From Eledone cirrhosa (lineage: Eukaryota), in NCBI GenBank assembly GCA_964016885.1, contig OZ024741.1, positions 371,876,001 through 371,940,000 of the forward strand: 64,000 nucleotides of DNA. Reading direction: 5' to 3'. Below, piece after piece: positions 1 through 64,000 of the stretch (position 1 is the first letter of the stretch; every line of letters begins with the position of its first letter). The translations under genes and the position numbers were made by a program. Below the pieces are notes generated by a model, which saw only the letters and a program-made list of their open reading frames with translations, was not told the DNA's origin and ran no database searches.

Positions 1-388
1 GCTCAAATCACGACAAGGTTAGCTTTACCTTTTATCCTTACAGAGTCGATAAAATAAAGTACCAGTCACTAACTAGGGTCGATTTAATTGACTTTCTCCT
101 TCCCCTCAAATAGTTTATTTTGTTTGTTTCGTTTTGTTTTTTGTTATTTTCTTTGTTCACTATTTTTGCTTTTCTTATATGCTTTTTGTGTAATAGGTGC
201 TCTTTTTCGATTTCTGATATATTTGCTTTGTTTGATGATATTGAGAATATATATTCTTTTTGTTAGCTTGTCTGCTTGACTCACGCCGAGGTCAACTTTG
301 CCTTTCATCCTTTCGAGGTCGATAAAATAAACTACTAGTAATACACTGGGATAATTGCTGATCTTGTGCCAAAAGTAGAAACAATTAT
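1..388 (+). mobile_element. Two partial copies of the tRNA-derived SINE family (1-110, 282-388)
   Basis: Shared core GAGGTYAACTTTGCCTTTCATCCTT..GGTCGATAAAATAAAGTACCAG and 3' end TTGTGCCAAAAGTAGAAACAATTA, also seen in the fuller copies. Confidence 0.8.
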
Positions 389-970
389 ATTTAGATCAGG
401 GTTATTTTCTTTCCAAATTTCAGTATGAATTTTGAAATAATCATCGTTCAGTATTTTTATTAATTTTTGCTCTGTTCAGAGACGAAAGGGTCATTGTGGA
501 GAGAAAAGAGCGGTGTGGTGAACGAAGCAAAGTGACAAATGAGGGCAGACGCTTCACATTCCTCGTCGGTCTATTTCTCATCAATTTCTTGAAATACCTT
601 TTGGAGAGAAAGGAAGGGAGATGCTACTCTCCACTTCCAGTATATTGTTTGAAAGGTGAGTGGTGTATAGTCCGAAATATATTGGCATGCTTCCAGCATG
701 AGCCTGTAAGCCGAAGAACAAAGATAGAAGAAGGCAATTGCGCTAAGTTTTAGGGGTAATCTGGGTTCAGTGAGGTTCCCAGATTGGTCCCAGGTGGTCC
801 TCTCCCTATCCGGAAGTCGTTCTTTCTTTCATTTCTCCTTTTGTGTTTATGTTGACGTTTTTCAAACACTTTAACACTCACCATCATTGTAATTTTCTTT
901 GTGTTGTCCTTCATCCGTGGCTCTTGTAGTAATAATAAAGAAAGAATTATTATTTTTTCAGTAGTCTTAC

Positions 971-1279
971 CGGTCGCTCTCCGACAGGTTTGCGGTCGTG
1001 CCCTTGGCAGTGGAAACTTCTGGTGTCCTTGGCCCTAGGGCTACCTCCCTCCTCACCAACATAGGTGCTGAGCTGGCCAGCCGCAGGTGTGAGCCTCGCG
1101 TGATGGAATGGCTCTTCCAGCGCATCTCCCTTACTATCCTCCGGGGAAACGCCTTCACCATTCTGTCCGACGGGGTTGTGGGACGGCCAGCACGTGGGAC
1201 CTCATTTGCTCACAATACAGAGAGATGGGGAGGGCGAGAGAGATGGAGGTGATGACAGTGGGAGTTCGGCTCTTCCGTG
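971..1279 (+). mobile_element. Fragment of a CRE-like non-LTR retrotransposon (restriction-like endonuclease C-terminus)
   Basis: Translation VPLAVETSGVLG...WLFQRISLTILRGNAFTIL matches the P-x-AVET-x-G ... QR-x-S ... RGNA pattern at the end of CRE-clade ORFs. Further copies at 36874-37103 and 36479-36571 (-). Confidence 0.65.
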
Positions 1280-1415
1280 CATCTCTCATGTGGATCACTC
1301 CATATGATGGAATACTTTTCCTCCTTTGTCCCATAGACACAGACACGTGTACGCTGGAATAATGGAAGAATCTCAATTACGTTCGATAAAGTAGTCTTAT
1401 TGTGAATTGTAAGCA

Positions 1416-1612
1416 TTGGTAGATCGTCGAACAACATGCTTTGTGGCATTTTGTTACGTCCCTTTACGTCCTGAGTTCAAATCCCGTCGAGGTTAGCTTT
1501 GCCTTTCATCCTTTCAGGATCGATAAAATAAAGTACCAGTAACGCATTAGGGTCGATTTAATCGAATTTCGACTTCCGTTCAAATTTCTGACCTTGTACC
1601 AAATGTAGAAAT

Positions 1613-1653
<41 letters not shown>

Positions 1654-2315
1654 TAAACACTCTGCAATCTGATTTCTTCCCATCACATCGGCTTAACCTG
1701 ATTCCTCTTAACTATGGGAGAAAATTAGATAGCTTAGTGTTAACATACTTAATGCATGGGACATTTAAAAGCTAATTAGAAATAATTATACTGTGAAGAA
1801 TAGCGAAGGTGGATTGGCAGTATCGGTAGAGGGTCGGACGCCATGCTTTCCAGCATAGTTACGTCCCTTGCCATTCTGAGTTCAAATCCCGCCGAGGTTA
1901 ACTTTGCCTTTCATCCTTACGGGGTCGATCAAATAAAGTACCAGTAATGTACTAGGTAATTGCTGGCCTTGTGACAAAAGTAGAAACAATTATTTCCTAA
2001 CTAATATAGTTTCGTCATTTTTCTAGCAAAAACGAATGACAAATTCAGGCATTTTCCCATCTTATTCTGACCTCAGAAGTTGTGAATGCGGGTTAATTAA
2101 TTGACCAAGGATATGGAATTGTTTAGTTACTATTTAATTTAGATATTAAATAATTAAATAACCATTTAATTATGTAACCAGTTCTAAGTGGAATCGTTAG
2201 AACGTCGGATTGAATGCTTTGCGGTATTCGCTCCGTCTCTCTATGCTCTTAATTCAAATCCCACCGAGTTCAACTTTCGAGGTCAATAGAAAAGGTGCCA
2301 GTCCAGTACATAGGT
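1416..2315 (+). mobile_element. Three tRNA-derived SINE copies (about 1416-1612, 1808-1993, 2187-2315) and a (TAG)n tract at about 1615-1652
   Basis: Pol III A-box-like TGGCAGTATCGG and B-box GAGTTCAAATCC, followed by the conserved core. Confidence 0.8.
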
Positions 2316-2756
2316 GGATTCTTTCTCCATCACTCTCCCTTTTCCTCCGTCTCTGGAGGAAATCAGCTGTGTTTATAGCTAGAGAGGTGATGTGCTCCAC
2401 CAGGTTTAAAACACCATTTGTCACCTCTACGAATCCACCAGGAATTATGGGTCCATACATACAGAACAAATTCGCTCCAGTCTTACAGTTTGCAGTGGCG
2501 TCACTGTTAATGAAACACTTTTAAATCCTTCTCATGTTAATAATACTTTCTTTAAAAACACTTTCAAATTTAGGCTGTTTCATTCATTTAATGAAATGCA
2601 TGGGAAATCACCATTGACACTTTCTATCTACTCTCTCTCACTCTCCATCTCTCTCCCTCTTCTTTTTCTTTCTCACTCTCTCATTATTTCTTTTTCATTC
2701 CCCCCTCACTTTCCTTCTGCTCTCCCCTCTATATCTATCTATCTATCTATCTATCT

Positions 2757-2903
2757 AACGAAGGAAGTGTGGTAAGGAACCAGGTGGACCATAACGCACC
2801 AGAGTACTCGCTACTTTGAGTAGTAGAGTGGGTAATAGGAAAGTTCAGAACTAGCTGTCGAAACGGCCGGAGCTCAGCCGTCGGGGTCCTGACTCTTTTC
2901 CTA
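2757..2903. mobile_element. Rearranged copy of the fold-back element family also at 4226-4413, 5452-5625, 6120-6182 and 13529-13724
   Basis: AACGAAGGAAGTGTGGTAAGGAACCAGGTGGACCATAACGCACC joined to CGAAACGGC..AGCCGTCGGGGTC. Confidence 0.75.
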
Positions 2904-3133
2904 CCTATCTATCTATATATCTATCTCGCCCCACACTCGTCTACTCAGAGAGAAGTGCCTGCGTCATATTAATGTATCTACTCTTTCCCCCCTCTCTCTC
3001 TCTTTCCCTCCCCCTCTCTCTCCCTCTGTTCTCTTTCCTTCTGCCCTACTCTATATATTTATCTATTCATCTCTCCCTCTCCCTCTCATCCTCTATATAT
3101 TTCTCTCTCTCCCTCTCTCTCTCATCCTCTATA

Positions 3134-3174
<41 letters not shown>

Positions 3175-3894
3175 TATCTGTGCCCTACTCTATACATTTA
3201 ACTATCTATCTATCTCCCTCTCTCTCTCCTCCTCTATATATTTATCTATCTATCCCACCCCATCTCTCTCTCTCCTCCTCTATATATCTATCTCCCGCCT
3301 CTCCTCCTCTATATATCTATCTGTCTCACCCCTCACTAGTCAGAGAGAAGAGCTAGCCTGTGTCATGTTAATGATGGGCGTGCTCAAATGGACAACACTA
3401 AAATTGATAGTCAGCGACTACAGTTAACTTGCCAAAACAGAAGATAAGCTTTAAAACCCTGCTTTTTTTTATCTTATCCATGTATGATGATTGATTGATG
3501 ATATTGCGTGTGTGTCTATCTGTCTGTTTGTGAGTGTATGCGTGCGCGCGCGTCAACATTGCGGTTATGCTGGGCACCAACCGACGTCTATCTAGGGATT
3601 TTTTAGTCGATCGTATCGACTGACCCCCCGGTATTTTTTCAAACAGGTTATCCGTTTCTATTTATCGACGCTATTTGGTAAACTAAATAAACACAGCTAT
3701 ATATACAGCCCCAACGAAACTTAAGTATCTGCGAATGCCCCTGTTCCAACTCGTTCTACGGACTGAGTGCTCTTAACCCTTAGATATTTATATCAAGTTC
3801 TGCTTTTACCTGTTGGTATTTGTCGTTGTTGTGGTTTTACACCTCGTCGATATATTCATGTTGTTACAATAATTGTTTCTACTTTTCAAACAAG

Positions 3895-4040
3895 ACCAGC
3901 AATTATCTCAGTACTTTATTTTATCGACCCCGTAAGGATAAAAGGCAAAGTTAACCTCGGCGGAATTGGAACTCAGACCGAAAAGGGACGAAACTCTATG
4001 CTGTAAAGCATGGCCTCCGACTCTCTACCGATACTGCCAC
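3895..4040 (-). mobile_element. tRNA-derived SINE, reverse orientation
   Basis: Reverse complement of the SINE core: GTACTTTATTTTATCGACCCCGTAAGGATAAAAGGCAAAGTTAACCTCGGCGG. Confidence 0.8.
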
Positions 4041-4176
4041 AATAATATAACTTTGTGTTACTCTAATGGAGAAGATTTTGAACTTTTCCCCCCATTGAGT
4101 GCTTTGTGACTGACTCAAATAAGCCCTAATGCAGCTTCAGCTTCGATGAATACTTAACACACACACACACACACAT

Positions 4177-4225
<49 letters not shown>

Positions 4226-4229
<4 letters not shown>

Positions 4230-4411
4230 AAAATGTTTAACCCCGACGGCAGAGCCCAAACCGTTTCGACGGCTATTTCTGAAATAGCCATCGAAACGGC
4301 TTGAGCTCTACCGTTGGAGTTAAACATTTTCCTATTACCCACTCTACTACCCTAAGTATTGAGTACTCTGGTGCGTTATGGTCTACCTGGTTCCTTACCA
4401 CACTTCCTTCG

Positions 4412-4413
<2 letters not shown>
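4226..4413 (+). mobile_element. Fold-back element (palindrome of about 108 bp plus unique tail) inside (TA)n
   Basis: AGGAAAATGTTTAAC...GGCTATTTC-T-GAAATAGCC...GTTAAACATTTTCCT, with TA repeats on both sides. Confidence 0.8.
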
Positions 4414-4457
<44 letters not shown>

Positions 4458-4725
4458 TGGTAATGTTTATGTACATTTTTCCTTCTAACTTCGATTTTGT
4501 ACCTATTTACGTGTAGTTAACTATATGTCTAGTCAATTTCTACAGGCTAGTAGGAATATTAGGTAAATATCATGTAGCTGTATGTCGCGGAAAAGAAGCT
4601 ATATCATTTGTCTATTATTTCTTCATAACTACATTTTAAACATAGCCTCGTTTAAATGATTTTTTGTATGGTTGATTGGGAGAGGAAATACTGTATATAT
4701 TTTATCTAATGATTCTTTGGACTTA

Positions 4726-4774
<49 letters not shown>

Positions 4775-4787
4775 CGAAGGAAGTGTG

Positions 4788-5150
4788 GTTACGGCCCTTT
4801 ACGGTCTGAGTTCAAATCTCGCGGAGGTTAATTTTGCCTTTCAACCTTACAGGGTCGATAAAATAAAGCACCAGTCACGCACTGGGGTCGATTTTATCGA
4901 CTTTCCCCTCCGCCCAAAATTGCTGGCCTTGTGCCTATATAAGAAACCATTATTTATCTTCGGTGGATTGGCAGTATCAGTAGAGGGTCGGACGCCATGC
5001 TTTCATGCAAAGAGTTACGTCCCTTTACGATCTGAGTTCAAATCCCACCGAGGTTAACTTTGCCTTTCATACTTACGGGGTCGATAAAATAAAGTACCAG
5101 TAATGTACTGGATAATTGCTGGCCTTGTGCCAAAAGTAGAAACAATTATT
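4788..5150 (+). mobile_element. Two tandem tRNA-derived SINE copies
   Basis: B-box, core and 3' tail are repeated twice; the second copy is full length from GGTGGATTGGCAGTATC at about 4962. Confidence 0.85.
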
Positions 5151-5451
5151 TATCTTCATACACAGAACAAAGGTGCTACCCAAGATTTCAATGTCCAAAT
5201 TTGACCATACCTCCAGAAAACAAGAGGCATCGAAATAGTGACCATTCTTCAGACGCTTATACGAGTTTTCTGGATGTATGGACAAATTTGAGCCTTGAAA
5301 CCTTGAGTAGCGCCTTTCTTCCTGTATGAACATAAATAAATAATATAATATTTCTGCTCTCTTTCCGATTGAACACTTTTTTTTCCTTTTCACACCTACC
5401 GATATTGCTACATAAACACACATATACATATATAGATATATATATATATAT

Positions 5452-5625
5452 AACGAAGGAAATGTGGTAAGAACCAGATGGACCATAACGCACCAAAGTA
5501 CTCAATACTTAGAGTAGTAGAGTGGGTAATAGGAACAAGTATGACGCCGACGGCAGAGTTCAAGCCGTTTCGACGTCCAGAATTAGCCGTCGAAACGGCT
5601 TGAGCTCTGCCGTCGGGGTCATACA
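5452..5625. mobile_element. Fold-back element family copy
   Basis: GACGCCGACGGCAGAGTTCAAGCCGTTTCGACG...CGTCGAAACGGCTTGAGCTCTGCCGTCGGGGTC. Confidence 0.8.
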
Positions 5626-5662
5626 TTCCCTTTCCCTTCTCCCTCTCACTTCTGGTTTCTCC

Positions 5663-5717
<55 letters not shown>

Positions 5718-6193
5718 CACTCACTTTGCTGAGATCGCACGGAAACACCTCGCTCCGCAGTTATATTCACCACAGGGCTTAGTCCAATCGCTTCGTTGTA
5801 TACTCACTTGCATGATCCATTGCCCTGTGTCCCCGCCCCCACCATCCCTTTAGTTTACTTCGTTTTTCCTCTTTCCTTTTTTCTCTTTCTTCCTCTCTCT
5901 TCACTATCTTATCTTTTCTTCCCCTCAGGGCCTTTTGATTGGTAAAAGGCCTTGGGCGCGCTGCTGATGGATTTCGATGTCCTGTTTTAAGCGCCGAAAC
6001 ATCTATGATGAAGGGTTTCTTCTCTTGTTTCGTCCATATTACTATCTTAAATTTTGTTTACAGTAACCACACAGCCTGCTTAGTTTCTTATATATATATA
6101 TATAAAACAAAGAACAAGGGGTGTGTGGTATGATACCAGGTGGACCAGAGTACTCGATACTTAGGGTAGTAGAGTGGGTAATATATATATATA

Positions 6194-6237
<44 letters not shown>

Positions 6238-6240
6238 TAT

Positions 6241-7147
6241 CTAGGGCGGGTAAAATTCCCGAGATCCATGGACGAGTTCTCTCCAGCGGTCTCTGTCCCT
6301 CATTATCGCTGCCATGTCCTGCGTCTCCAACAGACCAGTGTCTGTCCTTAGGGCATCATCATACGTTAACCTGGGTCTTCCTCTTCCAGTGTGTCCATGT
6401 AGGGGCTCCCACAGGAGCACTGAGTGCAATGTCAACTCTGGATGTCGGTGAGCATGTCCAGCTAACCTCAGTCTCCTCTGTGTCACTTTTGAGCTGACTT
6501 TTAGGAGGCTCCCATACAGCTCTGAGTTTTTCATCCTCAGTGTATACTGATTAATGTTCATCCTGATGCTGAGGAGGATATTAGAGGGAGCTAGAGCAAA
6601 GTGCCTTCCTGCGGTCATGGTTTTCATTGACTTTAGGAAGGCCTTTAATTCTGTGGACCGTCACTGCCTGATGAAGATCTTACAGGCTTATGGAATCCCC
6701 AAGAAGATAGTGGACCTGATATCACTGCTCTACACCAACACCAAAGCCCAAGTCATTACACCTGATGGGATGACAGAGTTCTTTGAGTTACTGGCTGGAG
6801 TGCTCCAGGGAGATACATTGGCTCCCTACCTTTTTATCATCTTAGTGGACTATTGTATGCGCCTTGCACTGGAGAAATACCAGGACTCTGACTTTACTGT
6901 AGCACCGGCTGAGAGCAGGAGAGTTAAGGCGAAAAAGGTAGCAGATGCTGAATTTGCCGACGACATAGTTTTGGTGACAAATACAGTAAAGGAGGCAGAG
7001 GATTTGATGCGGGAGGTTGAGACTGTGTCGATGAGTGTGGGGCTGAGAATGAATGAGACTAAAACAAAATATCTGGTAAAGAATGTTGAGAAGCCAGAGG
7101 GGATCACTAATGTTGGCGGGAAGCCGCTAGAATTGATTGAGGGCTTC

Positions 7148-7150
<3 letters not shown>
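6241..7150. mobile_element. RTE-clade LINE fragment with 5' inversion: RT core on + (about 6555-7150) and ORF C-terminus on - (6241 to about 6560)
   Basis: RT motifs VFIDFRKAF, GVLQGDTLAPYLF and EFADDIVL on +; RRLRLAGH...GRGRPRLTY...DRDRWRELV on -. Both ends abut (TA)n. Confidence 0.9.
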
Positions 7151-7208
<58 letters not shown>

Positions 7209-7308
7209 GTTTATATACAATAAACATATAGGTAGCTTCGATATCAAAGAAAATATTTTTTCGCAACGAAAAATGTTTCCTGTGAGAATATATCAGTACG
7301 TGTTGAGT

Positions 7309-7361
7309 GAGTGTCACTGATGAAAGAATAACACATCTTGAAACAGCACTGTCTGACATTC
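7309..7361 (+). ncRNA. Type I hammerhead ribozyme (GUC site) inside a 7205-7486 element with inverted termini of about 67 bp
   Basis: gagtgtca CTGATGA aaga-ataacaca-tctt GAAAC ag-ca-ct GTC tgacattc. Helix I extends to 7296/7371. Confidence 0.85.
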
Positions 7362-7854
7362 TCAACCGTACTTGTGCCTATAGCAGAAAATAAAGGAAAA
7401 TAGCGAAAAATAAATTTCTTTCGTTACGAAAAAATATTTTTCTTTGATAGTGAGGCTACCCATATGCTTATTGTATGTAAACGTATAATATATGATTTTA
7501 TATACACTGCTATTAAGCTTAAATGTTATCTTAGTGCAACTGCTATTTAACTATATGTGTATGTGTGTCTGTGTGTGTGTGAAGCAACAGAGCCATTATG
7601 AAGGAACCTCTCCAATGCTACTTGACATGCTAGTAATAAGAGTCAAACTTCCCTCGGTTTTTACCTTTTCTTAAAAATCGAAGGTCCTATTGAATAATGT
7701 ACTTACTATACGATGTATAAACACACAAAATTGAGAAAGCATAATTATGACAGCTGGGGCATCGCTCTGAAAGAATTTAATTGTTCAAATCTAACCCAGA
7801 AAGTTATGACCCTTTACATATATAAATATATCGATCGACAAGATCCCAGACCGC

Positions 7855-8150
7855 ATTCGTTTAAGGAGTTGGGTGGAGCTGGTCAAATCGGACCGAAGAA
7901 ACAATGTTTCCATTGGTCTTTCTCACGGACATAACGCATCGCCCGGTCTGGGAATCGAACTCACAACCACACGATTGCGAATCCAATTATCTAACCACTC
8001 AGCCACACGCCTTTTACATTCTGTATTCAAATCCCACCGAAGTCAACTTACATTTTCATCCCTTAGAAGTCGTTAAAATAAAATACTAGTCAAGTAGTGG
8101 AGCTGATTTAATCAACTTTCCCCTTCCTTAACATTTGCTGGCCTTGTGTC
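7855..8150. mobile_element. SINE fragments: a tRNA-like head on - (about 7950-8007) and a main-family core on + (8024-8150)
   Basis: GGAATCGAACTCAC...CTAACCACTCAGCCAC is the reverse complement of A/B boxes; a degenerate core follows. Confidence 0.6.
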
Positions 8151-8567
8151 TAAATTATATATCAATATCATGGTTTTAACAAAGTTTTTGAGATTTTAAC
8201 TTAAATTTATGAACTCCAGGTTAGGAATTGCAGATTTAGACTAATAACTAATTTAATCACATGGACGAATTACGTAATATGAGGTAGCGGAAAAAGAGGA
8301 AAGAGTGTATAATTAACGAAAATATGCATAATTATGGAAATAAGCGTGGAATTAAGTGTCCCGCCTATAACAACAGACAGCTGTAGCTTATTAATATAGT
8401 CAAGGCATAATTTGGTGTTCGTATACTCACGCACGTACACACAGTCACACACACACACACACCCACATATATATATGTGTGTATATATATATGTGTGTAT
8501 ATATATATGTATATATATGTGTGTATATATATATGTATATATATGTATATATATATATATATGTATA

Positions 8568-8629
<62 letters not shown>

Positions 8630-8649
8630 TGTATATGTATATGTATATG

Positions 8650-8683
<34 letters not shown>

Positions 8684-8691
8684 TGTATATG

Positions 8692-8734
<43 letters not shown>

Positions 8735-8736
8735 GT

Positions 8737-8788
<52 letters not shown>

Positions 8789-8789
8789 G

Positions 8790-8822
<33 letters not shown>

Positions 8823-8975
8823 GTATATATATGTATATATATATATATGTATGTATATATATATGTATATATATATGTATATATATATGTATATATATAT
8901 ATATATATGTATATATATGTATATATATATATATGTGTATATATATGTATATATATATATATGTGTATATATATG

Positions 8976-9008
<33 letters not shown>

Positions 9009-9133
9009 GTGTATATATATGTATATATATATATATGTGTATATATATGTATATATATATATATGTGTATATATATGTATATATATATATATGTGTATAT
9101 ATATGTATATATATATATATGTATATATATATG

Positions 9134-9248
<115 letters not shown>

Positions 9249-9251
9249 GTG

Positions 9252-9282
<31 letters not shown>

Positions 9283-9285
9283 GTG

Positions 9286-9348
<63 letters not shown>

Positions 9349-9645
9349 GTATATGTGTATATATATATGTATATATATATATATATATATGTATATGTGT
9401 ATATATATATGTATATATATATATATATGTATATGTGTATATATATATGTATATATATATGTATATGTGTATATATATATGTATATATATATATATATAT
9501 GTATATGTGTATATATATATGTATATATATATATATATGTATATGTGTATATATATATGTATATATATATATATATATGTGTATATATATATGTATATAT
9601 ATATATATATATATGTATATGTGTATATATATATGTATATATATA

Positions 9646-10188
<543 letters not shown>

Positions 10189-10363
10189 ATATATATATAT
10201 ATATGTGTATAAATATATATATATATATATATATGTGTATATATATATATGTGTATATATATATATGTGTGTATATATATATATATGTGTATATATATAT
10301 ATGTGTGTATATATGTGTATATATATATATATATATGTGTATATATATATATGTGTATATATA

Positions 10364-10428
<65 letters not shown>

Positions 10429-10485
10429 ATATATATATATATATATGTGTATATATATATATATATATGTGTATATATATATATA

Positions 10486-10654
<169 letters not shown>

Positions 10655-10691
10655 GTGTATATATATATATATATGTGTATATATATATATA

Positions 10692-10770
<79 letters not shown>

Positions 10771-10785
10771 GTGTATATATATATA

Positions 10786-10837
<52 letters not shown>

Positions 10838-10843
10838 AATATA

Positions 10844-10874
<31 letters not shown>

Positions 10875-10889
10875 GTGTATATATATATA

Positions 10890-10944
<55 letters not shown>

Positions 10945-10979
10945 ATATATATATATATATATGTGTATATATATATATA

Positions 10980-11028
<49 letters not shown>

Positions 11029-11110
11029 GTTATTCCGGGTTGAATCGGAGGTAACCACAGTAAGTAAGGTACTCAATACATAGCAGAGTATAACAGTTTT
11101 AATATAGATG

Positions 11111-11158
11111 AGATTCTACAGGACGAGAACTGTTTCATTCATTAGAAATCATCAGGAA

Positions 11159-11161
<3 letters not shown>
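11111..11161 (-). ncRNA. Type I hammerhead ribozyme (GUA site) in a 135-bp island between TA arrays
   Basis: Minus strand: agattc CTGATGA t-ttc-taat-gaa-t GAAAC ag-ttctcgtc-ct GTA gaatct. Helix I is 6 bp and helix III is 4 bp. Confidence 0.85.
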
Positions 11162-11207
<46 letters not shown>

Positions 11208-11226
11208 ATATGTGTATATATATATA

Positions 11227-11461
<235 letters not shown>

Positions 11462-11472
11462 ATATATATATA

Positions 11473-11515
<43 letters not shown>

Positions 11516-11526
11516 ATATATATATA

Positions 11527-11573
<47 letters not shown>

Positions 11574-11574
11574 G

Positions 11575-11607
<33 letters not shown>

Positions 11608-11608
11608 G

Positions 11609-11686
<78 letters not shown>

Positions 11687-11690
11687 TGTG

Positions 11691-11857
<167 letters not shown>

Positions 11858-11872
11858 ATATATATATATATA

Positions 11873-11921
<49 letters not shown>

Positions 11922-11956
11922 ATATATATATATATATATGTGTGTATATATATATA

Positions 11957-11987
<31 letters not shown>

Positions 11988-12014
11988 GTGTATATATATA
12001 TATATATATATGTG

Positions 12015-12063
<49 letters not shown>

Positions 12064-12298
12064 GTATGTATATATATATATATATATGTGTATATATATG
12101 TATATATATATGTATATATATATATATATGTATACATATATGTATATATATGTATATATATATTTATATATGTATATATATATTTATATATGTATATATA
12201 TATATATATGTATATATATATTTATATATGTATATATATATATGTATATATATATTTATATATGTATATATATATATGTATATATATATTTATATATG

Positions 12299-12347
<49 letters not shown>

Positions 12348-12356
12348 TTATATATG

Positions 12357-12389
<33 letters not shown>

Positions 12390-12416
12390 GTATATATATA
12401 TTTTTATATGTATATG

Positions 12417-12499
<83 letters not shown>

Positions 12500-12532
12500 G
12501 TATATGTATATATATATATGTATATATATATG

Positions 12533-12702
<170 letters not shown>

Positions 12703-12810
12703 TGTATATGTATATATATATGTATATGTATATATATATATGTATATATATATATGTATATGTATATATATATATGTATATATATATATGTATATATATA
12801 TATGTATATG

Positions 12811-12857
<47 letters not shown>

Positions 12858-12868
12858 GTATATGTATA

Positions 12869-12921
<53 letters not shown>

Positions 12922-12940
12922 ATATATATATATATATATA

Positions 12941-13068
<128 letters not shown>

Positions 13069-13170
13069 TATGTGTATATATATATATATATATATGTGTA
13101 TATATATATATATATATGTGTATATATATATATATATATATGTGTGTATATATGTGTATATATATATATA

Positions 13171-13293
<123 letters not shown>

Positions 13294-13344
13294 GTGTGTG
13301 TATATATATATATATATATGTGTGTGTATATATATATATATATA

Positions 13345-13414
<70 letters not shown>

Positions 13415-13433
13415 TATATATATATATACACAC

Positions 13434-13528
<95 letters not shown>

Positions 13529-13530
<2 letters not shown>

Positions 13531-13724
13531 GGAACCAGTAAGACCCCGACAGCTGAGCTCAAGCCGTTTCGACGGCTAATTCTGGAGTCCAGAATTAACC
13601 GTCGAAACGGCTTGAGCTCAGCTGTCGGGGTCTTACTGGTTCCTATTACCCACTCTACTACCTCAAGTATTGAGTACTTTGGTGCGTTATGGTCCACCTG
13701 GTTCCTTACCACATTTCCTTCGTT
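13529..13724 (+). mobile_element. Fold-back element (near-perfect palindrome 13529-13645 plus unique tail) inside (TA)n
   Basis: TAGGAACCAGTAAGACCCCGACAGCTGAGCTC...AATTCTGGA-G-TCCAGAATT...GAGCTCAGCTGTCGGGGTCTTACTGGTTCCTA. Confidence 0.85.
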
Positions 13725-13729
13725 ATATA

Positions 13730-13803
<74 letters not shown>

Positions 13804-13831
13804 TATATATATATATATACACATATATATG

Positions 13832-13941
<110 letters not shown>

Positions 13942-14061
13942 TGTATATATATGTATATATATGTATATATGTATATATATGTATATATATATATATATGT
14001 ATATATATGTATATATAACCGTATGTCTCTCCACCACTCCCCTACACACCTTTTGAACTCT

Positions 14062-14095
14062 CACCTGAAGAAGGGCTTATGCCCGAAACGTCGTC
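14062..14095 (+). ncRNA. Minimal hammerhead motif in a Penelope pLTR-like fragment (14018-14187)
   Basis: CTGAAGA a gggc-ttat-gccc GAAAC GTC, with weak helix I and a downstream AATAAA. A degenerate relative is at 27614-27642. Confidence 0.6.
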
Positions 14096-14200
14096 CTCCA
14101 TCTACCCCACACTCTCCTGAGCGTGAATTTAATAAACATTTGTCGTACTGCCTCTCTGTTCTGTCCCTGTTCAATTTTTCATTATGTATATATATATGAA

Positions 14201-15038
14201 CAGTGAGAATTTCAGTACATGGAATCCAGTCCTCGCCAGCTGTTCTTTCTACCGAATTATTATTATTTTTATATGAGCCGCCAGTGTCCGCGCATTGCCT
14301 GGAGACTCAGCTGAGAATAGACTCCCTGATGACGCAATGAATTCTCGACAGTTGGATTACGTAACTGTCTTTATCCCATTGCAGAAACTAATTAGTTGGA
14401 GTGAAAATTTAAGTAAGAAAGTAAAAAAAAAAAAAAAAAAAAAAATTTTAAAATTCTTTAAAAAATATTTTCTCATCTTACGTCTTTTATATTATTGTTC
14501 TGCACCCTCCTGCATTGAACCACCTAGGTACTATGACATAACCTGTGTATTTGCTGGCATGGACGTGCATCTGTGCGCCTATGTTAGTTGATATATTAAA
14601 TTATCTATATTTATCTCCAAATCACTGATTTGTCGAGCAAACCTGCCAAAACCACTTCCAAATTTTGTTGGGGTGTTAGTAGGCGTCAGTCATCTTACCA
14701 TCCCATTCCTTCTAACTAGCCTCTGTATCACGTGATTGATTCTTTGGAATCGGCCATTTGACTAGAAGCAGTGAGAATTTCAGTACATGGAATCCAGTCC
14801 TCGCCAGCTGTTCTTTCTACCGAATTATTATTATTTTTATATGAGCCGCCAGTGTCCGCGCATTGCCTGGAGACTCAGCTGAGAATAGACTCCCTGATGA
14901 CGCAATGAATTCTCGACAGTTGGATTACGTAACTGTCTTTATCCCATTGCAGAAACTAATTAGTTGGAGTGAAAATTTAAGTAAGAAAGTAAAAAAAAAA
15001 TTTTTTAAATTCTTTAAAAAATATTTTCTCATCTTACG

Positions 15039-15045
<7 letters not shown>
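14201..15045 (+). mobile_element. Non-coding hammerhead-bearing element, about 1.5 tandem units (period 568 bp); HHRs at 14321-14402 and 14889-14970
   Basis: Direct repeat starting CAGTGAGAATTTC at 14201 and 14769; actcc CTGATGA [helix II] GAAAC taatta GTT ggagt. Confidence 0.85.
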
Positions 15046-15089
<44 letters not shown>

Positions 15090-15144
15090 TTAAAAAAATA
15101 ATGAATAAAACAATGAAACAGTTCCTCATATTAAACAAAAAAAG

Positions 15145-15301
15145 TTCATTATTTAACGATCGTTTCTAGGATATATATGTGTGTTAGAATTGGCATGCAT
15201 ATTCAACAGATCTATGTACAAAATTATACAAAATTATACAAACTATCAAAATTAAATATACATACCAAACACATATATATGCCGTCTTCAGAAATAATGA
15301 A
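15145..15301 (-). ncRNA. Hammerhead ribozyme with very long helix II insertion (GUU site), in a pLTR-like element (about 15083-15900)
   Basis: Minus strand: ttcattattt CTGAAGA [more than 100 nt closed by atatatatgtgt/acacatatatat] GAAAC gatc GTT aaataatgaa. Helix I is a perfect 10 bp. Confidence 0.8.
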
Positions 15302-16020
15302 ATATATTTATTGATAATAACAACAATTCAAAATTACAGGTCTGTTTGGGAACAGAGTTCAAATTGACCAATGAAAATACAAAAAGTTTATACAGTTAGG
15401 TGTGTGTATATATGCATATAAGTAACATCGTTCACAGATATGCATAAAGATATATGTTCACATGCATACGCTTGCCAAAAAGATGTATGTAAATACAAAA
15501 ATTCAAGGCTAATGTCTCTGTATGTTTATAATCTACAGATAAAATACGTACACACATATATAAATATAAAATAAATATATACACACATTCATATACTCAC
15601 ACATATACGTACATTCACACACACACCCGCGTATACGCATACACATACACACAACCACGAACATACATACACACATACACCCCCACACACATATATATGT
15701 GTGCATATACTATTATCATAAGCATATGGATATTAATGCGCGCACATAAACACTGCCACACACATTTAGATCCAGATACAGAAAGTAGGTGGGGGGGAGA
15801 GGTCAGTATTCACCGGTGTCAGCAGACTGCCTATTTATAAATGTATCTATAAACTTAGAAATAAAAAGAAAAGAAAAAGAAAAAAGAAATATATCAAGAA
15901 AATATATATATATATAATATATACATACACACACATATATATATATATACACATATATATATATACACATACACACATATATAAACAAGTAAAATATAAA
16001 ATATACATCGATATACATAC

Positions 16021-16067
<47 letters not shown>

Positions 16068-16282
16068 CATACATATACATACATATACATACACAAACAC
16101 ATACATACACATACATATACATACACACACCATATAAATACACATATACATACACACACGCATACATATAGAGACACATACATATACACATATAAATACA
16201 TAGACATATACACATATACACACATATATATATATATACACATATACGCATACATATATATACACATACATTCACAACACAC

Positions 16283-16335
<53 letters not shown>

Positions 16336-16341
<6 letters not shown>

Positions 16342-16782
16342 ATTAAATAAATGGAAACTATATTTATAAAACCATATTTATTTCATTATATATATTTCGG
16401 GGATATCATATTAACAATATGCTATGCCTTCCTCAGACAAAATACAATATAAACAGCTTTATAGATAAATAGATTCGACATACCGTAACAACACCGACTT
16501 GCATTTGAAGAGGTTGGATTGGCAGTGAAAAAATTTTACACAGAGAGAAAGAAAGAGAGAAAAAAAAGAAAGACAGAAAACGAAGAAAAGGAAGAAAAAG
16601 AAGAAAAAGAAGAAATGCATGGAACAAAATAGAGAGATGGAAAGATAGATAAAGAGAAGAACTTCATGTAAAGAAAGATATATATATATATATATATAGG
16701 GAGAGGAAATAGAGATAGATACATATATATATAGAAAATTAGGTAGTGGGAGATCAGTTGGGTAAATGTATCAATGATACAT

Positions 16783-16813
<31 letters not shown>

Positions 16814-18344
16814 GCTCTAGTATTAATGTAAGGGAGATATATAGAGAGATAAAAAATATAGAGAGAGAAAAAAATAGCGAGAGAAAAAATTTAAAAATAG
16901 CCAGATATATTCGAGGCGTAAAAACCCTATGTTTTAATGTATTAGTATTTATAAAACTTCCACTATATTGTAAATATCAGTATTCCTGAATGAGACAAGT
17001 ATCCATAGTGTGTGAAAATTAATTATCTTATGTTTAGTTTTTTTAAAAAATTCATATGTTTATGTGATAGCTACAAACAGCCATGTGAATCCACATGATC
17101 AACTCTGCAAACTCTAAGTTCACGGAAAACATTCTCAATGTGGTATAAAAATTTGAGTATACATATATGTGTATTATTATTCCTGTCTTTACTCTACAAG
17201 ATTATCTATCAAGCAGAAATAGAGAGCAGATTTCAATATACTAATAAAAATATATATCAGAAACAAAACTAAAAAAATAACAATAATAATAATAAGTAAT
17301 AATAAAATAGAAAATAGAAAACTAAAAAAAAATATTACGAAAGAATATTACATATTAAAAATATTACATATTAAAAAATTTACATATTAAAGATATTAAA
17401 AATAAAAATAAAAATAAAAAATATTAGAAAATACTACAATAATAAAAATAAAAATAAACCACAAAGATCAACCCTTCAAAATTAATTGACAATATATTGC
17501 CAAGTTCATTATAAGCATCAGAGTCGAAAAACAGACAAAGCCAAAAGTTATCTATCAAATCACATCAAGCAAAGATCATTTCAAAAAGTTTATGATGCTC
17601 AATTTGGTCTACATGTGTTCTTATATTTAATATAGAAGTTTATCTAGTGTAAGGTTTATTCAAAATATTTGGAGCATCAGCTTTTATGGTAGCTTAATTT
17701 TTCATGAGGAATGTTTAAATAAAAATAAAATTAAAATAAAAATAAAAAATAAAAAGAATAAAAAGAAGGAATCAAAAATTTATCGGCTAGTTTCCCATAT
17801 AAATATAAATCAAACTAAATATACTACATTTTAAATTTAAATTTATATTTAAACGTTGAGTTTAATCTATGTTTGCAACAACTGAATAAATTTGTCCGTA
17901 GATTAAGGGAATTTTTAAATTTTAGTATAAAGAATATCTCCTCTGCGCAGAGGTCACATGTCTCAGAGGATGAATTAAAAGGAATCCCTCTTGAGACTAT
18001 ATTCCAAGCCGTCGAATATCTAACGTTATCTAGCTTAAGTTGCCAGAGTACACCTGATAGTGCCGTTGAAGATTTTTTGCTTGGATCTGTGAAAGAATTC
18101 TTGTGGTTATTATAGCGAAGTTTAAATTCCGTCGATGTGGAACCGACGTAGTTAAAAGAATTAGAGTCAGTATTAACATTACAATTGTATACTATATTTT
18201 TAACTAAGCAGTTGTTATTTAACGGACATTTAGATCTATCTCTACAGTTACATTTGTTAACTTGTATATTATTTATGCTATTATCACTAGGTTTTAAGTT
18301 CCTATTATTTATTCTATTAATATTTTGTGCTATTATATTTTGTG

Positions 18345-18345
<1 letters not shown>
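16336..18345 (-). mobile_element. 5'-truncated Penelope-like element: GIY-YIG endonuclease (17824 to about 18340); probable 3' region ends in a hammerhead-like motif (16381-16442)
   Basis: CNCR...CPL...C...NIVYNC...YVGST...FKLRYNNHKNSF...W...CDLCAEE; CTGAGGA...CGAAATATATA on -. That the intervening AT-rich region belongs to the same element is inferred. Confidence 0.75.
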
Positions 18346-19310
<965 letters not shown>

Positions 19311-19988
19311 CATCCACGCTTACAAATACAAATAATAATAGTAGGGGGGAAGGGGGGGGGATTATAGTAAATATAGGTTTCAAGAAACATAGAATATTAA
19401 TCTGCATTTAGATCATAATATGTGTTTACATAGTTTCAGTATTAGGAAATGTAAGAAAGAAGGCAAAATTATGCATTTCAATATAATTATACCATTAACC
19501 ATAGGTTAACTAAATTAAGGATAGTTAATGTATTGATTTCTAAGGTGTATACTACTTAGGTTTATAATATTTGAAGCGGAATTTTGAAGTTAAATAGTAG
19601 TAGAGTATTAATAATAGTATAACTAAATTAAAATTATTAACGTTATGGTATCAATATTAGGAAATGAATTTAGTAATAGGGAAAAAACAAATAAAGTATT
19701 ACATCGGTAGTAGAATATAAATTATAGGTTAACTAAATTAAAAATTATATATTAATTTCTATAGTATATGTTAATTAGGTTTATAATAATTAAAACAGAT
19801 ATTGTATTTTATCTATAGTAGAATATAATTATAGGTAAACAGAAAATAAAAATTAATACATACACATATATTTTTAATTTTCTGTTTACCTATAATTTTT
19901 GAATGCATCTCTTCTTTTCATGATTTCCGGATTACATTGAGTTCTTCATGCGGATTGGACACAACCGTAAACTTGTGGTAGATTTATC

Positions 19989-25185
<5,197 letters not shown>

Positions 25186-25186
<1 letters not shown>

Positions 25187-25546
25187 ACAATATTAAATAA
25201 ATGGAAAACTATATTTATAAAACCATATTTATTTCATTATATATATTTCGGGGATATCATATTAACAATATGCTATGCCTTCATCAGACAAAATACAATA
25301 TAAACAGTTTTATAGATAAATAGATTCGACATACCGTAATAACACCGACTTCATTTGAAGAGGTTTTAAACCTCTTCGAATGAAGTCGGTGTTATTACGG
25401 TATGTCGAATCTATTTATCTATAAAACTGTTTATATTGTATTTTGTCTGATGAAGGCATAGCATATTGTTAATATGATATCCCCGAAATATATAATTAAA
25501 TAAATATGGTTTTATAAATATAGTTTTCCATTTATTTAATATTGTA
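25186..25546. repeat. Near-perfect palindrome (arms of about 180 bp, centre 25367) of the Penelope 3' end seen at 16336-16515; hammerhead-like motifs at 25232-25293 (-) and 25441-25500 (+)
   Basis: GAAGAGGTTT-T-AAACCTCTTC centre; CTGATGA agg...ccc GAAATATATA. Confidence 0.85.
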
Positions 25547-25618
25547 AATATACTCCAAATATTTGTCGAGTGCTTTTATATCAGTTATAAATATTTACTA
25601 GTTGTAACCCAACAATTT

Positions 25619-25818
25619 NNNNNNNNNNNNNNNNNNNNNNNNNNNNNNNNNNNNNNNNNNNNNNNNNNNNNNNNNNNNNNNNNNNNNNNNNNNNNNNNNN
25701 NNNNNNNNNNNNNNNNNNNNNNNNNNNNNNNNNNNNNNNNNNNNNNNNNNNNNNNNNNNNNNNNNNNNNNNNNNNNNNNNNNNNNNNNNNNNNNNNNNNN
25801 NNNNNNNNNNNNNNNNNN
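25619..25818. other. Assembly gap (200 N)
   Basis: Run of n. Confidence 1.
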
Positions 25819-26397
25819 ATCATAAGCTATGAGTTTATTAAGTATGGACGGACATCGGAACCAAATGCCGACTATATCTTCTCTCTCCCGCCTTTTTCTC
25901 GCCCTCTTTGCCTATCCTTCCTCCTCTCTCATGACTCCGCTTACTACCACTACCATAGCTACTTACACCACTCTAAAACTATACCTTTCCTTTTACCCTA
26001 GCGGCGTAATACTAACCGGGAGTAATTTTCCTCCCGCTCCCTGATTCGTTTGTTTGTTTTTGTGTTCTGTTTTGTTTTGTTGCCTTCATACCAACACATA
26101 TTTATTTCCTGCTGTATGAGCTGGTCCAAAATATGTAGTCTTCTCTTTCTCGTGCGAAACCACATGGCCAGATTGTATGAGAGCTGATGAGATTGAGATA
26201 CATATGCGCTTTGACCTCAATTTGTAAGTTTGGTCTTATTTTCCTTCCATTCTCTTCTCCTTTTCACTCCTACATGCCAACATACTCCCTCTCTTAATGA
26301 TCTTTACTTTTCATCCATCCGACCTCACGACTTTCCCTTTCTCCTTAGCGGCCATTTTCCTTCCTTAGAGGTATTTTTATCCGACTTCCGTACTGTT

Positions 26398-26612
26398 ATT
26401 GGATTGGCAGTATCGATAGAGCGTTGGAGAAAATGCTTCGCTGCATAGAGTTATAGCCCTTTACGTCTGAGTTCAAATCCCACCGAGGTTAGCTTTGCTT
26501 TTCATCCTTACAGGGTCGATAAAGTAAAACACCAGTAATGCACTGAGGTCGATTTAATCGATTCTCCCATCCCTTTTAATCGACTTTCCCTTCCCCTAAA
26601 GTAGAAACAATT
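26398..26612 (+). mobile_element. tRNA-derived SINE
   Basis: GGATTGGCAGTATCG...GAGTTCAAATCCCACCGAGG...core...AAAGTAGAAACAATTA. Confidence 0.85.
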
Positions 26613-26934
26613 ATTAATGACTGTGTTAACAGTTATTTCTTGCGTTTGAGTTTCCCATTTTTCTATGAACTATATATATACTTAAGTAGCGGTTTACTGA
26701 GGTTACCATGATAGAGTTTATTCATTAAGAAGAACAATACAACATTTCACATTGATGTTTTTATATATTAGGCTAAGTTGAGATAATGGTTTTGTTTGGT
26801 TAACAAGTCTGATGAGAAGATTTGGACTAGAGTCGTCTATAATATAAATATGGATCTTGAGACACCCATCTGTGAGTTCATAACTTAGCCTAATCAATGA
26901 AAACCTCAATGTGAGACCTCGTTTTGTTCTTCTT

Positions 26935-26967
<33 letters not shown>

Positions 26968-27077
26968 GGGGGGGGTGAGCGAGAGAGAAATATATATATG
27001 TATATATATAAAGTAAGTCCAAAGAATCATTAGATAAAATATATACAGTATTTCCTCTCCCAATCATATATATATAT

Positions 27078-27113
<36 letters not shown>

Positions 27114-27715
27114 TTGGTAAATAGCTAAGTAAATAGACTGACAGAGAAACAGACCGACAGACAGACTGATATTCATACCTACAGATACTTTGAAATACGA
27201 GAATATTGATGCATGTAAATAGTTAAACTGATATATCTCTCTATAGCTGTAAACAATTCTGTATGTATACGACATACACGTGCATATACATCTATAAATA
27301 CATCTATGTAGACACACACATATACCCACAAATATATATATTTATATTTGATACATCCACTGACAAACCATACTCGTACACAATACTTATACAGTCAGAC
27401 ACACTTAGACATCTTCACAAACTATGTATATACCTTCCCACCTATATATACGGTAATACACACAAAAAATTAAAAACAACACTCATACACACATACACAC
27501 ACACTCACACACTCACACACACACTCACACTCACACACACACTCACACTCACACTCATATACACCCCTCTATTTTCTATTTTCCATTTTTTTTTCTGATA
27601 TTTCTACTTCTCTCTGACGAATGGCTAAAGTCCGATACGTTGAACTTCTTTTTTTCTCTCTTTCATCAAGAGCGTGAACCTAATAACACTAATTGTGTTT
27701 GTATCTGCGTTTGTC

Positions 27716-27858
<143 letters not shown>

Positions 27859-27859
27859 A

Positions 27860-28650
27860 ACATTAAAGAGGGTTAAGAAGCGTGTAGTATGGGTGATGTG
27901 GAGGTGGTAGGATGTTGTGTGTGAAGGTAGAATAAGTGTTGGAGTGGTGTTATCTGTTGGGCTTCTGGTGTTTCTGGGGAGGATGGGGTTTCTATCTTTA
28001 GGTTAGCTATGATTTAGGTGCTGGACAGAATTTAGAACATGGCGTATATGATTACGCCCTATTTGGTATTTGGAGTGTTGGAGTCTTTCAAGTGCCAGAT
28101 GTGGTTGGCTAGTCTCGTAGCAGATTCTCTCTGAATGTTTTCTAAGTGTATTCAGGTGTTGGTTAAGGTGGAGTTTGAATTCGTTTGAAGTAGGCCAATG
28201 TGTTGTCTATTTGAAGAGTATGTGCTTATATTAGTAGTACACTGCGTATTGCGGGGATATTTGTTGTTGAGTAAGCATTGTAGTGCAGAGGATTAGAGAT
28301 TGTGTCGGTTGGTTTAAACGTTTTGTAATTAATCTTAGATCCATTGGTAGGTGATATTTCCATGTCACTGGGTAGGCGGCTTTGATATAGTTGGTATTTT
28401 AAATGGGGTGGCATTTGTGTGGTGGGGGGAAATGATTTTTGACTTAATGAGGAAGTATTTGCAAAGCGTGTGGTTACTTGTAGGTTATAAGGTGTGTTAT
28501 ACCAGATTACACTTCCTTTTTCTATTCCTAGGTTTAGGGTTATTTTGTGATGGAATATTCTCGATTTCTTATTTGAAATCTCTTAGTTTAATGGCGTTGT
28601 TGCACGTGTGTGCGTCTTTTATATGGAAGCGGTATTCGTATAGACAACTG
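27860..28650 (-). mobile_element. Degenerate Penelope-like fragment (RT C-terminal linker plus GIY-YIG)
   Basis: Manual minus-strand translation across frameshifts gives WYNTPYNLQVTT, TSNEFKLHLNQHLNTLR, SATRLANHIWHLK and a CxxC. Confidence 0.65.
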
Positions 28651-28811
28651 TAAACACCTTGCTTCAAATACAATATCTTCGTAATCTATCTACCTCTCTA
28701 ACCATATACTCTCAGTTACTCTCTTTGTTTCTATTTTACTCTTTCTCATATATTTCACTTAGCTAGCTTTCTCTATACACCCTCTCTCTATCTATTTATC
28801 TATTAATCTCT

Positions 28812-28843
<32 letters not shown>

Positions 28844-28852
28844 TATATATAT

Positions 28853-28930
<78 letters not shown>

Positions 28931-28972
28931 AAGTTAACAAGACATCGTTTAAGGTAATCATGAACACAGATC

Positions 28973-29083
28973 AGTATTCTGATGATTTAGTCGGGTATCG
29001 ACTGTAATTAAAATCGAGTGATGTGGCTTCTAACGATCAGCGATTTTTAGACACATCGGACTAATGAAACAATTGTTAATACT
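28973..29083 (+). ncRNA. Hammerhead ribozyme with extended helix II (GUU site) in a 205-bp island between TA tracts
   Basis: agtatt CTGATGA t-ttagtc...gactaa-t GAAAC aatt GTT aatact. Confidence 0.8.
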
Positions 29084-29130
29084 TTAAATAACCCCTATTG
29101 TACAGCCGACCACGTTATTCTACACTTTTT

Positions 29131-29203
<73 letters not shown>

Positions 29204-29205
<2 letters not shown>

Positions 29206-30140
29206 GAAGTGGTTACACAACAGTTAGTTCACCATACCGAGAACAATTGTTTCACCTTACGGATCCTCAGCTCGTAATGAACATGGTTATACGGAACAGG
29301 AACGACAACCGTACGAACGCGCATGCGCAGAAACGATCACTTCACGCAGGCAATACTAAATTGCGTGCGAGAGGTCTAAGGGAGATAACTGCGAAAGTCC
29401 GAAAAGTTTCTAGTTGATAAGAAAATTGGGATGTTGTTGTAATTTAATCCGGAGCTTTGTAGTTATGTAAGAGGTGTTTCCAGACGTGTGGACAACGTGT
29501 GAAGAATTCATTTCGCGTGTTTAGGCAATCACTATTGTGTAATCTCTTTAGTATATTTATTCGTTCATCAATACATAGTCCACACGACGGATTGCCCCTT
29601 GTGCATCGCTTGGACTTAGTGATGGCTTTCCATTGAATGGGGTAGTCTATACTTGAGTCCTTGATGGACCATACGTGGCTCGCGAGTTCCGTGGATGAAC
29701 GTCTGTCCGGGTACCTAAAGGTCGACAGGTGGTTCAGGAAGCGTTCCTTAAATCGGCCCTCCGCCATAACCACATAGGATTTGACCTCCTGTTTTTGATT
29801 TGGTCGGTTGGAAGTGACCACAGCTTCATAACTACAACGGGTGTGTTGCATTGCTGTTGAAGGGGACAAGCTTCAGGCTTACGGCAATAGCACCCTGGTG
29901 GGGTGTTGCTCTTAGGGCTGTTGGTGATGTGGGCCCTCATGTTCTTAGCGCAGGAGTATCCTAGTTTTACTTTATGTCGGTTAAAGATGGAGCGGTATTT
30001 ATATGATCGTTTCTGCGCATGCGCGTTCGTACGGTTGTCCTTCCTGTTCCATATAACCATGTCCATTACGAGCTGACGATCCGCTAAGGTGAAACAATTG
30101 TTCTCTGTATGGTGAACTAACTGTTGTGTAACCACTTCTA
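29204..30140 (-). mobile_element. Penelope-like element: frameshifted GIY-YIG flanked by inverted pLTR segments (29204-29339, 30004-30140), each with a minimal hammerhead (29239-29273 on -, 30070-30105 on +)
   Basis: KYRSIFNRHKVKLGYSC, CYCRKPEACPL, FKERFLNHLSTF, ELASHVWSIK, CGLCIDE; gag CTGAnGA t-cc-gtaa-gg-t GAAAC aatt GTT ctc. Confidence 0.9.
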
Positions 30141-30728
30141 CCTAACTCGTCCCATGGACTGAGTGCTCTACCACTACGGATATTACCTTCCAGTGTTCTA
30201 CCACTATATATATATGTATGTGTGTGTGTATATATATATCACTGTAACATGTTGATAATATTTCTGAACATCAATTGAGGGTGAAGTTTTAATGGGATTC
30301 GTGTTTAACAGAGAATTTGGGTTTCTTGGGCAATTATTTATTCCCATCTTCGTCCTCCTCCCATTAACTGCTGTCACCAATAAGGACTTCATTTGTTATT
30401 TATTCTACTATTAACACTTGATATTTAAGATCATCCTCTGTAAATTCTGGCCAGGATCTGACAGCATCCTCTGGGATATGTTTCGCCTTCCTTCTGATGT
30501 ATTACAATGAAACTTTTTTTTCTCGAACTTCTCAAAACCATATTCTACCTGGACATTGTAAAGAATTTATTTTCCAAGCATTAACTAGAATGGTGTACTT
30601 CAATGTCTTCTATGAAATGGGTAAATTGAATATTGTATATTTGGGGTTGTGGTTCTTGGTATTACTGAGAAGTCTTTGCTCTCGCGTGACTTCCCTAAGA
30701 TCATCCTCTTTTATTACCGTGAACACTT

Positions 30729-30759
<31 letters not shown>

Positions 30760-30775
30760 ATATATATGTATATAT

Positions 30776-30984
30776 GCAAATAATAAACAAAACCAACTAA
30801 TCAAACAACACAGTACAATGAAGAAGTACATTAGTTTAACGCTTGATATAGTAGGAAAATGTCTTTCCGTTTCGGACACTAGTCCTTCATCAGAAGATAG
30901 AATGGGAAATGAAAGATAGATAGTGGGAAGAAAAAGGAACGGCAAACAATATTTTGAGAAGAAACACGTGTGTATTCAATCAGA

Positions 30985-30985
<1 letters not shown>
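30776..30985 (-). mobile_element. pLTR-like fragment with a minimal hammerhead whose cleavage triplet is mutated (30862-30897)
   Basis: Minus strand: tctt CTGATGA a ggac-tagt-gtcc GAAAC GGA aaga. Same family as 37705-37888. Confidence 0.7.
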
Positions 30986-31067
<82 letters not shown>

Positions 31068-31074
31068 TGTGTGT

Positions 31075-31105
<31 letters not shown>

Positions 31106-31596
31106 GTTGACGGTTCTTGTCTAATTACCCTGTGGTAATTACAGGTGAAACTCTAGAGTAACAAGACTTACAATTTAACCTTAATAAAATGTATATATTC
31201 ATTTTGGGGTTGTACTTGTAGCATCATCTGAGACCGTGACATGAAACGGAAGCAATTCTATTGTGTGCATATTATTTCAGCTATTTAGGAACACACTCCC
31301 ATTGACATTTCATTTATTTCTTGTGGTGTCATGAAATTGGGACCAACATCTTCACAGCTGAAGAAACAAACGCAAAGTAAACATAACTTTTGTGTGTTCT
31401 TAAGTGTTTGAAATGACTATGAAATATGATATATTTTAGCTCCATTTTTCCCGTGTGTTTAATTCATATAAACACAAATTCAAAGTAACGACTACCTTTT
31501 TAATTCGTTGTGCACTCTCGGTGATTAACTGTCTAGTTTTAAATGAACTAAGATTATGCTACTCGTGGTTATATGTGTCTGTCTATTATATACGAC

Positions 31597-31795
31597 CTGG
31601 TATCGGTAGAGCGTCGCACAACGTGCTTTGCGATATATAGTTACGTCCATTTATGTTCAAATCCCACTGAGGTTAGCTTTACCTTTCATCCTTACGAGGT
31701 CGATAAAATGAAGTACCAGTAACACACTGGGATCGATTTAATTGACTTTCCCCATCACCCGAAATTGTTGACCTTGTTCCTAAACCAGAAACCAT
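31597..31795 (+). mobile_element. tRNA-derived SINE, diverged
   Basis: GTTCAAATCCCACTGAGG...core...AGAAACCATTA. Confidence 0.8.
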
Positions 31796-32206
31796 TATAT
31801 TCCACCTGGCATCTATTTATGCATCCCAACATAGTTTCTACTGTAGAGCATTCTGGGGATATTTTTCACTTCCTCTCTCCCACTTTCTATCCTTCGCTGG
31901 AATAAATCTGCTGTGTTCAGACTTGGATGGTTTGGGCTCCGCCATGTTTAAATATACCGTATACCTCTACGGCCCCTCTTTGACTTCATCGGGAGTTACG
32001 GGACCATACCACCACACTGTAATTGCTTTATTTAGCTTCAGTTAATATTATTTTCTAATTACTATTTTACAAAAAACGTTTTTTCTTTAAATTATTCCTC
32101 AAATTATACATCAATATTTTCTTTGTTTTTCAGAAAATATCCCAGGACTTTAGGAAAAACCAAAGTTGAAAACAATATTTCCCTGAAGTCGAGGGAAACG
32201 AGGAAA

Positions 32207-33331
32207 ATGGAAAATAACATTAGTACTAACGAGTCTATAAACATTTTAAAAGAGTTAAATGATGAAAAAACGATCACGTATTTACCTGTAATATTCTATG
32301 TCGGGATTTCTATGGTATTTGGAGCAATTGGAAACAGCGCTGTGTCTTATATATATTACTGTAAATTGGAAAAATCAGCGACAAATTTGTTTGTTGCAGT
32401 TCTTAGTGCTTGTGATTTGCTTAGCTGTCTAATTTCTATGCCTCTTGAAATTGTCGGTCTACGATTCTCTTTGACCTTTCACAGTGACATATCATGTCGT
32501 CTGACACGTTTTGTTGTGGCTGTGGGAACAATCACATCGGCGCTACTTATATTTGTTATATCCGTTGATAGATACATACGTGTTTGTTGCCCACTTGGTC
32601 GACATTTTACCCGTCGTTCAGCTAAAGTTGCATCAGCAGTAATGGTGTTTTCGTCAATATTGTTAGCGACACCAGCAGCTTTAGTTTTCGGCAAACAAAG
32701 GATCCCAACACGCATTGCTGGAATCATTGGTGAAGAATGCTCGATTGCTGAAGATATAAAAGATACACTGTATCCTTTAGCCTATTATTGCTCACTGTTG
32801 GTAACCTGCTTTACTTTATTTGTGGTTTTGATGACGTTGTACTTTCTCATTGGAATATTTGTTTGGAAACACAAGAAGAAAAATGTGGGAAGAATGCAAA
32901 AAGTGGTTTTTTCTCAACCATCCAATGAGCCCGTGTCTGCTGTCACTTCTTCCAGCAGACACACGCTAAAGTCAGAGGGGCATATTCGCTCAAAGACTTC
33001 CCGACCTATGAGCAATCCAGTTGAACATCGACAACCAAATGCAGTGAGAGTATCAAGGACCACTGTTATTATGTTTCTCATTACACTATTATGGATTGTT
33101 AGCTATTTACCTCATTTGGTAATGGTGACGTGTGAAATTGTCTTCAAAAACTTCCAAACTTCACTTGGCACCACAGGAGATGTTCTTTACAATTTATCCT
33201 TTCGCTCTTTCTTCTTCAACAACGCAATAAACCCGTTTATTTATGGCATTTTTAATCTTCGCTTTCGGAAAGAACTTTTTATCTTATTTGATAGGATTTT
33301 CGGAGCATGCTCCTGTAAAAACGATGAATAA
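32207..33331 (+). CDS. Rhodopsin-family (class A) GPCR, neuropeptide/CCK-receptor-like orphan, 374 aa, CDS uninterrupted by introns
   Basis: Seven hydrophobic segments; TM1 GN, TM2 LSACD, TM3 C...SVDRY, ECL2 Cys, TM6 SYLP, TM7 NPFIY, helix 8 FRKEL; N-terminal N-glycosylation sites (NIS, NES). First in-frame ATG at 32207; polypyrimidine+CAG acceptor at 32131-32133; AATAAA at the stop. Confidence 0.93.
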   Translation: MENNISTNESINILKELNDEKTITYLPVIFYVGISMVFGAIGNSAVSYIYYCKLEKSATNLFVAVLSACDLLSCLISMPLEIVGLRFSLTFHSDISCRLTRFVVAVGTITSALLIFVISVDRYIRVCCPLGRHFTRRSAKVASAVMVFSSILLATPAALVFGKQRIPTRIAGIIGEECSIAEDIKDTLYPLAYYCSLLVTCFTLFVVLMTLYFLIGIFVWKHKKKNVGRMQKVVFSQPSNEPVSAVTSSSRHTLKSEGHIRSKTSRPMSNPVEHRQPNAVRVSRTTVIMFLITLLWIVSYLPHLVMVTCEIVFKNFQTSLGTTGDVLYNLSFRSFFFNNAINPFIYGIFNLRFRKELFILFDRIFGACSCKNDE

Positions 33332-33886
33332 AAATAAAAATATAAAATTTTGGATAAATTCATGATTATTCATCATTCATACCTCATGTATGTCCATCCT
33401 TCATCAGAACAAGGAAGAAATCTTGGCATTCCAAATCTCCTAGAATGCGGACTAAACCATCTTCCCTGTTCGTCATAAAGAACTATTATTCCATATTCAT
33501 TTTTTACAGAACACTGTTTGTTCTTTCATAGGTTTTGGTTTCATAGAATTGGTTTTAGCTTGGTTTTTCTTCGATTGTGGACCAAAAATTTGAATTAACG
33601 ATTCCTTTATCTAAACTCTGTAAACTACAGAAAGGAAACTGGAAAATGTTAACGTCTGTAAAAACGCATTACCAACCATTCATTATTTAATGGAAACAGA
33701 ATGGAAAACCTGACAGAATTGACCAGTGGAAATATAAAATATATATCAAATAAATATATTCCTTCCAATATATAAGCTGGAGAGTGAGATTTTTCCCCGG
33801 TATTGGTTTAAATCGAGACAATTATTTCACGCACACACACACACACATAACACATGCACAGACACACAACACATGCACAGACACAC

Positions 33887-33935
<49 letters not shown>

Positions 33936-34257
33936 ACATTCACGGCATCATTAGAGATTTCTGTTTTTTTGCCATCTTGTGGTCAGTTGATATATTATCT
34001 ACTACTGCTGCTACCTGACGGCCTTTTTACAGATTATTCTGCTACTGCCTTTTATTGCATATTAACATTAGTGTCATCTATTGAAGAACTGACTGATTAT
34101 CGTTCCTGTCATCTATCAAGCATTCGTCACATAACCCACAACATATATTTATCGGACATTCTCGCCTTACCTACAGTAATTGCCATCTACCAAGCATTTG
34201 ATATATTACCAAATAATACTGCTAACTATCAAACAGTCGGTTACGTACCCTTTAAAT

Positions 34258-34490
34258 TTAAAGTTAAAGTCTGTCCCAAGCCTAAAGGCTCGTCAGGCCG
34301 GTGCTTATCCCGGTTTCATCTGCGTTAAACGATTGATAATGCAAGACTCCCACCGCTCTCCTGGACAGGGCGCCAGTCCATCGCTATGTTGATCCAGCTA
34401 CTGTTGGTACTAATTTTCAGCTGAATGTACTGGAGTAATGTGAAATGAAGTGAACACAACACACAACCCAGACCAAGAGTCGAACTTACG
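34258..34490 (-). mobile_element. Probable SINE of a second family
   Basis: AAAGTTAAAGTCTGTCCCAAGCC...CCGGTGCTTATCCCGGTTTC...GTCGAAC resembles a reverse-oriented tRNA-SINE body. Recognised by eye only. Confidence 0.45.
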
Positions 34491-35117
34491 AGTCAGTTAT
34501 TGCTAACGCCATTTATCGGTTAGTTCCGCAGCTCATATACTGCCTGTACAATCTATACGACATTCTACTTATACTACACCTATTGCTACCCACTGAAAAA
34601 TGGACTTAATTTAATTTTCGATTGATGAGGAACATAATTTACCACACTGTCGTTTAATAGACATTTGAGGCATTTATTGCTGGTGCCTTCTGATCTTGAC
34701 ATTTTTTGGACATGGCATATACCTACTCCTAAATCTTAGTGCCTCCTGTCAAATACCGGATATTTGACACATTTTTATTTGGCTACTTTCTCTAGTGGAC
34801 CATTGACATATTTTATCCAATGCCACTGCCACCTAGTGGACAGTCAACATAGCTTTTATACGAAGTTTGTACAGAATTGACAATAACCTAAGTTTGTTCA
34901 CATCTTCCTCGTGGCTTTAAGTGTCAAACCATTAGACTGACATTGAATAAAAGTGGCTAAAAAAAAAATTGCATTTTGTATATTTCCGTAAACTGAGGTC
35001 ACAGAATAAATTTGATGTCACAATTTTTAACATGTACACCTTTACTTTTTTGTAGTTCGATTAACTAACTGGGGACACGGGCTTATTAAATGTTTTACAT
35101 TATTATTTAAAAGGGCG

Positions 35118-36071
35118 ATGGATTGGCAGTATCGAAAGAGAGATGAACGCCATGATTTGCAGCATAGAGTTACGACCCTTTATGATCTGAGTTCAAATCC
35201 CGCTGAGGTTAACTTTGCCTTTCATCCTTACGGGGTCGATAAAATAAAATACCAGTAACGCACTGGGGTCGATTTAATCGACTTTCCCCTCCCCAAAAAT
35301 TGCTAGCCTTGTGCCTATATAAGAAACCAAATTGGCAGTATCGGTAGAGGGTTGGACGCCATGCTTTCTAGCATAGTTACGTCCCTTTACAGTCTGAGTT
35401 CAAATCCCGCCGAGGTTAACTTTGCCTTTCATCCTTATGGGGTCGATAAAATAAAGTACCAGTAATATACTGAGTAATTGCTGGCCTTGTGCCTAAAGTA
35501 GAAACAATTACTATTTAAAACCATGCTGTCTTATTTTGATATGTATTCAATTATTATTTAAGTTTCCTACTTTTCAGTTTCAAGTTCAAACCCCGCCAAT
35601 ATCGATTTTATTGCTTTTAGACCTGCAACATCGGGAAACTAATATTGCCGGTGTCATAATGTGTTGACGAAACCCCTTCCCCTGAAAAGAAAAATGTTGT
35701 TATATGACACATTATTGGGGATATAATTTAATGTATACTCTGAATTTAAAACCAATCCAGGTTGAATTTACTTTTCATTTTTTCAAAATATAGATGAAAT
35801 TAGTAATGTACTGAAGTCGATGCTGTCGAGTGTGTGAACGCTTTGCCGCTCAGATAGCCTATAAAACATTTATATATTTTATGGTGGATTGGCAGTGTCG
35901 GTAGAGGGTCGGATGCCATGCTTTGTAGCATAGAGTTACGCCCCTTTACGGTCTGAGTTCAAATCCCGCCGAGGTTAACTTTGCCTTTCATCCTTACGAG
36001 GTCGATAAAGTAAAACACCAGTAATGCACTGGCATAATTGCTGGCCTTGTGCCAAAAGTAGAAACAATTAT
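35118..36071 (+). mobile_element. Cluster of tRNA-derived SINEs (35118-35330, 35331-35510 and 35882-36071 full length, with degenerate copies between)
   Basis: A box, B box, core and tail are all present. Confidence 0.88.
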
Positions 36072-36478
36072 TTTATTTTTTATTTATTTATTTATCTATT
36101 TATTTTGTTTAAATCCCATCTAGGTTGAATTTGCTTTTCATGGGCTCAGAATATCGATAATCATTTTATTCGGTGTCTTAACGATGTTGCTAAATTGCTG
36201 CATTAAAAGGCAAATATGATTCGGTGATCTTTTTTTTATCATGATTAAGCATTAGCATTCTAAATGAAATATAGATGGCGGGCTCAACTTGATGTGGACA
36301 TAGCTTTTGCCCTAGACTTTGTCAAATATAAACTCCCTGCCGCTCAAATTGCCCACAAGAAATTTAAAAGAACAATCCTAAATATTCTAAGGAAACATCA
36401 AGTTCTAGAAAATCAAACTTTCCAGTTGTTGTCTTCCTGTTTCTTCTACAATTACAACGGTACGCGATGGGGACAGAA

Positions 36479-37103
36479 TGGAGAAGGCGTTTCCCCTGAG
36501 GACGGCGAGGGAGACGCGCTGGAAGAGTCACTCCAACCCGCGGGGCTCACACCTGCGGCTGGCCAGCTCAGTATTTATTAATCCCATCGAAATTAAAAGC
36601 CTATAAGAAATTTAAAATGTTCTGTTTTTATAACCATTATGGCCTTGAATTTTATAACCATTATGGCCTTGAATTAGATGCATTGCAGTATTAAGTTTGG
36701 TTTCTTTAATCTAAGAGCAATCTCACCACCACGTTTCTGGTGTCAATAAAATAAGTAAAAGTATCTTTAAGATTTTGAGGTCAAAGATTTGAATATTGTA
36801 TATCGAAGGTTATTCTTTTTAATTTATGGTACAATTGTTTCATAAAACCTACAGTTTGACAAATGTGTCCGAACACGGAAGAACCGAACTCCCACTGTCA
36901 TCGCCTCCGTCTCTCTCGCCCTCCCCATCTCTCTCTATTATGAGCAAATGGGGCCCCGCAGCCCCGGCGGACAGAATGGAAGAGCCATTCCATCTCGCGA
37001 GGCTCACACCTGCTGCTGGCCAGCTCAGCCACTATGGTGGGCCAAGGACACCAGAAGTTTCCACTGCTAAGAGCACGACCGCAAACCTGTCGGAGAGCGA
37101 CCG
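36479..37103 (-). mobile_element. Two CRE-like endonuclease-tail fragments (36479-36571, 36874-37103)
   Basis: Reverse-complement match to 971-1279 (AELASSRCEPREMEWLF). Confidence 0.7.
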
Positions 37104-37763
37104 AAATTATATAAAACACATCACTAATAAATTTTACAAAATCAAAATTGTCTTAATGTAAAAAATCTAATATATTTTTTCTTAATTTGATGTCAGGTTG
37201 AGGCTTCCATTTAATTTTGATTTCTGTTATACCTGTTCTATTTCATTTAGAATGCTATGCTTAATCTCGATAAAAAATGTCATAAAATATATATCAATCA
37301 TGTTTCTCAGGTGAAAGCTCAATAAACTTCTGTTCAGAAAGTCTATATTATAAATATAAACGATATGTACCTTGATATATTAATTGACAAACAAACTGGT
37401 ATTTTGTACATATATAGAGAGAGCAAATGATATGTAGATTTCAATACAAATTTAAATACTTACTATTTTTATATGTATTGATTAAACCTAACATTAACTT
37501 ATTTCTACTCCTAATTTCTCTAGATTAGTTTGAGTTGACTAACATGGATTCGCCTGGAGCTCTTTCTAACACTCTTTAAGGCCTGTCCTGTTTTATCTAC
37601 CTTTCTATAAAACGTTATTGTTACACCATGTGGAAATTATTTAAATATTTTCTTCCACGGGTAGATGACTAGTATCTTAATGCAGCGTGATATGTATATA
37701 TATAAATACATTCTTCCAATTCCAACCCGCCCGTCCCTTCAATCTATCTTATTTCTCATTCTT

Positions 37764-37799
37764 TCTTCTGATGAAGGACTAGCGTCCGAAACGTCAAGA
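37764..37799 (+). ncRNA. Minimal hammerhead ribozyme (GUC site) in a pLTR-like fragment (37705-37888)
   Basis: tctt CTGATGA a ggac-tagc-gtcc GAAAC GTC aaga. Confidence 0.8.
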
Positions 37800-37886
37800 C
37801 ACTCTTCCTGCTAGTTCAAGCATTAACCTAATATATTCCTTCCATATACTGTACCGATTGTGTTGTTATTTCTGTTTACCTTTTAC

Positions 37887-39180
<1,294 letters not shown>

Positions 39181-39218
39181 TCATAACTTGTGTGTTACAC
39201 CTCTATTCTTTTAAATAT

Positions 39219-39276
<58 letters not shown>

Positions 39277-39284
<8 letters not shown>

Positions 39285-39940
39285 GACGTAAAATAAGAAA
39301 ATTTTAAAAATTAAAATTTAACTTACTTACTAAAATTTTCACTCCAATATTTGCTAGCATGGGTATACATCTGTATACATGTGTTGGTAGATATACTAAT
39401 TCTCTATATTTATCTCCAAATTATTTGTTGAGCAAAACTTGCCAAAATTTACTGCTATGGTTCATGGTAGTAGTTAGGCTTTTGTCATAATACCACGCCA
39501 CTCCTCACTGATTAACCTCAGTGTCACGTGATTGATTCTTTAGAATTTGCCACTGACCAAATAGGCAGTGAATTTTTTCAGTGCCCTGGAATTTAGTCCC
39601 CGCTAGCTTTATTCCATCCACTGAATTATTATTTTTATATGGGTTCCTAGTGTCCGCGCATTGTCTGGGAACTTAGCTGAGAATATACTCCCTGATGACG
39701 TAAGGACTTCTCTATAGTTGCGTTACGTAACTATATTTATTCCCTTACAGAAACTAATTAGTTGGAGTGAAAATTTTAGTAAGTAAGTTAATTTTTAATT
39801 TTTTAAGTTTTCTTATTTTACGTCTTTCATATAATTGTTCTGCATCCCCCTGCATAGAACCACAAAGGTACTAAGACATAACATATATATTTGCTAGCAT
39901 GGGTATACATCTGTATACATATGTTGGTAGATATACTAAT

Positions 39941-39945
<5 letters not shown>
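39277..39945 (+). mobile_element. Hammerhead-bearing non-coding element (unit 540 bp, HHR 39687-39768) with an inverted 5' segment (39277-39347); related to 14201-15045
   Basis: Direct repeat TATTTGCTAGCATGGG at 39348 and 39888; 39277-39347 is the reverse complement of 39762-39831. Confidence 0.85.
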
Positions 39946-40035
<90 letters not shown>

Positions 40036-40066
40036 ATATGTATATATATATATGTATGTGTGTGTG

Positions 40067-40119
<53 letters not shown>

Positions 40120-40248
40120 GTGTGAGTGTATATATGTATATATGTGTGTGTGTATATATATATATGTATATATGTGTGTGTATATATGTATATATATATA
40201 TGTGTGTGTATATATATATATATATGTGTGTGTGTATATATATATATG

Positions 40249-40293
<45 letters not shown>

Positions 40294-40302
40294 GTGTGTG
40301 TG

Positions 40303-40336
<34 letters not shown>

Positions 40337-40442
40337 TGTGTATGTATATATATATATGTGTGTGTGTATGTGTATATATATATATATGTGTGTGTATATA
40401 TATGTATGTGTATATATATATATATATGTATGTATATATATG

Positions 40443-40473
<31 letters not shown>

Positions 40474-40586
40474 GTGTGTATGTATATATATATATGTATG
40501 TATATATATATGTATATGTGTATGTATATATATGTGTATGTATATATATATGTGTATGTATATATATGTATGTATGTATATATATG

Positions 40587-40663
<77 letters not shown>

Positions 40664-40724
40664 GTATATATATGTATGTATGTATATATATATGTATATA
40701 TATATATATGTATATATATATATG

Positions 40725-40755
<31 letters not shown>

Positions 40756-40780
40756 GTATATATATATATGTATATATGTA

Positions 40781-41358
40781 TAAGAGGAATCAAATGCTGC
40801 GTGCAGGAGAGGCGGTTACGCTGGTATGGACATGTGATGCGTATGAAGGATGACAGCTGCATAAAAAGGTGCAGAGCACTAGAAGTTGATGGAAACCGCG
40901 GAGTGGGGAGACCCAAGATGACTTGGGATGAGGTGATAAAAGCCGACCTTACCCAACTACACCTCTCAAAGTCAATGACACACGACCGTGACTTCTGGCG
41001 TCACGCAGTAATACAGGGTACCCGACCTCCCATGGGTACATGCTGAAGCATATAAATAATATGCCCCCCCCCCCCCCCCCCCACCGCAAGGTGGTCGTGG
41101 AGGTGCCACGGCAAAAAAGCACCCAGCCCACACTGTAAAGTGGACGTGTAGGCGCCACGAAAAAGCACCCAGCACTCACTGTAAATGAGGTTGGTGTTAG
41201 GAAGGGCATCCAGCTGTAGAAATCAAGCCAGATCAGTTCCTGTATGAGCAAGGCATGGTCAGCCGACCAGACACTGCCCACAACAGGACAACCCGTCTAA
41301 CCCATGCTAGCGTGGAAGAACGGACGTAAAACGGTGATGATGATGATGATGATGATGA
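40781..41358 (+). mobile_element. 3' end of an RTE-type LINE ORF (40781-41046), followed by a SINE/LINE 3' tail ending in (GAT)n
   Basis: [12 protein letters not shown]...[12 protein letters not shown]...DRDFWR; AGGAAGGGCATCCAGCTGTAGAAA...CCCATGCTAGCGTGGAAGAACGGACGTAAAACGG(TGA)n. Confidence 0.8.
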
Positions 41359-41362
41359 TATG

Positions 41363-41413
<51 letters not shown>

Positions 41414-41604
41414 ATATATATATGTATATATATGTATATATGTATATATATATATGTATATATATATATATGTATATATGTATATATATATATGTATATA
41501 TATATGTATGTATATATGTATATATATATATGTATATATATATATGCATATATGTATATATATATATGTATATATATATATGTATATATGTATATATATA
41601 TATG

Positions 41605-41635
<31 letters not shown>

Positions 41636-41658
41636 GTATATATATATATGTATATATG

Positions 41659-41691
<33 letters not shown>

Positions 41692-41964
41692 GTATATATA
41701 TATATGTATATATATATATGTATATATGTGTATATATATATATGTATATATATATATGTATATATATATATGTATATATGTGTATATATATATATGTATA
41801 TATGTATATATATATATATGTATATATATATATGTATATATATATATGTATATATATATATGTATATATATATATGTATATACATATATGTATATATATA
41901 TATGTATATATATATATGTATATATATATATGTATATATATATGTATATATATATATGTATATG

Positions 41965-41995
<31 letters not shown>

Positions 41996-42150
41996 GTATA
42001 TGTATATATATATATATGTATATATATATATGTATATATATATATGTATATATATATATGTATATATATATATATGTATATATATATGTATATATATATG
42101 TATATATATATGTATATATATATATGTATATATATATGTATATATATATG

Positions 42151-42183
<33 letters not shown>

Positions 42184-42322
42184 GTATATATGTATATATA
42201 TATATGTATATGTATATATATATATGTATATATATATATGTATATGTATATATGTATATGTATATATGTATATGTATATATGTATATGTATATATGTATA
42301 TATATATATGTATATATATATG

Positions 42323-42353
<31 letters not shown>

Positions 42354-42366
42354 GTATATATATATG

Positions 42367-42447
<81 letters not shown>

Positions 42448-42448
42448 G

Positions 42449-42479
<31 letters not shown>

Positions 42480-42480
42480 G

Positions 42481-42652
<172 letters not shown>

Positions 42653-42658
42653 TATATG

Positions 42659-42697
<39 letters not shown>

Positions 42698-42709
42698 GTA
42701 TATATATTA

Positions 42710-43320
42710 TGTCAGGTCACCAGTTGGTGCTACTGGTAACATGTATCCCAGTACAACCAGTCTCATGGTCGGGTCGTTGGCGACTAAACTGGCAACCCCA
42801 CCAAGGTTTCTTGGTGAGGAGGGTGACTTTGGACATCCTGCAGGACCAAAAACAAAACCTGTCAAAGGGCAAGGGAGCTCTTAAGACTCAATAGCCATCC
42901 AAAATCACCGGGAGAGATGACCCCTTAGCCTTTGTCAAGGCAGAAATCTAGGAGAAGGAAAACTCTGATATAACACCTGCAACCCTGATGGTATCCAATG
43001 ATGTTGACTTGTTCTTCTTTTAGGTAAATATCATCTTGGTTAAGAGAGTGGGACTGGCTTTGTGCAGTGCCTTTGCTCACTATAAAAGCTTCACAGCACA
43101 GGCATTACTTTATATCTGGAGATCTCTCTGCACTTGTCATCACATGGTACCATGGGCCCTGCACTATGTGTCAATAATGGTCACAAGTGTAGTCTTTGTA
43201 CCAGAGTTTTCAAGTCGCTGGCTGGACTAAAAAGTCACATTCGTTCAGCGCATCGGTAGGGGTTCTCCTACATGGATATAAAGTAGTGGCCTTACTCGAA
43301 AACGAGTTGGCAGCCACCAT
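42710..43320 (+). mobile_element. Non-autonomous RTE-derived element of about 610 bp, copy 1
   Basis: Same termini as 44906-45515; RTE 5'UTR-like CTAGGAGAAGGAAAACTCTGA and a 3' Zn-finger remnant. Confidence 0.7.
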
Positions 43321-43369
43321 GTATATATGTAAGTATGTATATATGTATGTATGTAAGTATATATATATG

Positions 43370-43408
<39 letters not shown>

Positions 43409-44637
43409 GTATATATGTATGTATGTATATATGTATGTATGTATGTATGTATATACGTATGTATGTATGTGTGTATATATATATGTATATGTATTTATGT
43501 ATGTATATATGTATGTATGTATATATGTATATATGTATGTATATATGTATATATGTATGTATGTATGTATATACGTATGTATGTATGTGTGTATAAATAT
43601 ATATGTATGTATATATATATGTATGTATATATACATATATATATGTATGTATATATATATATGTATATATATATGTATGTATATATATATGTATGTATAT
43701 ATACATATATATATGTATGTATATATATATATATGTATATATATATGTATGTATATATACATATATATATGTATGTATATATATATATATGTATATATAT
43801 ATGTATGTATATGTATATGTATGTATATGTATATATATGTATGTATATGTATATATATGTATATGTATGTATGTATATATATGTATGTATGTATATATAT
43901 GTATGTGTGTATATATATATGTATATGTATGTATGTATGTATGTATATATGTATGTATGTATATATGTATATATGTATGTATATATGTATATATGTATGT
44001 ATGTATGTATATACGTATGTATGTATGTGTGTATATATATATATGTATGTATATATATATGTATGTATATATATATGTATGTATATATACATATATATAT
44101 GTATGTATATATATATATATGTATATATATATGTATGTATATATATATGTATGTATATATACATATATATATGTATGTATATATATATATATGTGTATAT
44201 ATATATGTATGTATATATATATGTATGTATATGTATATATATGTATGTATATGTATGTATATGTATATATATGTATGTATGTATATATATGTATGTATGT
44301 ATATATATGTATGTATGTGTATATATGTATGTATATGTATGTATGTATATATATGTATGTATGTATATATATATATATGTATGTATGTATATATGTATGT
44401 ATGTATATATATATATATGTATGTATATATATGTGTATGTGTATATATATATATGTGTATGTGTATATATATATATGTGTATGTATATATATATGTATGT
44501 GTATGTATATATATATGTATATATATATATATATATGTATGTATATATATGTATATATATATGTATATATATATGTATATATATATATGTATATATATAT
44601 ATGTATGTATATATATGTATATGTATATATATATATG

Positions 44638-44669
<32 letters not shown>

Positions 44670-44697
44670 TATGTATGTATACATATATATATGTATG

Positions 44698-44730
<33 letters not shown>

Positions 44731-44905
44731 GTATATATATATATACATACATACATACATACATATATATATACATATATATATACATATATACATACAT
44801 ACATACATATATATATACATATATACATACATACATACATATATATATACATATATATATATACATATATATATACATACATACATATATACATACATAT
44901 GTATG

Positions 44906-45515
44906 TGTCAGGTCACCAGTTGGTGCTACTGGTAACATGTATCACAGTACAACCTGTCTCATGGACGGGTCGTTGGCGACTAAACTGGCAACCCCACCAA
45001 GGTTTCTTGCTGAGGAGGGTGACTTTGGACATCCTGCAGGACTAAAAACAAAACCTGTCAAAGGGCAAAGGAGCTCTTAAGAGTCAATGGCCATCCAAAA
45101 TCACCGGGAGAGATGACCCCTTAGCCTTTGTCAAGGCAGAATTCTAGGAGAAGAAAAACTCTGATATAACACCTGCAACCCTGATGGTATCCAATGATGT
45201 TGACTTGTTCTTCTTTTTGGTAAATATCATCTTGGTTAAGAGTGTGGGACTGGCTTTGTGCAGTGCCTTTGCTCACAATAAAAGCTTCACGGCATAGGCA
45301 TTGCTTTATATCTGGAGATCTCTCTGCACTTGTTGTCACATGGTACATGGGCCCAGCACAATGTGTCAATAGTTGTCACAAGTGTAGTGTTTGTACCAGA
45401 GTTTTCAAGTCGCTGGCTGGACTAAAAAGTCACACTCGTTCAGCTTATCGGTAGGGGTTCTCCTACATGGATATAAAGTAGTGGCCGTACGTGAAAACGA
45501 GTTGGCAGCCACCAT
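44906..45515 (+). mobile_element. Non-autonomous RTE-derived element of about 610 bp, copy 2
   Basis: [22 protein letters not shown] resembles the C2H2 C-terminus of RTE/BovB ORFs. Confidence 0.7.
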
Positions 45516-45734
45516 ATGTATATATATATATGTATATATATATATGTATATATGTATGTATATATATGTATGTATGTATGTATGTATATATATATATGTA
45601 TGTATATATATATATGTATATATATATATGTATATATGTATGTATATATATGTATGTATGTATGTATGTATATATATATATGTATGTATATATATATATG
45701 TATATATATATATGTATATGTATATATATATATC

Positions 45735-45789
<55 letters not shown>

Positions 45790-45808
45790 GTATATATGTA
45801 TATATATG

Positions 45809-45843
<35 letters not shown>

Positions 45844-45904
45844 GTATATATATATATGTATATATATATATGTATATATGTATATATATATATATATATA
45901 TGTG

Positions 45905-45949
<45 letters not shown>

Positions 45950-45975
45950 ATGTATATATGTATATATATGTATGT

Positions 45976-46016
<41 letters not shown>

Positions 46017-46038
46017 TATGTATATATATATATGTATG

Positions 46039-46083
<45 letters not shown>

Positions 46084-46084
46084 G

Positions 46085-46131
<47 letters not shown>

Positions 46132-46132
46132 G

Positions 46133-46213
<81 letters not shown>

Positions 46214-46228
46214 GTATATATATATATG

Positions 46229-46273
<45 letters not shown>

Positions 46274-46300
46274 GTATGTATATATATGTATATATGTATG

Positions 46301-46376
<76 letters not shown>

Positions 46377-46404
46377 TATATATATATGTATATATATATA
46401 TATG

Positions 46405-49400
46405 TATTAGAAAGATCGAGTATCGAAAAATCGGCGCACGAGTTCACGATAAACGAGATTCGAAATGAGCGGCAGAGGGCTCAATAATTCAGATGAATCA
46501 GAGCTATAACTATCGTTAAAATACCGTCACATATAGAACAAGTCTACAATCAACCATACGATTTAAAATCGATAGAGGAAGATTCGGGACAAACAGATAA
46601 AAAATATCAATAAAACAATACGTCAATAATTTAAATGAATGTAAAATCATACCCGGACCCACTAGACAGGTGTTAAATCTAGCTTCATGGGTTTCTGTAA
46701 ATCCTTAGACTGTACTCTATCAGCTCACATATAAATATAAAAGCCTACTAGAGTAAGCGGAACGGAGTTTTACTTTCTCAACGAGTTTTTTCCTGGCGGC
46801 AGAGGAGCCAACTACCAGTGAAAAACGCACATGGCATTAGACAAGGGAGATGACCCCTATATCCGCGAAAACAATTCGAGTGAATGTGGAAATACACATA
46901 TCGAATTAGAGTGCTCAATAGACAAGTTAAAATAAAACAAAAGCTATTCATCACTCAATAGAATCGACAAAAAATGAGCAATAAAATTAACTGGTGGATA
47001 GCTAAGTCCAGAGCTAAATATATTAGAAAGATCGAGAATCGAAAAATCGGCGCACGAGTTCACGATAAACGAGATTCGAAATGAGCGGCAGAGGGCTCAA
47101 TAATTCAGATGAATCAGAGCTATAACTATCGTTAAAATACCGTCACATATAGAACAAGTCTACAATCAACCATACGATTTAAAATCGATAGAGGAAGATT
47201 CGGGACAAACAGATAAAAAATATCAATAAAACAATACGTCAATAATTTAAATGAATGTAAAATCATACCCGGACCCACTAGACAGGTGTTAAATCTAGCT
47301 TCATGGGTTTCTGTAAATCCTTAGACTGTACTCTATCAGCTCACATATAAATATAAAAGCCTACTAGAGTAAGCGGAACGGAGTTTTACTTTCTCAACGA
47401 GTTTTTTCCTGGCGGCAGAGGAGCCAACTACCAGTGAAAAACGCACATGGCATTAGACAAGGGAGATGACCCCTATATCCGAGAAAACAATTCGAGTGAA
47501 TGTGGAAATACACATATCGAATTAGAGTGCTCAATAGACAAGTTAAAATAAAACAAAAGCTATTCATCACTCAATAGAATCGACAAAAAATGAGCAATAA
47601 AATTAACTGGTGGATAGCTAAGTCCAGAGCTAAATATATTAGAAAGATCGAGTATCGAAAAATCGGCGCACGAGTTCACGATAAACGAGATTCGAAATGA
47701 GCGGCAGAGGGCTCAATAATTCAGATGAATCAGAGCTATAACTATCGTTAAAATACCGTCACATATAGAACAAGTCTACAATCAACCATACGATTTAAAA
47801 TCGATAGAGGAAGATTCGGGACAAACAGATAAAAAATATCAATAAAACAATACGTCAATAATTTAAATGAATGTAAAATCATACCCGGACCCACTAGACA
47901 GGTGTTAAATCTAGCTTCATGGGTTTCTGTAAATCCTTAGACTGTACTCTATCAGCTCACATATAAATATAAAAGCCTACTAGAGTAAGCGGAACGGAGT
48001 TTTACTTTCTCAACGAGTTTTTTCCTGGCGGCAGAGGAGCCAACTACCAGTGAAAAACGCACATGGCATTAGACAAGGGAGATGACCCCTATATCCGCGA
48101 AAACAATTCGAGTGAATGTGGAAATACACATATCGAATTAGAGTGCTCAATAGACAAGTTAAAATAAAACAAAAGCTATTCATCACTCAATAGAATCGAC
48201 AAAAAATGAGCAATAAAATTAACTGGTGGATAGCTAAGTCCAGAGCTAAATATATTAGAAAGATCGAGTATCGAAAAATCGGCGCACGAGTTCACGATAA
48301 ACGAGATTCGAAATGAGCGGCAGAGGGCTCAATAATTCAGATGAATCAGAGCTATAACTATAGTTAAAATACCGTCACATATAGAACAAGTCTACAATCA
48401 ACCATACGATTTAAAATCGATAGAGGAAGATTCGGGACAAACAGATAAAAAATATCAATAAAACAATACGTCAATAATTTAAATGAATGTAAAATCATAC
48501 CCGGACCCACTAGACAGGTGTTAAATCTAGCTTCATGGGTTTCTGTAAATCCTTAGACTGTACTCTATCAGCTCACATATAAATATAAAAGCCTACTAGA
48601 GTAAGCGGAACGGAGTTTTACTTTCTCAACGAGTTTTTTCCTGGCGGCAGAGGAGCCAACTACCAGTGAAAAACGCACATGGCATTAGACAAGGGAGATG
48701 ACCCCTATATCCGCGAAAACAATTCGAGTGAATGTGGAAATACACATATCGAATTAGAGTGCTCAATAGACAAGTTAAAATAAAACAAAAGCTATTCATC
48801 ACTCAATAGAATCGACAAAAAATGAGCAATAAAATTAACTGGTGGATAGCTAAGTCCAGAGCTAAATATATTAGAAAGATCGAGTATCGAAAAATCGGCG
48901 CACGAGTTCACGATAAACGAGATTCGAAATGAGCGGCAGAGGGCTCAATAATTCAGATGAATCAGAGCTATAACTATCGTTAAAATACCTTCACATATAG
49001 AACAAGTCTACAATCAACCATACGATTTAAAATCGATAGAGGAAGATTCGGGACAAACAGATAAAAAATATCAATAAAACAATACGTCAATAATTTAAAT
49101 GAATGTAAAATCATACCCGGACCCACTAGACAGGTGTTAAATCTAGCTTCATGGGTTTCTGTAAATCCTTAGACTGTACTCTATCAGCTCACATATAAAT
49201 ATAAAAGCCTACTAGAGTAAGCGGAACGGAGTTTTACTTTCTCAACGAGTTTTTTCCTGGCGGCAGAGGAGCCAACTACCAGTGAAAAACGCACATGGCA
49301 TTAGACAAGGGAGATGACCCCTATATCCGCGAAAACAATTCGAGTGAATGTGGAAATACACATATCGAATTAGAGTGCTCAATAGACAAGTTAAAATAAA

Positions 49401-52400
49401 ACAAAAGCTATTCATCACTCAATAGAATCGACAAAAAATGAGCAATAAAATTAACTGGTGGATAGCTAAGTCCAGAGCTAAATATATTAGAAAGATCGAG
49501 TATCGAAAAATCGGCGCACGAGTTCACGATAAACGAGATTCGAAATGAGCGGCAGGGGGCTCAATAATTCAGATGAATCAGAGCTATAACTATCGTTAAA
49601 ATACCGTCACATATAGAACAAGTCTACAATCAACCATACGATTTAAAATCGATAGAGGAAGATTCGGGACAAACAGATAAAAAATATCAATAAAACAATA
49701 CGTCAATAATTTAAATGAATGTAAAATCATACCCGGACCCACTAGACAGGTGTTAAATCTAGCTTCATGGGTTTCTGTAAATCCTTAGACTGTACTCTAT
49801 CAGCTCACATATAAATATAAAAGCCTACTAGAGTAAGCGGAACGGAGTTTTACTTTCTCAACGAGTTTTTTCCTGGCGGCAGAGGAGCCAACTACCAGTG
49901 AAAAACGCACATGGCATTAGACAAGGGAGATGACCCCTATATCCGCGAAAACAATTCGAGTGAATGTGGAAATACACATATCGAATTAGAGTGCTCAATA
50001 GACAAGTTAAAATAAAACAAAAGCTATTCATCACTCACTAGAATCGACAAAAAATGAGCAATAAAATTAACTGGTGGATAGCTAAGTCCAGAGCTAAATA
50101 TATTAGAAAGATCGAGTATCGAAAAATCGGCGCACGAGTTCACGATAAACGAGATTCGAAATGAGCGGCAGAGGGCTCAATAATTCAGATGAATCAGAGC
50201 TATAACTATCGTTAAAATACCGTCACATATAGAACAAGTCTACAATCAACCATACGATTTAAAATCGATAGAGGAAGATTCGGGACAAACAGATAAAAAA
50301 TATCAATAAAATAATACGTCAATAATTTAAATGAATGTAAAATCATACCCGGACCCACTAGACAGGTGTTAAATCTAGCTTCATGGGTTTCTGTAAATCC
50401 TTAGACTGTACTCTATCAGCTCACATATAAATATAAAAGCCTACTAGAGTAAGCGGAACGGAGTTTTACTTTCTCAACGAGTTTTTTCCTGGCGGCAGAG
50501 GAGCCAACTACCAGTGAAAAACGCACATGGCATTAGACAGGGAGATGACCCCTATATCCGCGAAAACAATTCGAGTGAATGTGGAAATACACATATCGAA
50601 TTAGAGTGCTCAATAGACAAGTTAAAATAAAACAAAAGCTATTCATCACTCAATAGAATCGACAAAAAATGAGCAATAAAATTAACTGGTGGATAGCTAA
50701 GTCCAGAGCTAAATATATTAGAAAGATCGAGTATCGAAAAATCGGCGCACGAGTTCACGATAAACGAGATTCGAAATGAGCGGCAGAGGGCTCAATAATT
50801 CAGATGAATCAGAGCTATAACTATCGTTAAAATACCGTCACATATAGAACAAGTCTACAATCAACCATACGATTTAAAATCGATAGAGGAAGATTCGGGA
50901 CAAACAGATAAAAAATATCAATAAAACAATACGTCAATAATTTAAATGAATGTAAAATCATACCCGGACCCACTAGACAGGTGTTAAATCTAGTTTCATG
51001 GGTTTCTGTAAATCCTTAGACTGTACTCTATCAGCTCACATATAAATATAAAAGCCTACTAGAGTAAGCGGAACGGAGTTTTACTTTCTCAACGAGTTTT
51101 TTCCTGGCGGCAGAGGAGCCAACTACCAGTGAAAAACGCACATGGCATTAGACAAGGGAGATGACCCCTATATCCGCGAAAACAATTCGAGTGAATGTGG
51201 AAATACACATATCGAATTAGAGTGCTCAATAGACAAGTTAAAATAAAACAAAAGCTATTCATCACTCAATAGAATCGACAAAAAATGAGCAATAAAATTA
51301 ACTGGTGGATAGCTAAGTCCAGAGCTAAATATATTAGAAAGATCGAGTATCGAAAAATCGGCGCACGAGTTCACGATAAACGAGATTCGAAATGAGCGGC
51401 AGAGGGCTCAATAATTCAGATGAATCAGAGCTATAACTATCGTTAAAATACCGTCACATATAGAACAAGTCTACAATCAACCATACGATTTAAAATCGAT
51501 AGAGGAAGATTCGGGACAAACAGATAAAAAATATCAATAAAACAATACGTCAATAATTTAAATGAATGTAAAATCATACCCGGACCCACTAGACAGGTGT
51601 TAAATCTAGTTTCATGGGTTTCTGTAAATCCTTAGACTGTACTCTATCAGCTCACATATAAATATAAAAGCCTACTAGAGTAAGCGGAACGGAGTTTTAC
51701 TTTCTCAACGAGTTTTTTCCTGGCGGCAGAGGAGCCAACTACCAGTGAAAAACGCACATGGCATTAGACAAGGGAGATGACCCCTATATCCGCGAAAACA
51801 ATTCGAGTGAATGTGGAAATACACATATCGAATTAGAGTGCTCAATAGACAAGTTAAAATAAAACAAAAGCTATTCATCACTCAATAGAATCGACAAAAA
51901 ATGAGCAATAAAATTAACTGGTGGATAGCTAAGTCCAGAGCTAAATATATTAGAAAGATCGAGTATCGAAAAATCGGCGCACGAGTTCACGATAAACGAG
52001 ATTCGAAATGAGCGGCAGAGGGCTCAATAATTCAGATGAATCAGAGCTATAACTATCGTTAAAATACCGTCACATATAGAACAAGTCTACAATCAACCAT
52101 ACGATTTAAAATCGATAGAGGAAGATTCGGGACAAACAGATAAAAAATATCAATAAAACAATACGTCAATAATTTAAATGAATGTAAAATCATACCCGGA
52201 CCCACTAGACAGGTGTTAAATCTAGCTTCATGGGTTTCTGTAAATCCTTAGACTGTACTCTATCAGCTCACATATAAATATAAAAGCCTACTAGAGTAAG
52301 CGGAACGGAGTTTTACTTTCTCAACGAGTTTTTTCCTGGCGGCAGAGGAGCCAACTACCAGTGAAAAACGCACATGGCATTAGACAGGGAGATGACCCCT

Positions 52401-53509
52401 ATATCCGCGAAAACAATTCGAGTGAATGTGGAAATACACATATCGAATTAGAGTGCTCAATAGACAAGTTAAAATAAAACAAAAGCTATTCATCACTCAA
52501 TAGAATCGACAAAAAATGAGCAATAAAATTAACTGGTGGATAGCTAAGTCCAGAGCTAAATATATTAGAAAGATCGAGTATCGAAAAATCGGCGCACGAG
52601 TTCACGATAAACGAGATTCGAAATGAGCGGCAGAGGGCTCAATAATTCAGATGAATCAGAGCTATAACTATCGTTAAAATACCGTCACATATAGAACAAG
52701 TCTACAATCAACCATACGATTTAAAATCGATAGAGGAAGATTCGGGACAAACAGATAAAAAATATCAATAAAACAATACGTCAATAATTTAAATGAATGT
52801 AAAATCATACCCGGACCCACTAGACAGGTGTTAAATCTAGTTTCATGGGTTTCTGTAAATCCTTAGACTGTACTCTATCAGCTCACATATAAATATAAAA
52901 GCCTACTAGAGTAAGCGGAACGGAGTTTTACTTTCTCAACGAGTTTTTTCCTGGCGGCAGAGGAGCCAACTACCAGTGAAAAACGCACATGGCATTAGAC
53001 AAGGGAGATGACCCCTATATCCGCGAAAACAATTCGAGTGAATGTGGAAATACACATATCGAATTAGAGTGCTCAATAGACAAGTTAAAATAAAACAAAA
53101 GCTATTCATCACTCAATAGAATCGACAAAAAATGAGCAATAAAATTAACTGGTGGATAGCTAAGTCCAGAGCTAAATATATTAGAAAGATCGAGTATCGA
53201 AAAATCGGCGCACGAGTTCACGATAAACGAGATTCGAAATGAGCGGCAGAGGGCTCAATAATTCAGATGAATCAGAGCTATAACTATCGTTAAAATACCG
53301 TCACATATAGAACAAGTCTACAATCAACCATACGATTTAAAATCGATAGAGGAAGATTCGGGACAAACAGATAAAAAATATCAATAAAACAATACGTCAA
53401 TAATTTAAATGAATGTAAAATCATACCCGGACCCACTAGACAGGTGTTAAATCTAGCTTCATGGGTTTCTGTAAATCCTTAGACTGTACTCTATCAGCTC
53501 ACATATAAA
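46405..53509. repeat. Tandem array of a 616-bp unit, 11 full copies plus a 331-bp partial, near-identical
   Basis: Unit starts (TATTAGAAAGATCGAG) at 46405, 47021, 47637, 48253, 48869, 49485, 50101, 50716, 51332, 51948, 52563 and 53179; TA arrays on both sides. Confidence 0.98.
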
Positions 53510-56326
<2,817 letters not shown>

Positions 56327-58322
56327 GTATTTACGTATCGAGAAAGAGAGAAAAAGGAGGGATAGGTGATACATATAGTTATTTGCTAAGTAGCGTATGC
56401 CAAAGGTGCTCGATACTAGTGCCGGCAGTATTAAATATTCGAAGTGTTAATATTTAGTGGGCTAGAGAGTTAGCAGAGCGTAAGCCAGTGGGAAAGTAAA
56501 AAATCGGAGAATAGACCGTTAAAACATGTTTATTTAAAATATCACCTACGTACGTTTCGCCCAGTTGGGCTTCCCAAGGGCATAAATAATCACAAGTGTT
56601 CCTTATATAGTTCCGAAAGAGTTTGGGGGGTTAAATCTACATCAAGATTCATTGCTCGCAAAAATATCTTGTTTTGATTTTGCAGCAGGTCAAGGGATGT
56701 AACTCTGGCCGGTGTTAGGGCAGTCTTTCCTGGATAATTTTTTTTTTTTTTGCCGCATCCGTTTGTCTGAGGCTGGGTCTGGTATGCAAGGATTGTTTTC
56801 TGGGTGTTATTTTGCTGCGCCTGCCCGCCGGGGTGTTAAGACTTGTTGCAGGGAGATCCAGTGTACTATTTCACTCTTCATTCTTAACCCATCTAAAGAA
56901 GGATATTTTTAAGCGATGTGTACAACTTATCGCTGTTTCAGCTCTGCTGTTGATGAGCTCGTGGGGTGCAGTTATGATGTGGTAGAGCTCCATGAGGCAA
57001 AGATCGCATTTCCTCTTGAAGTTGTACGGTGCAGCCCTGCCGACAATCTCCCAGTGCGTGGAGAAGCTGATGTTTAAGTCCTTTAGTGATGTGATGTAGT
57101 CCGCGAGCGAAGTTTTCTATTTGTGAAAGAGTGGAGATGTGTTCGAAACCTAATTTTGAACGGGCCGGAGGTGGCCACTATATAATGTTTAACGCTATTG
57201 TGGCTAGTAATAGTGCATCTATATATAACCCTATCAGTCAAGCAGTATCCTCTAAGGGGGCAGCGTCCTCTGTCGCGGCAGTTGCAATTTCTGTCGCGGT
57301 TCCGTCTATTTCCCACGGTAAGGCTATCATTATTGCTGCCTACGTTGTTACCTACGCTACCGCAGCTGTCGTTAGCACAATTACAACCCACAGCACGCGG
57401 GATGGTGCGATTGTTATTCCGCACGTCATGTTCTGCATGTTCCCCAGTCACTTCGCGGTCATTCTGGTTGCGTCTGCGGATACCGCTGCCAACACTATTG
57501 GATGCTGTCAGGGAGTTGTTAAGGCCGATATAGTTATTGTCAGGTGTAGGTGCGTCTGTGTCGAGGTGCTGTGTCTTGGTGATCTTACTGTGGTTCGTTG
57601 TTCCTATGATGTCTGCTAGGTTAGGAGTAGTAGAGAAGGATATTTTTATATTGTTCCTATTAAGAATTTTTCTATACCTATGGTTGGGTGGGAAGTTCTT
57701 CTCTAAGGCTTCGAAGAATATCCGGGGTATGTTGGAGGCCACACTTCGAGAGTAGGGGGGGTGGAACCATAGGACGTTACGGTGGCGATTACGTGTCCTT
57801 GTACTTTTGCTACGGGTGGTTCCATCTAAGTGATCGCTCTTATGTGTGTTAATGCGCTGTCGCCCGTTCGGTGCCCCTTTCACTTTATGCTCGGGTGCAC
57901 TCCTTCTACCTCTTCCATGTTTATGTACACGAAGATGTTGGTTGGAAGGCGTTGGTAGTAGGCCGTCGCCTTTGTTGGTTTTGTAATAGGGGAATAGTTC
58001 TAGTAATCTACAGTGGTCACCGTCGCCGGGGACGTGATCTTTGGTGCGGTTATCTATTCTATTATATCCGACTTTAACGAGGTCGCCGCGTGATCGGTTA
58101 TAGGTATGGCTTACTATAACGTTAGTTTTATGAGGGGGGTGGTTTCTAGAGCTAGCGTTAGAGATGTAGGAAATTCCTCGGTTAAAGCCGGCGCTTATTA
58201 GGGCCCTATTGTAGTAATCAGCCGTTTGGTTGAAGATATCCTCATTGGCGGATAGCCTCGAGATTCTATGTGAGATACTATAGACTATGGAGTTGAGAGT
58301 CTGCTTAGGGTGGTTGGAGGCA
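56327..58322 (-). mobile_element. 5'-truncated Penelope-like element: RT thumb, linker and frameshifted GIY-YIG, with a decayed hammerhead at 56544-56580
   Basis: [29 protein letters not shown] (manual translation), [41 protein letters not shown]...CDLCLME; gccc-aact-gggc GAAAC gtac GTA then AATAAA on -. Confidence 0.88.
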
Positions 58323-58328
58323 TAATTA

Positions 58329-58380
<52 letters not shown>

Positions 58381-58399
58381 GTGTATATAGATATATGTG

Positions 58400-58462
<63 letters not shown>

Positions 58463-58475
58463 GTATATATATATG

Positions 58476-58540
<65 letters not shown>

Positions 58541-58814
58541 GTATATATATATATGTATATATATATGTATATATATATATATGTATATATATATGTATAT
58601 ATATGTATATATATATGTATATATATATATATATGTATATATATATGTATATATATGTATATATATATATGTATATATATATATGTATATATATATGTAA
58701 TATGTATATATATATATATATGTATATATATATGTATATATATATGTGTATATATATATGTGTATATATATATATGTATATATATATATATGTATATATA
58801 TATGTATATATATG

Positions 58815-58845
<31 letters not shown>

Positions 58846-58870
58846 GTATATATATGTATATATATATATG

Positions 58871-59003
<133 letters not shown>

Positions 59004-59014
59004 GTATATATATG

Positions 59015-59047
<33 letters not shown>

Positions 59048-59062
59048 GTGTATATATATATG

Positions 59063-59109
<47 letters not shown>

Positions 59110-59126
59110 GTATATATATATATATG

Positions 59127-59157
<31 letters not shown>

Positions 59158-59184
59158 GTATATATATGTGTATATATATATATG

Positions 59185-59215
<31 letters not shown>

Positions 59216-59247
59216 GTATATATATATGTATATATATATATATGTAT

Positions 59248-59292
<45 letters not shown>

Positions 59293-59379
59293 TGTATATA
59301 TATGTATATGTATATATATATATATGTATATATATATATGTATATATATATATGTATATATATATATATGTATATATAT

Positions 59380-60153
59380 TTATTAAAATAACAGATTAAA
59401 GTTTAAGCAAAGAATCGCTGCTTTCACCCTTAACGGGATCTTTTTCATAAACGCGCAAAGACAGAACCACGTTTATGGTAAAAAAGAGGTCGTAGACTAA
59501 TGTTCTCTTAGGTGGTGCATAGAGACGTTCTCTGGCAATGAACGAAAAAACGAAGATAATAAGTCAAATGTGGAGCGTGGAGAACAATAGCACGCAAAGA
59601 CAAAATCACGTAAATGGTAAGCAGAAGTCGTAGACTAAAATTCTAACTAGGAGTCCAAATGAATCTCCGCTACAGAGTTAAGAACAAAGTAAATAAATAC
59701 AATACAGAAGTAATAGAAACAAATAAATACATACACGCAAACAGATACGTACATACACAAGCATACGCAAAACCTTACCATAGGTATACAAAACCACGCA
59801 CATATAAATATGTGTGTGTGTGTATGCTTGTGTACAAATAAATAAATAATTATATAAACGTATATAAGTAAATAAATACGTATATAAAAAGCGCACACGC
59901 ACACCTACATATAAATACACGCATGTTCGGAGACGTAAGTCAACTAAAACAAGAAGTACACATATAGTTTCAGAAGATCCCGTTAAGAGTGAAAGCAGCG
60001 ATTCTTTGCTTAAACTTTAATCTGTTATTTTAATAAATATTTGCTCTACGGTTCTTATATAATTGATATATATTTTCCTTATCGAGCCCTCTTTGGATTT
60101 TAGTCTTCAATTTTATTATTATTACTATATGTATATATATATGTATATATGTA

Positions 60154-60250
<97 letters not shown>

Positions 60251-60575
60251 ATATATATATATGTATATATATATGTATATATGTATATATATATATGTAT
60301 ATATATATATATGTATATATAATTATTAAAATAACAGATTAAAGTTTAAGCAAAGAATCGCTGCTTTCACCCTTAACGGGATCTTCTGAAACTAACAAAG
60401 TCAATCTGTAAATGCAGAACTGGATATTTCAAAAAACGTTGCAACCGGAGGAAGACAGGAAGACAATATTTTGGTTCGTGGTAACGTTCGCTGGCAAAGA
60501 ACGGGAAAAAACGAATAATACGTCATTAATAGGAGCGGTGAAAAACAATTACGCGCAAAGACAGAACCACGTTTA
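59380..60575. mobile_element. Rearranged pLTR-like element: three copies of a 65-70 bp terminus (59381-59443, 59965-60038 inverted, 60324-60393)
   Basis: TATTAAAATAACAGATTAAAGTTTAAGCAAAGAATCGCTGCTTTCACCCTTAACGGGATCT occurs direct, inverted and direct; ACGCGCAAAGACAGAACCACGTTTATG is also duplicated. Confidence 0.75.
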
Positions 60576-60577
60576 TG

Positions 60578-60628
<51 letters not shown>

Positions 60629-60718
60629 ATATATATATGTATTTATATATATGTATATATATATATGTATGTATATATATATATGTATATATATATATGT
60701 ATATATATATATGTATGT

Positions 60719-60782
<64 letters not shown>

Positions 60783-60858
60783 TATATGTATATATATATA
60801 TGTATATATATATATGTATATATATATATATGTATATATATATATGTATATATATATG

Positions 60859-60891
<33 letters not shown>

Positions 60892-60896
60892 GTATA

Positions 60897-61287
60897 TATA
60901 TTAATAAGAGGAATTCCAACTTTGTCTGATTTACTCGTTTTATTTACAATCCTTTAAAATTTATAATGCTATTAAAATGAAATAGTATGATAGAATATTA
61001 AATTCTAAGTGTTAATTGAACAAGTACTTTCATGCTTTCGCAATCTTCAGGTTCATAATATGTGGTGACAGTCAAGTTTGCAATTTTCAACAGTTGAAAA
61101 TTGCAAACTTGACTGTCACCACATATTATGAACCTGAAGATTGCGAAAGCATGAAAGTACTTGTTCAATTAACACTTAGAATTTAATATTCTATCATACT
61201 ATTTCATTATAATAGCATTATAAATTTTAAAGGATTGTAAATAAAACGAGTAAATCAGACAAAGTTGGAATTCCTCATATTAATATA
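60897..61287. repeat. Near-perfect palindrome (arms of about 195 bp, centre 61092) with an intact minimal hammerhead in each arm (61017-61055 on -, 61129-61167 on +)
   Basis: TTTTCAAC-A-GTTGAAAA centre; tgaac CTGAAGA t-tgc-gaaa-gca-t GAAA gtac TT gttca. Confidence 0.9.
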
Positions 61288-61361
61288 ATCTTCTATACAC
61301 AATCATACACACCCGTGTATATTTATCTATCTATATATATATGTATATATATATATATGTG

Positions 61362-61450
<89 letters not shown>

Positions 61451-61639
61451 GTATATATATATATGTATATATATATATGTGTATATATATATATATGTAT
61501 ATATATATATGTGTATATATATATGTATATATATATGTGTATATATATATATGTATATATATATATGTGTATATATATATATACATATATATATGTGTAT
61601 ATATATATGTGTATATATATATATGTATATATATATATG

Positions 61640-61684
<45 letters not shown>

Positions 61685-61741
61685 GTATATATATATATGT
61701 ATATATATATATGTATATATATATATGTATATATATATATG

Positions 61742-61841
<100 letters not shown>

Positions 61842-62020
61842 TACATATTTATATATATGTATATATATATATATGTGTATATATATATGTATATATATAT
61901 GTATATGTATATATGTATATATATATATATATATGTATATCTATATATGTATATATATATATGTATATATATATGTATATATATATGTATATGTATATGT
62001 ATATATATATGTATATGTAT

Positions 62021-62072
<52 letters not shown>

Positions 62073-62109
62073 GTATATATATATATATGTATATGTATAT
62101 ATATATATA

Positions 62110-64000
62110 TCCTGTTAAGAATCATCCTGTTCAGGGTCTTTGCCACAAGTGACGTCAGTGAGATCCCCCCGGTAGTTGTTGGTGTTAGAGAGATCTCCCT
62201 TCTTTGGCACTGGGACGATGTTACTGATCCTCCACTGATTCGGGGCAACTCCTTTTTCCAGTGCCCCGTTACAGAACCCCAGGATGATATCATCAAAATC
62301 ACACCTCTTCATCACCTCTGATGCCACTCCATCTTCTCCATGATCCTTGCCCTCCTTGATCCTCTTCTTGGCTCTCTGAAGCTCCTCTCAGGTGAAGGGC
62401 TCTGTCTCAACATCCAGTTCCTCAAACAGCCGCCTGTAGGGTCCTAAAATGGTCTAGTCATTTCCTCTTCCTATCCTCGGGCCCCGTTCCCTGGATCTGA
62501 CTCGAACACCTTCTCTTCCTCCCTGTGATCTCGTTGATGATCATCCAGCTCTCCTTACATCCAGATCTGTCAACCGCTCTCTCCAGACTTCTGATCTTCT
62601 CTATCAGTGCCTCCTCTCTGACCTCAGTGTAAGCGGTACAGAGCTCTTCCCTCATCACCTCCATAGTCTCCATCCTCTCCTCCGTAGGATCAGCATAGAA
62701 TTGGTCCCTGGCAGCTTTCAGGTGTTCTCTGGCTGCACACACTTTTGGGTTTGCAGAGCTGACGTGCTTCCCTTTATTCTTTTTCCTCGGCACCAGGGCT
62801 TCACTTGCTTCCGCCACTGCATTGGTGAAGTGCCCGTACCTCCTCGTCACACTCTCCTCAGTCCATCCAATCTCTCTCTCCTCTGACTCTCCACACAGAG
62901 CACTAAAACTGTTTCTCACTTCCACTGTGAACCTCTCCTGTAGCTTATCATCTTCCTTGAAAGCTCCCCAGTCATAGATTGTTCTCCGGGGCTGAGCCTT
63001 GCTCTTTCTTAAGCTCACGCGGACCTCACTCATAACAAGCCGGTGGTCACTACCCAGTGTACTGAAATAGCTGTATGGTTCCGTGTTCAGAACACTATTC
63101 CGCCACTTTTTCCTCACCAGAATGAAATCAATCTGGGACTTGGATAGGTGCATATCTGAGATGTAGGTCCACATCTTCCCCAGATTCTTCCTAAACCTTA
63201 GGTTGGTCGCCATCAAGTTCGCCTCCAGCAGGGTGTCTCTCAGTAGTCTTCCATTTCGGTTGGTGTTGTTATGGAAGTACCAGCAAGGATCTTCACTGCC
63301 CTCCTTACTCAGGTGTGCATTGAAGTCCCCCAAAACAAGCAGGATATTGTGTGCCTGAGTGGTGTTGACAGCTCTACACACCTCCTCATGGAACTCTTCT
63401 GCATTCACATCGCTGTCCCCCTCGGTTGGACTATAGGCTGAGATGACTGTCAGTCTTGGGTTTCCATTGAAGGTCACCCTCAACACTCGCGGGCAGATAG
63501 GCATTATTTCCCTCACCAACAGATTAGTTTTTGCACTGAACACAAAACTCACTCCTCCTACTGCAGCATTTGTTGTGTTCTTCACTGCCGATGTAGTGAT
63601 GAGCTGGCTCTTCTTCCCAATCATGACACTCCTCACGGGTTCATCGTGTAGAATCCTGTGTTCTTGGATCGCAAGTATCTGTATACCACTCTCCTCGAAC
63701 AGATGTCCCAACTCCTCTCTCTTCTCCAGCGTCCGAATAGTCCTCACATTCAAAGTGCCCATATTGATGGCTCTTCTGCAGGACAAAACTGCATTCTTTA
63801 TATTTGTCTCAGAGACAGCTGATCCATCATCCACTGGCCCTCTCTGTGGCTCTAAGCCAGCATAGTCATAACGACCAGGCTGCTCCTTGACAGTGTAATT
63901 AGGGGCTCTAACCCTAGTGCTGTTAGATCGACTCTCCATATTTCTTTTCAATGGTTGACAATACCTTACCGCGCCACTCGAATAAGGTAGTTATTTAACC
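62110..64000 (-). mobile_element. RTE-clade LINE, 5' part: AP endonuclease ORF (62458-63951) plus frameshifted start of RT (62110 to about 62400); 3'-truncated
   Basis: GTLNVRT, LAIQEHR, ISAYSPT, LGDFNAH, SQIDFILV, SDHRLV; then [37 protein letters not shown] ending in (TA)n. Confidence 0.93.

What the first reader, a model, noticed from the sequence alone, without database searches (positions are those of the whole stretch)
46405..53509. 616-bp satellite carrying a variant hammerhead-like fold in every unit
Seen on the minus strand (unit 1, 46648-46731): CTGATAGA gta-c-agtc-taag-gatt-tac A GAAA ccca-tgaag-ctaga-[11 nt]-tctag-tggg TC. Helix III (ACCCA/UGGGU plus CUAGA/UCUAG) ends in a correctly placed GUC. 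However, the core is non-canonical (CUGAUAGA, extra A before GAAA) and helix I is weak. The array is ORF-less, near-identical, TA-flanked, similar in unit size to the 540-570 nt HHR family, and begins on the minus strand about 12 nt before the CUGA. Inference: a recent concatemeric retrozyme-like insertion or a satellite born from one, with either a new core variant or an inactivated ribozyme.
Basis: partly seen in the sequence, partly recalled or inferred. Interest (0 to 1): 0.8.

Follow-up and report, generated by a model that had tools for sequence, protein, structure and literature searches.

The report
Mobile tandem retrozyme with rewired hammerhead
This 7-kb repeat is one of about 2,000 scattered insertions of a small non-coding mobile element that lands in TA microsatellites, likely copied round and round from an RNA circle by a Penelope-type retrotransposon, and it carries half of a hammerhead ribozyme whose other half is so altered that it would be either a new self-cutting RNA variant or a relic.

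Summary
The array is real (11 units of 615-616 bp plus a 331-bp partial) but it is not an ordinary satellite. It is one insertion of a dispersed family: at least 1,927 insertions share the same minus-strand 3' end fused to (TA)n, while 5' ends vary. Of 166 sized insertions, 78 exceed one unit, and arrays reach 19 units or more. Diverged sister families add about 2,000 motif copies.

The hammerhead's 3' half (GAAA, A-U, GUC, helix III) is kept, with compensatory changes. The 5' half is not canonical: U4, G8/A9, helix II and helix I fail.

Insertion 5' ends pile up just downstream of the predicted cut (29 of 88 single-pass insertions within 0 to +25 nt, 1 within -26 to -1). That fits an RNA end there, or a reverse-transcriptase pause at the hairpin.

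A young, intact Penelope-like element shares the target, a 10-nt terminal motif and the ribozyme-to-end spacing; it is the likely helper. Cleavage, circular RNA and expression are untested. Verdict: new variant of non-LTR retrozymes / non-autonomous PLEs.

The parts
46406..53509 (-). One insertion of the element: 11 full 615-616 bp units plus a 331-bp 5'-truncated unit (53180-53509); the minus strand is the inferred RNA sense
46406..46435 (-). Fixed 3' end of the insertion (inferred priming site), with the terminal motif TTTTCGATAC...TTCTA; the same word recurs inside every unit junction
46656..46723 (-). Hammerhead-derived motif of unit 1 (C3 at 46723, GUC ending at 46656; predicted cut 46656|46655). 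Repeated in all 12 units, the last at 53430-53497
46630..46655 (-). Zone 0 to +25 nt downstream of the predicted cut, where 5' ends of short insertions elsewhere in the genome pile up
53498..53513 (-). Variable 5' end of this insertion, joined to the TA tract at a TATAT run
45514..46407 (.). TA/TATG microsatellite tract at the fixed end (target)
53510..56326 (.). TA/TATG microsatellite tract at the truncated end
56327..58328 (-). 5'-truncated, frame-broken copy of the candidate helper Penelope-like element; minimal hammerhead region near 56543-56581 and terminal motif TTCTCGATAC...TAC at 56327-56345

Best explanation
The array is a single insertion of a non-coding mobile element with about 2,000 insertions that share one fixed end in (TA)n, likely copied by target-primed reverse transcription from a 616-nt RNA circle by a Penelope-like helper. 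Shown: dispersal, a fixed minus-strand 3' end, variable 5' ends, multimers that look copied from one template each, a conserved 3' half-hammerhead with covarying helix III, and a pile-up of 5' ends just after GUC. Inferred: (1) tandem copies are transcribed on the minus strand; (2) the RNA is cut at or next to GUC, slowly or with protein help, giving monomers, part of which are ligated into circles; (3) the helper's GIY-YIG nuclease nicks (TA)n and its RT primes at an internal UAUAU-containing site about 240-250 nt downstream of the cut; (4) on a linear monomer the RT runs off after about 240 nt and joins at the nearest TA-like run, giving the 218-237 bp class; on a circle it rolls on, giving multimers such as this 11.5-mer; (5) a few arrays later expand locally like satellites.
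For: Junction counts 747 + 1,180 with reversed-pattern controls 0; 3,000 core words against 81 control. The same 3' end holds across subfamilies 81-96% alike. 78 of 166 insertions exceed one unit. In 74 multimers the two last units differ by 0.4% against 0.77% to the nearest other insertion; closer 44, tie 25, farther 5; 29 private letters are shared between units, 36 not. First-pass ends: 29 in 0..+25, 1 in -26..-1; later passes 9 and 8 (Fisher p 0.0006; by type p 0.028 and 0.012). One insertion (L169) starts exactly at the cut with a non-TA flank. The most U-rich windows and several longer TA runs lie elsewhere and hold fewer ends. Compensatory pairs in helix III: C-G 37 / U-A 3 and G-C 21 / A-U 16. 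Helper: 910-aa intact ORF in 3.3-kb partial tandems, about 600 junctions with TTCTCGATAC...TAC|TATA, internal junction TAC-TATATT as in the O-type unit, its own hammerhead 220-224 nt from the end against 239-248 here. PLE RT is known to start internally, downstream of a protein-assisted hammerhead (PMC11167929).
Against: No RNA data: no cleavage, circle or transcript was observed. The core is non-canonical and helices I and II fail; lineages with G or U in place of A9 still spread. The pile-up depends on lineage: 1 of 32 first-pass stops in the youngest group, 1 of 8 in the group nearest the window, 7 of 21 in an older one, so first-versus-later differences in the W type are confounded. In the O type the stop rate is the same in later passes (7 of 23 against 19 of 74), as a structural pause would give. 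Helix III ends 2 nt from the predicted cut, so position alone cannot separate cutting from stalling. The helper shows no pile-up after its own hammerhead (0 of 10 closed insertions) and no alignment to the unit beyond chance (146 of 300 shuffles). Local homogenisation could also make units of one array alike.
Confidence: 0.6

Rival explanations
1. Same mobile family and helper, but the ribozyme is dead. Templates are uncut read-through multimers or are re-copied by template jumps, the conserved hairpin serves as a protein-binding or folding element, and 5' ends pile up because the RT pauses at helix III.
For: Core changes that usually abolish cleavage (CUGANAA was inactive in PMC8490949; 8 of 9 tested Xenopus retrozymes did not cleave). 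Hammerhead mutants did not impair PLE insertion in vitro. Equal stop rate in later passes in the O type. The youngest, most amplified lineage hardly stops there.
Against: G5, A6, GAAA, A-U and C17, which are catalytic-core positions and not just stem positions, are kept across families about 65-85% alike. Similar or stronger local folds elsewhere in the unit give no such peak.
Confidence: 0.25
2. The RNA 5' end near GUC is a transcription start, and the conserved upstream block is a promoter that only resembles a hammerhead.
For: A start site would also give a one-sided edge; Penelope has its start site in the pLTR (PMC8557442); the upstream words are conserved in sequence more than in pairing.
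Against: Compensatory pairs point to selection on an RNA helix. The edge coincides with a GUC closing an A-U pair after GAAA. Later-pass ends are not one-sided.
Confidence: 0.07
3. The element is mobilised by a (TA)n-targeting LINE with an APE nuclease rather than by a PLE.
For: Intact LINE-type RT frames are abundant; no extended homology to the PLE was found.
Against: Partial tandems, inverted copies, internal priming and the shared terminal motif are PLE traits; of the 100 listed matches to the terminal motif outside this family, nearly all were the PLE end. LINE 3' ends were not compared.
Confidence: 0.05
4. Ordinary satellite DNA with a chance fold, spread by DNA circles or unequal crossing-over.
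For: Tandem, near-identical, non-coding; one old array on C1 near 81.71-81.75 Mb spans about 39 kb; units 7 and 10, and 8, 9 and 11, of the window share variants.
Against: At least 1,927 dispersed insertions with one fixed, strand-specific end, about half shorter than one unit; covariation in the motif.
Confidence: 0.03

Closest known systems
Metazoan non-LTR retrozymes (Cervera and de la Pena 2020, PMC7229834; Li et al. 2026, 10.64898/2026.07.22.740005)
   Same: Non-coding, low-GC tandem units, dispersed as monomers to multimers, a type I hammerhead-like motif per unit, co-occurring PLEs; unit size within the 51-972 bp range of the preprint.
   Different: The hammerhead core is non-canonical and would be missed by their descriptors; helix III is long and helices I and II are weak, the reverse of the usual animal type; a fixed priming end and (TA)n targeting are mapped here; expression and circles are not shown.
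Non-autonomous Penelope-like elements such as MRC1 of Chlamydomonas (Craig et al. 2021, PMC8557442)
   Same: Head-to-tail multicopy insertions, fixed 3' end, 5' truncation, microsatellite targets, occasional inverted copies.
   Different: MRC1-type elements generally resemble an autonomous family at the 3' end and Chlamys mostly lack hammerheads; here only a 10-nt motif and the spacing are shared with the PLE found.
Poseidon PLE of Anolis (Frangieh et al. 2024, PMC11167929)
   Same: Internal RT start downstream of a hammerhead cut, AT-rich targets, tandem organisation.
   Different: Autonomous; cut-to-start distance about 85-92 nt against about 240; priming there is not homologous to the target, whereas here the junction word TATAT matches the target.
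Natural hammerhead core variants (Perreault et al. 2011, PMC3088659: A6a insertion, U3-A8, one-pair stem II)
   Same: An 8-nt CUGA-N-N-GA core has a precedent with low activity; stem II can be very short.
   Different: Here U4 varies freely (U 17, A 11, G 11, C 1 of 40), A9 is not kept and helix I has one Watson-Crick pair followed by two purine-purine mismatches.

Membership tests
Canonical type I hammerhead | CUGANGA core | tested here: not met
   In 40 copies: C3 37, U4 17, G5 40, A6 37, G at position 8 in 8, G at position 9 in 38 (one row, L426, mis-anchored). Read with a one-base insertion, C3-G8 holds in 35 of 40 but A9 in only 11.
Canonical type I hammerhead | GAAA, A15.1-U16.1 pair and H17 cut site | tested here: met
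   40 of 40, but all 40 were cut out with a pattern that demands these words. Unconditioned support: 4 of 4 diverged copies found by profile search carry them.
Canonical type I hammerhead | Helix III | tested here: met
   4 pairs 100% paired, one compensatory change C-G/U-A (3 related copies); distal stem G-C 21 / A-U 16.
Canonical type I hammerhead | Helix II closed by G10.1-C11.1 | tested here: not met
   51.5% of cells paired, first pair 15 of 40; no register works across families.
Canonical type I hammerhead | Helix I | tested here: not met
   G-C 39 of 40, then two positions 0 of 40, then U-G 39 and G-U/A-U 31.
Canonical type I hammerhead | Match to Rfam hammerhead models | tested here: not met
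   No match at gathering score or at E up to 10; the helper's minimal hammerhead is also missed by Rfam.
Canonical type I hammerhead | Self-cleavage at the UH site | not testable with these tools
   Indirect only: pile-up of 5' ends.
Non-LTR retrozyme | Non-coding low-GC tandem units of some hundred bp at many loci | tested here: met
Non-LTR retrozyme | Complete type I hammerhead in each unit | tested here: not met
   A hammerhead-derived motif is in each unit but fails core and helix tests.
Non-LTR retrozyme | Expressed as linear and circular monomer RNA | not testable with these tools
   No RNA holder listed.
Non-LTR retrozyme | Target-site duplication | tested here: inconclusive
   Hidden by the TA target; 112 of 155 closed 5' ends abut a TA run.
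Non-autonomous Penelope-like element | Partial tandems with fixed 3' end and 5' truncation, microsatellite target | tested here: met
Non-autonomous Penelope-like element | Inverted 5'-truncated copy at some loci | tested here: met
   L022; not counted genome-wide.
Non-autonomous Penelope-like element | Sequence similarity to the end of an autonomous PLE | tested here: inconclusive
   Only a 10-nt motif, the junction word and the spacing are shared; alignment score not above shuffles (146, 146 and 231 of 300). One PLE family was compared; the genome holds many.
Non-autonomous Penelope-like element | Intact PLE helper in the genome | tested here: met
   910-911 aa ORFs in L386-L389 with a YRDD RT motif and a C-terminal VIY...YIG nuclease-like motif read by eye; no Pfam match itself, homologues carry PF00078 and PF26215. 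The PLE label rests on these and on recalled motifs; clade not determined.
Ordinary satellite DNA | Clustered arrays without a fixed, strand-specific end | tested here: not met
Hairpin ribozyme | 4x4 loop A and loop B joined through H2-H3 (consensus recalled) | tested here: not met
   By inspection of the alignment: the supposed loop B bases lie in the covarying distal stem; no Rfam match.

The most novel reading that the evidence does not exclude
The motif is an active self-cleaving RNA with a rewired core: it keeps the hammerhead's GAAA/GUC half but works without a Watson-Crick helix II, U4 or A9, perhaps with protein help or a partner strand. About 5,000 copies in several diverged families would then be a ribozyme variant that current descriptors miss, and the insertion lengths would be a genomic record of both its cut site and of rolling-circle reverse transcription.
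Probability: 0.3. Interest if true: 0.85.

Novelty: new variant of a known kind. Interest (0 to 1): 0.6.

Why it matters
Rolling-circle reverse transcription of retrozyme circles by PLE enzymes is a published hypothesis (PMC7229834, discussion); the passages and sections read gave no mapped priming site for it. This family supplies a fixed priming site, a named candidate helper with an intact ORF, thousands of young insertions whose lengths can be read as a processivity record, and a predicted RNA end. That makes the hypothesis directly testable. If the motif cleaves, it widens the hammerhead core rules and implies that descriptor-based surveys undercount retrozymes. If it does not, it shows such elements can keep spreading after losing catalysis.

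Tried and rejected
Rfam scans of the window, of two units and of the helper: no ribozyme match. Canonical-core versions of the family: 0 hits; 6 hits against 1 control, none with the family's words. RNA evidence: no RNA holder listed. X1 gave short, partly fitting pieces that look like bisulfite DNA by eye. X7 holds one 645-nt contig that closes on itself at depth 12.8, which a tandem array or a circle would both give, and its kind is not on record. No evidence either way. Sister-family replicate of the pile-up: only 9 chance copies, 2 in 0..+25 and 0 in -26..-1, too few; a first attempt was swamped by low-complexity hits and its output was cut. The W-type 'first pass only' effect (10 of 65 against 2 of 100) was set aside after stratifying by lineage. 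Non-circular hammerhead permutations (PMC10085705), HDV-like and hairpin readings: no fitting blocks by inspection. Whole-unit consensus folding gave weak covariation; the monomer folds somewhat better than shuffles (z -2.2, 20 shuffles). Outside the genome: 14 viral-contig matches fit only the pattern words; 0 in metagenome contigs for the sister-family pattern. The repeat finder on the window returned only TA tracts. The generic RT search returned LINE-like and other RT frames that were not followed up. In one search the helix I column was off by one; one search corrects it. Earlier findings of the scan: nothing shown.

Full report
Observation. The window holds 11 units of 615-616 bp from 46406 and a 331-bp partial ending near 53509, each within 0-2 changes of unit 1, between TA/TATG tracts. 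GC is 36-37% and the longest ATG frame in a unit is 57 aa. The minus strand of all 12 copies carries CUGAUAGA...GAAA...GUC. Rfam finds nothing, and the hammerhead is not the predicted fold. A descriptor fitted to the motif is met by 2 of 3000 shuffles, a relaxed one by 186 of 3000.

It is a dispersed family. The own genome (G000, 3.0 Gb) gave 870 candidates, of which 40 were scored. The core word occurs 3,000 times against 81 for the reversed control. Two exact junction words, each fused to TATATATA, occur 747 (W type) and 1,180 (O type) times with controls 0, so at least 1,927 insertions. Subfamilies are 81-96% alike to the window unit, with units of 608-616 bp. The minus-strand 3' end is the same across them and the 5' end varies; 112 of 155 closed 5' ends abut a TA run. 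From established knowledge of target-primed reverse transcription, this polarity makes the minus strand the RNA. The junction word also lies inside every unit, so priming is internal to the repeat. The array's edge 12 nt before CUGA is this copy's truncation: 0 of 155 other ends lie within 6 nt of it.

Insertion lengths. I sized the first 71 of 747 W-type and first 95 of 1,180 O-type junctions in contig order on C1 (166; eight loci from other contigs, found by a best-score search, were dropped). Listed arrays reach 19 units and one older array spans about 39 kb. Of 88 single-pass insertions, 29 begin 0 to +25 nt after the predicted cut (binomial p 2e-18 against uniform) and 1 begins in the 26 nt before it. 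In later passes the numbers are 9 and 8 (p 0.0006; p 0.028 and 0.012 by type). First-pass ends cluster at +4 to +7 and +11 to +23, at TA-like letters; L169 begins at the cut itself. Against a cleavage reading: in the O type later passes stop as often (7 of 23 against 19 of 74); the effect differs by lineage (1 of 32, 7 of 21, 1 of 8 in the three W groups); helix III ends 2 nt from the cut and could stall the enzyme; the helper shows no such pile-up (0 of 10 closed insertions). Units within an insertion are more alike than the nearest other insertion (44 closer, 25 tied, 5 farther of 74). That fits one template per insertion, though local homogenisation would look similar.

The motif. A profile search of the fetched DNA found four diverged relatives. 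A pattern that largely excludes the window's family then gave 2,007 matches against 5 controls; these also form partial tandems of about 570-670 bp. In 40 copies (22 from that pattern, 4 from the profile search, 14 of the window's family) the 3' half is kept. It is demanded by the extraction pattern, but present in 4 of 4 unconditioned copies. Helix III covaries; the compensatory changes are inherited within lineages, so they are few events. The unconditioned 5' part keeps G2.1, C3 (37), G5 (40), A6 (37) and a G seven places on (38), but U4 varies (17 U, 11 A, 11 G, 1 C) and A9 is not kept. L399, L413 and L416 read CUGACGG, one change from canonical, which supports hammerhead ancestry. It fails membership of canonical hammerheads while resembling one.

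The helper. The island at 56327-58328 is a truncated, frame-broken Penelope-like copy. Its family is young (91-97% identity over 137 aa in 149 other scored matches), has 910-911 aa intact frames in 3.3-kb partial tandems, and ends in TTCTCGATAC...TAC|TATA at about 600 sites (335 forward; 889 reverse, counted up to three times). Its internal junction reads TAC-TATATT like the O-type unit, and its own minimal hammerhead has the U3-A8 core described for PLEs (PMC4209133) 220-224 nt from the end, against 239-248 here. No longer homology was found, so the partnership is an inference.

Mechanism and rivals. Most likely: minus-strand transcription, cutting at or near GUC, partial circularisation, and internal priming by the PLE enzyme at nicked (TA)n; linear monomers give the 218-237 bp class and circles give multimers (0.6). 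Main rival: dead ribozyme, uncut or jumped templates and a pause at the hairpin (0.25). A transcription start (0.07), a LINE helper (0.05) and ordinary satellite (0.03) are less likely. That this is a mobile RNA-templated family rather than a plain satellite is well supported; circle and cleavage are not shown.

Literature seen. 10.64898/2026.07.22.740005: parts 1-3 of 5. PMC7229834: abstract, first third of Results, Discussion. PMC11167929: parts 1-2 of 4. PMC8557442: passages. PMC4209133: part 1 of 4. PMC10085705: abstract and section 13. PMC3088659: passages and section 8. PMC8490949: passages. Eight searches listed no paper that names this family or core, judged from titles and abstract starts. 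No supplements were opened; those of PMC8557442 (HHR_core families) and of the 2026 preprint, and Repbase, may bear on novelty. Hammerhead numbering, the hairpin-ribozyme consensus and PLE protein motifs are recalled.

Verdict. New variant of a known kind: works like a non-LTR retrozyme or non-autonomous PLE, not filed as a canonical hammerhead retrozyme. Interest 0.6; 0.85 if the rewired motif cleaves (probability about 0.3).

Noticed in passing
   Followed up: partly
window 29206-30204: Element with inverted terminal repeats, each holding a minimal hammerhead (near 29242-29270 minus, 30073-30102 plus) around a GIY-YIG-like fragment; PLE-type inverted structure.
   Followed up: no
window 11027-11160 and 14018-14182: Further short TA-flanked fragments with minimal hammerhead words; the fetched flanks hold many such families, several with the U3-A8 core.
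   Followed up: partly
window 32036-33331 (+): Intact 431-aa frame of a rhodopsin-family seven-transmembrane receptor (PF00001, E 3e-29).
   Followed up: no
window 62458-63990 (-): LINE-type APE endonuclease fragment (PF14529).
   Followed up: no
window 42708-43318 and 44901-45513: Two related 611-613 bp TA-flanked inserts, unrelated to the 616 unit despite the size.
   Followed up: no
window 13531-13723 and 60901-61331: Long near-perfect palindromes inside TA tracts, typical of inverted PLE-type ends.
   Followed up: no
G000:C1:81.71-81.75 Mb (L104-L115): An O-type array of about 39 kb whose units differ by up to 3%, apparently expanded locally into a satellite-like block.
   Followed up: partly
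window 50102-53179: Units 7 and 10 share a one-base deletion and units 8, 9 and 11 share a change that turns a G-U pair of helix III into A-U; suggests exchange between units after insertion, or a mixed template.
   Followed up: partly
runs X2, X3, X5, X6, X7: The family is also held by runs labelled as organisms B-E, with both young and older subfamily letters in X2 and X3.
   Followed up: partly
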